From NCBI GenBank assembly GCA_964529325.1, contig CAZGWH010000005.1, positions 1,126-65,125 on the forward strand: DNA of 64,000 bases. The letters run 5' to 3'. Each line of letters opens with the position of its first letter. Within the stretch, counting starts at the first letter, position 1. Shown here piece after piece: positions 1 to 64,000 of the stretch. Both the position numbers and the translations under genes were made by a program. Under the pieces are notes generated by a model. That model saw nothing but the letters and a program-made list of their open reading frames with translations. It did not search any database and was not told the DNA's origin. Origin of the DNA: an uncultured bacterium. Its GTDB lineage: Bacteria; Fidelibacterota; Marinisomatia; SCGC-AAA003-L08; GCA-2689995.

Positions 1-359
1 TTTATTAAGAGGTGTGGATAAAGAACAGGTTAGAAGAGGGATGGTATTGGCTGCTCCTGGTTCAATTACTCCGCATACAAAGTTTAAAGCAGAAGTGTAT
101 GTTCTTAAGAAAGAAGAAGGTGGAAGACATACTCCATTTTTCAAAGGATATAGACCTCAGTTTTATTTTAGAACAACAGATGTTACGGGTGAAGTGATTT
201 TACCTGAAGGTACAGAGATGGTTATGCCTGGAGATAATATAAGTTTAGAGATAAACTTAATAACTCCAATTGCGATGGATCCTGAATTGAGATTCGCTAT
301 TCGTGAAGGTGGTCATACTGTTGGTGCTGGTGTTGTAACAGAAATTATAGAGTAGGAAA
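1..359 (+). repeat. Copy 1 of a perfect 359-bp repeat (3' end of tuf plus 4 nt past the stop)
   Basis: Base-for-base identical by eye to 15483-15841. Identity ends at 360 (t) versus 15842 (c). Confidence 0.95.
2..355 (+). CDS. tuf: Elongation factor Tu, 3' fragment cut by the window edge (upstream tuf copy)
   Basis: Translation ...[23 protein letters not shown]...[17 protein letters not shown] is identical to the C-terminus of the full tuf at 14650-15837. It is followed by rpmG-tRNA-Trp-secE-nusG. Confidence 0.97.
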
Positions 360-524
360 TTGGCTGGTAATAGTAATCGTGATATAATTTCTCTGGCATG
401 TCCAGAGTGCAAGCGTAGGAATTATTCAGTGACTAAGAATAAAAGGCTTCATCCTGAGCGTATTGAGCACACGAAGTATTGTCGTTGGTGCCGTAAGCAT
501 ACGGATCATAAAGAAGCTAAATAG
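360..524 (+). CDS. rpmG: 50S ribosomal protein L33 (zinc-ribbon form)
   Basis: Not in the ORF track. TTG start at 360 gives [54 protein letters not shown], with a CxxC...CxxC pattern. Conserved position before tRNA-Trp/secE. Confidence 0.9.
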
Positions 525-535
525 TTTTTTAGTAT

Positions 536-608
536 AGGTGAGTAGTTCAATTGGTAGAGCATCGGCCTCCAAAGCCGGGAGTTGAGGGTTCGAGTCCTTC
601 CTCACCTG
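536..608 (+). tRNA. trnW: tRNA-Trp (anticodon CCA)
   Basis: Acceptor stem AGGTGAG/CTCACCT, anticodon loop CTCCAAA, T-arm GGTTCGAGTCC. CCA 3' end not encoded. Confidence 0.93.
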
Positions 609-656
609 CGCAAATTACAAGAAATAATTTAATAAACATAATAGTTGGGTATTTAA

Positions 657-845
657 ATGGCAGGTAAAATTAATAGCTATATTGATAGTGTTCGTGCTGA
701 AATGAAAAAAGTAACTTGGTTGTCTAATGATGAATTAATTGGATCAACAGGTGTTGTTGCTGTTTTTTCAATCGTAATGTCTTGTTTTTTATTTGTTGCT
801 GACTATAGTGTTAGTAACCTAATGTCGTGGTTTCTAGGGAATTAA
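657..845 (+). CDS. secE: Preprotein translocase subunit SecE
   Basis: 62 aa with an AEMKKVTWLSNDEL motif followed by a single TM helix. Sits between tRNA-Trp and nusG. Confidence 0.9.
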   Translation: MAGKINSYIDSVRAEMKKVTWLSNDELIGSTGVVAVFSIVMSCFLFVADYSVSNLMSWFLGN

Positions 846-852
846 CTAGATT

Positions 853-1380
853 TTGGAATGGTATTCAATTAGAGTTATTTCTGGGAAGGAAGTAAAAGCT
901 CGGGAAGATATCTTGTTTGAGGCTGAAGAGGCTAAGATTGTTGCGGATATTGATGAGATTTTTGTTCCTACCCAGAAAGTTGTTGAAGTTCGCCAGGGGA
1001 AGAAGCGAGTAAAGGAGAAAGTTTTTTTCCCAGGTTATATTTTAATTAAAATGGACTTAAATACTGAGTCGAGATATGTCGTTGAAAATACAAGTGGCGT
1101 ATTGAATTTTATTGGTTCAAATAATGTTCCTGTGCCTTTAAGAGCAAAAGAAGTTGCTCGTATTGTTGGTGAGGTAGAAAAAATTGAAGGTAAGGAAGTA
1201 GTTGAGTGTCCATTTAGTGTAGGTGATTCTGTGAAAGTTGTTGATGGACCTTTTGATGATTTCACGGGACATGTAGATGATATTAATAGTGATAAGCAGA
1301 AAGTGAAGGTGATGGTTTCGATTTTTGGTCGGCCAACGCCAGTTGAGTTAGATTTCTTTCAGGTTGAATTAGAAAAATAG
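853..1380 (+). CDS. nusG: Transcription termination/antitermination factor NusG
   Basis: TTG start. N-terminus [16 protein letters not shown] motif [18 protein letters not shown]. Synteny secE-nusG-rplK. Confidence 0.95.
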
Positions 1381-1387
1381 GTTTATA

Positions 1388-1813
1388 ATGGCAAAAAAAG
1401 TAGTCGGATTTATTAAATTGCAAATACCTGCGGGTAAAGCAAATCCTGCACCACCTGTTGGTCCTGCATTGGGACAACATGGTGTTAATATTATGGAATT
1501 TTGTAAATCGTTTAATGCAAAAACGCAAGAAAGTATGGGTAAGATTATCCCTGTTGAAATTACAGTGTATGCTGATCGATCTTTTACTTTTATAACAAAA
1601 ACACCGCCGGTGCCAACATTGATTATTGAGTTTGCAGGCATTAAAAAAGGTTCAGGTGAGCCTAATAAGGAAAAAGTAGGTGTGATTAAGCGTGATAAGG
1701 TAAGAGAAATTGCAGAGATTAAAATGCCTGATTTGAATGCAAATGATGTTGAGGCTGCTATGCGAATGGTTGAAGGAACTGCTCGAAGTATGGGTGTTAC
1801 GGTAGAGGAATAA
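1388..1813 (+). CDS. rplK: 50S ribosomal protein L11
   Basis: [40 protein letters not shown] is the canonical L11 N-terminus. Confidence 0.98.
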
Positions 1814-1815
1814 GC

Positions 1816-2508
1816 ATGAAAAGAAGTAATAGATATATTGAAAATTTAAAAACAGTAGATAGAGATAAGGAATATTTATTGAGCGATGCTGTTGGGTTGA
1901 TTAAAGACTTAAAATCTGCTAAATTTGATGAAACGATCGATTTGGCTGTAAACCTTGGTGTCGATCCGAAGCATGCGGATCAAATTGTAAGAGGGACTAT
2001 TTCCCTACCTCATGGAACGGGAAAGAGTGTTAAGGTTTTAGTATTATGCAAGGGTGATAATGTCGTTGCGGCGGAAGAAGCGGGCGCAGATTTTGTAGGT
2101 GCTGATGATATGATTGAAAAAATTAAAGGTGGCTGGTTAGATATTGATGTAATTATTGCTACACCTGATATGATGGCTTCTGTTGGGAAGATTGGTCGAG
2201 TTTTAGGGCCGAGAGGGCTAATGCCTAATCCTAAATCGGGAACAGTAACAAAGGATGTTTCAAAAGCTGTATCTGAAGTTAAAGCTGGCCGGATTGAGTT
2301 TAGAGTTGATAAATTTGGCTTAATTCATGCGGGTGTTGGTAAGCTATCCTTTGATAGCGAAAAATTAATTGATAATGTAAATGCATTCATGGGAGCATTA
2401 TTAAGAGCAAAGCCATCTGCTTCAAAAGGAATATATTTAAAGAAGATTACAATTGCTTCAACGATGGGTGCTGGACTTAAATTAGACAAAAACGAATTTA
2501 CTGCATAG
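1816..2508 (+). CDS. rplA: 50S ribosomal protein L1
   Basis: FDETIDLAVNLGVDPKHADQIVRGT is an L1 signature. Synteny. Confidence 0.98.
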   Translation: MKRSNRYIENLKTVDRDKEYLLSDAVGLIKDLKSAKFDETIDLAVNLGVDPKHADQIVRGTISLPHGTGKSVKVLVLCKGDNVVAAEEAGADFVGADDMIEKIKGGWLDIDVIIATPDMMASVGKIGRVLGPRGLMPNPKSGTVTKDVSKAVSEVKAGRIEFRVDKFGLIHAGVGKLSFDSEKLIDNVNAFMGALLRAKPSASKGIYLKKITIASTMGAGLKLDKNEFTA

Positions 2509-2517
2509 GGATTAAAA

Positions 2518-3033
2518 ATGCCAACACAAACAAAAATTGAAACAGTTAGTGAGCTTCAAAATAAATTTGAAAATTCAACAGGTGTTTATTTTGGAAATTA
2601 TACAGGCTTAAATGTTGCGATGGTAACAGAATTAAGACGAAATTTTCGTGCTGAAGGAGTTCAGTACAAAGTATATAAAAATAATCTTACAAAGATTGCT
2701 GCAAAAAATGCAGGATTTGAAGGTTTAGATGATATATTGGTAGGACAAATAGGTGTCGCTTTTTCTGAGTCTGATCCTACCGCACCTGCAAGAGTAATTA
2801 AGAAGTTTATAAAAGATAAAAACCCTTTTGAGGTAGTGGGAATTATATTTGAAGGTGAAATTTTTGATGCTAATAAATATGAGGAATTGGCAAATTTACC
2901 ATCTAAAGAAGAATTGTTATCAAAGCTAGTTGGTGGTTTGAGCTCTCCAATGACGAAACTTGTAGGGACATTGAGTGGTTCTATGTCTAAATTTGTAAGA
3001 ACACTTAGTAGTTTAAAAGAGCAAAAAAATTAA
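2518..3033 (+). CDS. rplJ: 50S ribosomal protein L10
   Basis: 171 aa between rplA and rplL, with L10-like N-terminal and central motifs. Confidence 0.93.
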   Translation: MPTQTKIETVSELQNKFENSTGVYFGNYTGLNVAMVTELRRNFRAEGVQYKVYKNNLTKIAAKNAGFEGLDDILVGQIGVAFSESDPTAPARVIKKFIKDKNPFEVVGIIFEGEIFDANKYEELANLPSKEELLSKLVGGLSSPMTKLVGTLSGSMSKFVRTLSSLKEQKN

Positions 3034-3074
3034 TTTATTTAATAATTTTATAATTAAGAAAAACAGGAGAAAAA

Positions 3075-3452
3075 ATGGCTGATGTGAGTCGCGCTGATGT
3101 GCTTAGCTATCTAGAAAATTCAAATATGCTTGAAATTTCTGAACTTATTGGTGATATCGAAGAAAAGTTTGGTGTTACTGCCGCTGCACCTGTAGCTGTT
3201 GCTGCTGCGCCTGCTGGAGATGCAGGTGGTGCTGAAGAAAAAACAGAATTCGATGTTGAATTGACTTCTATAGGTGAAAAGAAAATTAATGTTATTAAAG
3301 CAGTTAGAGAGCTAACAAGTTTAGGTCTTAAAGAAGCTAAAGCATTAGTTGATGGTGCACCGAATGTAATTAAGGAGGCTTTACCTAAGGAAGAAGCTGA
3401 AGGTATGAAGTCTAAATTGGAAGAAGCTGGAGCGACTGTTACACTTAAATAA
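3075..3452 (+). CDS. rplL: 50S ribosomal protein L7/L12
   Basis: Ala-rich hinge [13 protein letters not shown] and C-terminal domain [27 protein letters not shown]. Confidence 0.98.
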
Positions 3453-3527
3453 GTGTAGTCGTGCTTTTACCAATTATTATATTATCGACTTTAGTCTTCA
3501 ACAATCCATTAATAGGAGGGCTTCACT

Positions 3528-6500
3528 TTGAGTGAAAAGTCCACTCATGTTCTAAATAGACATGATTTCGCAACTGTCAAGGTTCAAGCGGATGTACCAG
3601 ATCTTCTTGAAATTCAATTGGCATCTTATGAGGAATTTCTACAAGAACATGTCCTCTCGGAGAAAAGAAAGAAAAAAGGCCTTGAGGCTGTTTTTCGTTC
3701 TATGTTTCCCGTAGAGGATAATCATAAGAACTATGTTCTGGAGTATAAAAATTATTATTTAGGACTTCCCAAATATACAATGAAGGAATGTCTTGAGAGA
3801 AGGATTTCATACTCTGTACCTTTAAAAGTTAAATTTATATTACATATTACTAATGAAAATGATCGTACTCAATATGTACAAAATATTGAGCAGGATGTAT
3901 TCTTTGGGAATGTGCCATATATGACAGATAGGGGCACTTTTATTATTAATGGTGCTGAGCGTGTGATTGTAAGTCAATTGCAGAGATCTCCTGGTGTGTT
4001 TTTTGATCAAGCATTTCACCCTAATGGAACTAAAATATTTACAGCGAGAATTATACCTTTTAGAGGGTCTTGGGTAGATTTTACTACAGATATTTATGAT
4101 TGTATTTATGCTATTATTGATAGACGAAGAAAATTTCCTGCAACTCTATTATTAAGAGCTATCGGATTTTCTTCAAATAAAGATATTTTTAATATCTTTA
4201 ACTTAGTCAAAGATTACAAGATTAGTGGAAGTAAAACTCTTGTCGGTAGAGAATTTTTAGAAGATATTGTTGCGAAAAAGACAGGTGAAGTATTAGCAGA
4301 GCAAGGTAAAACTATTTCCAAGGATGATCTTGAACGATTAAAAGAGGCTGGAATTAAAGAGATTCCTGCTGTTAAAGATCTTGAAGATTTAGACTTCATT
4401 ATGTTGAGAAATACAATGGAAAAAGATCCGACTAATAATAGCGGTGAAGCATTATTGTTGCTATATGAACATTTACGATCAGGTAAAGCGCCGAATGTAC
4501 CTGTCGCAAAAAAATTCATTGAAAAGATGTTTTTCTCTTCAAAGAAATATGATTTAGGCCAGGTAGGACGTTACCGAATTAATAAGAAATTTGATTTAAA
4601 AATACCTGTTGATGAACCGATTTTAACGCGTGAAGATTTTATTGAAGTATTTAAATACTTAATCATAATGCGTAAAGGATTAAAAGGGCCAGATGATATT
4701 GATCATTTAGGTAACCGACGAGTCCGTACTGTTGGTGAGCAACTTGCTAATCAATTTAGTGTTGCATTATCTCGTATGCAAAGAACAATTAAAGAAAGAA
4801 TGAATCAGAGAGAGGCAGAAAGTTTAACTCCTCAAGATTTAGTTAATTCAAGAGTTGTGACTTCTGTAATTAATACATTCTTTGGAACAAGTCAATTATC
4901 TCAGTTTATGGATCAAACGAATCCTTTATCTGAAATTACACATAAGCGAAGAATATCGTCGCTAGGACCTGGTGGATTAACGAGAGAACGAGCTGGATTT
5001 GAGGTTCGTGATGTTCACTTTACGCACTATGCACGATTATGCCCAATTGAGACTCCTGAGGGACCCAATATTGGTTTGATTAACTCTCTTGCAACACATG
5101 CGAAAGTAAACCATTTAGGATTTATTGAATCACCATATTATAAAATGAAGAAAAATTCAGATGGAAAAATTGTTCCTGAAAGAAAAGTTTCTTATTTAAG
5201 TGCTGATGATGAAGAACGCTCATATATTACTCCTGCTTCTGAAGGATTAGTTGAAGGTGGTGGTGATGCTGGTGATTATATTCGCTCAAGAAATGGTGAA
5301 GATTTTCCACTTGTAATGAGAGATGAAATTAACTTTACAGATGTTTCTCCAAGTCAAATTGTGAGTGTTTCTGCTGCATTAATTCCATTTTTAGACCATG
5401 ATGATGCTAACCGTGCATTGATGGGTTCGAATATGATGCGACAAGCTGTGCCATTACTTCGTCCAGAATCACCGATTGTTGGGACTGGAATGGAAGCAAG
5501 TGTTGCTCGTGATTCTCGTTCTGTTATTATTTCTGAAGTGAATGGTGTTGTTGAAGAAGTAAAACCAAATGAAATTATTATTAGAACTGAATCTCAGGCG
5601 GATGAATTAACATTAGTTAGAAATGAAAATATTAAAAAATACAATGTTAGTAAATTTTTGCGAACTAATCAGAATACATGTATAAATCAAAAGCCATTGG
5701 TTAAAGCGGGTGATAAAGTTAAAATTGGTGATGTACTTGCCGATGGTACTTCGACTCAAGATGGTGTTCTTGCTCTAGGTAGAAACCTTAATGTAGCATT
5801 TATGCCATGGAGAGGTTATAACTTTGAGGATGCGATTGTTATAAATGAACGATTGGTAAAAGATGATTATTTAACTTCTATTCACATGAAAGAATTTGAA
5901 GTTGAAATTAGAGATACTCGTCGTGGTGAAGAAGAGTTAACAAATGAAATTCCTAATGTATCCGAAGAAGCTACGCGGAATTTAGATCCTCGTGGTATTG
6001 TTAGGATTGGCGCACAGGTAATTCCTGGTGATATTCTAGTAGGAAAAGTAACGCCTAAAGGTGAAACTGATCCGACACCAGAAGAGAAATTATTAAGAGC
6101 AATATTTGGTGAAAAAGCGGGTGATGTTAAAGATGCATCTAAGCGTTGTTCTTCGGGAGTCCATGGAACAATTATTGATACGCAATTATTTGAACGAAAA
6201 AGTTTAGCAATTCGCAAGGAAGAAAAACAAGAAATTAGAGGTCTTCAACGAAAAGCAAGGCAAGATCGTATGAACTTAATGGAGAAACGGAATGCATTAT
6301 TAGTTTCTCAATTAGAAAACCAAAATTCGGGTGGTATTAGAGATACAGCCACGAATAAAACATTAATTAAAGCTAAGACATTATTAACTGGTCAGCGTGT
6401 TTTAGAATTAGATTTTGAAAGATTATCATTAAAATCACCTTGGGTTGGGGATCCATTTGTTTGGAATAATATTCTTAAGGTTTGGGAGAATTTCAGAAGA

Positions 6501-7301
6501 AATCTTCGTCAGTTAGAAGAATCACTTGAGAAAGATATTTTCAAGTTAAGAGTTGGTGATGATTTACAACAAGGTGTAATGAAGTTGGCTAAAGTTTATA
6601 TTGCTCAGAAGCGTAGAATTTCTGTTGGTGATAAAATGGCTGGACGACATGGAAATAAAGGTATTGTTTCTATTATTGTGCCTGAAGAAGATATGCCATA
6701 TCTTGCTGACGGTTCAACTGTAGATATTATTTTGAATCCATTAGGTGTGCCTTCTCGTATGAACTTGGGACAACTATATGAAACAATGCTCGGTTGGGCT
6801 GGTACTAAATTAGGTAAGAAATATACAACACCGGTATTTAACGGTGCTTCTTTAAGTGATGTAGAGGGGCAGTTGAAAGAGGCTGGACTTCCTGAGTCAG
6901 GTACTGTTGATTTATGGGATGGTCGAACAGGTGATAAGTTTGACTCTAAGGTTGTTGTTGGTAATATCTATATGTTAAAATTATCTCACCAAGTTGACGA
7001 TAAAATGCATGCAAGATCTACTGGACCTTATTCATTAATTACACAGCAACCGTTAGGTGGTAAAGCACAGTCTGGTGGACAAAGATTGGGTGAGATGGAG
7101 GTATGGGCCTTGGAAGCTTATGGTGCATCTCATGTTCTTCAAGAGATATTAACTACAAAATCGGATGATGTTGAAGGTCGTACGAAATTGTATAATGCTC
7201 TCGTGCGCGGAACAAATTCACCTGAGTCCAATATTCCAGAATCCTTTAATGTTCTTGTTAGAGAGCTTCAAGGATTAGGCTTAAATGTAGTTTTAGATTA
7301 A
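3528..7301 (+). CDS. rpoB: DNA-directed RNA polymerase subunit beta
   Basis: 1257 aa. TTG start with AGGAGG upstream. Motifs [16 protein letters not shown] and NMQRQAVPLL-like ([10 protein letters not shown]). Confidence 0.99.
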
Positions 7302-7324
7302 CCTCATATAATAAGGGGATTATA

Positions 7325-10300
7325 ATGGCATTCACTGAACCCATTCAGCATAAAAAAGCAAATAAATTTACTAGTATTACAATTGGTTTAACTTCACCCG
7401 AGCAAATTTTAGATAATTCTCGAGGTGAAATTTTAAAGCCAGAAACTATTAATTATCGATCATATAAACCTGAAAAAAATGGTTTATTCTGTGAGAAAAT
7501 TTTTGGTCCTGTTAAGGATTGGGAATGTCATTGCGGTAAATATAAACGAATTAGATATCGTGGTATAATTTGCGATAGATGTGGTGTTGAAGTTACACGA
7601 AAAACTGTTAGAAGAGAGCGGTTTGGTCATATTACTTTGGCAGTTCCTGTTGTACATATTTGGTACTTACGATCTATTCCAAGTAAAATTAGTTATATGC
7701 TTGGTTATACAACAAAAGAACTAGAGTCGATTGTATATTTTGAAAGATATGCAATTGTAAACCCTGGAAAATCAGGGCGAAAATATGGCGAATTATTAAC
7801 CGAAGCAGAATTTTTAGATTTAGATGAAGAATTTGGAATAGAAACTGCGACAGAAGATGATTTAGATGAAGATTTCTATTTTGAAGCGTTAATGGGTGGA
7901 GCCGCCATTCAACGACTTTTAAGAGGATTGGATGTTGTTAAGACAATTACTGAACTTCTAAAGGTTGCAAAGGCAGATAAAGTTTCGATGCAAAAGAGAG
8001 AAAATGCATTAAAACGCTTGCGTATTCTACGAAAATTTGACCCTCGAATTGAAAAAAAGATTATTAATAAACCTGAGTGGATGATTGTAAGTGTACTTCC
8101 AGTAATTCCACCAGAGTTAAGGCCATTAGTTCCTTTAGATGGTGGACGATTTGCGGCATCAGATTTAAATGATTTATATAGACGAGTAATAATAAGAAAT
8201 AATAGATTAAAACAATTGATGGAGATTAAAGCTCCTGATGTTATTTTAAGAAATGAAAAAAGAATGCTTCAGGAAGCTGTCGATGCATTGTTTGATAATA
8301 GTCGACTAAGAGCTGCTGTAAGAAGTGGTACTCGTCGTCCTTTAAAATCATTAAGTGATAATTTAAAGGGTAAAACAGGTCGTTTTAGACAGAACTTATT
8401 AGGGAAACGAGTAGATTATTCTGGGCGTTCTGTAATTGTTGTTGGTCCTGAGTTAAAATTGCACGAATGTGGAATTCCAAAGGATATGGCTATTGAATTA
8501 TTTAAACCAATGGTTATTCGACATTTAATTGAGCAAGGGTATATACGAACACCACGAAGTGCAAAAATATTAATTGAAAAAGGTGATCCTGCAGTATATA
8601 AAGTATTAGAATATACGGTTAGATCGCACCCCGTTATGCTTAATCGTGCACCTACTTTGCACCGATTAGGTATTCAAGCATTTCAACCTGTACTTGTGGA
8701 TGGTCGTGCGATTCGACTTCATCCGCTTTGTTGTGCAGCATTTAATGCAGATTTTGATGGTGACCAAATGGCGGTTCATGTACCTTTGTCTGCTGAAGCG
8801 AAGGCAGAAGCTTGGTTGTTAATGTTGGCAAGTCATAATATTTTACACCCTGCTACTGGAAACCCAATTGCAATCCCTTCTCAAGAAATGGTATTAGGAT
8901 GTTATTATCTGACACGGCCAAGAAAAGGAGCAAAAGGTGAAGGTATGCGTTTTGGTTCCCATATGGAAGTTCGTATGGCATTTGAAAATGATGAAGTTGA
9001 ATTACACGCAATTGTTGATTTTAGATATAAGGGAGAGTGGGTTAAGGAAACGACTATAGGGCGTATATTCTTAAATGAAGTACTACCTGATGAAATTGGT
9101 TATATAAATAAGTTGGTTTCAAAAAAGGTAATCCAAAAGATAGTTGGTGATTGCTATAAAAAAGCAGGCAATTATGCTACAGTTCAAACTTTAGATTTAT
9201 TAAAAGATTTAACCTTTAATTGTGCATTTAAAGCGGGTGCTTCTATTTCACTGGGTGATGTTATTATTCCTGATAATAAACATACATTGCTTGATGTGGC
9301 AGATAAAAAAGTAGAAGATATTCAGAATAAATTTGATCGCCAAATTTTAACTGAAGGTGAACGATATAATAAAGTAATTGATATTTGGACACATGCAACT
9401 AACGATATTGCGAAAGAGATGTTTAAAGAAATGGAAACAGATAGAGAAGGTTTTAATCCATTATACATGATGTCAGATTCTGGGGCGAGAGGTAGTGCTG
9501 ATCAGATTAAGCAGTTAGCTGGTATGCGTGGATTGATGGCTAAACCAAAGAAAAGTTTAGTTGGATCGTCTGGTGAGATTATTGAAAATCCAATTAAATC
9601 AAATTTTAAAGAAGGTTTATCTGCGTTTGAATATTTTATTTCTACACATGGTGCGCGTAAAGGATTAGCAGATACAGCTTTAAAGACTGCTGATGCTGGA
9701 TATTTAACTCGAAGATTAGTGGATGTTTCTCAAGATATGACTGTGAGTATGGATGACTGCTTAACTATTCATGGATTATTATTAGAAGATTTAAAAGATG
9801 GTGAAGAAATAATAGAACCATTGCTCGATAGAATTTATGGCCGAACTGTACTTGAGGATGTTATTGATCCAATAAATGGTAAAAAAGTATTAGATGCTGG
9901 AGATTTAATTGATCATAATCTGATTAGTAAAGTTGAAAATAGTAATGTATATCAAGTATTGGTTAGATCTATTTTAACATGTGAGTCTGAAAAAGGTGTC
10001 TGTTCAAGGTGTTATGGGCTGAATCTTGCTTCTAATAGATTGTCTTTAATTGGAGATGCCGTTGGAATTATTGCAGCTCAATCTATTGGTGAGCCGGGAA
10101 CGCAGTTAACACTTAGAACTTTCCATATTGGAGGTACAGCTTCTCGATTAATTGAACAGTCAGAGATGAAGACAAAAAAACCTGGTGTTTTAAAGTTTTC
10201 TGAAAATTTAAAAACTATTAAAATAACAAATGAAGAAGGTGATAAAATAGAAGTTTGTACTGTAAGGAATGGTAAAATAGACCTTGATGATGGTCACGGG

Positions 10301-11611
10301 CGAATTATAACTACTTATAATATTCCTTATGGTTCAAATGTGTTTGTAAAAGATGGTCAAAAAGTAAAAGCATCTACGAAACTTGCTTCTTGGGATCCAT
10401 ATACTGATGTTATTTTAGCTAGAAAAAGTGGTGTGATTAAGTTTAAAGATATGATTGATGGTGATACCTTTATTGAAGAAACTATTGAGGGTGGAAAGAA
10501 AACAATTGTAATTACTGAATCCAAAAATAGAAACTTAAGTCCTCATATTGAAATTGAAGATGAAACGGGCGAGTCAATTATGGGGGGTGCTAGTATCCTT
10601 CCTGTAAAAGCTAATATTGTTGTTCGCGAAGGGCAAAAAGTTAAAGAAGGTCATATTTTAGTAAAAATAAATCGTGGTGATATTGGTAAAACGAAAGATA
10701 TTACTGGTGGTTTGCCTCGAATTGCAGAATTATTTGAAGCTCGTAAGCCTTCTAGCCCTGCCGTGGTGACTGAAGTCGACGGTAAAGTACTTTTTGGTCC
10801 AATTAAGCGTGGTGTTAGAGAGATTCATATCATAACGAATGAGGGTGAAAAAAGAGTTTATAAAATTCCTTATGGTAAACATATAATTGTACATGAGGGT
10901 GACTATGCATACGCTGGAGATAGACTATGCGAAGGGTCTGTTGCGCCACAAGATATTTTGGCAATTAGAGGTGCGAACAGAGTACAAGAATATCTTGTAG
11001 AGCAAATTCAAGAAGTATATAGACTTCAAGGTGTGGAGATTAATGACAAGCATATTGAAGTGATTGTAAGGCAGATGATGCAAAGAGTGGAAATATTAGA
11101 TTCTGGCGATACTGTATTTTTACCAGGTGATAGAATTGGAAGATTCTTGGTAAAAAGTACAAATTTAGACATGTTGGAAAAATGTGTTGTTGAAAAATCG
11201 GGAGATTCTGACTACGAAGTTGATGATGTTGTTTATAATTCTAATATAAAAGATATAAACAAGCAACTTAAAAAGGACGGGAAAGAGCTTGTTGTAACTA
11301 GAAGAGCTGATCCTGCTACATTTAAACCATTACTTTTAGGGATTACTAGAGCATCATTAAACACAGATAGTTTTATTTCAGCTGCTTCATTTCAGGAAAC
11401 AACAAGAGTATTGACGGATGCAGCTGTAGAGGCTAAGACGGATTACCTTCTTGGTTTAAAAGAAAATGTAATTATTGGTAGGCTTATTCCTGCGGGTACG
11501 GGTATTGCAGATAACAAAGGATTGCTTGTCTCGGGTAAAAACATCCCTGAGCTTGATGAAACTGATGATGTTATGAAAGAAGAGGGTGAGGAAAATAAAG
11601 TTGAAGTTTAA
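7325..11611 (+). CDS. rpoC: DNA-directed RNA polymerase subunit beta'
   Basis: 1428 aa. Zn finger [23 protein letters not shown] and catalytic NADFDGDQM. Confidence 0.99.
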
Positions 11612-11674
11612 TTATTTATTCTTTGGTTTGATTTGTAAAAACGCTGTAAAATATCAAGCTATGACGGAGATGAA

Positions 11675-12046
11675 ATGCCAACAATAAACCAACTTGTAAG
11701 AAAAGGCCGAAAGCGCCAATTGGTAAAAAATAAAGTACCTGCTTTGGAGCAATGTCCTCAACGACGGGGAGTTTGCGTGAGGGTTTATACAACTACACCT
11801 AAGAAGCCAAACTCGGCGTTAAGGAAAGTTGCTCGTGTAAGGTTGTCAAATGGGTATGAAGTAACAGCTTATATACCAGGTGAAGGGCATAATCTTCAGG
11901 AGCACTCTATTGTGTTGCTTGAAGGTGGTCGAGTAAAAGATTTGCCAGGGGTAAGATATCATGTAGTTCGTGGTGTTCTTGATCCTTCTGGTGTAGAAGG
12001 AAGAAAAACTAGCCGTTCAAGATACGGTGCTAAGAAACCTAAATAG
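11675..12046 (+). CDS. rpsL: 30S ribosomal protein S12
   Basis: [13 protein letters not shown]...[16 protein letters not shown]. Confidence 0.99.
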
Positions 12047-12049
12047 AAT

Positions 12050-12514
12050 ATGCGTAGAAGAAGACCAGAAAGAAGAGAGATTTTGCCAGATCCAGTCTAT
12101 AAAGATTTGGTTGTAGCAAAATTTGTAAATAATTTAATGCTTGATGGTAAGAAAAGTACTGCCGAAAAGCTTTTTTATAATTCTTTGGAGATTATAAACC
12201 ATAGAGAGAAAAAAGAAGGGTTGGATATATTTAAGAAAGCTCTTGAAAATGTTTCTCCATTGGTTGAGGTGAAATCTAAAAGAATTGGAGGGGCTACATA
12301 TCAAGTTCCGACAGAAGTTAGAGATGGGCGAAAATCTGCTTTAGCTATGCGGTGGTTGATCCAGTATGCTCGAGCAAGAAAGGGTCAGACGATGGCTGAT
12401 AGACTTGCCGCAGAATTTATTTCAGCATCAAAAGGTGAGGGTGGTTCTTTTAAGAAGAAGGAAGATACTCATAGAATGGCTGAAGCTAATAAAGCATTTG
12501 CACACTTTAGATAA
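12050..12514 (+). CDS. rpsG: 30S ribosomal protein S7
   Basis: [17 protein letters not shown]...GGATYQVP. Confidence 0.98.
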
Positions 12515-12526
12515 GATTAGGATTTA

Positions 12527-14608
12527 ATGCAAAATATTCCATTAAAACATGTTCGAAATATCGGTATTATGGCTCATATTGATGCTGGTAAAACAACTGT
12601 TACTGAACGAATTTTATATTACACAGGGCGAACTCATCGTTTAGGCGAGGTGCATGATGGCGCTGCGACTATGGATTGGATGGTTCAGGAGAAGGAGCGA
12701 GGTATTACAATTACTTCAGCTGCCACTACTGCTTTTTGGGCGGGTAATAGAATAAATATTATCGATACGCCTGGTCATGTTGATTTTACGGTTGAGGTAG
12801 AGCGTTCTTTGCGAGTATTAGATGGGTGTATTGCTTTGTTTTGTGCTGTTGGGGGTGTAGAGCCACAATCTGAGACGGTATGGCGTCAGGCGAATAAATA
12901 TAGCGTTCCTCGTATTGCTTTTGTAAATAAAATGGATAGAATGGGTGCGGATTTTTACAAAGTGATTGATATGGTAAAGGATCGTCTTGGTGCAAATCCT
13001 GTTCCTATTGTTTTGCCGATTGGTGCTGGTGATTTATTTACAGGTCTAATTGATCTTGTAAAGATGGAAGCTATAATCTATACTGCTGAAGATGGGTCTA
13101 GTTTTGAATATGGTGAAATTCCTGAAGGGTTAAAAGATGATGCTGAGAAGTGGCGACTAAATTTATTAGAAGAAGTTGCGAGTTATGATGATCATCTGAT
13201 GGAAAAATATCTATCAGACGAAGAAATTTTAGGTGATGAAATGAAGTCCGCAATAAGAAAAGCTACTCTTGATGGAACGATGATCCCTGCGATGTGTGGA
13301 TCTGCTTTTAAAAATAAAGGTGTTCAACGATTGCTTGATGCTGTTATTGATTTTTTACCTTCTCCATTAGATAAAGAAGAAATTGAAGGCTTTAATGTAG
13401 ATGATACTAGTGTTCCTATGTCAAGAAAACCGTCAGATGATGAGCCTTTTTCTGCATTAGCTTTTAAAATTATGACTGATCCATTTGTAGGAAGACTTAC
13501 TTTTTTCAGAGTTTATTCAGGGCAAGTTTCTACTGGTGATACAATTTATAATCCAAACTCTGGAAAAAAGGAGCGAGTTGGTCGTTTAATGTTGATGCAT
13601 GCTGCTAAAAGAGAAGAGCGTAGTAAGGTGACTACTGGTGAGATTGCAGCCGTTGTTGGATTGAAAACAACTCATACTGGGCATACGCTTTGTGATATTA
13701 AGAAACCCATTCTTTTAGAGTCAATGGAATTCCCTGATCCTGTTATTTCAATTGCAGTTGAGCCAAATACTAAATCAGATCAAGAGAATTTATCAATTGG
13801 CTTAGGTAAGTTGTCTGAAGAAGATCCGACTTTTGAAATTAAAACGGATGAAGAAACTGGGCAGACTATTATTTCGGGTATGGGTGAATTGCATTTAGAA
13901 GTAATTGTTGATCGTCTAAAGAGAGAATTTAATGTAGAAGTGCATGTTGGTGCGCCACAAGTAGCATATAAAGAATGTATTACAAAAACAGTCGAGCAGA
14001 ATACGAAATTTGTAAGGCAATCTGGTGGTAGAGGTCAATATGGGCATGTAGTTATAACAGTTGAGCCTAACGAGTCTGGCAAGGGGTACGAGTTTGTAAA
14101 TAAAATTGTTGGTGGTGCAATTCCTAAGGAGTATATTGCTCCAGTAAGTGCAGGGATACAGCAGGCGATGAAAACAGGTATTGTTGCAGGTTATCCTGTT
14201 GAAGATGTAAAAGTTACATTAACTTTCGGATCATATCACGATGTTGACTCTAATGAAATGGCGTTTAAAATAGCTGGTTCTATGGCATTTAGAGAGGCTG
14301 CAAAAAAAGCTGGTGCAACAATAATGGAGCCTATAATGGCTATTGAAGTTGTTATGCCAGATGATTATTTGGGTACTGTAATGGGAGATATGACTTCTAG
14401 AAGAGGTCAAATAGAAAGTATGGAACAGCGAAATGAAGCGCAGGTATTAAATGCAAAAGTGCCTCTTTCAAGTATGTTTGGTTATGCAACTGAGCTTCGT
14501 TCAATGACTCAAGGTAGAGCTGTTTTTAGTATGCAATTTTCGAATTATGCTGAGGCTCCGAATCATGTTCAAGAACAGATTATTGAAAAATATTTAGGAA
14601 AAAAATAA
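12527..14608 (+). CDS. fusA: Elongation factor G
   Basis: [29 protein letters not shown]. 693 aa. str operon position. Confidence 0.98.
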
Positions 14609-14649
14609 CAAGTATATTCGTTGTTAAGATAAGTTAAAGGATTTAAGAA

Positions 14650-15837
14650 ATGGCAAAAGAGAAATTTGAGCGTAATAAACCCCATGTGAATATCGGAACG
14701 ATAGGTCATGTGGACCATGGTAAGACAACATTAACTGCAGCGATTACAAGATGTCTTGCAGGTAAGGGTTTAGCTGAACATAGAGAATTTGATACAATAG
14801 ATAATGCACCTGAGGAGCGAGAACGAGGAATTACAATTAATACCTCTCATGTAGAGTATGAAACAGGTAATCGTCACTATGCGCATGTAGATTGTCCAGG
14901 TCACGCAGATTATATTAAAAATATGATTACGGGTGCGGCTCAAATGGATGGTGCTATTTTAGTAGTTGCTGCAACAGATGGCCCAATGCAGCAAACACGA
15001 GAGCATTTGTTATTAGCAAAGCAGGTAAATGTACCTTCTATTGTTGTGTTTATGAATAAGTGTGATCAGGTAGATGATCCTGAGTTATTAGAACTCGTAG
15101 AGATGGAATTAAGAGAATTGTTAGATAGTTATGGATTCCCTGGTGATGATACACCTATTATACAAGGATCAGCATTGAATGCATTAAATGCAGGAGAGGG
15201 TGATGATGCACAATGTATTTTTGATTTAATGGAATCAGTTGATAGTTTTATTCCAGAACCAAAGCGAGATGTGGATAAGCCATTTTTGATGCCTGTTGAG
15301 GATGTGTTTTCAATTACAGGTCGTGGTACAGTAGCTACAGGAAGAATTGAAGGTGGTATTATTAAAGTTGGTGAAACAATGGATATAGTTGGTTTTGAGT
15401 CTGAGCTTAAGAGTGTGTGTACGGGTGTTGAGATGTTCCGTAAGATTTTAGATGAAGGTCAGGCTGGTGATAATGCAGGTCTTTTATTAAGAGGTGTGGA
15501 TAAAGAACAGGTTAGAAGAGGGATGGTATTGGCTGCTCCTGGTTCAATTACTCCGCATACAAAGTTTAAAGCAGAAGTGTATGTTCTTAAGAAAGAAGAA
15601 GGTGGAAGACATACTCCATTTTTCAAAGGATATAGACCTCAGTTTTATTTTAGAACAACAGATGTTACGGGTGAAGTGATTTTACCTGAAGGTACAGAGA
15701 TGGTTATGCCTGGAGATAATATAAGTTTAGAGATAAACTTAATAACTCCAATTGCGATGGATCCTGAATTGAGATTCGCTATTCGTGAAGGTGGTCATAC
15801 TGTTGGTGCTGGTGTTGTAACAGAAATTATAGAGTAG
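14650..15837 (+). CDS. tuf: Elongation factor Tu (full copy)
   Basis: [45 protein letters not shown]. 395 aa. Confidence 0.99.
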
Positions 15838-15841
15838 GAAA
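15483..15841 (+). repeat. Copy 2 of the perfect 359-bp tuf 3' repeat
   Basis: Identical to 1-359. Confidence 0.95.
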
Positions 15842-15846
15842 CATAG

Positions 15847-16155
15847 GTGGCATTAAATAGAATTAGAATTCGTCTTAAAGCATATGACCATGTGCTATTA
15901 GACAAGTCAACTGAAAAAATTGTTAGGACAGCGAAAAATACGGGTGCTGTTATTTTGGGGCCAATACCGCTTCCTACAAAAAGAAGTATATATACTGTTC
16001 TTCGTTCTCCTCATGTTAATAAAAAATCAAGAGAACAATTTCAGATTAAAGTTCATAAAAGAATAGTAGATTTAATGAATTCTACTTCTAAAACTGTTGA
16101 TGCATTAATGAAATTAGATATGCCTGCAGGTGTTGATATTGAAATCAGGACATAA
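15847..16155 (+). CDS. rpsJ: 30S ribosomal protein S10
   Basis: GTG start. [16 protein letters not shown]...GPIPLPTK. Confidence 0.98.
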
Positions 16156-16164
16156 GAGGTAAAT

Positions 16165-16773
16165 ATGTTAATTGGTAAAAAAATTGGAATGACTCGTTTG
16201 TTTGATGAGACTGGAATTGACTATCCTGTTACAATGGTTGAAGCAGGGCCATGTCTGGTAACTCAGCTTAAAACTATCAAAAATGATGGGTATAGTGCAA
16301 TGCAAGTTGGTTTTATTGATCTTGCAAATAAAAAAATAACAAAACCTATTAAAGGTCATTCAGCAAAAACAAAAACAGTTGCTAAAAAACACATTAAAGA
16401 ATTTCCATTATTAAATGATTCAATTACTGCTGGTGCTGAGATAAAAGTAGATGCTGTAGAAGTTGGGCAATTAGTAGATGTCATTGGAGTATCGAAAGGT
16501 CATGGTTTTTCAGGTGTTATGAAGAGGCATGGATTTCACGGTGGGCGTAGATCTCATGGAAAAAATAGCGTAATGCGTGCAGCTGGTTCTGTGGGTGCCG
16601 GTTCGGATCCATCTAGGATTTGGAAAGGTAAGCGAATGCCTGGGCGATTTGGAACTGATACTGTAACGGTTCGAAATCTTGAGATAATTAAAATTGATAC
16701 AGAAAATAATTATTTATATTTGAAGGGTGCTGTACCGGGTCCTAAAAATGGAATTGTATATATAAGTAAATAA
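16165..16773 (+). CDS. rplC: 50S ribosomal protein L3
   Basis: MLIGKKIGMTRLFDE...GHGFSGVMKRHGF. Confidence 0.98.
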   Translation: MLIGKKIGMTRLFDETGIDYPVTMVEAGPCLVTQLKTIKNDGYSAMQVGFIDLANKKITKPIKGHSAKTKTVAKKHIKEFPLLNDSITAGAEIKVDAVEVGQLVDVIGVSKGHGFSGVMKRHGFHGGRRSHGKNSVMRAAGSVGAGSDPSRIWKGKRMPGRFGTDTVTVRNLEIIKIDTENNYLYLKGAVPGPKNGIVYISK

Positions 16774-16774
16774 T

Positions 16775-17401
16775 ATGAAATTAGAATTATATAAATCAAC
16801 AGGTGAGAAAACTAGTACTTCAATCACTTTATCTGAGGAAGTATTTGGTGTAGAACCAAATAAACATTGTGTATATCTCGCTGTAAAATCAGAGATGGCA
16901 TCACTACATCAAGGAACACACCAAAGTAAGAATAGAAGTGCGGTAAGTGGTTCTGGTAAAAAACCTCATAAGCAAAAAGGTACTGGGCGTGCACGTGTTG
17001 GATCGACAAGAAATCCATCTAGAGTTCACGGTGGTACTGCTTTTGGCCCTAATTCACATAGTTACAATGTTCGTGTGAATAAAAAAGTTAAAAAATTAGC
17101 TCGTAAGTCAGTTTTATCTGACAAAATGAGTAATGGGCAATTATTAGTGGTTGAAGATTTTAAAATTAATAGTCCAAAGACAAAAGAATTATTAAGTATT
17201 CTTGCTGGATTACACCTTTTAAATAAAAAAATTACAATACTTGTAGGTAAGTTAGAAGAGGCATTGTGGTTGAGTGTAAGAAATATAAAACATATTACAA
17301 TACTTCAAGCAGAGGATGCTTCAACTTATGATTTGATTGATTGTGAAATGCTACTGCTTGATAAAGCAGGAATTGAACTTTTAGATAAACAGCTTTCATA
17401 G
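16775..17401 (+). CDS. rplD: 50S ribosomal protein L4
   Basis: GSGKKPHKQKGTGRARVGS motif. S10 operon order. Confidence 0.97.
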   Translation: MKLELYKSTGEKTSTSITLSEEVFGVEPNKHCVYLAVKSEMASLHQGTHQSKNRSAVSGSGKKPHKQKGTGRARVGSTRNPSRVHGGTAFGPNSHSYNVRVNKKVKKLARKSVLSDKMSNGQLLVVEDFKINSPKTKELLSILAGLHLLNKKITILVGKLEEALWLSVRNIKHITILQAEDASTYDLIDCEMLLLDKAGIELLDKQLS

Positions 17402-17409
17402 GATTATAA

Positions 17410-17718
17410 ATGGACCATATACTAATTAAACCAATTTTAAGTGAAAAAAGCAGTATGTTAGCTGAAAACTCCCAACATGTTTTTCAGGTTGCTAAAGCTG
17501 CAAATAAGTTAACAATTAAAAAAGCTGTTGAAGAACGTTTTGATGTTCAAGTAAAAAAAGTAGCTATTATTAATGTTAAAGGGAAGCGAAAAAATATGTC
17601 TATTAAAAGTTCAGGACATGTTTTGCGTACTTCAGGGAAAAGAGCAAATTGGAAAAAAGCAATTGTTACACTTTCTGAAGGTAAAATAGATATACTTCAT
17701 GGAGATTTTCAAAACTAA
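17410..17718 (+). CDS. rplW: 50S ribosomal protein L23
   Basis: [12 protein letters not shown]-terminus. Position between L4 and L2. Confidence 0.95.
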
Positions 17719-17720
17719 TT

Positions 17721-18548
17721 ATGCCACTTAGAAAATTAAAACCAAATACACCAGGGCAAAGATTTATGTCTGTGCCTACTTTTGAAGAAATCACGACTTC
17801 CCGACCAGAAAGAGCTCTTACTGAAGCTCTTCGGAAAACAGGTGGTCGTAATAATTTAGGAAGAATTACAAGTCGACATCGTGGTGGTGGTCATAAAAGA
17901 AGATATAGAATTATTGATTTTAAAAGAAATAAATTTGATATTGTTGGTGAAGTTATAACAATAGAATATGATCCAAATAGATCTCCTCGTATTTCTTTAG
18001 TTAAATATGCTGACGGTGAGAAACGATATGTTTTAGCTCCAGTTGGGTTAAAAGTTGGTGATAAAATATTATCTTCTAAATCACAAATCCCTTTTACCAC
18101 TGGTAATTCAATGCCACTTGGGATTATACCTGAGGGTATGTTAGTACATAATATTGAATTGAAAGAAGGTAAGGGCGGTCAAATGGCAAGAAGTGCGGGT
18201 ACATATGCTCGACTTATGGCTAAAGAAAATGGAATGATTACCTTGAAATTGCCTTCTGGTGAAATGAGAATGGTTACTGAACATTGTTTAGCTACTATTG
18301 GAATGGTTGGAAATAGAGATCATGCAAATATTGTTTATGGTAAAGCTGGTCGTATGAGATGGCTAGGAAGAAGACCTAAAGTTAGAGGTGTTGTTATGAA
18401 TCCTGTTGATCACCCTCATGGTGGTGGAGAAGGTAAGACAAGTGGTGGTCGTCATCCCGTTTCACCTTGGGGAACACCGGCAAAAGGTTATAAAACTCGA
18501 AAGAAAAATAAATTATCAAATAGATTGATAGTTAAGAGAAGGAAATAG
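17721..18548 (+). CDS. rplB: 50S ribosomal protein L2
   Basis: [15 protein letters not shown]...[14 protein letters not shown]. Confidence 0.99.
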
Positions 18549-18550
18549 AA

Positions 18551-18814
18551 TTGGCAAGATCTCTTAAAAAAGGACCATATATTGATCCTAAATTAGAAAA
18601 AAAAATATCTAATATGCGAAGTATGGGTAAGAAGCAGGTGATAAAGACTTGGTCAAGAAGATCGACAATATCTCCATTGTTTGTAGGTTTAACCTTTGCA
18701 GTACATAATGGAAATAAATTTGTTCCTGTTTATGTATCAGAAAATATGGTTGGTCATAAATTAGGTGAATTTTCGCCTACTCGTTTGTTTAGAAGCCACG
18801 CTGGAGGTAATTAG
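18551..18814 (+). CDS. rpsS: 30S ribosomal protein S19
   Basis: TTG start. [12 protein letters not shown]...[11 protein letters not shown]...GHKLGEF. Confidence 0.98.
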
Positions 18815-18822
18815 AAAGTATT

Positions 18823-19167
18823 ATGGAAGCAATTGCAAAAGCAAAAAATTTAAAACAATCACCGTATAAAGTTAGGCAAATTTTAGATATTGTTCGTGGT
18901 AAAAATGTAAACGAAGCAATTAATACACTTAAGTTTACAAATAAAAAAGCCGCAAAAATAATTTTAAAAACATTAAATTCTGCAATCGCAAATTTATCTT
19001 CAAATGATGAAGCTTACGATGTGGATAAATTTTATGTAAAAACTGCATTTGTTGATGGTGGTCCAATGATGAAAAGGTGGCGAGCGGCAGCAATGGGGAG
19101 AGCAGTGAGGATTTTGAAAAGATCATCACATTTAACTATTATCATTTCTCAAAAAGGTTCTAACTAA
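18823..19167 (+). CDS. rplV: 50S ribosomal protein L22
   Basis: Position S19-L22-S3. SPYKVRQILDIVRGKNV motif. Confidence 0.96.
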   Translation: MEAIAKAKNLKQSPYKVRQILDIVRGKNVNEAINTLKFTNKKAAKIILKTLNSAIANLSSNDEAYDVDKFYVKTAFVDGGPMMKRWRAAAMGRAVRILKRSSHLTIIISQKGSN

Positions 19168-19170
19168 TAT

Positions 19171-19812
19171 ATGGGACAGAAGACAAATCCAATAGGGTTA
19201 AGGCTAGGTATAAATCGAACATGGGATTCTATTTGGTTCGATGAAAAAAATTATGCAGAAAAGCTACACGAAGATATAGTAATTAGAAATTATATTAAAA
19301 GTAGGCTAAGAACTGCAAGTGTATCAAAAGTTGAAATATCAAGAACACCAAAGCGAATCATTGCAACTGTTCATACTGCAAGACCAGGTATTGTAATCGG
19401 TAAAGGTGGTGAAGAAGTTGAACGATTAAAGAAAGAACTTCGTAATTTAATTCATACTAAAATTCAAGTTAATGTGAGTGAAGTTAAAAGACCTGGTTTG
19501 GTGGCAGAATTAGTTGGACAAAATATTGCACAACAAATTGAAAAAAAGATTTCATATAAAAGAGCAATAAAAAAAGCAATACAATCTACGATGAGTATGG
19601 GAGCTGAAGGAATTCGTATTTGTGCTTCTGGAAGATTAAATGGTGCTGAAATTGCAAGAAGTGAAACATATAGAGATGGTCGAGTTCCGCTTCATACGCT
19701 AAGAGCAAATATTGATTATTCACATGTTGAGTCAAATACCACATTTGGTATTATTGGATTGAAAGTTTGGATTTATCATGGTGAGATTTTGCCAAAAAGA
19801 AATAGGAGTTAA
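19171..19812 (+). CDS. rpsC: 30S ribosomal protein S3
   Basis: [22 protein letters not shown] domain [10 protein letters not shown]. Confidence 0.98.
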
Positions 19813-19817
19813 TGTAA

Positions 19818-20234
19818 ATGTTAGCACCCAAAAAAATAAAATATAGAAAACCCCAAAAAGGAAAGATGAGGGGTATGTCCATGACTGGAGATTATGTATC
19901 TTTTGGTACTTTTGGATTAAAAGCTCTCGAAGCGGGGTGGATTACTAGTCGGCAGATTGAAGCAGCTCGTGTAACTATTTCTAGACGAGTTAAAAAATTA
20001 GGTAAATTATGGATTAGAATTTTTCCACATAAATCAATAACTAAAAAACCTGCTGAAACAAGAATGGGTAAAGGTAAAGGTGCTCCTGAATATTGGGTAG
20101 CTGTAATCAAACCAGGTAGGATTTTATTTGAAATAGATGGAGTTGATGAAGAATTAGCAAATGAAGCATTTATTCAATGTTCACATAAATTACCATTAAA
20201 AACTAAAATAGTTACTCGTAGGGAATCTATTTAA
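19818..20234 (+). CDS. rplP: 50S ribosomal protein L16
   Basis: [15 protein letters not shown]...[14 protein letters not shown]. Confidence 0.98.
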
Positions 20235-20443
20235 TGAAAAAACAAGAATTAAATAAATTATCAGTTGAAGAATTAAAAGTGAAACTTAAAGATAATATAG
20301 ATTCAATTATGAATATGAGGTTTCAAAAAGCATTACAACAACTTGAACATCCAAAACAAATAACAAAAATTCGAAGAGAAGTTGCTCAAATTAAAACTGT
20401 ATTGCGAGAATTTGATTTGGGAATTAGAGGAAAGGAATTATAG
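20234..20443 (+). CDS. rpmC: 50S ribosomal protein L29
   Basis: 69 aa with the ELKVKLKD...RFQKALQQLE pattern. Overlapping ATG/stop with rplP. Confidence 0.94.
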   Translation: MKKQELNKLSVEELKVKLKDNIDSIMNMRFQKALQQLEHPKQITKIRREVAQIKTVLREFDLGIRGKEL

Positions 20444-20445
20444 AG

Positions 20446-20709
20446 ATGGCTGATTCTCAAAGAAGACAATTAATAGGTACTGTTTTACCATCTAAAATGG
20501 AAAAGACTGTAGTTGTTCAAGTCACCAGAAGATTTGCACATCCGGTTTATAAGAAATTTGTTTCTAAGAATAAAAAATATTATGCTGATGATCCTGGAAA
20601 TATTGCAAAATCAGGAGATACCGTTAAAATTATAGAAGCTCGTCAGTTAAGTAAGTTGAAAAGATGGCGTCTTGTTGAAGTTACACAAAAAGCTGAAGGT
20701 CTAAAATAG
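20446..20709 (+). CDS. rpsQ: 30S ribosomal protein S17
   Basis: GTVLPSKMEKTVVVQV...HPVYKKFV...YYADD. Confidence 0.96.
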   Translation: MADSQRRQLIGTVLPSKMEKTVVVQVTRRFAHPVYKKFVSKNKKYYADDPGNIAKSGDTVKIIEARQLSKLKRWRLVEVTQKAEGLK

Positions 20710-20717
20710 GATAAGAA

Positions 20718-21086
20718 ATGATTCAACAAGAAAGTAGATTAAAAGTAGCAGATAATACGGGAGCTAAAGAAGTTCTATGTATTCGAGTTTTAGGTGGTAC
20801 GGGCAGACGGTATGCTAGAGTAGGTGATATGATTGTTGTGACAATTAAAAAAGCAATACCTGGCGGAGCGTTAAAAAAAGGTGAAACTTCTAGAGCTGTA
20901 GTAGTTCGTGCAAAAAAAGAAATAAGAAGAAAAGATGGGTCTTATATTCGTTTTGATGAAAATGCCGCAGTTTTAATTGATAAAAATAATGAACCTAAAG
21001 GCACTCGTGTCTTTGGTCCTGTTGCTAGAGAGCTACGAGAAAAACAATATATGAAAATTGTTTCACTTGCACCGGAGGTTATTTAA
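20718..21086 (+). CDS. rplN: 50S ribosomal protein L14
   Basis: [27 protein letters not shown]. Confidence 0.99.
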
Positions 21087-21391
21087 TGAAAATTATTAAA
21101 GGTGATTCAGTTCGAATAATGACTGGATCAGATAAAGGTAAAGAAGGAAGAGTTTTAAAATCTTATCCTGTTAGAAATAAAATATTGATTGAAGGTATAA
21201 ATATTGTTAAAAAACATGTTAGACCTAGTCAAGATAATCCACAAGGCGGTATAACAGAAAAAGAAATGCCAGTTGATATTTCTAATGTTGCACTTCTTTT
21301 TAATGGAGAACCAACAAAGGTAGGATATAAGACTCTTGATGATAATAAGAAAGTTAGAATTTCAAAGAAAACAGGTGAAGTAATACAGTAA
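21086..21391 (+). CDS. rplX: 50S ribosomal protein L24
   Basis: KOW motif GDSVRIMTGSDKGKEGRVLK. Confidence 0.96.
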   Translation: MKIIKGDSVRIMTGSDKGKEGRVLKSYPVRNKILIEGINIVKKHVRPSQDNPQGGITEKEMPVDISNVALLFNGEPTKVGYKTLDDNKKVRISKKTGEVIQ

Positions 21392-21396
21392 AATTT

Positions 21397-21990
21397 ATGG
21401 CTAAAACCGAAAAAAAATATATACCTAGACTGCAGAAGCAATATAATGAATCTTCTATAAGTTATTTAAAGGATAAACTTGGAATTAAAAATTCTATGAA
21501 AATTCCAAAGTTTGAAAAAATAGTTTTAAATATGGGGATTGGTGAAGCACGCGACAATGCAACTAATCTAAAAAATGCAATTCAGGAAATGACATTAATT
21601 ACAGGGCAAAAAGCTGTAGTTACTTATGCAAAAAAAGCGATTTCAAATTTTAAAGTGAGAGAAAAAGACCCAATGGGTGTAAGAGTTACTTTAAGAGGAA
21701 AGATTATGTTTGAATTTTTAGATCGTTTCATCTCAGTTGCATGTCCTCGAGTTAGAGATTTCTCAGGGTTTAGAGTAAAAGGATTTGATGGAATGGGTAA
21801 CTATAATTTTGGTATAACAGAACAAATTATTTTCCCAGAAATTGATTATGATAAAATAGATAAAATCCGAGGAATGAATATTACTGTAGTTACTTCTGCT
21901 GTAACAGATGAACAATCATTTGAACTATTAAATTCAATTGGTTTTCCTTTCCGTCGGTCTTTACAAGCAAATACTGAGGCTCAAGCATAA
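21397..21990 (+). CDS. rplE: 50S ribosomal protein L5
   Basis: [15 protein letters not shown]...[10 protein letters not shown]. Confidence 0.97.
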
Positions 21991-22175
21991 TGGCAAGAAA
22001 ATCTTTGATAGTTAAGGCAAGTCGTAAACCAAAATTTTCAACAAGAGCTTACTCGCGTTGTAATAATTGTGGACGACCTAAGGCAGTTTATAGAAAATTC
22101 GGTTTATGCAGGATATGTTTTAGAGAAATGGCTCTAAAAGGATATATTCCTGGTGTAACAAAAGCAAGTTGGTAA
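21990..22175 (+). CDS. rpsN: 30S ribosomal protein S14 type Z (zinc-binding)
   Basis: 61 aa. CNNCGRP...CRIC. Ends KASW. Confidence 0.96.
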
Positions 22176-22188
22176 ATTAGGGAATAAT

Positions 22189-22587
22189 ATGTCATTAAAT
22201 GATCCAGTAGCAGATTTATTAACAAGAATTAGAAACGCTCAACAAGCTGAAAAAAAATGGGTTGATGTACCATCATCAAATTTAATTATCCGAATTTCCC
22301 ATGTTTTGAAAGAAGAAGCATTTGTTAGAGATTTCATTCTTATTAAAGATAACAAGCAAGGTGTTTTAAGAATATTCTTAAAATATGATGATAATTTACT
22401 ACCAGTTATCCACCACATTAGTCGTGTGAGCAAACCTGGTTGTAGAGTATATGCAAATTCAACAAAACTCCCCAGAGTCTTAAATGGAATGGGAATTTCT
22501 ATTTTAACGACTTCAAAAGGAGTTATTTCAAATAAAAAGGCTAAAGCATTGAATGTTGGTGGTGAAATTCTTTGTCAAGTTTGGTAG
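22189..22587 (+). CDS. rpsH: 30S ribosomal protein S8
   Basis: MSLNDPVADLLTRIRNA...GGEILCQVW. Confidence 0.98.
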   Translation: MSLNDPVADLLTRIRNAQQAEKKWVDVPSSNLIIRISHVLKEEAFVRDFILIKDNKQGVLRIFLKYDDNLLPVIHHISRVSKPGCRVYANSTKLPRVLNGMGISILTTSKGVISNKKAKALNVGGEILCQVW

Positions 22588-22608
22588 TATAGGCAGGTAA
22601 TAAGAAAT

Positions 22609-23157
22609 ATGTCAAGAATTGGTAGAAAACCGATAACTATTCCTGAAGGTGTTGAAATTTCACAAAAAGGTGATGTTATTAGTGTAAAAGGAACTCGTGG
22701 AATGTTAAGCTTTGAACATCGTGATACTGTAAGTATTAAAGTTGATGATAATTCAATATTAATTAGCAGGGAGAATGATGATAAAAGTAATCGTGAATTA
22801 CATGGTTTAACAAGAGCATTAGTGCAAAACATGGTTAATGGTGTTTCCTTGGGATTTAAAAAAGAACTAGAATTAAATGGTGTTGGCTTTACAGCAGATG
22901 CAAAAAATCCTCCATTTTTAATTTTAAATTTAGGGTTTTCACATCCTATCTACTTTGTAATTCCAGATGAAATTACAATTGTTACTCCTAAACCAACACA
23001 AATTCATATCGAAGGGATAGATAAACAGCTTGTTGGTGAAGTTGCAGCAAAAATTAGATCCTTTAGAAAACCAGAACCTTATAAAGGTAAGGGTGTGAAG
23101 TATGTTGAAGAAACGATTAGAAGAAAAGCAGGTAAATCAGTTGGAGCGGGTGCATAA
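22609..23157 (+). CDS. rplF: 50S ribosomal protein L6
   Basis: MSRIGRKPITIPEGVEI...PEPYKGKGVKY. Confidence 0.98.
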   Translation: MSRIGRKPITIPEGVEISQKGDVISVKGTRGMLSFEHRDTVSIKVDDNSILISRENDDKSNRELHGLTRALVQNMVNGVSLGFKKELELNGVGFTADAKNPPFLILNLGFSHPIYFVIPDEITIVTPKPTQIHIEGIDKQLVGEVAAKIRSFRKPEPYKGKGVKYVEETIRRKAGKSVGAGA

Positions 23158-23159
23158 CT

Positions 23160-23531
23160 ATGTTAAAAGCTAAAAGAGAAAAAAAAGCTCGGTGGGAAAA
23201 TAAAAGAGCTCGAGTTAAATATAAATTATTAAAAGGCACAAAAATGCGTCTTGTAGTTTATAGATCAAATAAAAATATTTTTGCTCAAATTGTTGATGAT
23301 AATAAACATACAACATTAGTTTCAGCATCGAGTTTAGATAAAGAAATAACTGAATCGATTAATAAAGCTGAAAGCAAAATACAGCAAAGTGAAATTGTGG
23401 GACAATCACTTGCAAATAAAGCTAAAGATAATAAGATTTTAGAAGTAATTTTTGATAGAAATGGATATAAATATCATGGACGAGTTAAAGCTTTTGCAGA
23501 TTCTGCAAGAAAAAGCGGACTTGTTTTTTAA
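23160..23531 (+). CDS. rplR: 50S ribosomal protein L18
   Basis: RLVVYRSNKNIFAQIVDD...FDRNGYKYHGRVKAFADSAR. Confidence 0.97.
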   Translation: MLKAKREKKARWENKRARVKYKLLKGTKMRLVVYRSNKNIFAQIVDDNKHTTLVSASSLDKEITESINKAESKIQQSEIVGQSLANKAKDNKILEVIFDRNGYKYHGRVKAFADSARKSGLVF

Positions 23532-23542
23532 CGGAGAATAAT

Positions 23543-24049
23543 TTGGTAAATATAATTAACCCATCAGAATTAGAGTTAAAAGATGAAGCAGTCGTTGTTA
23601 TTAATCGCGTATCAAAAGTGATTACTGGCGGACGAAGGTTTGGATTTAATTCTGTTGTTGCTGTTGGGGATGGTAAAGGTCATTTAGGTATAGGTTTTGG
23701 AAAAGCTAGCGATGTAATGTCAGCTGTAAATAAAGCCAAAGAAAATGCAAAGAAAAATATTTTTAGAATTAATTTAATGAACGGTACAATACCTCATGAA
23801 ATTAATGTAAGATATGCTTCTTCAAAAGTAATGTTAAAGCCAGCTTCGCCTGGTACTGGTATTATTGCAGGTGGACCAGTTAGAATATTATTAGAGCAAG
23901 TTGGTATTACAGATATTCTTTCTAAAATCACTTCTTCAACAAATCCAATCAATGTAGTTCGTGCAGTTGAAAAAGGATTAAAATCATTAAGAGATCCATT
24001 GACTGTTGCTCGTCAAAGGGGAATTACAGTAAAGGAATTATTCAGTTAA
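23543..24049 (+). CDS. rpsE: 30S ribosomal protein S5
   Basis: TTG start. INRVSKVITGGRRFGFNSVVAVGDGKGHLGIGFGKA. Confidence 0.97.
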   Translation: MVNIINPSELELKDEAVVVINRVSKVITGGRRFGFNSVVAVGDGKGHLGIGFGKASDVMSAVNKAKENAKKNIFRINLMNGTIPHEINVRYASSKVMLKPASPGTGIIAGGPVRILLEQVGITDILSKITSSTNPINVVRAVEKGLKSLRDPLTVARQRGITVKELFS

Positions 24050-24064
24050 ACTGATAAAATTATT

Positions 24065-24250
24065 ATGGCTGACAAAAAACTGAAAATAACACAATTAAAA
24101 AGTGCAATTGGTTATCGTAAAAGAACCAAGGCAACAATTATAGCATTAGGACTAAGAAAATTAAATCATTCTGTAATTCATAATGATTCACCTGCTATTA
24201 GGGGAATGATTAATGCAGTTTGTTTTTTAGTTAAAGTAGAGGAAGTGTAA
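24065..24250 (+). CDS. rpmD: 50S ribosomal protein L30
   Basis: 61 aa. [27 protein letters not shown]. Confidence 0.95.
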
Positions 24251-24251
24251 A

Positions 24252-24692
24252 ATGGATTTAGGATCTTTATCTCCTGCAGAAGGATCAGTAAGAAAAACGA
24301 AGCGAATTGGTCGTGGTAATGCTTCTGGATGGGGTCGAACTGCTGGGCGAGGAATGAATGGTTATAAAGCCCGCTCTGGTAGTAAATCAAAACCACATTT
24401 TGAAGGTGGACAAACACCTTTATCGAGAAGGCTTCCAAAAAGAGGATTTTCTAATTATCCCTTTAGAAAAGAATTTCAAATTATTAATTTAGATCAATTA
24501 AGTAAGTTAGAACTTTCTAAAATTGATTTTGATATTTTATATCAAAAAGGTTTAATTAATAAAAAAAATATACCTGTTAAAATTTTAGGAAATGGTGATA
24601 TTACTTCTAATATAGAAGTAACGGCAGATGCTTTTAGTCAATCAGCAATTTCTAAAATAGAAAAATCAGGTGGAAAAGTTATTTATAAATGA
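24252..24692 (+). CDS. rplO: 50S ribosomal protein L15
   Basis: KRIGRGNASGWGRTAGRG...FEGGQTPL. TGA stop overlaps the secY ATG. Confidence 0.97.
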   Translation: MDLGSLSPAEGSVRKTKRIGRGNASGWGRTAGRGMNGYKARSGSKSKPHFEGGQTPLSRRLPKRGFSNYPFRKEFQIINLDQLSKLELSKIDFDILYQKGLINKKNIPVKILGNGDITSNIEVTADAFSQSAISKIEKSGGKVIYK

Positions 24693-26023
24693 TTGAAAAG
24701 ATTTTAAATATATTTAAAGTTGAAGAGTTAAGGAAGAAAATAGGCTTCACCTTAATGATTATTGCTATATATCGATTGGGAGGTCATATACCTGTTCCTG
24801 GAATTAATACAAACGCATTACAAGAGGTAATGGGGCAGTATTCAAATTCACTCTTAGGTTTATATGATATGTTTGCTGGTGGATTTTTCTCACAAGCATC
24901 TATCTTTGCATTAGGTATTATGCCTTATATTTCAGCTTCAATTGTAATTCAGTTATTAGGTGCGGTTGTACCTTATTTCCAAAGATTACAAAAAGAAGGT
25001 GAAGAAGGTCGTAAAAAGATAATTCAATTAACAAGATATGGTACTGTTTTATTGGCTTTTCTTCAATCTATTGGTGTTGCTGTATTTTTAACTAGCTACC
25101 CTGGGACATCTCAAGGACCAATTGTACCTAATCCAGGAATAACATTTATTCTAACAACAATTATAATTTTAGTAACAGGTGTTATATTTGTTATGTGGAT
25201 GGGGGAGCAAATTACCGATTATGGTATTGGTAACGGTATTTCATTAATAATTATGGTTGGAATATTATCTCGTGCACCTCATATTTTTGTTCAACAAAGT
25301 AGATTGTTTCAAGATGGTTTATTAAGTGGAACTTTAATTGTAATGCTTGTAGCTACAGCAATAGTTATTACAGGTTTTGTTGTATATGTATCAACTGGAG
25401 TTCGTAAAATTCCAGTACAATATGCAAAAAGAGTTGTTGGGAGAAAAGTATATGGTGGTCAAGCTTCTCATATTCCTTTGAAAATATTAACTGCGGGTGT
25501 AATGCCAATTATTTTTGCTCAAGCACTAATGTTTATACCCAATACGATGGCATCATTTTTTCCTGTGGGAAATTGGTTCGGTGAAAAATTAACTATCTGG
25601 TTTTCACCTACACACGCCGTTTATTCTATTTTTTTTGCATTATTAATTGTGGTATTCACTTATTTTTATACAGCAATGGCTTTTAATCCTGTTGATGTTG
25701 CTGATAATATGAAAAAACAAGGTGGATTTATTCCTGGCGTTCGGCCTGGTAAAAATACAGCTGAATATATAGATAATATTTTAACTCGATTGACACTTCC
25801 AGCTGCTATATTTTTAGCATTAGTCGCAATTTTTCCATCAGTTTTAGTTATGCTAGATGATCAAGTAGATTATGCATTAGCGAGTTTCTTTGGTGGTACA
25901 AGTTTATTAATTATAGTAGGTGTTGCATTAGATACTTTACAACAAATTGAAAGTCATTTAATAATGCGTCACTATGATGGATTTTTGAAATCAGGGCAAA
26001 TTAAAGGTCGCAAACGCTTTTAG
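24689..26023 (+). CDS. secY: Preprotein translocase subunit SecY
   Basis: 444 aa, multi-TM. LGIMPYISASIVIQLL, GEEGRKKI. Confidence 0.98.
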   Translation: MIEKILNIFKVEELRKKIGFTLMIIAIYRLGGHIPVPGINTNALQEVMGQYSNSLLGLYDMFAGGFFSQASIFALGIMPYISASIVIQLLGAVVPYFQRLQKEGEEGRKKIIQLTRYGTVLLAFLQSIGVAVFLTSYPGTSQGPIVPNPGITFILTTIIILVTGVIFVMWMGEQITDYGIGNGISLIIMVGILSRAPHIFVQQSRLFQDGLLSGTLIVMLVATAIVITGFVVYVSTGVRKIPVQYAKRVVGRKVYGGQASHIPLKILTAGVMPIIFAQALMFIPNTMASFFPVGNWFGEKLTIWFSPTHAVYSIFFALLIVVFTYFYTAMAFNPVDVADNMKKQGGFIPGVRPGKNTAEYIDNILTRLTLPAAIFLALVAIFPSVLVMLDDQVDYALASFFGGTSLLIIVGVALDTLQQIESHLIMRHYDGFLKSGQIKGRKRF

Positions 26024-26040
26024 CCTAAGCTCTTAATTTT

Positions 26041-26784
26041 TTGATACACATTCGTAATTCAATAGAAGTTGAGAAAATAAAGGCTAGTTGTGAGATTGTT
26101 CGCGATACTTTATTTATGTTGGAAGATTTAGTGAAACCAGGAGTGACAACTTTTGAGTTAGATAGGAAAGCCGAAGAATTCATAATTTCTAAGGGTGCTA
26201 AACCTGGATTCAAAGGTTTATATGGTTTTCCAGCAACATTATGTGTTTCAATTAATGATGAAGTTGTTCATGGGATACCAAAAAATAGAAAACTAGAGGA
26301 TGGTGATATAATCGGTATTGATTGTGGAACATATATGAATGGATTTTATGGAGACCATGCAAAATCTTTCACTGTTGGAAAAGTAGATTCTAAAGTTATT
26401 GAATTATTAAAAGTAACTAAAGAAAGTTTATATCTAGGAATTGAACAGGCTATACCAGGAAACAATATCGGAGATATTGGTTTTGCTATTCAAAATCATG
26501 TAGAAAAATATAATTATGGAATAGTAAAAGATTTAGTGGGGCATGGAATTGGAGAAAAATTACATGAAGAACCTCAAATTCCAAATTATGGAAAAAAAGG
26601 GCGAGGGGCAAAAATCAAAGCTGGTATGTGTTTTGCGATTGAGCCAATGATTAATTTAGGTACTGATCAGGTTTTTACTAAAAGTGATAGTTGGACGGTA
26701 TGTACAAAAGATGGTAAACCATCTGCACATTTTGAACATACGATTACAGTAACAAATGATAAACCTATAATTTTAACTAAATAG
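26041..26784 (+). CDS. map: Methionine aminopeptidase type I
   Basis: TTG start. [28 protein letters not shown] and FEHT metal ligand motifs. Confidence 0.96.
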
Positions 26785-26791
26785 GATTAAA

Positions 26792-27013
26792 TTGGCAAAA
26801 ACAAAAGCCATAGAAATCGATGGAATTATTAATGAAACATTACCGAATGCGATGTTTCGTGTAAAACTTGAAAATGGGCATATAGTTTTGGCACATGTTT
26901 CAGGGAAAATGAGAATGCATTTTATAAAAATATTACCTGGGGATAAGGTGAAATTAGAATTATCACCTTACGATCTTACTCGAGGTAGAATAACATATAG
27001 GTATAAAGATTAA
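26792..27013 (+). CDS. infA: Translation initiation factor IF-1
   Basis: TTG start. [31 protein letters not shown]. Confidence 0.98.
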
Positions 27014-27015
27014 TT

Positions 27016-27129
27016 ATGAAAGTTAGAGCTTCTGTAAAAAAAATATGTGACAAATGTCAAATTATTAAAAGACATGGTGTCGTAAGAGTAATTTGTGAAA
27101 ATCCAAAACATAAACAGAAACAAGGTTAA
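27016..27129 (+). CDS. rpmJ: 50S ribosomal protein L36 (zinc form)
   Basis: Not in the ORF track. Translation [37 protein letters not shown]. Confidence 0.95.
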
Positions 27130-27140
27130 GGAATATACAA

Positions 27141-27512
27141 TTGGCAAGAATTGCTGGAGTTGACCTCCCAAGAAATAAAAAAATAGAATATGCACTTCCA
27201 TATATTTATGGAATTGGTCTTAATTTATCAAGAGACATATTAAATAAAACTGGTATAGATTCTAATACCCGTGTACATGAACTATCAGAAGAAGATGTAC
27301 TAGCTATTAGAAATGAAATTGTAAATAGTTATCAAGTTGAAGGTGACTTGCGTTCAGAAATTGGTCGGAATATAAAACGATTAATGGATGCGGGAAGTTA
27401 TCGAGGACTACGACATAGAAAAAGACTTCCCGTGAGAGGTCAGCGAACACATACAAATGCTCGTACGCGTCGTGGTAAAAAGGGCTTGGCAATTAAACGA
27501 AAAATTAAATAA
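27141..27512 (+). CDS. rpsM: 30S ribosomal protein S13
   Basis: TTG start. [26 protein letters not shown]. Confidence 0.98.
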
Positions 27513-27531
27513 ACGGAATAGGAGATAATCT

Positions 27532-27921
27532 TTGGCAAGACCTGTAAAAGGTAAGAAAAAGAAAAAGATTAAAGTTGATCCTGAAGGGGTAGCCCATATC
27601 AAATCAACTTTTAATAATACTATAATTACACTTACTGATAAATTTGGAAATGTTATATCTTGGGGGAGTGCAGGATGTACTGGAATTAAAGGTTCTAGAA
27701 AAAGTACACCATTCGCTGCTACTCAAGCTGCTGAAAAAGCTGCTGAAACTGCAATGAGTATGGGACTATCTACCATTGAGGTTAGAGTTAAAGGACCTGG
27801 ATCTGGAAGAGAAGCTGCAATTAGGGCATTAAGAGCAACAGGCTTAAATGTTACAGCGATTGTAGATGTAACACCGATTCCACATAATGGTTGTAGACCA
27901 CCAAAAAGAAGAAGAGTATAA
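27532..27921 (+). CDS. rpsK: 30S ribosomal protein S11
   Basis: TTG start. [18 protein letters not shown]...[18 protein letters not shown]. Confidence 0.98.
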
Positions 27922-28532
27922 TGGCAAGATTTAGAGGACCAAGAGCAAAAGTTTGTAGAAGATTAGAATTTCCAGTTTTTGAATCACCCAAATTTGCTTC
28001 ACCAAGGAAAAACTTTCCACCGGGACAGCATGGACAATCAAGAAGGCGAAAACTTTCAAATTATGGTGTTCAGCTTAGAGAAAAACAACGGATTAAATAT
28101 TTATATGGTGTTTTAGAAAAGCAGTTTAGAACTTATTTCAAAAAAGCACAATCTAAAGCAGGTCCAACAGGGCATAATTTATTAAGCATGTTGGAATCTC
28201 GATTAGATAATATTGTATATCGATTAGGGTTAGCTTCTACAAGACGATCTGCAAGACAAATTGTTACTCATAAACATTTGATGGTTAATAATAGAGTTGT
28301 TAATATACCATCATATATATGTAAACCAGGTGATGTAATCCAAATTCGTGACAAAAGTAAAAAATCTGAAATATTCCATGAATCAATGAGACGAATTCAA
28401 GGTGAAAATCCAATGCCATGGTTATTTTTAGATAAATCAAAACTAATGGGTACATTTGAAACTGTACCTGAACGAGACGAAATTCCAGAACCAGTTAATG
28501 AACAATTGGTTGTAGAATTATACTCAAAATAA
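27921..28532 (+). CDS. rpsD: 30S ribosomal protein S4
   Basis: [14 protein letters not shown]...YGVQLREKQ...RLDNIVYRLGLA. Confidence 0.98.
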   Translation: MARFRGPRAKVCRRLEFPVFESPKFASPRKNFPPGQHGQSRRRKLSNYGVQLREKQRIKYLYGVLEKQFRTYFKKAQSKAGPTGHNLLSMLESRLDNIVYRLGLASTRRSARQIVTHKHLMVNNRVVNIPSYICKPGDVIQIRDKSKKSEIFHESMRRIQGENPMPWLFLDKSKLMGTFETVPERDEIPEPVNEQLVVELYSK

Positions 28533-28570
28533 TCATTAACTACACCTTTAAAATAATAAGGATCAAATAA

Positions 28571-29551
28571 TTGATAACAACAAAAGACAGACATTATCCT
28601 GAAATAATAGTTAAAATTGTAGATGACTCTGAAAATCATGCAAAAATTGTTGCAGAACCATTTGAGCGAGGTTACGGTTTAACTGTTGGTAATAGCTTAA
28701 GAAGAGTATTATTAACTTCTGTTCCTGGTGCCGCAATAAGTGCAATAAAAATTGATGGCGTTTCTCATGAATTTTCAATTGTAGAGGGTGTCATTGAAGA
28801 CTTACCAGATATTATTTTAAATTTAAAAGAAGTAAGATTTAAATATGTTGGTGATGCAAATGAGACAATTACTCTTCAATTAAATGGCCCTCGAGAATTC
28901 ACAGCAAAAGATATCGGAGATGCATTAAAAGAATTTGATGTGTTAAACCCTGATTTGCATATTGCAACATTAACTGAAAAAGCTGAACTTACAATTGATA
29001 TTAAAGTTGTGAGAGGAAAAGGTTATAGTCCTGCAGAAAAAAATAAAAGAGATGAGTCGCCTTTAGGTACAATCTTTATTGATAGTGTTTTTAATCCAAT
29101 TACAAATGTTTCTTATGAAGTTCAACCTATCCCTGCTTCAAGGGAAGGTCTTGAAAAATTAACACTAGATGTTACTTCTGATGGTGCATATGATCCAAAA
29201 GATGCGATTAATCATTCAGCTTCAATTTTAAGAAAACAATTGGGTTTATTTTTGTTTAATGATTCACGAAATATTGCTGCTGTTGATGAAGAAAAAATGA
29301 ATGAAACTCTTGAGATAAAATCAATTCTACTTAAGAGTATTGACGAAATGGAACTTTCTGTTAGAAGTCATAATTGTTTACAAGCTGCTGGAATTAAAAC
29401 AATTGGCGAATTAGTTGATAAGGAAGAAAATGAAATGCTTCGATTTAAAAACTTTGGTAGAAAATCATTAACTGAATTAGTTGAAAAATTAAGCAGTATG
29501 TCACTATCATTTGGTATGGATGTTGAAGCTTATCTTGAAAGTGAAGGCTAA
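28571..29551 (+). CDS. rpoA: DNA-directed RNA polymerase subunit alpha
   Basis: TTG start. GYGLTVGNSLRRVLLTSVPGAAI. C-terminal domain ELSVRSHNCLQAAGIKTIGEL. Confidence 0.97.
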   Translation: MITTKDRHYPEIIVKIVDDSENHAKIVAEPFERGYGLTVGNSLRRVLLTSVPGAAISAIKIDGVSHEFSIVEGVIEDLPDIILNLKEVRFKYVGDANETITLQLNGPREFTAKDIGDALKEFDVLNPDLHIATLTEKAELTIDIKVVRGKGYSPAEKNKRDESPLGTIFIDSVFNPITNVSYEVQPIPASREGLEKLTLDVTSDGAYDPKDAINHSASILRKQLGLFLFNDSRNIAAVDEEKMNETLEIKSILLKSIDEMELSVRSHNCLQAAGIKTIGELVDKEENEMLRFKNFGRKSLTELVEKLSSMSLSFGMDVEAYLESEG

Positions 29552-29554
29552 AAA

Positions 29555-29977
29555 ATGAGACATCAAAAGAGTGGTCGCAAATTAAATAGAACTGCTAGTC
29601 ATCGTAAAGCATTAATGATGAATATGGCATCATCTTTAGTTTTACACAAAAGAATCAGAACAACCGATGCTAAAGCTAAAGAGCTTCGAGGGTATGTAGA
29701 ACGATTGGTTACTTATGCAAAAAAAGAATCTGTTCATGGGCGTCGATTGATTCAAAAAAAATTACCAGGTTCATTAGGTAAAAAAGTAGCTAATATATTA
29801 ATTCACGATATAGCACCAGAATTTAAAGAAAGAAATGGTGGTTACACTCGAATAATTAAACTTGGTAATCGAAAAAATGATAATGCCTCTGTTTCATTAA
29901 TTGAATTTGTTGGATTTGAAAATTTAATTGATACTGAAATTATTGAAGGTGAAGTTGTCGAAAGTGAAGACGCTTAA
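29555..29977 (+). CDS. rplQ: 50S ribosomal protein L17
   Basis: MRHQKSGRKLNRTASHRKALMMNMA...GGYTRIIKLG. Confidence 0.98.
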   Translation: MRHQKSGRKLNRTASHRKALMMNMASSLVLHKRIRTTDAKAKELRGYVERLVTYAKKESVHGRRLIQKKLPGSLGKKVANILIHDIAPEFKERNGGYTRIIKLGNRKNDNASVSLIEFVGFENLIDTEIIEGEVVESEDA

Positions 29978-30000
29978 GGCAATTTAACTGACATATTACA

Positions 30001-31098
30001 TTGATTAAAAAATCATTTATATATAGGGCTATGTTTTTCATAGCCCTATTTTATTTTCAATTATTTTCTAAAAATTTAGATACATTTATGTGGGTTCAAA
30101 TTGAATCAATGACCTCAAAAGAATCAATCGATGATGTAATTAAGTTTGCAACCCAAAATAGATATAGTAATTTATTAGTTCAAGTGAGAAGCAGAGATAA
30201 TGCGGCGTATAATTCAAAAATTGTTTCAAAATTAATTTCAATTAATAAGAATTTTGACCCTTTAGAATATATTTTAAAAAAAGGGCATATTAATAATTTA
30301 AAAATTCATGCATGGTTAAATATGTATGTTTCATGGTCTGGAAAGAATAGTCCAAAAAATAAAAAACATTTAATCAATATTAATAATAAATGGCGAGATT
30401 ATTCTTTTAATAAAACAAAAAATATATTTACAAATCATTATATATCCCCCAATCACCCCGAAGTAAATAATTATTTATTAAATATTATTAGAGAAGTTTG
30501 TAATAATTATAATATTGATGGAATACATTTAGATTATATTCGATTTAAAGATTTAAATTTTGGAAATAATAATATTGGATTAAAAGAGTTTTCTAATAAA
30601 ATGAAATATACAGATTTTTCCTTACTAGATGAAAATATTACTCAAAGCCAAATTGAGGAATGGAATAAATTTAAACTTAATAAAGTTACTGAACTTGTAA
30701 ATCGAACTCATTATTTATTAAAATCAAAATTTAATAATATTAAATTATCTGTAGCAGTTAAACCTAATTTATTAGAAGCTAAAATTAGGTTTTCTCAAAA
30801 TTGGGTGGAGTGGTTAAAATCTGGAATTGTGGACTATGTACTACCTATGAATTATTATTCAGATATGTATTACTTTAATAGAGATCTAAAATTAATGATT
30901 AATCGAATTCCACAACCTTTACATTTTAAAATTATAATGGGGATTGGGTGTTATAACCAATCTGTTGATAATGTTATCGATAAAATTTCATTAGTAAAAA
31001 TGCATGGTTTTGGAGGAATAAGTTTATTCTCATTTGATAATCATAAAAATGAATTAGATTGGTTTTACCCATTAAATAAAATATTAACAAATAACTAA
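30001..31098 (+). CDS. Glycosyl-hydrolase-like family 10 (DUF187/YngK-like) secreted protein; true start possibly ATG 30031
   Basis: Hydrophobic N-terminus. KIHAWLNMY, GIHLDYIRF and DYVLPMNYY resemble the TIM-barrel GHL10 family. Assigned from motif memory only. Confidence 0.5.
   Translation: MIKKSFIYRAMFFIALFYFQLFSKNLDTFMWVQIESMTSKESIDDVIKFATQNRYSNLLVQVRSRDNAAYNSKIVSKLISINKNFDPLEYILKKGHINNLKIHAWLNMYVSWSGKNSPKNKKHLININNKWRDYSFNKTKNIFTNHYISPNHPEVNNYLLNIIREVCNNYNIDGIHLDYIRFKDLNFGNNNIGLKEFSNKMKYTDFSLLDENITQSQIEEWNKFKLNKVTELVNRTHYLLKSKFNNIKLSVAVKPNLLEAKIRFSQNWVEWLKSGIVDYVLPMNYYSDMYYFNRDLKLMINRIPQPLHFKIIMGIGCYNQSVDNVIDKISLVKMHGFGGISLFSFDNHKNELDWFYPLNKILTNN
30023..30057 (+). terminator. Rho-independent terminator of the alpha operon
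   Basis: Perfect 11-bp stem ATAGGGCTATG (30023-30033) / CATAGCCCTAT (30039-30049), TTTTT loop, then TTTATTTT. Lies 46 nt after the rplQ stop. Confidence 0.65.
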
Positions 31099-31110
31099 TT
31101 AGGTTTATAT

Positions 31111-32772
31111 ATGAAATCACGACTTATTAAATCACCAATTGGAAACAAATTAAATTGCAAAGGTTGGCATCAAGAGGCCGCCTATAGAATGTTACAAAAT
31201 AATTTAGATCCTAATGTTGCTGAAGATCCAGATAATTTAATCGTTTATGGTGGGCTTGGTAAAGCCGCAAGGAATTGGGAATGTTTTGAAAATATTCTAA
31301 ATTCATTAAAATTATTAGAAAATGATGAAACACTATTAATACAATCAGGGAAACCTGTTGGTGTTTTTAAAACTCATACATGGACTCCTAGAGTAATTAT
31401 ATCAAATTCAATGTTAGTACCAAATTGGGCGAATTGGGAGCATTTTCGTGAACTCGATAAAAAAGGTTTAATGATGTATGGTCAAATGACAGCAGGATCT
31501 TGGATATATATTGGAACTCAGGGTATTCTACAAGGAACTTATGAAACTCTTGCTGAAGTTGCTCGCCAACATTTTAATAATACATTAAAAGGAACTTTAA
31601 CAGTAACTGCAGGGCTTGGAGGAATGGGTGGTGCCCAACCTTTAGCCGTTACCATGAATGAAGGTGTAAATATTACGATTGAAGTAGATCCTCATCGTAT
31701 TGATAGAAGATTAGAAACAAAATATCTGGATGTAAAAACAAATTCTTTTGAAGAAGCATTTACGATTGCAAATCACGCAAAAAATACAGGGAAAGCAATT
31801 TCCATTGGATTATTAGGTAATGTAGCAGATGTATTAAAAAGAATGATTGATGAAAATATTGTACCAGATATTTTAACTGACCAAACATCTGCACATGATG
31901 AATTAATTGGGTATATTCCAAATGGTATGACTTTAAAAGAGGCAAATGAATTAAGAGAAAGTAATCCAAATAAGTATATTAAAGAATCATATAGAACGAT
32001 GGGCGAGCATTGCAATGCGATGTTGGATTTACAAAAAATGGGTGCTGTCACTTTTGATTATGGAAATAATTTAAGAGGTCAAGCACAGACTAATGCAGGG
32101 GTTCAAAATGCATTTGATTTTCCAGGATTTGTTCCAGCCTATATTCGAAGTTTATTTTGCGAAGGGAAAGGTCCTTTCCGATGGGTTGCATTGTCAGGAG
32201 ACCCCGAGGATATTTATAAAACAGATAAGAAAATATTAGAGTTATTTCCAGAAGATAAACCACTCGCAAGATGGATTAAAATGGCTCAAGAAAAAGTTCA
32301 ATTTCAAGGACTACCTTCACGGATTTGTTGGTTGGGATATCGTGAGCGAAATTTATTTGCAGAAGTTATTAATGATATGGTCGCTTCAGGAGAATTAAGT
32401 GCACCAATAGTTATAGGAAGAGACCATTTAGATTGTGGTTCTGTTGCGTCTCCTAATCGTGAGACGGAGGCGATGAAAGATGGTTCTGATGCGGTTGCTG
32501 ATTGGCCAATTTTAAATGCAATGCTATCTGTTGGAGGTGGAAGTAGTTGGACATCTGTTCATCATGGTGGTGGAGTTGGGATGGGATATTCAATTCATTC
32601 AGGTGTAGTAATTGTTGCTGATGGCACTCCAGAGATGAAAGATCGATTAAACAGAGTATTAACAAATGACCCTGGCACTGGAGTGATGAGACATGCTGAT
32701 GCCGGTTATGAAAAAGCAATTGATATTGCTAAAGAAAGAAACCTTAAACTTCCAATGGAAAACATGTTTTAA
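31111..32772 (+). CDS. hutU: Urocanate hydratase
   Basis: 553 aa. [49 protein letters not shown]. Confidence 0.96.
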
Positions 32773-33974
32773 TGAAAAGTATAATAACAAATATTAAATC
32801 TATTTTTACTTGGGATGATATTAATAATTCTTTTCTAGAAATAAATAATAAAAATATACTAATTGAAAATGGAATAATTATTGAATTATGTGATAATATT
32901 CCATCCGTTGATGAGGAAATTGATGCTGATGGATTATGTATAACTCCTGGTTTTATTGACTCACATACTCATCCTGTCTTTGCAAATAATAGAGCAAATG
33001 AGTTTAAAATGAGAGTTTTAGGTAAATCGTATAAGGAAATTACTGAAAAAGGAGGTGGGATAATTTCATCAATTAATGCTGTAAGAAAATCGACAGAAGA
33101 TGAATTATATAATTTTACTTTAGAAAATATCGAAACTCTTTTTTCTCATGGTTCAACATTAATTGAAGCAAAATCGGGTTATGGATTAACACTTGAAGAT
33201 GAAATTAAATCATTAAAAGTATTAAAACGAATAAATACAGATTGTATAATTGATATTATTCCTACATTTATGGGTGCACATGCTTTTCCTCCAGAATATT
33301 CCGATAATAAAGAACGGTATATTGATTTAATTTGTAATGAAATGATTCCACAAGTTGCTGAAAAAAAATTGGCTTTATATTGTGATGTATTTTGTGAAAA
33401 AGGATATTTTACTGTAAATCAGTCACGACGAATATTAGAAACAGGAATAAAATATGGATTGAAACCTCGTTTACATGCTGATGAATTTATTGATTCTAAT
33501 GGTGCTGAATTAGCTTCTGAAATAGGTGCAATTTCAGCAGATCATCTAATGGCAATTTCAGATATTGGTATAAAAAAAATGGCCGATGCTGGAGTAATTG
33601 CAACAATTTTACCTGGAACCACATTATTTTTGGGTCAACATAATTATGCAAATGCACGGAAAATGATTGATAATGGATTAGAAATAGCAATTGCCACAGA
33701 TTTTAATCCAGGCTCTTCAACATTAAATTGTTTATCGATGGCAATGGCATTAGCAACACTTTATTGTGGAATGACGATTGAAGAATCTTTTAAAGCAATT
33801 ACATATAATAGTGCAAAAGCGGTAGGGATGGAAAATAAAATTGGAATGATAAAAAAAGGGTATCAAGCTGATTTATTATTTTGGAATATTAATTCAATTG
33901 ATGAAATACCATATTGGATGGGGTCTGACCGTATGATTAATATTATGAAAAAAGGTGAGTTTTTAGAGGATTAA
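32772..33974 (+). CDS. hutI: Imidazolonepropionase
   Basis: GFIDSHTHPVFA, KSGYGL, HADE, ATDFNPGSS amidohydrolase motifs. Overlaps the hutU stop. Confidence 0.93.
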   Translation: MKSIITNIKSIFTWDDINNSFLEINNKNILIENGIIIELCDNIPSVDEEIDADGLCITPGFIDSHTHPVFANNRANEFKMRVLGKSYKEITEKGGGIISSINAVRKSTEDELYNFTLENIETLFSHGSTLIEAKSGYGLTLEDEIKSLKVLKRINTDCIIDIIPTFMGAHAFPPEYSDNKERYIDLICNEMIPQVAEKKLALYCDVFCEKGYFTVNQSRRILETGIKYGLKPRLHADEFIDSNGAELASEIGAISADHLMAISDIGIKKMADAGVIATILPGTTLFLGQHNYANARKMIDNGLEIAIATDFNPGSSTLNCLSMAMALATLYCGMTIEESFKAITYNSAKAVGMENKIGMIKKGYQADLLFWNINSIDEIPYWMGSDRMINIMKKGEFLED

Positions 33975-33988
33975 TCCTCTAATTTTTA
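33964..33988 (+). terminator. Putative intrinsic terminator overlapping the hutI stop
   Basis: TAGAGGAT/ATCCTCTA inverted repeat (33964-33981) followed by a T-run. Confidence 0.5.
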
Positions 33989-34008
33989 TTTATATTTTTG
34001 GAGATTTT

Positions 34009-35772
34009 ATGAAAAAATATTTAATATTATTATTTTTTATTATCGGGTTTTTTATTAGTTGTGACAATAAAATAATAAAAACAGAGGCGGATAAATTACA
34101 TCAATTTTTTTCAAAAGAGTGGGAGTATGGATTAAAGAATAATCCTGAATCTGCCACATGGTATGGAGATGATAGATTTAATAATCAGATAAATGATAAA
34201 AGCATAGAAAAGATTATTTCAAATCACGGAAACAACATAAAATCTCTTAAAAATCTTGTACAAATTAAAAGAAGTCAACTAGATGAAAATGATCAATTAA
34301 ATTATGATTTATATAAACAAGATTTAAAGACTACAATTGAGGATTATGAGTATAAGAACTATTTAATTCCAATTACACAATTAGGAGGAATTCAAATTGA
34401 TTTACCCAATATGGTAGAGTTAATGCCATTTAATAATATTAAAGATTTTCATAATTACATTTCCCGTATGAGGGCCATACCTAATGCTATTGAACAAACT
34501 ATTAATGTAATGAAAAGAGGCATAAAAGAAAAAATAATGCCTCCAAAAGTAACGATTGAAAAAGTAAGTGCTCAAATTAAAAAACAGACAGAAATTCCTT
34601 ATGATGAAAGTCCTTTTTACACACCATATTTAAATATTGATTTGAATATTTCAAATGCGTTAAAAGATAGTCTGAAACAAATTGGAAAATTATTAATATC
34701 TGACCAGATTATTCCTGCATATCAAAAACTGAATTTATTCTTTTTAGAAGAATATTATTCAAATGCAAGAGTTGATTACGCAATTTCCTCAATTCCAAAT
34801 GGTAAAAGATATTATAATTATTTAGTAAAATATCACACAACTACAGATAAAACTCCAAAAGAAATACATGGAATTGGAATAGATGAAGTGAGTCGTATTA
34901 GAAAAGAAATGGATAAAATAATTTCGGAATTAAATTTTGATGGAGAATTCTCAGATTTTCTGAATTTTTTAAGAAACTCAAATCAATTTTATTATGATAA
35001 TCCAGAAGATTTAATAAATGGGTATCGGGCAATTTGTAAACGCGTAGATCCCGAACTTGCAAAGTTTTTTGGGAAATTACCTCGCATTCCTTATGGTGTA
35101 AAGCCAATTCCGGAATATCAAGCAATGTCATCCCCTACAGCTTATTATTATGGTGCATCTGCTGATGGCAAAAGACCAGGGTATTTTTGGGCAAATACAT
35201 ATAATTTAAAAATGAGACCAAAATACGAAATGGCAGTCCTAGCTATACATGAAGCAGTCCCTGGGCATCATTTACAAATATCATTAGCGAATGAAATGGA
35301 AAATGTCCCAACATTTAGAAAACATTCAGGACATACTGCTTTCGTTGAAGGTTGGGGGTTATATTCTGAAAGTTTGGGTGATGAAATGGGTATTTATGAT
35401 ACGCCCTATTCTAAATTTGGTCAATTAACATATGAAATGTGGCGAGCATGTCGATTAGTTGTAGATACAGGAATCCATGCATTTGGCTGGTCAAGAATAA
35501 AATCAATTCAATATATGGCGGAAAATACTGCAAAAACTATATTTGATATTGAAAATGAAATAGATAGATATATTGCATGGCCTGGACAAGCATTGGCATA
35601 TAAAATTGGAGAATTGAAAATTAAAGAAATTCGAAAAAATGCAGAAATTATTTTAGGTGATGAATTTGATATTCGAGAATTTCATGATAAATTATTAGAA
35701 TCAGGTTCTTTACCTCTTGATATATTAGAAAACAAAATGGCAAAATATATAAGGGATAAAGCAAAATTATAA
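34009..35772 (+). CDS. DUF885-family secreted protein/lipoprotein (putative metalloprotease-like)
   Basis: Signal peptide ending FFISC (lipobox-like). HEAVPGHHLQ motif typical of DUF885. 587 aa. Confidence 0.7.
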   Translation: MKKYLILLFFIIGFFISCDNKIIKTEADKLHQFFSKEWEYGLKNNPESATWYGDDRFNNQINDKSIEKIISNHGNNIKSLKNLVQIKRSQLDENDQLNYDLYKQDLKTTIEDYEYKNYLIPITQLGGIQIDLPNMVELMPFNNIKDFHNYISRMRAIPNAIEQTINVMKRGIKEKIMPPKVTIEKVSAQIKKQTEIPYDESPFYTPYLNIDLNISNALKDSLKQIGKLLISDQIIPAYQKLNLFFLEEYYSNARVDYAISSIPNGKRYYNYLVKYHTTTDKTPKEIHGIGIDEVSRIRKEMDKIISELNFDGEFSDFLNFLRNSNQFYYDNPEDLINGYRAICKRVDPELAKFFGKLPRIPYGVKPIPEYQAMSSPTAYYYGASADGKRPGYFWANTYNLKMRPKYEMAVLAIHEAVPGHHLQISLANEMENVPTFRKHSGHTAFVEGWGLYSESLGDEMGIYDTPYSKFGQLTYEMWRACRLVVDTGIHAFGWSRIKSIQYMAENTAKTIFDIENEIDRYIAWPGQALAYKIGELKIKEIRKNAEIILGDEFDIREFHDKLLESGSLPLDILENKMAKYIRDKAKL

Positions 35773-35828
35773 TTATTAATTACAGATTGAAACTTTATGC
35801 GAAACATTAATAAGTTGTAAATTATTCT

Positions 35829-36746
35829 ATGGTTGAAACATATAAAAAATACGATAACCTGTTTACAAACATAAAGCCAAATGCAATTGGAAATATTGTT
35901 ATATTTTCAAAAAATAATTCATGGGAAATTCAACAAAGTTATGATGATGTTACCCAAAAAGAAACTAAAATTTGGCAACATTTATATTCAAAAGTTATTG
36001 ACAATTCAACTCAATATGGTTCTATTGAATTTATTCAGGGTATCAAAAAATTAAAATTATGCTCTAATGAATTCCCTAATTTGAAAGCAATTTCAACTCG
36101 AATTAAATCATTAACCGATTGGGAAGTAGTAACAGTGGCAGGGTTTTTAGATGAATATTTATTTTTTGAACTAAATGCAAATCGGCGATTTCCATCTACG
36201 GACATTATTAGACAATCGCAACGGTTTGAAGAAAAATATAGAACAACCCCAATTAAAAATGAATTTGGATATACTCCTGAACCTGATATTTTTCATGATG
36301 TCTTTGGACACATGCCATTTTTAACAAATCAGTCATATTGTAATTTTTTGGCTGAAATTGGTCAATTGGGTTATGAAATTCTATTGAATGAAAGAGGGTT
36401 TAGTCAAGAATTAATTGCCCATAATTTAAAAAGATTACAAAATTTTGCATGGTGGACTTATGAATTTGGTGTTATGATAAATCAAAATGATAATCCAAAT
36501 AATAAATTAAAGTATCAAATTTATGGTTCGGGTATATTATCATCTTATGATGAATTAATGAATGTGGTGAATTGTGGTGAAAATAAATCTAACCATTCCA
36601 TTTTTATACCATTTGAAATTGAAGAAGTCGTAACAACACGGTTTGATTATAGTGAAATTCAAGATAGATATTTTATTATTAATTCAATGGAAGAGTTGTA
36701 CCAATCATTTAGAAATAATAAAAATTTATTTATGTATGAAGGATAA
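35829..36746 (+). CDS. phhA: Phenylalanine-4-hydroxylase (aromatic amino-acid hydroxylase)
   Basis: PEPDIFHDVFGHMPFL iron-ligand HxxxxH motif, WWTYEFG, YGSGILSS. Confidence 0.88.
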   Translation: MVETYKKYDNLFTNIKPNAIGNIVIFSKNNSWEIQQSYDDVTQKETKIWQHLYSKVIDNSTQYGSIEFIQGIKKLKLCSNEFPNLKAISTRIKSLTDWEVVTVAGFLDEYLFFELNANRRFPSTDIIRQSQRFEEKYRTTPIKNEFGYTPEPDIFHDVFGHMPFLTNQSYCNFLAEIGQLGYEILLNERGFSQELIAHNLKRLQNFAWWTYEFGVMINQNDNPNNKLKYQIYGSGILSSYDELMNVVNCGENKSNHSIFIPFEIEEVVTTRFDYSEIQDRYFIINSMEELYQSFRNNKNLFMYEG

Positions 36747-36752
36747 TAAAAT

Positions 36753-37019
36753 ATGAAATTAAATTTACATATAGATGGTATGTCATGTAATGGATGTGCA
36801 TCAAATATTAAAAATATGATATCTGAATTTAATGGTGTGAAAAATGTGAATGTAAACTTTGATTCAAAATCGGCGGAGTTAGATATAAATGATAAGCAAT
36901 TTAATTCTGTTGAATTTATTCATAAGTTTAATGATACAAAATTTATAGTTAAAATAGTTGAAGAAAATTTAAAAGATAAAAAGTCTTCATTTTTTAATAA
37001 AATAACAAATTTGTTTTAA
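36753..37019 (+). CDS. Heavy-metal-associated (HMA) domain metallochaperone, CopZ-like
   Basis: HIDGMSCNGCASNIKN is the GMxCxxC motif. 88 aa, no signal peptide. Confidence 0.85.
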   Translation: MKLNLHIDGMSCNGCASNIKNMISEFNGVKNVNVNFDSKSAELDINDKQFNSVEFIHKFNDTKFIVKIVEENLKDKKSSFFNKITNLF

Positions 37020-37054
37020 AAATTTACTAATTTATAAAAATAAAAGGAATTAAA

Positions 37055-38110
37055 GTGAGAATATTAATATTTATAGTTACAATTTTTGCAGCTTTATGGG
37101 GACAATGAGCACTCTGAAGTAACCCGTCATTGCCGGTCGGCAATTCGGATAAAGGTGTAGGACTATGGTCAGGTCAGGTCATGCTCGGCGTAGATAATAA
37201 TTATCAATATATTGATTGGGGACATCCAGAAATTGATGGAGAAGTTGATGATAATGGAAATGAAGTTGGTGATCATTTAGGCACTCTTACTGCAAAAATT
37301 ATTTCTCCTAATATTACAATTGGTTTGTCAAATTATTGGAATATTACCATAGGGCAAGTAATTGGGATTCGATCGATGACATGGGGAAATGATTTAGAAT
37401 CCCAGCATCATAGAGAAGAAAATTCATTAACTGATTTTATAAATGATTTGAATGAAATTCAAGCAATTGGTGGTTTATTAGGCGATAGCCGAATAATGCT
37501 TCGGTATTTAATGATAAATGGAGGTGCAGGACCAGGTCATAGATTGTTTTTTGGGGGAGGTTTAGTTATACCTTCAAAAAATACATTGACAAAGTCTCCA
37601 TTTGCTATACCAGAAGAAACAGAAGATCACCGTCATTTCAGCATGAGTGAAGGGGTATATAAAGCAATATTTGAAACCCAATATTTTATAAAACGAAAAT
37701 TAAATCCCGTTTTTATTGGTGGAACATTTTCCATTGAAGAACCACTTTCAGAAAGTGAATATGGTTATAAAGCATCTCGATTAATTGATTTATCTTTTAC
37801 TGCATTTTCAGGTAAAGTAAAATTAATAAATGGATCAATTGGTGCGAGTTTAATGGTTCGGCAGACCTCAAAAGGATATTGGAATGGAGAGGTCGCTCCT
37901 AATTCTGAAAGTACATTAGTGATACCAGGGGTTGGGTTTTTATGGAATATAAATATTGGGACATTGGCCGTTAATTTACAAAAACCATATTTTTTAGATG
38001 GCTCTTTTACAGGGACTGAAGGCCAAGCTGAAGAAACAACAGATGTATATCAAATTTCAGTTAGTGTGAGAAAAGTTTTAGATTATTCAATACCTTTTTT
38101 AGACTGGTAA
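37055..38110 (+). CDS. Candidate secreted selenoprotein: signal peptide, U-A-L-U motif (two in-frame TGA) and a beta-barrel-like 326-aa body. The conservative call is 37130-38110, hypothetical protein.
   Basis: GTG 37055 with AAGGA 6 nt upstream encodes VRILIFIVTIFAALWGQ. TGA at 37106 and 37115 are in frame with the tracked ORF. A SECIS-like hairpin follows. The C-terminus ...DYSIPFLDW is aromatic. Confidence 0.45.
37124..37148 (+). promoter_or_regulatory. SECIS-like RNA hairpin
   Basis: UUGCC(37130-34)/GGCAA(37139-43) stem with GGUC loop (37135-38). Extended by A37129:U37144 and CCG(37124-26)/CGG(37146-48) across a small internal loop. Confidence 0.5.
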
Positions 38111-38253
38111 AAAGAAAATTGTAACTCATTATTATTTATATAGAAAATCTTATTTTTTAATAAATTTTTAATGGTTTATATTATTGAAGCTCTCTAAATT
38201 TTCAGGCTTTGCGTTAATCAATTACCGACGATTGACAATTATTAGAAAGCAAT

Positions 38254-38326
<73 letters not shown>

Positions 38327-38336
38327 CCTCTAAAAA

Positions 38337-38368
38337 CCTTGTTTATTCACGATAAACAGGGTTTTTTT
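38337..38368 (+). terminator. Rho-independent terminator after tRNA-Phe
   Basis: 10-bp stem CCTTGTTTAT/ATAAACAGGG (one G-U pair), 5-nt loop, T7 run. Confidence 0.75.
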
Positions 38369-38536
38369 GTTTTTTACTCATTTCCTACCAAATACTCTTT
38401 TTGTTCTAAACTATCAAATATTGACAGTAAAGCACTCATAGTAGTACCGATTTTAATTTTTTAATACACTACAAAGCCCCTTTTTTTAAATAATGATATT
38501 TTTCTTATTCTTATAATAAAATTTCTTCTTATTATA

Positions 38537-38556
38537 CGAGTAACTTTCGAGTAACT
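38537..38556 (+). promoter_or_regulatory. Tandem direct repeat CGAGTAACT-tt-CGAGTAACT upstream of imuB (candidate operator)
   Basis: Exact 9-mers at 38537-38545 and 38548-38556, 11 bp centre to centre, 35-54 nt upstream of the imuB ATG. Confidence 0.35.
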
Positions 38557-38590
38557 ATTTTACAGGTTAGACAAATTATATAATTAAATA

Positions 38591-39751
38591 ATGAGAAATA
38601 TATTCCATTTACGGCTAAAGGATATAGAGCTTCAAGCAGAACGCACTATTGATAGAACCTTGCAAACAAAACCCATTGCAATAATATCATCACATCACGA
38701 TAATGGTAGTGTTATTGCATTATCAAGTGAAGCTAAGGAAGAAGGATTATTTAATGGGTTAAAGATTCATATTGCTCGGAAAATGTCACATAGTGTTCGC
38801 ATGTTACCTTATAATCAAAATTTATATCGTCAAGTTCATGAAAGTCTATACCAAACTATCCGTAATTATACTCCTTTATTTGAACCTGAAGTATTTGGAC
38901 AGTATTATATGGATATGACAGGAACAAGTAGATTATTAGGGTGCATGAATGATGTTGGTATGCATATCACGCGAGACATTAAAAATCAATTAAATTTGAA
39001 AAGTAAAATAGGAATAAGTTCTAATAAATTGGTTAGTAAGATATCTACGGAAGTTGTACCTGAAACAGTTTGGGAAATAAAAAATGGAAATGAACCTAAT
39101 TTTATAGCACCTCTATCTCCTGTTTTTTTGCCAATCTATAAAGAAGTATCTATCAAAAAAGTAATTCGCTTTCTTATGCTCAAATCTATTTCACAAGTTC
39201 AAGATATTTTAAAAATACCACAGCTTGCACCTATTATATTTGGTCGATATTATTCTCAATTGAATATGCAAGCATTTGGGAAAGATATATCTCTTGTACA
39301 TCCATTATTAGAGAAAATTAAAATTACAGAACAAAAAGTGCTCTCTCAAGACACAAATGATTATCAGGTTTTGCAAAGTATTGTGCGAGAATTATCTGGG
39401 CATATTGGATTTAAAATGCGTTCATCTCATCGTCTGGCTAAATATATATATATTGAAATTCATTATACCGATGGTTTTTTAAATAAAAAACGAAGCAAGC
39501 TTAATTCAAATGACGACCATACAATTATTAATGTCTGTACCTTTTTGTTAAAAAAAGTTTTTACTCGACGAAACCGAGTCCGCACTCTTATTGTTACTGC
39601 GACTAATTTATTTCCTGCTAGCAGACAATTATATCTTTTTAATCAAAAAGAAACTAAACAAAATAGTATCTCTTCAGCATTAGATAAAGTTCGTTTAAAA
39701 TTTGGAGAACATAGTATTCACAATGGGTTTTCTTCTAAAAGTTATCATTAA
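38591..39751 (+). CDS. imuB: ImuB-like Y-family polymerase homologue (catalytically inactive type)
   Basis: Y-family architecture. The N-terminal FHLRLKDIELQAE replaces the DxD-containing motif, and YYMDMTG replaces the (S/A)IDE motif. Immediately upstream of dnaE2. Confidence 0.75.
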   Translation: MRNIFHLRLKDIELQAERTIDRTLQTKPIAIISSHHDNGSVIALSSEAKEEGLFNGLKIHIARKMSHSVRMLPYNQNLYRQVHESLYQTIRNYTPLFEPEVFGQYYMDMTGTSRLLGCMNDVGMHITRDIKNQLNLKSKIGISSNKLVSKISTEVVPETVWEIKNGNEPNFIAPLSPVFLPIYKEVSIKKVIRFLMLKSISQVQDILKIPQLAPIIFGRYYSQLNMQAFGKDISLVHPLLEKIKITEQKVLSQDTNDYQVLQSIVRELSGHIGFKMRSSHRLAKYIYIEIHYTDGFLNKKRSKLNSNDDHTIINVCTFLLKKVFTRRNRVRTLIVTATNLFPASRQLYLFNQKETKQNSISSALDKVRLKFGEHSIHNGFSSKSYH

Positions 39752-39757
39752 TTCTAT

Positions 39758-42739
39758 ATGTTTATACATTTAAATACACATACAAATTACTCTAAAATGT
39801 ATAGTGGTAATACATTCAGAGATTATCTTGATGCTGTAAAGAAACTCAATATGCCCTATTTAGCAATTACGGAAGTTAATGGTTTATGGGGATTTATTCA
39901 TTTTATTACTATTGCAAAAGATTATGGTATTAAAGCAATTGCAGGCTCAAATATCATTACAGAAAAATATGAAGCAATAATACTTGTTGAAACAGAAGCA
40001 GGGTTCTCTAACCTATGTAAAATTCTTTCTAATTTACATTTAAACAAAACATTTTCTTTACCTGATATATTAAAAAAATATCATTCAGGACTTTTTATAT
40101 TATCTCATCAAAAATATACTTTAGATAAACTTATAAATATTATTCCGCTATCACATCTATTTATTGAACTTCGCCCAGGAATTGATGAAATGCTTGCTAA
40201 ACAATGGGAAAAAGAATTAAATATTAGCTCTATTGCAACAGGTGATGTTTATTTTATGCATAAAAATGATATTCATACACATAAAATTCTAAGAGCCATT
40301 CATTATAATACAACACTATCCCGTATAGATAAATCTCAATATAAATCTGATAATCATTGGTTTCGCAATAAAGAAAATATGAAGGATATATTTCCAAATA
40401 GCATAGAAGCTATTCATAATAGCTATAAGCTCGCTCAACGATGTAAAACCAATTGGGATTTCAGTAATACTATTTTTCCAAATATTGGGAAAGGTGAAAG
40501 TAAAACAAATAATCCAAATAAAACATTAAAAGAACTTACGCTACACGGAGCAAAAAAACGATATAATAAAATTACATCACATATTCAAAAACGAATTGAC
40601 TATGAATTAGACATTATTATTCAAAAAGGTTTTGCCACTTATTTTTTAATAGTTTGTGATATTGTAAAACAAACTAAATCTACAATTGGTCGAGGCAGTG
40701 GAGCAGCATCAATAATAAGCTATTGTTTATTTATTACCCAAGTTGACCCCATTAAATATAATCTTCAATTTGAACGATTTATTCATCCTGAACGCATTGA
40801 TATGCCTGATATTGATATTGATTTCCCTTGGGATGAACGAGATGATATTTTAAAATATATTTTTAATACGTATGGGCTTAAACATACCGCAATGGTTTCT
40901 AATCAAGTTTTTTTACAACCTCGATCTGCAATTAGAGAAGTTGGAAAAGTATATGGACTTTCAAATGAAGAAATTAAATCAGTAACAAAACGCATTGGAT
41001 ATCATACGCGTCATCGAAAATTAGCAAGCTGGGTTAAAACAGATAATCGATTTAAAAATATAAATTTAGATGAAACACTTGAAGAGATATTAGTTCAAAG
41101 TGAAAAAATAATAGGTGCATTACGAAATTCGTCGGTTCATCCTGGAGGGGTTATTATTGTCCCTGATGAAATTCAAAAATATGTCCCTGTTTTAAAGACA
41201 CCTAAAGATGTACAAATTGTAGAATGGGAGAAAGACCAAGTTGAGGATAGTGGATTATTAAAAATAGATATTCTTGGAAATCGCTCATTAGCAGTAGTGC
41301 GTGATACGCTAAATCAATTAGGATTATATCGCAATAAATACATGGACTATCATCAAATTAAATCAACAGAAGATATTAAAACAATTGAGCTTATGAAATC
41401 AGGGCGAACGATGGGAATATTTTATATTGAAAGTCCAGCAACAAGGCAATTACTTGCAAAATCTCAACATATAGATTTTGAACATGTCGTCATATATTCA
41501 TCAATTATTCGCCCAGCCGCAAACCGATTTATCAATTTAATGTTAGAACGCATTCATGGTAAACCGTGGCAATTGCTCCATCCTGATTTACTCTGCCTTG
41601 CTGAGAGTTATGGGATTATGGTTTACGAAGAACAAGTTTCAACGGTAGCAAGAAAAATTGCAGGATTTGGTTATGCTGAATCTGATTATATCCGAAAAGT
41701 TATTTCTCGTAGTTCTCTTGCACATACCATTTCATACTGGAAACAGAAATTTATTAAAGGGGCAAATAAAAATGGATATACAACGGAACTTGCAGAAAAA
41801 TTATGGGCAATGATTGAATCTTTCTCCGGGTATTCATTTTGTAAGCCACATTCTGCTTCGTATGCAATGTTATCATTTACCTGTGCATATTTAAAATCAC
41901 ATTTTCCTGCTGAGTTTCTAGCGAGTGTTATTAGTAATCAAGGAGGGTTTTATTCTACCTATGCCTATATGAGCGAAGCTAAACGATTTGGAATACAGAT
42001 TCTTAAACCACATATTAACCTAAGTCTAAAAAAATATAAGGGTAAAGGGAATAAAATACGCATGGGATTTATGGCAATTCATAATTTACAAGAAAAGGCA
42101 ATTATTTCTATTTTAGACGAGAGAAAAAATAGTGATTTTAGGTCATTAGATGATTTTTTATTACGAACAGATATTCACATGGCTGATGCAATGGCATTGG
42201 TAAATGCAGGATGCTTTATTGAATTATGTTCGCATATGAATCATAGAGAAATTGCTCTCAAAACAGCATCCTTTTATTTGCAACCGTTAGAAGAACGCAA
42301 CCCTGTAGAAATTAAAATCAATACACTTTCACTCACACACAATGAAAAAATAACATTAGAAATTGAATCATTTGGGTTTCCAATTAGTGAACATCCGTTA
42401 AAAAAATATCAATCCTTTATTCAATACCGTGTTCAAAAAGCAATATATATTCATAAACTACATCGGAAGAAAGTTGTATTTGCAGGTGTACTAATTACTC
42501 GAAAAATCACAGCAACAAAAAGTAAAGAGGCAATGGAGTTTGTTACTTTCGAAGATGAAACAGATATTTATGAATGTGTGATGTTTCCTGAAATATATAA
42601 AAAATATGGTGATTTACTTAATTGGGAAACACTTTTTTTAGTTCATGGTAAAGTTGAAAAATCATTCAATATTTATACACTTACAATATCTCGCTTGGAA
42701 AGTTTGCAACGAACTGTTGATGTGAAATTAGTAGGATAA
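39758..42739 (+). CDS. dnaE2: Error-prone DNA polymerase III alpha homologue DnaE2/ImuC
   Basis: 993 aa. PHP N-terminus MFIHLNTHTNYS. GRGSGAASIISYCLFIT, DIDIDF, HPGGVII and FCKPHSASYA pol IIIalpha motifs. Paired with imuB. Confidence 0.88.
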   Translation: MFIHLNTHTNYSKMYSGNTFRDYLDAVKKLNMPYLAITEVNGLWGFIHFITIAKDYGIKAIAGSNIITEKYEAIILVETEAGFSNLCKILSNLHLNKTFSLPDILKKYHSGLFILSHQKYTLDKLINIIPLSHLFIELRPGIDEMLAKQWEKELNISSIATGDVYFMHKNDIHTHKILRAIHYNTTLSRIDKSQYKSDNHWFRNKENMKDIFPNSIEAIHNSYKLAQRCKTNWDFSNTIFPNIGKGESKTNNPNKTLKELTLHGAKKRYNKITSHIQKRIDYELDIIIQKGFATYFLIVCDIVKQTKSTIGRGSGAASIISYCLFITQVDPIKYNLQFERFIHPERIDMPDIDIDFPWDERDDILKYIFNTYGLKHTAMVSNQVFLQPRSAIREVGKVYGLSNEEIKSVTKRIGYHTRHRKLASWVKTDNRFKNINLDETLEEILVQSEKIIGALRNSSVHPGGVIIVPDEIQKYVPVLKTPKDVQIVEWEKDQVEDSGLLKIDILGNRSLAVVRDTLNQLGLYRNKYMDYHQIKSTEDIKTIELMKSGRTMGIFYIESPATRQLLAKSQHIDFEHVVIYSSIIRPAANRFINLMLERIHGKPWQLLHPDLLCLAESYGIMVYEEQVSTVARKIAGFGYAESDYIRKVISRSSLAHTISYWKQKFIKGANKNGYTTELAEKLWAMIESFSGYSFCKPHSASYAMLSFTCAYLKSHFPAEFLASVISNQGGFYSTYAYMSEAKRFGIQILKPHINLSLKKYKGKGNKIRMGFMAIHNLQEKAIISILDERKNSDFRSLDDFLLRTDIHMADAMALVNAGCFIELCSHMNHREIALKTASFYLQPLEERNPVEIKINTLSLTHNEKITLEIESFGFPISEHPLKKYQSFIQYRVQKAIYIHKLHRKKVVFAGVLITRKITATKSKEAMEFVTFEDETDIYECVMFPEIYKKYGDLLNWETLFLVHGKVEKSFNIYTLTISRLESLQRTVDVKLVG

Positions 42740-43423
42740 TTAAAATAAACTTTTTTGCTGGCAAATATGGGATTCCATAATGCATCTTTTGCTATTATTC
42801 TTCACAGAATTCACTATTGTGGAAACAGGATAATATTCTAATTCTGATTTAATATTATTAAAATTAAATGATTGATATTCAAGGGATGTATTCAGCCAAT
42901 TATCCATGTTATTTTTTTGGAGTACAGGCATTCGATGATGAATATTATTTAATTGATTATCGGCATTAGTTGTAATAACGGTATAAGACTCAATAATATT
43001 CCCAAGAGAGTTTTTCCACCTACTCCATAAGCCCAAAAGACAAAATAAATTATTATCTTGAGTGAAAATATAATATGGTTGTTTTTGCCCATTAACAATT
43101 TTCCATTCATAATACCCATCAATTGGAATTAAACATCGCTGAGAATTAACTAAATTTTTAAATGATGATTTTTCTGAAAGGGTTTCTTGTCTTGCATTAA
43201 TCATATTAGAAGCAAAAGACTCATCCTTTGACCATGATGGAATAAGCCCCCATTTCATTTGCTTTATAATTCGTTTTTCTTTTTTTTGAATAATAATTGG
43301 ATGTTGATGTGTAGGAGCAATATTGTAACTTGGTGTATAATAAATCAAATCATCCCAATGGTCAATTGATAATTCACGAATAATATCTAATTTAGATTTA
43401 GTTAATGTTTTTCGTCCGCACAT
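42740..43423 (-). CDS. yedK: SOS-response-associated peptidase (SRAP/YedK) abasic-site processing protein
   Basis: N-terminal MCGR (catalytic Cys2), YNIAPT, NARQETL, PIDGYYEW, HHRMPV. Confidence 0.9.
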   Translation of the reverse strand: MCGRKTLTKSKLDIIRELSIDHWDDLIYYTPSYNIAPTHQHPIIIQKKEKRIIKQMKWGLIPSWSKDESFASNMINARQETLSEKSSFKNLVNSQRCLIPIDGYYEWKIVNGQKQPYYIFTQDNNLFCLLGLWSRWKNSLGNIIESYTVITTNADNQLNNIHHRMPVLQKNNMDNWLNTSLEYQSFNFNNIKSELEYYPVSTIVNSVKNNSKRCIMESHICQQKSLF

Positions 43424-43764
43424 AATAGGGTAATAAATGATAAATCATATTTTATAATTTATACTCTGATTAGAGCTGAAATATATATAAAAATGAAGTG
43501 ATTTGGGGTACCGTGTGAAAGCAAACAATGATTACATCCAAAAATAAAATTTGGGAAGGTCAAAATACTTGAGTTTTTACAATTTATCGAACATCCGAAG
43601 AGAGTTAAATTTCTAATCAAAAGTAATTAAGTTTAAAAGAGCTATCAATAAAAAAATAGCAGAATTTTTATTAGGTCTTAATTATTTTCCTATTTGTAAA
43701 GATCAGAATCTTAATATTTTTAGACGAAGTTATTATGAAATAGATTTCAATTAAATTAGAAATA

Positions 43765-44172
43765 CTAAGTATTAGAAAGTGAAATATCATTACATCGTTC
43801 ACATGTTTTTTCAGGTATCCATCCCCAGTTTATCATTAATTTAAAAAAACAACATCCAGCACAGAATCCAAAATTACTTTCTAATCCAGCAAAAAATATT
43901 AGTATTCCAAGGAGGTATGTTGCTTTCTGAGGGTTTCCTGAATGTATGAGAATAATAGAAGAGGTGGTAAAAACTAAATCAACAAATTGTGCAAATCGCT
44001 TTGGTGGTCCAGGAGATACTTTATATGGTTCACCTAATATTGGAATTATTACTTTGGTCGCTAATAGTGCTATAGGGCTTAATGTAGGGCCTGCAAGAAC
44101 TCGTGCATAAAACCCATAGGCTACAAAGTATAGTATATAAATATTTTCTGTGTATAAAAATAATGAAGTCAA
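43765..44172 (-). CDS. DUF4395-domain membrane protein
   Basis: SPGPPKRFAQ and ESNFGFCAGCCFF motifs plus hydrophobic helices typical of DUF4395. Confidence 0.6.
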   Translation of the reverse strand: MTSLFLYTENIYILYFVAYGFYARVLAGPTLSPIALLATKVIIPILGEPYKVSPGPPKRFAQFVDLVFTTSSIILIHSGNPQKATYLLGILIFFAGLESNFGFCAGCCFFKLMINWGWIPEKTCERCNDISLSNT

Positions 44173-44319
44173 TGAAAGAACAAAAAAAGCAACAATTCTT
44201 GCTGCATATTCAATAATCGTTTCAGGGAAAGAAAAAATCTGTTTTAATAAGTTGGTATTGATGGGTCTATTTCGCTTTCCTTTCTTTGCTTTTATATTAA
44301 GCAGTTTGCCAATTTACAC

Positions 44320-44565
44320 AAAATTCTTTATAAGCCCCATTCGGCATACCCAAATCCGTCACCTATCAGTTATGATGAAACAGTCAATGAATGCAATGTC
44401 TTTACGAGTATTTGATATTAATGGTCGATTAATTGAAACCTTGATTGATGGTCAAATTGAATCAGGTTTTTATACGGTTGAATGGAATTTCCAAGCGGAG
44501 TATATTTTGTTAAAATGAAGTCAGATGATTTTAATCAAACACAGAAATTGATATTGGTTAAATAG
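44320..44565 (+). pseudogene. Remnant of a T9SS (Por) C-terminal sorting domain, frameshifted, cargo body missing
   Basis: Three frame segments join to AYPNPSPISYDETVNE / SLRVFDINGRLIETLIDGQIESGFYTVEWN / SGVYFVKMKSDDFNQTQKLILVK*. This matches the YPNPF...G.Y...W...SGVYF...K..L.K consensus. Confidence 0.7.
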
Positions 44566-44682
44566 ATTTATATTTAATGAAAAAAAACTCTCCATAAATG
44601 ACAATCAATAATCTTGTATTTATAAATAATAGGGTTTTATATTACTATGCTTTGCCCATTGCTAAATTTGGTATTTTAATAT

Positions 44683-45996
44683 ATGTTTGAACAACTTCAA
44701 AATAGATTACACAATGTAGTCAAGACTTTAAAGGGTCATGGAAAGATTACAGAAAGTAATGTAACAGAAGCTTCTAGAGAAATTAGAAGAGCATTACTTG
44801 AAGCTGATGTAAACTTTAAAGTTGCTCGGGATTTTATTAAAAGAGTCCAAGAAAAAGCAACGGGTGAAAAAGTAATTCGGTCAATATCACCGGGACAGCA
44901 ATTCATTAAAATTTTAAATGATGAATTAACAGAATTTCTTGGTGGTGATTCAGTTGAAATAAAATTTAATTCAATAGGACCGACAACAATTTTAATGGCA
45001 GGTTTGCAAGGTTCAGGTAAAACAACGACGACTGCAAAGCTGGCAAGTTTTTTGAAAAAGAAATATCGGAAAAATCCAATATTAATTGCTGCAGATTTAC
45101 AACGACCAGGTGCTGTTGACCAATTAAAAGTGATGGCCAAAAAAGCAGAAGTTGATTATTATTGTGAATATATCAAAGATGTATTGCAAGTTGTAAAAAA
45201 TGGCTTAAAAAAAGCAAAAGATAATCAAAATGATGTGATAATTATTGATACGGCAGGTCGGTTACATATAGATGCAGAATTAATGGAAGAGTTGAAAAAA
45301 GTAATTTCATTATCAACTCCTGATGAAATTTTATATGTAGCAGATGGAATGACTGGTCAAGATGCTGTTAATTCATCAAAAGCATTTAATGATGAAATTG
45401 ATATCTCTGGTATTGTGTTGACCAAAATGGATGGTGATTCTCGTGGTGGTGCAGCATTATCAATTCGAAAAGTAACAGGTAAATCAATTAAATTTATTGG
45501 TACTGGTGAAGGATTGGATGGATTAGAAATTTTTCATCCAAATCGGCTTGCAAATCGAATACTTGGAATGGGTGATGTAATATCTTTAGTTGAAAAAGCT
45601 CAAGAAGTGATTAATACTGAAGAAGCTGAAAAACTTGCTAAACGAATGGTGAGTAAAGAATTTAATTTTGAAGATTTTCAACAACAGATGAAACAGATTC
45701 AAAAAATGGGATCTATTTCTGATATTATGAAAATGGTACCAGGTATGAATAAAATGCCTGTCGGTGATGTGAACGAAAAACAACTAATATGGGTTGATGC
45801 GATGATTAGTTCAATGACTGTAAAAGAGAGACAGAACCCTAATATTATTAATGGGTCAAGACGAAAAAGAATTGCAAAAGGAAGTGGAAGAAGCCTCTTC
45901 GAAATAAATCAATTACTGAAACAATTCTTCCAAATGAAGAAAATGATGGCTGGATTCAGTAAAAAAGGATTCAAGAGGATGCCGTTTAACTTATAA
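44683..45996 (+). CDS. ffh: Signal recognition particle protein Ffh
   Basis: GLQGSGKTTT, DTAGR, TKMDGD. Met-rich M domain. Confidence 0.97.
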   Translation: MFEQLQNRLHNVVKTLKGHGKITESNVTEASREIRRALLEADVNFKVARDFIKRVQEKATGEKVIRSISPGQQFIKILNDELTEFLGGDSVEIKFNSIGPTTILMAGLQGSGKTTTTAKLASFLKKKYRKNPILIAADLQRPGAVDQLKVMAKKAEVDYYCEYIKDVLQVVKNGLKKAKDNQNDVIIIDTAGRLHIDAELMEELKKVISLSTPDEILYVADGMTGQDAVNSSKAFNDEIDISGIVLTKMDGDSRGGAALSIRKVTGKSIKFIGTGEGLDGLEIFHPNRLANRILGMGDVISLVEKAQEVINTEEAEKLAKRMVSKEFNFEDFQQQMKQIQKMGSISDIMKMVPGMNKMPVGDVNEKQLIWVDAMISSMTVKERQNPNIINGSRRKRIAKGSGRSLFEINQLLKQFFQMKKMMAGFSKKGFKRMPFNL

Positions 45997-46013
45997 GTGA
46001 ATAAGGAGAACAG

Positions 46014-46688
46014 TTGGCTGTTCGTATTAGAATGAAAAGGCTCGGTCGCCGTAAAAGACCATTTTATCGATTGGTTGCAATCGATTCAAAAACAAGAAGA
46101 GAAGGTGTTGAAATTGAAAGATTAGGATGGTTTGATCCTTTAAATAAGGATAATCATTTTAACTTGAATGAAGACCGTATTAAACATTGGTTAGGAATTG
46201 GTGCAAGCGCATCTCATGCTGCCAAAGGATTATTCAAAAAAGCAGGTTTGTCATATAAGTGGCATTTAGAAAAAAATGGTGCATCAGAAGAAGAAGTTAC
46301 ACTATTATTGGAAAAATGGCATTCAAATAAATCTTTAAAAGCTGAGAATACAAAAGAAGTTCCAGTGGTTGAAGAAGCACCTGTAGAAAATCTTGAATCA
46401 GATGAAGAAGTTGTTGAAGTTTCTGCCGAAAGCGAAACTGAAATTAACATTGTGGAAGAAACACCACCATCAACTAAAGAAAAAAAGGTTGAAGAAGCGA
46501 GTGCTGATAAACCTTCAAAAGATGCAAAACCCAAAGAATCTAAAGTAACTGAAAAGAAAGCTCCAAAAAAGGCTGAAAAGAAAGTTGCTAAAGAAGAAAA
46601 ACCGGTTAAAGCAGAAAAGCCTGTTGATGAAAAATCTGAAAAAAAACTTGAAGCTGAAAAAAAATCGGCAAAGAAAGAAAGTGAATAA
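46014..46688 (+). CDS. rpsP: 30S ribosomal protein S16 with a long K/E/P-rich C-terminal extension
   Basis: TTG start. MAVRIRMKRLGRRKRPFYRLVAIDS. 224 aa, with about 140 low-complexity residues after the S16 core. Confidence 0.95.
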   Translation: MAVRIRMKRLGRRKRPFYRLVAIDSKTRREGVEIERLGWFDPLNKDNHFNLNEDRIKHWLGIGASASHAAKGLFKKAGLSYKWHLEKNGASEEEVTLLLEKWHSNKSLKAENTKEVPVVEEAPVENLESDEEVVEVSAESETEINIVEETPPSTKEKKVEEASADKPSKDAKPKESKVTEKKAPKKAEKKVAKEEKPVKAEKPVDEKSEKKLEAEKKSAKKESE

Positions 46689-46706
46689 TCAGGTTAGGAG
46701 TTAAGT

Positions 46707-46940
46707 TTGAAAGAGTTACTTGAAGATATAATTAAAGCAATTGTAGATGATGTTGATGCGGTAAAGGTAAATATTTTAGATACTGAAAGCACAACTATTT
46801 ATGAATTGCATGTAGCCAAAGAAGATGTAGGAAAGGTAATTGGTAAGAAAGGGCGAAATATTACAGCTCTGAGAATTATTCTTTCTGCGGGTACATCTAA
46901 AGCAGGAGATAAAAGAGCACTTCTGGAAGTTGTCGACTAA
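46707..46940 (+). CDS. KH-domain RNA-binding protein (YlqC/UPF0109 family)
   Basis: VGKVIGKKGRNITALRIIL. Conserved slot between rpsP and rimM. Confidence 0.88.
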   Translation: MKELLEDIIKAIVDDVDAVKVNILDTESTTIYELHVAKEDVGKVIGKKGRNITALRIILSAGTSKAGDKRALLEVVD

Positions 46941-47454
46941 AAGACAGCTTAAATTTATCAAATCAGGTCATCTGAAAAATCCATATAAGGATAATGGTGA
47001 TATGGTTTGTAAACTTTTTAATCAGGAAAATGATTTATTAATCCCTGATAAAGAAGTTTGGGTGAAATTAGCAGATGATGAGTTTTTACCTGCAGTCATT
47101 GAGAAAATTGAGAAGTTTAATAGTCGGCATTTAGTCAGATTTAAAAATGTGAAATCAGCTGATGATGCTATTTTATTTCAACATGGTGAAATTCTAATCG
47201 AAAAAGAAATTGATGAGAATATCATCAATGATGCAGACCCTATAAATTATATGGGATTTGAAGTTTTAAATGAATCAAAACAAAAAATTGGTTTTGTGAA
47301 AGATACATTTGAAATTCCAGGAAACCCATTATTGATGATTGAAATGGATGAAAAAGAAGTGATGGTGCCAATTGCGGAAGAATTTATCCAGCTTTTTGAT
47401 ATAGAGAATCGGAAAATAATTGTTCGTCAAATAGATGAATTATTAGGATTATAA
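46930..47454 (+). CDS. rimM: 16S rRNA processing protein RimM
   Basis: Synteny rpsP-KH-rimM-trmD-rplS. 174 aa with PRC-barrel-like C-terminus. TTG start overlaps the upstream gene. Confidence 0.8.
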   Translation: MSTKRQLKFIKSGHLKNPYKDNGDMVCKLFNQENDLLIPDKEVWVKLADDEFLPAVIEKIEKFNSRHLVRFKNVKSADDAILFQHGEILIEKEIDENIINDADPINYMGFEVLNESKQKIGFVKDTFEIPGNPLLMIEMDEKEVMVPIAEEFIQLFDIENRKIIVRQIDELLGL

Positions 47455-48150
47455 ATGGAAATTCATTTTATATCTCCTTTCGATAAAATTGCACAAGTAA
47501 CTTTAAATGAAAGTATTTTAGGGCGTGCAAATCGAAATGGGATTGTGAAATATCATTTTTATAATTTATATGATTTTGCAGATCCTCCTCATCACAGTAT
47601 TGATGATTCACCATTTGGTGGAGGTGTGGGGATGATTCTTAAACCTGAACCAATTTTTAGAATTATTGATAAAATAATAGATGAAAATTCAGATCGAAAT
47701 AAATATAGAGTTTTATTTCCAACACCTGATGGTAAGGTTTTTAATCAACAAATTGCAAAAGAATTATCTTTAGAAGAAAATGTAATATTTATTTCTGGAC
47801 ATTATAAAGGATTGGATCAACGCGTTAGGGATGAATTTGTGACAGATGAAATTTCTATTGGAGATTATGTTTTAACGGGAGGTGATTTACCATCGCTTGT
47901 TATTATTGATTCAATTGTTAGATTAATTCCAGGTGTGATTGGCAAGATTGAGTCTGCCGAAACCGATTCTTTTACAAATCCATTATTGGATTACCCTCAT
48001 TATACAAGACCTGAAAACTTTAGAGGGTTAAAAGTACCTGAAGTGTTGCTTTCAGGGCATCACGGTAAAATAGAAAATTGGCGACAAGAAAAAAGATTTG
48101 AGAAAACGAAAACGCGCAGACCAGATTTGTTAGCGAAAATTAAAAATTAA
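47455..48150 (+). CDS. trmD: tRNA (guanine37-N1)-methyltransferase
   Basis: SPFGGGVGMILKPEP, GHYKGLDQRV, SIGDYVLTGG. Confidence 0.96.
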   Translation: MEIHFISPFDKIAQVTLNESILGRANRNGIVKYHFYNLYDFADPPHHSIDDSPFGGGVGMILKPEPIFRIIDKIIDENSDRNKYRVLFPTPDGKVFNQQIAKELSLEENVIFISGHYKGLDQRVRDEFVTDEISIGDYVLTGGDLPSLVIIDSIVRLIPGVIGKIESAETDSFTNPLLDYPHYTRPENFRGLKVPEVLLSGHHGKIENWRQEKRFEKTKTRRPDLLAKIKN

Positions 48151-48155
48151 TATGA

Positions 48156-48518
48156 ATGGAGGCAACCATGGATAAAGTAGCCATAGCGACAAAAGAATTA
48201 ATGAAAACAGATTTACCTGAATTTAGAACGGGTGATTCTGTAGCTGTTGGTGTAAAAGTTATAGAAGGAAATAGATCTAGGGTTCAGGTCTTTGAAGGAG
48301 TTGTAATTTCAATTTCTGCAGGACATGGATTAGATAAATCCTTTACGGTTAGAAAAATTTCTAACGGTGTAGGAGTTGAAAGAATATTTCCTTATCACTC
48401 ACCTAATTTAGATTATATTAAAGTCGTAAAACTTGGGAAAGTGAGAAGAGCTAAAATATATTACCTTCGGGAATTAAAAGGTAAGGCCGCTCGAATTAAA
48501 GAGAGAGCTCGGAAATAA
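48156..48518 (+). CDS. rplS: 50S ribosomal protein L19
   Basis: [29 protein letters not shown]. The start may be ATG 48168. Confidence 0.96.
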
Positions 48519-48530
48519 AAATAAAAATAA

Positions 48531-48558
48531 AAAAGCTCCTGATGGAGCTTTTTTTTTT
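48531..48558 (+). terminator. Rho-independent terminator after rplS
   Basis: AGCTCC-tgat-GGAGCT hairpin flanked by an A-run and a T10 run. Confidence 0.85.
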
Positions 48559-48637
48559 AGATTTTAAATATTCTTCTTGGTAAGCGTTTATTTCTAATTC
48601 TATTTTACATTTACAATATTAACCAACAATTAATTAA

Positions 48638-50254
48638 ATGGACTATAAAAAATTATATTTAAATTTAATAGATAGAGTCAAACAATTAAATAAAATTGGT
48701 TTAGCATTATCTACAGAAAAAAATACCGATAAATTATTTGAAATGATATTGGATGAGTCAACCAAAATTTCAAATGCCGCAGGTAGCACATTATATCAAT
48801 CTAAAAATAATAAATTATTTTTTAGCATTATTAAAAATGAACCATTAAATATTTGGCAGGGTGGAATATCTGGGAATGAAATAAATTTTCCGCCTATTAA
48901 ATTGAATTTAGAAAATGGAGATAAAAATTTATTAAATGTTTGTGCCTATTCTGCAATTACAGGCGATGCAGTAAATATTAAGGATGCTTATAAAATAAAA
49001 CAGTTTGACTTTTCAGGTATGAAAAAATTTGATAAAGCAACAGGGTTTAAATCTCAATCGAGTTTAACGGTTCCAATGAAAGATCATGAAAGTGAGACTA
49101 TTGGTGTAATACAATTATTTAATGCAAGAGATGAGAATGGTAATGTGATTTCATTTTCAGAAGAAGTCATTGAAGAGATAGAATCTCTTGCATCTCAAGG
49201 AGCAATTTCATTAAGTAATAAAAAATTAGTTGATGATCTCCAAGAATTATTTGAGTCATTTATTAAATTAATTGCACTTGCAATCGACAGGAAATCTGAA
49301 TATACAGGCGGACATTGTCAACGCGTACCCGAATTAACTATGATGCTTGCAGAGGCATTAGAAAGACAGACAACAGGTAAATTTAAAGATTTTAAAATGA
49401 CCGATGATGAAAAGTATGAACTTAAAATTGCAGCATGGTTACATGATTGTGGGAAAGTTGCTACTCCTGTACATGTCGTTGATAAATCTACAAAATTAGA
49501 AACTATTTTCGATCGGATAGAATTAATTAAAACCCGTTTTCAATCCGTTAAAGATCAACGGAAAATTGAATTTTTATCAGATAAAATTTTACTATTAGAA
49601 AATGGAAATATATCCGAATTAAATAAAATAACAAAAACATACAATTTAGATATTAGCGAATTAAATTCTGATTTAGATTTAATTGTGAAGTTTAATTTAG
49701 GTGCTGAGTTTATGCCCATTGAGATTCAAAATAAGATAAAAAAAATGGGTAACAAAACATGGGTTGAAAATGGGATTAAAAAACCATTATTAACTCAAAA
49801 TGAAATTGAAAACTTAACTATTTCTAAAGGTACTTTAAATCCTGCCGAAAGAGAAGAGATTAATAATCATATTGTAGTTACTCTTGAAATGCTAAATAAT
49901 TTACCATATCCAAAACATTTAAAAAAGGTGCCTGAATTTGCTGGTGGTCATCATGAAAAAATTGATGGAACAGGATATCCAATGGGTTTATCGGGTAATG
50001 AAATGAGTACTCAGGCAAAAGTAATGGCTGTAGCTGACATTTATGAAGCTTTAACTGCAAAAGATAGACCATATAAAAAGGGTAAAAAACTTTCTGAATC
50101 CATGCGTATTTTAGGATTTATGAAAAATGATTATCATATTGACAAAGATATTTTCGAAATTTTTGTTAAAGAAAAAGTGTACAAACAATATGCTGATTTA
50201 TATGTTGCAGAAGATCAACATGATAAAGTGAATGAATTAGAATTAATAAACTAA
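48638..50254 (+). CDS. GAF-domain / HD-GYP-domain protein (putative cyclic-di-GMP phosphodiesterase)
   Basis: GGHCQRV, WLHDCGK and HHEKIDGTGYP motifs. GAF-like N-terminal half. Confidence 0.85.
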   Translation: MDYKKLYLNLIDRVKQLNKIGLALSTEKNTDKLFEMILDESTKISNAAGSTLYQSKNNKLFFSIIKNEPLNIWQGGISGNEINFPPIKLNLENGDKNLLNVCAYSAITGDAVNIKDAYKIKQFDFSGMKKFDKATGFKSQSSLTVPMKDHESETIGVIQLFNARDENGNVISFSEEVIEEIESLASQGAISLSNKKLVDDLQELFESFIKLIALAIDRKSEYTGGHCQRVPELTMMLAEALERQTTGKFKDFKMTDDEKYELKIAAWLHDCGKVATPVHVVDKSTKLETIFDRIELIKTRFQSVKDQRKIEFLSDKILLLENGNISELNKITKTYNLDISELNSDLDLIVKFNLGAEFMPIEIQNKIKKMGNKTWVENGIKKPLLTQNEIENLTISKGTLNPAEREEINNHIVVTLEMLNNLPYPKHLKKVPEFAGGHHEKIDGTGYPMGLSGNEMSTQAKVMAVADIYEALTAKDRPYKKGKKLSESMRILGFMKNDYHIDKDIFEIFVKEKVYKQYADLYVAEDQHDKVNELELIN

Positions 50255-50520
50255 TGTCAAAATTAGATTTATCTATTTTGACAGATAAAGAAATTGAAGA
50301 TGAAATTTTTAAAATTCAAAATTGGATAGAGATTGAAAAATCAAATGGAAGAAATGTAGATGAAATTCTTGATAATTCAATTATCATTGATGAGTTTGAG
50401 AAATATTTTTCAGATGAAGAATTTAGCATTTTTATTCTAACTGTCTTGAATAATTTTAAATCAAAAGAAATAATTGACATGCTAATTAATGTGATAAAAA
50501 ACTCAAAAAAATTAATTTGA
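50254..50520 (+). CDS. Hypothetical acidic 88-aa protein
   Basis: ORF only. Start overlaps the HD-GYP stop (TAATG). No recognisable motif. Confidence 0.4.
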   Translation: MSKLDLSILTDKEIEDEIFKIQNWIEIEKSNGRNVDEILDNSIIIDEFEKYFSDEEFSIFILTVLNNFKSKEIIDMLINVIKNSKKLI

Positions 50521-50525
50521 TTTGA

Positions 50526-51902
50526 ATGAATAATAAAAAATTAAGAAATTTACCATCTGTTAGTGATATTTTGGATTCTATAAATGCAATTCAATATAAT
50601 TTACCTTACCATTTAATTCTAAAAAAAATTAGACAATCAATTTCTGAATTTAGAAATGAAATAATGAATGGAAACGAATTAACAGTTACTGATTTAATTC
50701 CAAAAATAAAAAATGAATTAGAAAAACTAAATTCGTCTTCCTTACAATCTGTAATTAATGGTACAGGAATTATTTTACATACAGGCTTAGGTCGAGCACC
50801 TATTTCAGAAGAAATATTAAATAATTCATTCGAAAAATTATCTGGATATATTAATATTGAATTAGATCTAAATAATGGGAATAGAGGTGAAAGAGCGAAT
50901 CATATAAACTTACTATTAGATGGATTAACTGGAAGTAAGGAATCTGTAGTTGTAAATAATAATGCCTCCGCTGTGTTATTAACATTAAATACATTTGGTG
51001 AGAAAAAAGAAGTAATTGTGAGTAGAGGTGAGCAAGTTGAAATTGGTGGTTCTTTTCGAATTCCAGATGTAATTAATAAAGCAGGTTGCCATTTAGTTGA
51101 AGTTGGTACAACAAATAGAACTCATTTAAAAGATTATCAAAATGCAATAACTAAACAAACAGGATTACTTCTTGTTGCCCATACGAGTAATTATATTGTA
51201 AAAGGATTTACTAAATCAGTAGAAATTGAAGAACTTGTTTTATTAGCGAAAAAGAGAAAGATACCACTTATTATTGATCTTGGGAGTGGTGCATTAGCTG
51301 AATTACAAAAACTCGGTTTACCATTTGAACCTGTCGTTCAATTTTATATAAAAGCTGGAGTTGATGCAGTTACCTTTAGCGGTGATAAACTCCTCGGAGG
51401 ACCACAATGTGGAATTATCTGTGGGAAACAGGGTGTAATTAAGAAAATACGAAATAATGCGTTATATAGGGCATTACGGTGTGATAAAATAATATATACA
51501 ATTTTAGAAGAAACACTTAGAACCTATTATAATTCTACAATAATTAAATCGGAAAATTTAACATGGACACTCTTTCAACGAAAAATGATTGATTTAGAGG
51601 AAATTGGTAATTTCATACTCTCAAACCTATCATCTAAAATTTTAAAGAATTCTGGATTAAAATTAATTAATTCAATAGTTGAGGCAGGAAGCGGGTCATT
51701 ACCCACTCAGAATATTGAAAGTAGAGCCTTAAGTTTTAAATCTAAATTATTCAAACCTAAACAAATACATCTAAAATTTTTATCACAAAAACCAGCTATT
51801 TTAGGATATATTCATAACAACCAATTTAATATTGATTTAAAAGCAGTACTAAAAAATCAACAAGACTATCTATTAAAATCAATAACGGAAATATTTAGTT
51901 GA
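50526..51902 (+). CDS. selA: L-seryl-tRNA(Sec) selenium transferase
   Basis: NLPSVSDIL N-terminus, INGTGIILHTGLGRAP, FSGDKLLGGPQCGII (PLP lysine). 458 aa. Confidence 0.93.
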   Translation: MNNKKLRNLPSVSDILDSINAIQYNLPYHLILKKIRQSISEFRNEIMNGNELTVTDLIPKIKNELEKLNSSSLQSVINGTGIILHTGLGRAPISEEILNNSFEKLSGYINIELDLNNGNRGERANHINLLLDGLTGSKESVVVNNNASAVLLTLNTFGEKKEVIVSRGEQVEIGGSFRIPDVINKAGCHLVEVGTTNRTHLKDYQNAITKQTGLLLVAHTSNYIVKGFTKSVEIEELVLLAKKRKIPLIIDLGSGALAELQKLGLPFEPVVQFYIKAGVDAVTFSGDKLLGGPQCGIICGKQGVIKKIRNNALYRALRCDKIIYTILEETLRTYYNSTIIKSENLTWTLFQRKMIDLEEIGNFILSNLSSKILKNSGLKLINSIVEAGSGSLPTQNIESRALSFKSKLFKPKQIHLKFLSQKPAILGYIHNNQFNIDLKAVLKNQQDYLLKSITEIFS

Positions 51903-53773
51903 ATCAAATTGTTATCGGAATGGCTGGTCATATTGACCATGGCAAAACATCTCTTGTAAAAGCATTAACTGGAACAAATACTGATAATTTAGAAGAAGAG
52001 CTTCGCCGGGGAATGACCATTGATTTAGGATTTGCTTTTTTAAATGATGAGATTACACTAATTGATGTTCCTGGTCATGAAAAATTTGTAAAAAATATGA
52101 TGGCTGGAGCGAGTGGTATTGATGGTGCAATATTAGTAATTGCTGCTGATGATGGTATTATGCCACAGACTAAAGAGCATTTTGAAATATTAAATTTATT
52201 AGGGATACAAAATGTAATTGTTGCTCTTAATAAAATTGATTTAGCAGATTTAGAATGGATTGAATTAGTAGAAATGGAAATTCATGATTTACTTTTGGAA
52301 GCAGAAATTGATGAGTTTTCAATAATTCAGGTGTCAGCAATACAAAATAAAGGTATTGATAAATTAAAAACAGCTATTATTGAATTATCACAAATGATCC
52401 CATCAAAAATTGATAATGGTATTTTTAGGCTTCCAGTTGATCGTGTTTTTACAATTCAAGGATTTGGTACAGTTGTTACTGGAACTGTACAATCTGGAAG
52501 TATAAAAGTTGGTCAGGAAATCGAAATAATTCCTGGAAATATAAAAGTAAAAGTCCGTGGGATTCAAAGCCATGAAACAAAAACAAATCAAGTTAATTTA
52601 GGCGATAGAGCCGCAATTAATTTTCAAGGCCTAAATAAAAATTCGATAAAACGAGGATTTCAATGTACATCAATCGGATATTTATCATCTACAAAAGAAA
52701 TTGGTGCAAATATCACAAATTTAAAAAATTCAAAAATTGAAATTAAACAAAACCAACGCGTGCGAATTCACTTAGGTACTCAAGAAGTAATGGCTAGAAT
52801 TTCAATTTTAGATAAAAAGTTAATCAATTCAGGTGAAACTGCAACTGTGATAATAAAATTGGAAGAACCTTTAGTTGCAACAATGAACGATAGATTTATT
52901 ATACGGCGGTTCTCACCTGTAGTTACTATTGGTGGCGGGCAAGTAATTGATGCACATTTTATTGGTAAATGGAGTGAAAAAAAAGAATATATAAAATCAA
53001 TTTCTAAGTTTACAGATAATGAACGAATTATTAATATTATTCAATATCAAGGGGTAAATCCAATTGATAAAAAAAATATTAATATTAAGTTTGGAATAGA
53101 TAGCGATTTATTGAAAAAGAAAATTGCTCAATTTTCAGAAGCAAGATATATAAATGATAAAAATGAAACTTGGTTAGTCACTGAAAATCAATTAGATATG
53201 ATTGATCATAAAATAATAAATATTTTAGAATTATTTCAGAAAAAAAATAGACTAAAATCAGGTGCTTTGTCTGAAGAAATATATCAACAAACTGGTGGGA
53301 ATAAAAAATTTATAGAAAATCGATTAATATCTCTGGAGGATAAGAAAGCGATTAAACGCATTGGTGAATTTTGGAGTACTATAAATTTTGAAGTTCGGTT
53401 TTCAAATGAAGAAAATAAATTATACAATAAAATAATAACACAATTAAATAAAGAAGGTTTTCAATCTTCTAATTTAAATGATTTTTCTAAAACAACAGGT
53501 GTCATTGAATCGGAATTAATTCCGTTAATTAAAATTGGGGAAATGAAAAATGAAATTATTCGTTTGACTGAAACATTAATGTTTACACAAAATAATTTTG
53601 ATTTATTGAAAGAGAAAACAATTTCATTTTTATTAAAAAATAAATCTATTTCCATATCTGAATTTAAAGATATAGCAGAAACTTCCCGAAAATATGCTGT
53701 GCCCTTGCTTGAATATTTTGATCGTATAAAAATTACTTATCGTGATGGTAATGAAAGAAAATTATTAGGTTAA
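51899..53773 (+). CDS. selB: Selenocysteine-specific elongation factor SelB
   Basis: TTG start overlaps the selA TGA. GMAGHIDHGKTSLVKALTG, DVPGHEKF, NKID. Long C-terminal winged-helix region. 624 aa. Confidence 0.92.
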   Translation: MNQIVIGMAGHIDHGKTSLVKALTGTNTDNLEEELRRGMTIDLGFAFLNDEITLIDVPGHEKFVKNMMAGASGIDGAILVIAADDGIMPQTKEHFEILNLLGIQNVIVALNKIDLADLEWIELVEMEIHDLLLEAEIDEFSIIQVSAIQNKGIDKLKTAIIELSQMIPSKIDNGIFRLPVDRVFTIQGFGTVVTGTVQSGSIKVGQEIEIIPGNIKVKVRGIQSHETKTNQVNLGDRAAINFQGLNKNSIKRGFQCTSIGYLSSTKEIGANITNLKNSKIEIKQNQRVRIHLGTQEVMARISILDKKLINSGETATVIIKLEEPLVATMNDRFIIRRFSPVVTIGGGQVIDAHFIGKWSEKKEYIKSISKFTDNERIINIIQYQGVNPIDKKNINIKFGIDSDLLKKKIAQFSEARYINDKNETWLVTENQLDMIDHKIINILELFQKKNRLKSGALSEEIYQQTGGNKKFIENRLISLEDKKAIKRIGEFWSTINFEVRFSNEENKLYNKIITQLNKEGFQSSNLNDFSKTTGVIESELIPLIKIGEMKNEIIRLTETLMFTQNNFDLLKEKTISFLLKNKSISISEFKDIAETSRKYAVPLLEYFDRIKITYRDGNERKLLG

Positions 53774-56361
53774 TGAGTAAAACTGCACCTACACCCGTTA
53801 TGAAACAATTTTGGGAGGCAAAAAAAAATCATCCCGATTCAATCTTATTATTTCGAATGGGTGACTTTTATGAAACTTTTGAAAATGATGCGATAAATGC
53901 ATCAAAAATATTAGGAATTACTCTCACAAAAAGAGCAAATGGTGCGGCATCATCCATACCTTTGGCAGGTTTCCCATATCATTCTTTAGAACAACATTTA
54001 CACAAATTTTTAAAAGCGGGATTAAGAGTTGCAATTTGTGAACAAGTTGAAGACCCTAAAAAAGCAAAAGGAATTGTTAAGCGAGAAGTGGTTGAAGTCG
54101 TAACACCAGGAATTGCAATTACAGACCAATTTTTAAATCAAAAAGAAAATAATTATTTAATGTGTCTTTTTGGTGCAGATGGAAAGTTTGGATTTAGTAT
54201 ATTAGATCATTCTACAGGTGAATTTAAAACTGGAGAAAGAAATCTTACAAAATTAAGAACTTTAATACAACAATTTTCACCCAGCGAGATAATTGTTCCT
54301 GAATTTCAATTGAATGACTTTAAATCTCGAATAGGGAATGATTATTTATTTACAGTTTATAATGAATGGATGTTTGATGAACGGTCATGTTATAATCGAT
54401 TAACTGAACATTTTAAATCTAAAAATTTAAAGGGATTTGGATTAGAAAAATTAAATTTAGCAATTTCTTCAAGTGGTGTTATTTTAGATTATTTGAAGAA
54501 AAATTGTAGAGCAAATATAAATCATATATCTTCAATTTCAATTATTAAGGAAAAAGGATTTATGAATTTAGATGGGTTTACAATTCGTAATTTAGAAATC
54601 TTTAATTCATTAAATTCACAAAATGATGATAATTCATTAATTCAATGTTTAGATTATTCGTTAACAGCAATTGGAGGACGATTATTAAAATCGTGGGTTA
54701 GAAGTCCTTTGACAAATAAAAAGCAAATTGAATTTCGGCATAATTTAATTGAAGATTTATTTCAAAATAAAGTTCTTGTAAAAGATATAAATTTTAATTT
54801 AAAAAAGTTATCAGATACTGAACGCATTATTACTCGTTTAACTGTAAATAGAGCAAGCCCACGTGAAGTTCAACAACTGGGATTAAGTTTAATTATCGGT
54901 AAGACAATTCAAACTGAAATTAAAAAAATAAAATCCAAAAATTTCAAAAAATTATTTATGGATTTCCATGATGTAGATGAAATATCTCAAATCATAATAA
55001 ATGGACTACAAGAAGAGCTTCCAGTAAAGTTATCACAAGGAAATGTAATAAAAACGGGTGTGTGTTCAAAGCTAGATGAACTTAGAGAAATAAAAAATGA
55101 TGCGACAAAATGGTTAGCAAAATACCAAGTTAGTGAGAGAGAATCATCACAAATAAATAATCTTAAAATTAAATATAACCGAGTGTTTGGTTACTTTATT
55201 GAAGTGACAAAATCAAATATAGATCAAGTTCCCGAACATTATATTCGTAAACAAACTTTAACCAATGCAGAGCGATACTTTACTCCTGAATTAAAAGAAT
55301 TTGAAGATAAAATATTAAATGCAAATGATAAAATTTTAGAATTAGAAACAGAACTATTTTATGAATTAAGAACATCTATTCTTGAATTTTCAAAACATAT
55401 TCAAGATAATGCAAGAATATTGGCATTTTTGGATGTAATCTGTGGATTTTACGAATTGGCAGATAAATATAATTATTGTAAACCTGAAATTGAAGTTTCA
55501 AATTTGCTCGAAATTAAAAATGGGCGTCACCCTGTTATTGAACAGATTTTACCAATAAATGAACAGTTTATTCCCAATGATATATTTTTAGAACCAACGA
55601 CAAAACAAATTGCAATTATAACGGGTCCAAATATGGCTGGGAAAAGTACATATTTAAGGCAAATTGCATTAATTGTTTTAATTGCACAAATTGGTAGTTT
55701 TGTTCCCGCGGATTCTGCTAAAATTGGAATTGTAGATCAAATATTTACACGAGTTGGAGCAAGTGATAATTTAACCGCAGGTGAGTCTACATTCTTGGTA
55801 GAAATGAATGAAACTGCAAATATTTTAAATAATGCAACAAAAGATAGTCTCATAATATTGGATGAAATTGGTCGTGGTACATCAACTTATGATGGATTAT
55901 CAATTGCATGGGCAGTTACTGAATACATTCATAATAAACCTGAAATTGCTTCAAAAACGTTGTTTGCAACCCATTATCATGAATTAGTTAATTTAGCTGA
56001 AGAATTACCAAATGCATTTAATTTAAATGTTTTAGTTAAAGAATTTGAAAATCAAATTGTTTTTATGAGAAAAATAATTGAAGGTGGTGCAGATAAAAGT
56101 TATGGAATTCATGTTGCTGAACTTGCTGGAATACCACAGTCTGTAATTCAAAGATCTAGAGAAATTTTATTTGAATTAAATGAAAATCCAAATGAAAATG
56201 TGAAAGCAAGTATAGAAGTGAAAAAAGAATTTCAAATGGATTTATTTTCTAAGAAACAAAGTGAGTTTATAAATGATTTAAAAGAAATTGATATTAATAA
56301 AATAACACCAATAGAAGCGATGACAAAACTTGACGAATTGAAAAAGAAACATGAGGTTTAA
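53773..56361 (+). CDS. mutS: DNA mismatch repair protein MutS
   Basis: TPVMKQFWEAKKNHPDSILLFRMGDFYETF, GPNMAGKST, DEIGRGTSTYDG. Confidence 0.98.
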   Translation: MSKTAPTPVMKQFWEAKKNHPDSILLFRMGDFYETFENDAINASKILGITLTKRANGAASSIPLAGFPYHSLEQHLHKFLKAGLRVAICEQVEDPKKAKGIVKREVVEVVTPGIAITDQFLNQKENNYLMCLFGADGKFGFSILDHSTGEFKTGERNLTKLRTLIQQFSPSEIIVPEFQLNDFKSRIGNDYLFTVYNEWMFDERSCYNRLTEHFKSKNLKGFGLEKLNLAISSSGVILDYLKKNCRANINHISSISIIKEKGFMNLDGFTIRNLEIFNSLNSQNDDNSLIQCLDYSLTAIGGRLLKSWVRSPLTNKKQIEFRHNLIEDLFQNKVLVKDINFNLKKLSDTERIITRLTVNRASPREVQQLGLSLIIGKTIQTEIKKIKSKNFKKLFMDFHDVDEISQIIINGLQEELPVKLSQGNVIKTGVCSKLDELREIKNDATKWLAKYQVSERESSQINNLKIKYNRVFGYFIEVTKSNIDQVPEHYIRKQTLTNAERYFTPELKEFEDKILNANDKILELETELFYELRTSILEFSKHIQDNARILAFLDVICGFYELADKYNYCKPEIEVSNLLEIKNGRHPVIEQILPINEQFIPNDIFLEPTTKQIAIITGPNMAGKSTYLRQIALIVLIAQIGSFVPADSAKIGIVDQIFTRVGASDNLTAGESTFLVEMNETANILNNATKDSLIILDEIGRGTSTYDGLSIAWAVTEYIHNKPEIASKTLFATHYHELVNLAEELPNAFNLNVLVKEFENQIVFMRKIIEGGADKSYGIHVAELAGIPQSVIQRSREILFELNENPNENVKASIEVKKEFQMDLFSKKQSEFINDLKEIDINKITPIEAMTKLDELKKKHEV

Positions 56362-56462
56362 AAATTAAATTTTTAAATAAATATTGGATAATATTTTTTA
56401 TTTCCTTTAGTTTTTCATCAATAAAAATAACAGGAAATACATCAATATATTCTAATATACCA

Positions 56463-57311
56463 TTGTCGGCTCAAACTATTGCTCGTGCAGGGTCAATAAA
56501 TTTCCAATCTAACTCATCATTATCTATATTTTCAAATCCAGTTGTAAAAAAAACATCTCAACAGTTAATAGGATTTAATATTAATTCTTATTTTTCAAAT
56601 GAATATTCCTCCTCATTATTTATTTTTCCTCAAAAATATTTAAACAAATGGAATTATAATATTGGAGTTATCCATATTTCAATTCCTAAAATTCCGAATA
56701 CTCAATATTTATTTGAAAATGATGTGCCTAATTATGATAATGTTTCATACTATAATCAAATTAATTTAGGATTATTATTAAATTTTTCAACAAAAATATA
56801 TGAAAACTATAAATTTGGAATAAATTTTATTCCACATTTATCTAGTTTATCTAATGAAAAATCATATGGAATAATTTATAATATAGGTGTATTTTATCCT
56901 GGATTTAAAAATGTAGAATATGGGATAATAATTAATTCTGCTCCAGGGTCATTCACTTTTTGGAAAAATAATTCTATTGAATTATTTCCATTTGAATTGA
57001 TATTTCCTTTAATTTATAAAATTGGGAAAATGGAAATAAATTCGAATTTAAATTATTTTTCTAGTCAAAAGGATAAAGTTAATTATTCATTTGGGGTTGA
57101 TTTTAATTTAGTTGATAATATCAAATTTATTTTGGGTCATAGTAAAAAGATAAAATACAGTGCTGGGTTTATATTTAATTTTCAAGGAATTAAAATTGAA
57201 TATGGTGCTGGGTATCAAAAATTAGAAACATTTAATATGTTTCATCATGGAGTTGATTTAGTTTTTAATTTAAAAATGGCAAATAAATGGCAAAAATTAT
57301 TAAAACCTTAG
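56463..57311 (+). CDS. Predicted outer-membrane beta-barrel protein (PorV/PorQ-like look); probable 5' extension to 56364
   Basis: Alternating aromatic/polar strands and an ARAGS...SIFSNP N-terminal pattern. An in-frame upstream segment encodes a signal peptide but has no canonical start. Confidence 0.5.
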   Translation: MSAQTIARAGSINFQSNSSLSIFSNPVVKKTSQQLIGFNINSYFSNEYSSSLFIFPQKYLNKWNYNIGVIHISIPKIPNTQYLFENDVPNYDNVSYYNQINLGLLLNFSTKIYENYKFGINFIPHLSSLSNEKSYGIIYNIGVFYPGFKNVEYGIIINSAPGSFTFWKNNSIELFPFELIFPLIYKIGKMEINSNLNYFSSQKDKVNYSFGVDFNLVDNIKFILGHSKKIKYSAGFIFNFQGIKIEYGAGYQKLETFNMFHHGVDLVFNLKMANKWQKLLKP

Positions 57312-57314
57312 GGT

Positions 57315-58199
57315 GTGTATATGCCTAATAGTATGACTGGGTTTGGAAATGCAGAATATTCCAATAATGGAATTACAATTCGTGTAAGCATTAAATCGTT
57401 AAATAGTCGGTTTCTAGATATTCATTTAAAACTACCTCGTCTATTATATGAATTTGAATCTAGTATAAATACATTAGTAAAAGAATATTTAGAAAGAGGC
57501 CGGGTTTCTATTTCAATGGAAATTGAATCTGAGACCGATTTATTAGATGAAATTAATTTAGATATGCCTCGATTAAAACAATATATGCGATTAATAAATG
57601 AAATTACCTCCGAAATTCAAAGTATTAATAAACCAAGTATTGAATATTTTTTAAATAATCAAGAAATAGTTAAAAAAGAAACAAAATTAAACAAAGAACA
57701 GATTGAAATTTGTCTTAAAAAAAGTTTAATATTAGGATTACAGGAAACACAGAAATTACGGAAAATAGAGGGGCAAAAATTAATCGATGATTTAACCCTT
57801 CGAATTGATATCTCCAATAAAATTGTTGAAGAGATTAAATCAATTACTGATTCAACTTGGAATACGCAAATTGAAAAGTATAAAAAAAGAATCGGTAGTT
57901 TAATAAATGATGTAAAAATTGATGAACAGAGATTAGCTCAAGAGATTGCAATTATTGCAGAAAAAAGAGACATCACTGAAGAAATTATAAGATTTAAAGC
58001 TCATACAGAGTTATTCAAAGATTTTCTTAATGAATCTAATAATCAGATTGGAAAGAAAATGAATTTTCTTTTACAGGAAATAGGTAGAGAAGTTAATACG
58101 ATCGGTTCAAAAACTGATATTACAAAAGTGAGCCATTTAGTTGTTAATTTAAAAAATGAAATTGAAAAAATAAGAGAGCAGGTACAGAATATATTATGA
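57315..58199 (+). CDS. yicC: YicC-family stress-induced protein
   Basis: SMTGFG N-terminus, SLNSRFLDI, and a C-terminal NFLLQEIGREVNTIGSK motif. Confidence 0.9.
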   Translation: MYMPNSMTGFGNAEYSNNGITIRVSIKSLNSRFLDIHLKLPRLLYEFESSINTLVKEYLERGRVSISMEIESETDLLDEINLDMPRLKQYMRLINEITSEIQSINKPSIEYFLNNQEIVKKETKLNKEQIEICLKKSLILGLQETQKLRKIEGQKLIDDLTLRIDISNKIVEEIKSITDSTWNTQIEKYKKRIGSLINDVKIDEQRLAQEIAIIAEKRDITEEIIRFKAHTELFKDFLNESNNQIGKKMNFLLQEIGREVNTIGSKTDITKVSHLVVNLKNEIEKIREQVQNIL

Positions 58200-58780
58200 G
58201 TGAAGGTAAACTTATTGTATTATCAGCCCCATCAGGGACTGGTAAAACTTCTGTTTGTAAGGAATTATTAAAAAGAAATCCAAATTGGACATTCTCAATA
58301 TCGGTAACAACTCGAGAGCCTAGAGAAGGTGAAGTTGATGGTATTGATTATATTTTTATGGAAGATGAAAAATTTAAACACATGGCTCATTTTGGTGATT
58401 TTATTGAATGGGAATGGGTACATGGTAATAAATATGGTACATTGATGTCAACATTAGATGATTCATTAGATGAAGGTAAAATAATGTTACTTGATATTGA
58501 TGTTAAAGGTGGAAAATCAATTACTGAGGAATTTCCAGATGAAGTTATTTCAATTTTTATTGAACCTCCAGGAGATAATATTACTGAAAAGAAAGAAGTA
58601 TTGGAGGAAAGATTAAAATTAAGAGCTAATACACCGATTACATTAATTAAAAAAAGGTTAAAAAGATTAGATCTTGAGTTGGAATATAAAGATAATTTCC
58701 AACATCATTTTATTAATTATGATTTAGAAGAAACCACAAACGATATTGAAAATATAATAAAGGAAAATTTAGACAAATGA
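58196..58780 (+). CDS. gmk: Guanylate kinase
   Basis: LIVLSAPSGTGKTS, TTREPREGEVDGIDYIF. Confidence 0.95.
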   Translation: MSEGKLIVLSAPSGTGKTSVCKELLKRNPNWTFSISVTTREPREGEVDGIDYIFMEDEKFKHMAHFGDFIEWEWVHGNKYGTLMSTLDDSLDEGKIMLLDIDVKGGKSITEEFPDEVISIFIEPPGDNITEKKEVLEERLKLRANTPITLIKKRLKRLDLELEYKDNFQHHFINYDLEETTNDIENIIKENLDK

Positions 58781-59055
58781 TAGTAACATTACCATTTAGT
58801 GAATTAAATAAAATTAATGATGATATTTATAAAAGTGTCGTTATTATTGGGAAAAGATCAAAACAAGTTATTGAAGATAGACAAATTAATAAAATTCATG
58901 TCATTGATGAGGAAGAAGACTTTGAGAGTCTAGACAGTGTTCGTGAAATTGAAATTGAAGAATATATTGAAAAAGACAAGGTTATTGTTTCTTCTTTAAA
59001 AGAATATATGGCAGGTGATCTTGAATGGAAACTTGAACAAACTCAAGATAACTAA
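58777..59055 (+). CDS. rpoZ: RNA polymerase omega subunit (probable)
   Basis: 92 aa. gmk-rpoZ synteny. Core resembles omega (YKSVVIIGKRSKQV). Confidence 0.55.
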   Translation: MIVTLPFSELNKINDDIYKSVVIIGKRSKQVIEDRQINKIHVIDEEEDFESLDSVREIEIEEYIEKDKVIVSSLKEYMAGDLEWKLEQTQDN

Positions 59056-59061
59056 TGAAAA

Positions 59062-59721
59062 ATGAATGGGAGATTGCGTAATCAATGGCTTTTACAGCAA
59101 AAAGAATTATACGGTGATTCCCTATATTTAGAAAAAAAAGAAAATAATTCGGTTGATGAAAAAACCAATTTAGATGAATTTAAGAATCAAATTAATAATT
59201 GTCAAAATTGCAAATTAAGTTTAAATCGTAAAAATATTGTATTCGGCATCGGTAACCCTGATGCCGATTTAGTTTTCATTGGTATGGCTCCAAACGAAAA
59301 TGAAGAATTAATTGGTGAACCTATTGTGGGAGCTGAGGGTGAGTTATTTGATAATATATTAAAAGCAATTAATTTGAATAGAAAAAATATTTATATATTA
59401 AATATTTTAAAGTGTAAACCTCCTAATAATATAAATATTCAGCAAAATGAAATTGATCAGTGTATACCTTATTTAGATACACAATTAAATTTAATTAATC
59501 CTAAATTAATAATTGTTCTTGGTGAAATTGCAGGGCAAAAATTACTTCAAATTGATATATCCCTTAATGAGATGAGAAAAAATACATATCAATATAATGG
59601 AATTGAATTAATGGTAACTTATCATCCAGAAACTTTAATAAAAAAATCAAAATTAAAAAGACCGGCATGGGAAGATTTTAAAAAAATGAGAACTAAATAT
59701 TTAAAAGAGGATAAATTTTGA
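59062..59721 (+). CDS. udg: Uracil-DNA glycosylase, family 4 type (Fe-S)
   Basis: CQNCKL...VFGIGNPDADLVFIGMAPNENEE...GEPIVGAEGELFDNIL...LKCKPP. Four-Cys pattern. Confidence 0.8.
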   Translation: MNGRLRNQWLLQQKELYGDSLYLEKKENNSVDEKTNLDEFKNQINNCQNCKLSLNRKNIVFGIGNPDADLVFIGMAPNENEELIGEPIVGAEGELFDNILKAINLNRKNIYILNILKCKPPNNINIQQNEIDQCIPYLDTQLNLINPKLIIVLGEIAGQKLLQIDISLNEMRKNTYQYNGIELMVTYHPETLIKKSKLKRPAWEDFKKMRTKYLKEDKF

Positions 59722-61079
59722 CAGATCAAAGTTCAGAAGTACGCTTACCTCCTCAATCAGTTGAAGCTGAAAAGGCATTATTAGGATGTGTTTTAATAGA
59801 AAGTTCCGCACTTCCTAAAGTAATAGACAAAGTTCAAGTAGATAGTTTTTATAAACCTGCACATTCAAAAATATATCAGGCAATGTTAGATTTATTTGAA
59901 AAAAATGAATCGATAGACACAATTACGGTTGTTGATAAATTACAAAAAAATGGTGAATTAGAAAATGTAGGTGGAGCATATTATATTTCTGGATTATCTA
60001 ATGAAACGGCTTCATCTGAAAATGTTGAATATTATGGAAAAATTGTAGCTGATAAATCGACATTAAGAAATATTATTGCTACTTCAGTAGATTTATCAAC
60101 CCTTGCTTATGATGAAAAAAGTGAGGTGACTGCAATTTTAGATGAAGCAGAAAAAAAATTATTTGCATTATCTCAAAATTTTTCTCGAGGTGGTTTTACT
60201 CCAATCAGTAAAAAATTACATGATGTTTTAGATAAATGGGGAAATCATAAAAAAGGTGAGTTTATTGGTGTTCCAACGGGTTATACTGATTTAGATAAAA
60301 AACTTTCAGGTTTTCAAAAATCAGATCTAATTATTCTTGCGGGGCGACCATCTATGGGTAAAACAGCCCTTGCTTTAAGCATGGCAAGAAACGCAGCAGT
60401 TGAACATAATTTAAAAGTAGGGGTTTTTAGTCTTGAAATGTCAGTTACCCAATTAACGGAACGATTAATAACTGCTGAGGCTAAAGTAGATAGTCATCTC
60501 GTTAGAGATGGGAGATTACCTGGAAAAGACTGGAAAAAACTATCTAAAGCTGCTGGGAAATTAAATAAAGCACAAATATTTATTGATGATTCTGCAGATT
60601 TGAACATTATGGAATTGAGAGCAAAAGCAAGAAGATTAAAAGCTGAATTTGGCATTGATGCTTTATTTATAGACTATTTACAATTATTAAATGTACCGGG
60701 TAGAACAGAAAGTCGCCAACAAGAAATTTCATTTATTTCACGATCATTAAAAGCATTAGCAAAAGATTTAGATATCCCTGTTATTGCTTTATCTCAGCTT
60801 TCTCGAGCATTGGAGGCAAGACAGGATAAACGGCCAATGATGTCTGATTTGAGAGAAAGTGGAGCAATTGAGCAAGATGCTGATGTTGTTTTATTTGTAT
60901 ATCGACCAATCGTGTATTCAAAAAAAGAAGAAGATGAAGGATTGGGTGAAATTATTATTTCTAAACATAGAAATGGACCAACGGGTATAATAAAAGTTTC
61001 ATTTGTTGATAAATATGCTCGGTTTGAAAACATGGAATTTCATGAAGATCAATATAGTAATGATCCTTTCTATGGTTAA
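59718..61079 (+). CDS. dnaB: Replicative DNA helicase DnaB
   Basis: LPPQSVEAEKALLGCVL, GRPSMGKTALAL, IDYLQL, SQLSRALE. Confidence 0.97.
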   Translation: MTDQSSEVRLPPQSVEAEKALLGCVLIESSALPKVIDKVQVDSFYKPAHSKIYQAMLDLFEKNESIDTITVVDKLQKNGELENVGGAYYISGLSNETASSENVEYYGKIVADKSTLRNIIATSVDLSTLAYDEKSEVTAILDEAEKKLFALSQNFSRGGFTPISKKLHDVLDKWGNHKKGEFIGVPTGYTDLDKKLSGFQKSDLIILAGRPSMGKTALALSMARNAAVEHNLKVGVFSLEMSVTQLTERLITAEAKVDSHLVRDGRLPGKDWKKLSKAAGKLNKAQIFIDDSADLNIMELRAKARRLKAEFGIDALFIDYLQLLNVPGRTESRQQEISFISRSLKALAKDLDIPVIALSQLSRALEARQDKRPMMSDLRESGAIEQDADVVLFVYRPIVYSKKEEDEGLGEIIISKHRNGPTGIIKVSFVDKYARFENMEFHEDQYSNDPFYG

Positions 61080-61082
61080 TTT

Positions 61083-63284
61083 TTGTTAGATTCTTTAAAA
61101 AATATATTCCCATTAAATGGTGGAAAACCAAGTCCGTTCAATGAAATAATTAATACATTAAATCGCCAAGAAAAAATAAATGATGATACGGAAGCATTTT
61201 TATGGAAAGCGTATCAGTTTGGTGAATCGGCACATATTGATCAAAAAAGAAGATCTGGTGAACCATATTTTAATCATTGTTCAGCTGTAGGTAATATATT
61301 AGCTAGTTGGGGATTAGATGAAAATACAATAATCGCTGGGTTATTACATGATACAGTTGAAGATACAGATATTTCTCTTGAAAATATTTCTGAAGAATTT
61401 AATCAAGAAATTGCTGATTTAATTGAAGGAGTTACAAAATTATCTGGGATAAAATTTTATAGTCGTCAACATAAACAGGCTGAAAATTTCATGAAAATGT
61501 TTTTATCTGTTGCAAAAGATATTCGTGTAATTATTATAAAATTTGCTGACCGTTTGCATAATATGAGAACACTTGAACATTTACCATTAATTAAACAACG
61601 ACGAATAGCAAATGAAACAAAAGATGTTTACGCACCATTAGCCCACCGCCTGGGAATGAATAAACTTAAAAGTGATTATGAAGATTTAATATTTAAAACC
61701 GTTAAACCAAAGGTATATAAAAGATTATTAAAAAAAGTTAAATCAAGTAAGGCTGAAAGAGAAAAATTCTTGAATGATTTTATTCAACCTATTGTTGAAA
61801 AATTAGAAAACGACTCAATATCGAATAGAATTTTAAAACGAACTAAACATTATTCATCAATTCAAGGCAAAATTATAGCCCGAGGTAAGCCATTTGAAGA
61901 AATAATGGATATAATGGCAATTAGGGTTATTGTTACTAATTTAGAGGATTGCTACACTATTTTAGGTTATATACATGGGCTTTATACTCCTTTACAGGCA
62001 AGATTTAAAGATTTTATTTCAACTCCAAAAAAGAATGGATACCAATCTTTACATACTACTGTTTTTGGAAAAAATGGGCGTATAGTAGAAATTCAAATTA
62101 GAACTGAAGAAATGGATAAAACTGCTGAAATTGGAATTGCTGCGCATTGGGCATACAAAGAGGGGCAGGGAAAAAATAAAAAATCAACTAAATCTTTAGA
62201 TAAACATATTAGTTGGCTTCGTGAGCTTGTTGAAGTATTACAAGATGAAGATAGAAATGAAGACCCTAAAGAATTTTTACAATTATTGAAAATTGATTTA
62301 TTTGAACAAGAAATATTTATTTTTTCTCCTAAGGGTGATGTTTATCAACTTAAAGAAAATTCAACACCTGTAGATTTTGCATTTGAAGTTCATACTGAAG
62401 TTGGAATGCATTGTATTGGCGCCAAAATAAATGGGAAAATTGTACCTTTAAATTCAAAATTAAAAAACGGTGATAGCATTGAAATAATTACTTCAGAAAG
62501 TAAAAATCCGAGCTATGCATGGTTAAAATTTGTTCAAACAATAAAAGCAAAAACAAATATAAAAAAATGGATAAACAAAGAACAAAATAATCAATCCATT
62601 TCTTTAGGGAAGGAAATATTAGAGAAAACACTTCGCCGTTTAAAAAAGAAAAAATTATTAAAGGAAATTATTAAATTACCTCAACAATTGGGAGTCAATT
62701 CAATTGATCAAGTGTATATTGGAGTTTCAAATGGTTCATTAACAGTTCGAGATATTATTGAGAAATATACTCCACATGAAGTAGAATCAAAAAAAATAGA
62801 TGACAAACCTTCATTTACACAACGATTTTTAGAAAAGGCAAGAGGGAATGCCAAAGGTGTAAATGTTGATGGAATTTCAAATACATTAATGAATTTTGGT
62901 AAATGTTGTAATCCAATTCCTGGAGAAGAAATAATTGGATATATAACACGAGGGCGTGGAGTTACAATTCATAGAAATTCATGTAAAAACTTACCTGTAT
63001 TAGATGGTGAAGATCGGTTTATTGATGTGGATTGGAATGTTTCAAAAAAACAACATTTTTTGGTTCCATTAAAGGTAATTGGTGAAGATCGGAAACATTT
63101 TTTAAATAATATTACGGTCGAATTTTCAAATCAAAATATAAATATTAGTAGTATCGATGCAAAGTCAGAAGATGGCATGGCAACAATAAATATGGTAATT
63201 GAAGTGAGAGATAGACGGCAACTTACCCGAATTAGAAATAAAATTCGAAATGTAAAAGGATTAATTTATCTTGAAAGGATATGA
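61083..63284 (+). CDS. spoT: Bifunctional (p)ppGpp synthetase/hydrolase RelA/SpoT family
   Basis: HD hydrolase LLHDTVEDT, synthetase YQSLHTTV...IQIRT, plus TGS and ACT-like C-terminal domains. 733 aa. Confidence 0.95.
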   Translation: MLDSLKNIFPLNGGKPSPFNEIINTLNRQEKINDDTEAFLWKAYQFGESAHIDQKRRSGEPYFNHCSAVGNILASWGLDENTIIAGLLHDTVEDTDISLENISEEFNQEIADLIEGVTKLSGIKFYSRQHKQAENFMKMFLSVAKDIRVIIIKFADRLHNMRTLEHLPLIKQRRIANETKDVYAPLAHRLGMNKLKSDYEDLIFKTVKPKVYKRLLKKVKSSKAEREKFLNDFIQPIVEKLENDSISNRILKRTKHYSSIQGKIIARGKPFEEIMDIMAIRVIVTNLEDCYTILGYIHGLYTPLQARFKDFISTPKKNGYQSLHTTVFGKNGRIVEIQIRTEEMDKTAEIGIAAHWAYKEGQGKNKKSTKSLDKHISWLRELVEVLQDEDRNEDPKEFLQLLKIDLFEQEIFIFSPKGDVYQLKENSTPVDFAFEVHTEVGMHCIGAKINGKIVPLNSKLKNGDSIEIITSESKNPSYAWLKFVQTIKAKTNIKKWINKEQNNQSISLGKEILEKTLRRLKKKKLLKEIIKLPQQLGVNSIDQVYIGVSNGSLTVRDIIEKYTPHEVESKKIDDKPSFTQRFLEKARGNAKGVNVDGISNTLMNFGKCCNPIPGEEIIGYITRGRGVTIHRNSCKNLPVLDGEDRFIDVDWNVSKKQHFLVPLKVIGEDRKHFLNNITVEFSNQNINISSIDAKSEDGMATINMVIEVRDRRQLTRIRNKIRNVKGLIYLERI

Positions 63285-63285
63285 T

Positions 63286-63606
63286 ATGAAAACAGCGACA
63301 TACACACGAAAGGATATCGTAAGAAGAGTTTCTGCTCAATTAGGTTTAGGAGACAAAGAAGTAAAAATTGTATTGGATGAAATATTAGATACAATGACCG
63401 GTATATTCTTGGAAAATCATGATGTATTAAGATTAGAGCTTAGAAACTTTGGAATATTTGAAGTTAAACCGACAAAGGCAAAACCTCGAGCAAGAAATCC
63501 GAAAACAAATGAAGAGATTTTTGTTCCTGCTCACCGAAAAATTCATTTTAAAGCTGGGAAGATATTAAAAAAAGAATTGAAAAAGGAATATAATCCAAAA
63601 GTATGA
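63286..63606 (+). CDS. HU/IHF-family DNA-binding protein
   Basis: FGIFEVKPTKAKPRARNPKTNEEIFVPAHRKIHFKAG. ATG 63286 preferred over the track's TTG 63271 (AAAGGA upstream, no overlap with relA). Confidence 0.85.
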   Translation: MKTATYTRKDIVRRVSAQLGLGDKEVKIVLDEILDTMTGIFLENHDVLRLELRNFGIFEVKPTKAKPRARNPKTNEEIFVPAHRKIHFKAGKILKKELKKEYNPKV

Positions 63607-64000
63607 ATCGTATTTTAGGAGTTGATTATGGAGAAAGAAGAATTGGACTTGCATTATCTGACCCATTAAGTATATTTGCAAAACCTTTTATAACAATTGA
63701 TAGAAAGATTACCCCTGATTTTTATAATGAAATTCAAAAAGTTATTGCCGAAAATTCGGTAAATCAATTAGTGGTAGGTATGCCGTTAAATATGAAAGGG
63801 GTAGATTCTAAACAAACTATAATTGTCCGAGATTTTGTAGAAAATTTAAAACATAAAGTCTCAATTCCAATTCATATACTCGATGAACGGTTATCTTCTA
63901 AATCGGCAGAACAAAGTTTAATTTTTCAAAATAAATCTCCCTCTCGAAATAAAGCAAATATTGATTCAACGGCAGCTTGTTTAATTTTACAGGAATTTTT
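63603..64000 (+). CDS. ruvX: Putative pre-16S rRNA nuclease / Holliday-junction resolvase-like YqgF (RuvX), 3' end beyond the window
   Basis: Not in the track. MNRILGVDYGERRIGLALSDPLSIFAKPF...VVGMPLNMKG. ATG overlaps the upstream TGA. Confidence 0.85.
   Translation, partial: MNRILGVDYGERRIGLALSDPLSIFAKPFITIDRKITPDFYNEIQKVIAENSVNQLVVGMPLNMKGVDSKQTIIVRDFVENLKHKVSIPIHILDERLSSKSAEQSLIFQNKSPSRNKANIDSTAACLILQEF

What the first reader, a model, noticed from the sequence alone, without database searches (positions are those of the whole stretch)
37115..37148. Hairpin with a GGUC apical loop at fdhF-like distance from the second TGA (SECIS-like element)
Seen in sequence: UUGCC (37130-37134) pairs with GGCAA (37139-37143) around the loop GGUC (37135-37138). 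The stem extends by A37129:U37144 and CCG (37124-37126):CGG (37146-37148) across a small internal loop (U37127, C37128 versus U37145). Established knowledge, recalled from the literature: in the E. coli fdhF SECIS the SelB-binding determinants are loop G23/U24 within a GGUC loop, plus a bulged U in the 5' strand, numbered from the U of UGA. Numbering from the second TGA here (U37115 = 1) puts GGUC at 21-24, against 22-25 in fdhF, a one-nucleotide offset. The first TGA is 9 nt further upstream, so the loop falls at 30-33. This is also the only visibly GC-rich patch in a very AT-rich neighbourhood. Inference: one SECIS may serve two closely spaced UGA codons, which would itself be unusual.
Basis: partly seen in the sequence, partly recalled or inferred. 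Interest (0 to 1): 0.8.

Follow-up and report, generated by a model that had tools for sequence, protein, structure and literature searches.

The report
One SECIS hairpin, two selenocysteine codons
The hairpin is very probably a real bacterial selenocysteine-insertion signal sitting just after two conserved UGA codons in an uncatalogued outer-membrane barrel protein of marine Marinimicrobia, which makes it a clean natural case for testing whether one signal can recode two nearby stop codons.

Summary
Thermodynamics alone do not decide the question, but comparison does. In 98 related loci (75 distinct sequences) both TGA codons, the hairpin and their spacing are kept without a single indel. The 5-bp stem pairs in 98.7% of cases, with compensatory changes that arose independently. 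The loop G and U are invariant or nearly so. Synonymous sites inside the hairpin are frozen, while those in flanking codons vary freely. The element meets every sequence criterion of the published bacterial SECIS consensus for both UGAs. The second UGA lies 11 nt from the hairpin base, as in E. coli fdhF; the first lies 20 nt away.

The gene (37055-38110) encodes a signal peptide, then Gln-Sec-Ala-Leu-Sec, then a 12-stranded outer-membrane β-barrel. It matches no Pfam or NCBIfam family, and no cysteine homologue was found. selA and selB are in the window.

UxxU selenoproteins, and the idea that one SECIS serves both codons, are already in the literature. This is therefore a new member of a known kind, moderately interesting and not yet tested experimentally.

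The parts
37055..38110 (+). Selenoprotein gene: GTG start, 351 codons including two in-frame TGA, stop at 38108-38110. It encodes a signal peptide, a Q-U-A-L-U motif and a 12-stranded outer-membrane beta-barrel.
   Evidence: Translation. The nearest relative L001 has ATG at the same position. AlphaFold2 gives pLDDT 84.9 and pTM 0.82; the best PDB matches are FapF 5o68/5o65 and the COG4313 channel 4rl8. No Pfam or NCBIfam family matches.
37055..37105 (+). Signal-peptide coding region (MRILIFIVTIFAALWGQ).
   Evidence: Every locus has an in-frame stretch of basic then hydrophobic residues ending in Gly-Gln before the first TGA. Third codon positions vary while the amino acids are kept.
37106..37108 (+). 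First UGA (Sec18), 20 nt upstream of the hairpin base and 26 nt upstream of the loop.
   Evidence: TGA in 75 of 75 distinct sequences and in all 98 loci that reach it.
37115..37117 (+). Second UGA (Sec21), 11 nt upstream of the hairpin base and 17 nt upstream of the loop.
   Evidence: TGA in 75 of 75 distinct sequences.
37129..37144 (+). SECIS core hairpin: A:U pair, then 5-bp stem UUGCC/GGCAA, then 4-nt loop.
   Evidence: The core pairs form in 98.7% of cells. Pair 40:53 is UA 50, CG 17, GC 1; pair 42:51 is GC 69, AU 3, CG 2. GC to AU at 42:51 occurred independently in three lineages. Third-position entropy is 0.36-0.87 bits inside the hairpin against 1.5-2.0 bits outside. The A:U pair forms in 52 of 75.
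37135..37138 (+). Apical loop GGUC; G37136 and U37137 are the presumed SelB contacts.
   Evidence: The loop is GGUC in 53, AGUU in 21 and AGGU in 1. The second position is G in 75 of 75 and the third is U in 74 of 75.
37124..37148 (+). Extended hairpin with lower stem CCG:CGG, present only in the window's own clade.
   Evidence: -10.2 kcal/mol in the window. The two variable lower pairs form in only 15-17 of 75 sequences.
36753..37019 (+). Upstream HMA/CopZ-like gene with a CxxC motif (possible functional partner).
   Evidence: PF00403 at 43.6 bits. It is adjacent in the closest lineages, L001 and L002. An HMA lipoprotein lies downstream of the barrel gene in 15 other loci.
50526..51902 (+). 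selA (selenocysteine synthase).
   Evidence: TIGR00474 at 506.8 bits against a cutoff of 267.9.
51899..53773 (+). selB (Sec-specific elongation factor with a C-terminal winged-helix SECIS-binding domain).
   Evidence: TIGR00475 at 374 bits against a cutoff of 242. PF09107 SelB-wing_3 matches residues 577-622. The best solved relatives are E. coli SelB 5lzb and A. aeolicus SelB 4zu9.

Best explanation
The hairpin at 37129-37144 is a bacterial SECIS element inside the coding region of a two-selenocysteine (UxxU) protein, and it is the only recoding signal for both UGA codons.

Proposed mechanism:
1. While the ribosome translates the signal peptide, the hairpin folds downstream. SelB-GTP-Sec-tRNASec binds its apical G-U through the C-terminal winged-helix domains.
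2. When the first UGA (37106) is in the A site, the hairpin base is 20 nt away. The single-stranded spacer and the flexible hinge of SelB let the tethered complex reach the A site.
3. After Sec insertion and three translocations, the second UGA (37115) is in the A site and the hairpin base is 11 nt away, at the mRNA entrance, as in E. coli fdhF. A second SelB complex loaded on the same hairpin delivers the second Sec.
4. The ribosome then melts the hairpin and reads it as Leu-Pro-Val-Gly-Asn.

Shown here: the conserved structure, its covariation, the invariant spacing and invariant UGAs, translation-type conservation across both UGAs, and the presence of selA and selB. Inferred: SelB binding, Sec (rather than Cys or Trp) at each UGA, and reloading of the same hairpin.
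For: Structure. The hairpin is in the MFE fold. RNAalifold finds just this one helix in 75 sequences. The core pairs in 98.7% of cells, with compensatory changes at two pairs and no shuffle reaching the observed covariation score. GC to AU at pair 42:51 arose in three separate lineages on a tree built from the rest of the protein.

RNA-level selection. The window uses four consecutive rare codons: TTG 12.4%, CCG 6.6%, GTC 4.9% and GGC 5.3% of their families. Synonymous resampling keeps 5 of 5 pairs in 28.6% of cases, against 70 of 75 observed. Third-position entropy is 0.36-0.87 bits in the hairpin and 1.5-2.0 bits in flanking four-fold codons.

Consensus fit (criteria quoted in PMC13188914). 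The loop is 4 nt, the stem 5-6 bp, and G is at loop position 2 followed by U. Spacing is 17 nt (UGA2) and 26 nt (UGA1), both within 16-37. MFE is -10.2 kcal/mol.

Real Sec codons. Both TGAs are kept in all 98 loci with no indel. The upstream frame encodes a signal peptide that a beta-barrel needs. TGA ends 6 of 53 large ORFs in the window, so it is a stop here. selA and selB are present.

Literature. The SelB hinge is proposed to absorb differences in spacing (PMC4605307). A single SECIS for UXXU motifs has been proposed for Group 4 hydrogenases (PMC13582414).
Against: There is no experiment. In E. coli the 11-nt spacing is reported as part of the minimal element (PMC8659212). From my own recollection of Liu et al. 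1998, which is not held in the library, changing that spacing sharply lowers readthrough, so the first UGA at 20 nt would be inefficient under E. coli rules.

The peptide L-P-x-G-N by itself fixes 3-4 of the 5 pairs, so part of the hairpin comes free with the protein sequence. The loop G and U are the first two bases of a conserved Val codon, so their invariance is not independent evidence.

No Cys homologue was found, so the usual Sec/Cys-pair validation is missing. selC and selD are not in the window. A Cys-inserting tRNA (tRNA-ReC, PMC13582414) cannot be excluded. No other selenoprotein gene from this lineage was found to compare spacings.
Confidence: 0.75

Rival explanations
1. The hairpin is a SECIS for the second UGA only, where the spacing is canonical at 11 nt. 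The first UGA is decoded another way: near-cognate Trp readthrough, a SECIS-dependent Cys-inserting tRNA (tRNA-ReC/selC*), or another unrecognised signal.
For: Only the second UGA has the fdhF-like 11-nt spacer (PMC8659212). Genomes with UXXU hydrogenases are enriched in tRNA-ReC (PMC13582414). No tRNA-Sec or related tRNA can be inspected in this window.
Against: The first TGA is as invariant as the second: 75 of 75 sequences, never TGG or TGY. If Trp or Cys were acceptable there, ordinary codons should appear in some of the 75 lineages. At 26 nt to the loop, the first UGA is inside the 16-37 nt range seen for bacterial SECIS elements (PMC13188914). No second conserved structure exists.
Confidence: 0.17
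2. The hairpin is a by-product of the conserved peptide Leu-Pro-Val-Gly-Asn and has no RNA function. The TGAs are read under an alternative genetic code, or they are pseudogene lesions.
For: The peptide alone fixes CC:GG and U:A pairs. 90% of synonymous resamples keep at least 3 of 5 pairs. Some public gene calls translate the TGAs as Trp.
Against: Full pairing occurs in 70 of 75 sequences, against a maximum of 34 in 2000 resamples. Synonymous Leu and Gly third positions covary. Rare codons are used. TGA terminates 6 of 53 ORFs in this window. selA and selB are present. Purifying selection runs across the whole gene in more than 200 clusters, which rules out pseudogenes.
Confidence: 0.03
3. 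The gene really starts at the TTG at 37130, and the hairpin is a 5'-leader structure that controls initiation or transcription. The upstream frame is a short leader ORF ending at TGA.
For: Gene callers start most homologues at this codon (M/LPVGNSD...).
Against: In many orthologues that codon is CTG, CTA, CTC or GTC. The last three are not start codons, and CTG is at best a very rare one. The 326-aa product would be a beta-barrel with no signal peptide. The upstream frame shows codon-type conservation through both TGAs. There is no terminator-like T-run.
Confidence: 0.02

Closest known systems
E. coli fdhF SECIS (minimal upper stem-loop, nt 15-31 from the U of UGA)
   Same: The hairpin lies immediately downstream of an in-frame UGA. 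The spacer from the second UGA to the hairpin base is 11 nt. The loop is GGUC with an exposed G-U. The hairpin is about 16-17 nt long (PMC8659212).
   Different: There is no bulged U in the 5' strand, so G/U sit at positions 22/23 rather than 23/24. There is no conserved lower stem enclosing the UGA. A second UGA lies 9 nt further upstream. One clade uses the loop AGUU.
Consensus bacterial SECIS model (bSECISearch; Zhang and Gladyshev 2005, as summarised in PMC13188914)
   Same: All four sequence criteria are met: loop size, stem length, G in the first two loop positions followed by U, and spacing of 16-37 nt. MFE is at or below -7.5 kcal/mol in the window.
   Different: The first and last loop bases covary (G..C with A..U) with no base between the GU and the closing partner. 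In some orthologues the hairpin alone is weaker than the energy cut-off (mean -6.5 kcal/mol for 16 nt).
Known bacterial UxxU selenoproteins: metal-binding HMA protein NF041115, Prx-like 2, FmdB family, Group 4 [NiFeSe] hydrogenase large subunits (PMC13188914, PMC2398784, PMC13582414)
   Same: Two UGA codons are separated by two sense codons, followed by one SECIS-like hairpin. The same open question applies: does one SECIS serve both?
   Different: The protein is unrelated: an outer-membrane beta-barrel with the motif at the very N-terminus of the mature chain. No CxxC, CxxU or UxxC relatives were found, whereas the known families are mostly Cys forms with sporadic Sec forms.
FapF and COG4313 (Pput2725) 12-stranded outer-membrane channels
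   Same: The fold is predicted to be similar (Foldseek E 6.5e-9 to 2.5e-7, TM 0.55-0.69). There is a C-terminal aromatic residue and an N-terminal segment ahead of the barrel.
   Different: Sequence identity is only 10-12%. No Pfam match was found. There is a conserved His cluster (HH-R, H-R-H-F) and an N-terminal Sec-x-x-Sec motif. The transported substrate is unknown.
Moorella thermoacetica fdhA SECIS used in SelB co-crystals (PDB 1WSU, cited in PMC4605307)
   Same: From my recollection of that RNA (GGCGUUGCCGGUCUGGCAACGCC), the stem GUUGCC/GGCAAC and the GGUC start of the loop are nearly identical to AUUGCC-GGUC-GGCAAU here.
   Different: The loop here is one nucleotide shorter. The sequence of the crystal RNA could not be checked with the tools (one search found nothing relevant), so this is a lead and not a test.

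Membership tests
Bacterial SECIS (consensus model) | Stem-loop immediately downstream of an in-frame UGA within a coding region | tested here: met
   The reading frame runs through both TGAs into a 326-aa conserved body. The hairpin starts 11 nt after the second TGA.
Bacterial SECIS (consensus model) | Apical loop of 3-9 nt on an upper stem of 4-16 bp | tested here: met
   4-nt loop; 5 bp always, 6 bp in 52 of 75.
Bacterial SECIS (consensus model) | G in one of the first two loop positions, usually followed by G or U | tested here: met
   Loop position 2 is G in 75 of 75 and position 3 is U in 74 of 75. Caveat: both are fixed by a Val codon.
Bacterial SECIS (consensus model) | 16-37 nt between UGA and apical loop | tested here: met
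   17 nt for the second UGA and 26 nt for the first, identical in all 75 sequences.
Bacterial SECIS (consensus model) | MFE at or below -7.5 kcal/mol | tested here: met
   -10.2 kcal/mol (25 nt) and -11.7 (45 nt) in the window. Borderline in some orthologues, e.g. -7.7 in L011.
Bacterial SECIS (consensus model) | Structure kept by covariation in orthologues | tested here: met
   Compensatory changes at pairs 40:53 and 42:51, several of them independent.
Bacterial SECIS (functional definition) | Bound by SelB and required for Sec insertion at the UGA | not testable with these tools
   Needs a gel shift, a reporter, or 75Se/MS. The window does encode a SelB with a SelB-wing_3 domain.
Bacterial SECIS (functional definition) | [quoted passage not shown] | tested here: inconclusive
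   selA and selB are present. No tRNA-Sec was found. No selD turned up among the ORFs scanned, and the window is only 64 kb.
E. coli fdhF-type SECIS | 11-nt spacer between UGA and the minimal hairpin | tested here: met
   Met for the second UGA (37118-37128 is 11 nt). Not met for the first UGA (20 nt).
E. coli fdhF-type SECIS | Bulged U (U17) in the 5' strand of the upper stem | tested here: not met
   The upper stem is a perfect 6-bp helix with no bulge.
E. coli fdhF-type SECIS | Lower helix that includes the UGA | tested here: inconclusive
An alternative small hairpin containing the second UGA pairs in 79.5% of cells, but its middle pair forms in only 31 of 75.
Selenoprotein (standard bioinformatic validation) | Homologues with Cys aligned to the Sec position | tested here: not met
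   No Cys form was found among 98 loci, 288 word-indexed hits or the 150 best of 205 cluster representatives. N-terminally complete calls read W..W, which is TGA in the DNA. This is a validation habit, not a defining feature.
UxxU selenoprotein class | Two in-frame UGA codons separated by two sense codons, both conserved | tested here: met
   TGA-GCN-YTN-TGA in 75 of 75.
FapF / COG4313 outer-membrane channel fold | 12-stranded beta-barrel with signal peptide and C-terminal aromatic residue | tested here: met
   AF2 pLDDT 84.9 with 12 long strands. Foldseek probability 1.00 to 5o68 and 4rl8. The chain ends in ...FLDW. There is no sequence-family membership.

The most novel reading that the evidence does not exclude
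An abundant marine phylum (Marinimicrobia/SAR406) carries a previously uncatalogued outer-membrane channel family whose mature N-terminus is an obligate Sec-x-x-Sec pair, never replaced by Cys. Both residues are inserted under one rigidly positioned SECIS, so bacterial SelB can work at two spacings (11 and 20 nt) on the same mRNA within three codons. Recurrent neighbourhood with HMA metal-binding genes and a conserved His cluster would make it a selenium-based soft-metal (Hg/Cu-type) gate in the outer membrane.
Probability: 0.45. Interest if true: 0.7.

Novelty: new member of a known kind. Interest (0 to 1): 0.55.

Why it matters
Bacterial Sec insertion is usually described with E. coli rules: one UGA, one hairpin, and a fixed 11-nt spacer. 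Whether the two UGAs of UxxU motifs share one SECIS was raised as an open possibility in 2026 (PMC13582414). This locus offers a compact test case. It has a 16-nt hairpin, two invariant UGAs 9 nt apart, no competing structure, the cognate selB 15 kb away, and 75 natural sequence variants that already mark which positions matter.

It also exposes a blind spot. Current selenoprotein finders depend on Cys homologues (PMC12013277), so a family with none, like this one, is missed and is annotated everywhere as an N-terminally truncated hypothetical protein. Finally, it places selenium in the outer membrane of one of the commonest deep-ocean bacterial lineages.

Tried and rejected
- **Rfam:** gathering thresholds on the whole window and E up to 10 on 36950-37300 gave nothing for the element.
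- **Single-sequence thermodynamics in longer contexts:** not significant, so it was not used as evidence.
rejected as a conserved feature.
- **A second hairpin enclosing the second UGA:** weak and left unresolved.
- **Loop-closing G:C/A:U covariation:** perfect in 75 of 75 (GC 53, AU 22), but only about 2 events on the tree, so it is not claimed as a pair.
- **Terminator or attenuator reading:** rejected, no T-run.
- **Other selenoprotein genes for comparing spacings:** I searched the window and about 300 kb of related loci. None was convincing.
- **HMA neighbour as a universal partner:** rejected. It lies upstream only in the two closest lineages, though a different HMA lipoprotein lies downstream in 15 other loci.
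- **Bacteroidetes Q-rule for the Gly-Gln before the first Sec:** the paper says the rule does not extend to the whole FCB group, so this remains only a hint.
- **Not possible:** the afdb50 fold library was unavailable. Liu et al. 1998 on spacing is not held. The crystal SECIS sequence could not be verified by text search.
Full report
**What is in the sequence**

UUGCC (37130-37134) and GGCAA (37139-37143) flank GGUC (37135-37138). A37129 can pair with U37144, and CCG (37124-37126) with CGG (37146-37148). TGA codons sit at 37106-37108 and 37115-37117.

Reading from the GTG at 37055 gives MRILIFIVTIFAALWGQ-TGA-AL-TGA-SNPSLPVGNSDKGVGLW... and continues open to 38110. The hairpin is therefore inside a coding region and encodes Leu-Pro-Val-Gly-Asn.

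**Is it more than chance?**

The hairpin appears in the minimum-energy folds of the 71-nt and 201-nt contexts, but those contexts are no more stable than shuffles (z +0.67 and +0.73). Isolated, the hairpin is better than shuffles: 16 nt gives -6.2 kcal/mol and z -3.06; 25 nt gives -10.2 kcal/mol and z -2.81. One sequence alone cannot decide the matter.

Rfam has no match at gathering thresholds or at E up to 10. No terminator-like site is present. The GC-rich patch is real but spans about 37084-37192.

**Comparative evidence**

A protein search found 288 relatives. Every one of the 120 listed lacks the N-terminus, as expected if gene callers stop at a TGA. Scans of genomes and metagenomes returned 102 loci, mostly Neomarinimicrobiota (Marinimicrobia/SAR406) MAGs and marine metagenomes.

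In all 98 loci that reach the 5' end, the frame reads signal peptide, Gly-Gln, TGA, Ala/Pro/Ser, Leu/Met, TGA, x-Asn-Pro-Ser-Leu-Pro-Val-Gly. The 75 distinct 90-nt segments align without any indel up to and through the hairpin.

RNAalifold predicts exactly one helix, the 5-bp core. Its pairs form in 98.7% of cells:
- Pair 37130:37143 is UA in 50, CG in 17, GC in 1 and UG in 2.
- Pair 37132:37141 is GC in 69, AU in 3, CG in 2 and GU in 1.
- The other three pairs are invariant or nearly so.

No shuffle of 500 reaches the observed covariation score, and slid registers score far lower. On a neighbour-joining tree built from the rest of the protein, the GC-to-AU switch at 37132:37141 occurs in three separate lineages (L018, L055, L080). 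The CG form occurs in the two deepest branches.

The loop is GGUC (53), AGUU (21) or AGGU (1). Its second base is G in all sequences and its third is U in 74 of 75.

**RNA constraint versus protein constraint**

The peptide Leu-Pro-x-Gly-Asn itself fixes CC:GG and U:A, so part of the hairpin comes free with the protein. The control for this was to resample synonymous codons using this genome's codon usage. That keeps all five pairs in 28.6% of cases (mean 21.5 of 75, maximum 34 in 2000 trials), against 70 of 75 observed.

The window uses TTG, CCG, GTC and GGC. These account for 12.4, 6.6, 4.9 and 5.3% of their codon families here.

Third-position entropy is 0.36 (Leu), 0.87 (Pro), 0.86 (Val) and 0.48 bits (Gly) inside the hairpin. 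It is 1.5-2.0 bits at four-fold sites on both sides, including other Gly, Val and Pro codons. This is selection on the RNA.

The covariation of UUG/CUG (synonymous) with AAU/AGU (Asn/Ser) shows the RNA constraint even shaping an amino-acid change.

**What is not supported**

There is no bulged U. That is why the loop G/U fall at positions 22/23 from the second UGA instead of 23/24 as in fdhF.

The spacer from that UGA to the hairpin base (37118-37128) is 11 nt, the figure given for the fdhF minimal element (PMC8659212).

**Are the TGAs selenocysteine codons?**

- TGA is a genuine stop in this genome: 6 of 53 large ORFs end with it.
- selA (TIGR00474, 506.8 bits) and selB (TIGR00475, 374 bits, with a SelB-wing_3 domain at residues 577-622) are in the window. 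The SelB is closest to the E. coli and A. aeolicus SelB structures.
- The frame upstream of the TGAs shows protein-type conservation: variable third positions, with conserved Gly-Gln, Ala and Leu. It encodes the signal peptide that the downstream product needs.
- That product is predicted with confidence (pLDDT 84.9, pTM 0.82) to be a 12-stranded beta-barrel. It resembles the outer-membrane channels FapF (5o68, 5o65) and COG4313 (4rl8), and it ends in an aromatic residue.
- The codon at 37130, where gene callers start, is CTG, CTA, CTC or GTC in many orthologues. The last three are not start codons and CTG is at best a very rare one, so it cannot be the true start.

An exhaustive profile search of 1.84 billion cluster representatives found 205 relatives. 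Those that include the N-terminus read W-x-x-W. The DNA of two of them shows TGA at both positions, so these are table-4 gene calls on low-GC contigs. No Cys form was found anywhere.

No Pfam or NCBIfam model matches the protein, with or without its N-terminus.

**One SECIS for two UGAs**

The published consensus for bacterial SECIS elements requires four things (PMC13188914): a 3-9 nt loop on a 4-16 bp stem; G in the first two loop positions, mostly followed by G or U; 16-37 nt between UGA and loop; and MFE at or below -7.5 kcal/mol.

The element meets all four for both UGAs. The distances are 17 and 26 nt, and the MFE is -10.2 kcal/mol.

A structural model of full-length SelB on the ribosome places the conserved G about 20 nt downstream of the UGA. 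It proposes that the hinge between winged-helix domains 2 and 3 absorbs differences in spacing (PMC4605307).

Only one conserved structure follows the two codons, and both codons and all distances are invariant across the family. The simplest reading is that the same hairpin recodes both: the first at 20 nt from its base, the second at the canonical 11 nt after three translocations, with a second SelB complex loading in between. This last step is inference.

The main alternative is that only the second UGA uses the hairpin. This is weakened by the absolute conservation of the first TGA. If Trp or Cys were acceptable there, TGG or TGY should occur in some lineage.

A Cys-inserting tRNA-ReC, which is enriched in genomes with UXXU hydrogenases (PMC13582414), cannot be excluded from this window.

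**Relation to what is known**

UxxU motifs are known in bacterial selenoproteins:
- Prx-like 2 in the GOS data (PMC2398784).
- The HMA-type metal-binding protein NF041115 and the FmdB family (PMC13188914).
- Group 4 [NiFeSe] hydrogenases (PMC13582414). The authors of that paper explicitly raise decoding of both UGAs by a single downstream SECIS.

The kind is therefore known. What is new is the family: an outer-membrane barrel with the pair at the start of the mature chain, found so far only as the Sec form. Current predictors rely on Cys homologues and admit they miss such families (PMC12013277), which explains why it is annotated as a truncated hypothetical protein.

**Function of the protein (weakly supported)**

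An HMA/CopZ-like CxxC gene lies directly upstream here and in the two closest lineages. In 15 other loci a different HMA lipoprotein lies directly downstream. Other neighbours are housekeeping genes.

Invariant His residues (H32, H49, H93, H94, H167; H169 nearly invariant, numbered from Leu at 37130) suggest metal ligation. A soft-metal channel or gate is a reasonable guess but is not shown.

**Verdict**

- Confidence that the hairpin is a SECIS: about 0.9.
- Confidence that it alone serves both UGAs with Sec at both: about 0.65-0.7.
- Novelty: new member of a known kind.
- Interest: 0.55.

Noticed in passing
window 37115-37129: A possible second small hairpin contains the second UGA itself: UGA(A/G)G pairs with C-N-UCA around a 5-nt loop. 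It pairs in 79.5% of cells. Its middle pair forms in only 31 of 75 sequences, yet G at 37118 goes with C at 37126 in 6 of 7 sequences.
   Followed up: partly
window 37100-37105: Gly-Gln directly before the first Sec is kept in 74 of 75 sequences. It probably marks the signal-peptidase site, so the mature protein would start Q-U-A-L-U or U-A-L-U. The Bacteroidetes Q-rule paper says the rule is not general for the FCB group.
   Followed up: partly
window 36753-37019; L047 2445-2826 and 14 other loci: HMA (heavy-metal-associated) CxxC genes flank the barrel gene in two different arrangements. One is a CopZ-like gene upstream (window, L001, L002). The other is an HMA lipoprotein with a C-terminal Cys-Cys downstream in 15 loci.
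   Followed up: partly
L103 42-200; L104 142-300: Some public gene calls for this family translate both TGAs as Trp (W-x-x-W), evidently because table 4 was chosen for low-GC contigs. The DNA shows TGA. Such calls could mislead searches for non-Sec homologues.
   Followed up: yes
window 38591-43423: A translesion-synthesis-type cluster lies just downstream. It comprises an IMS-family (ImuB/DinB-like) gene at 38591-39751, a DNA polymerase III alpha-like gene at 39758-42739, and an SRAP gene on the minus strand at 42740-43423.
   Followed up: no
window 51899-51902 and 53773: The selA stop overlaps the selB start, and mutS starts at the selB stop. No selC (tRNA-Sec) was found in the 64 kb. No selD turned up among the ORFs scanned.
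   Followed up: partly
window 38254-38328: A tRNA-Phe (GAA) lies about 145 nt downstream of the selenoprotein gene's stop codon.
   Followed up: no
window, whole: TGA is the rarest stop: 6 of 53 large plus-strand ORFs, against 37 TAA and 10 TAG. Low reliance on RF2-read stops might ease double UGA recoding. This is speculative.
   Followed up: no
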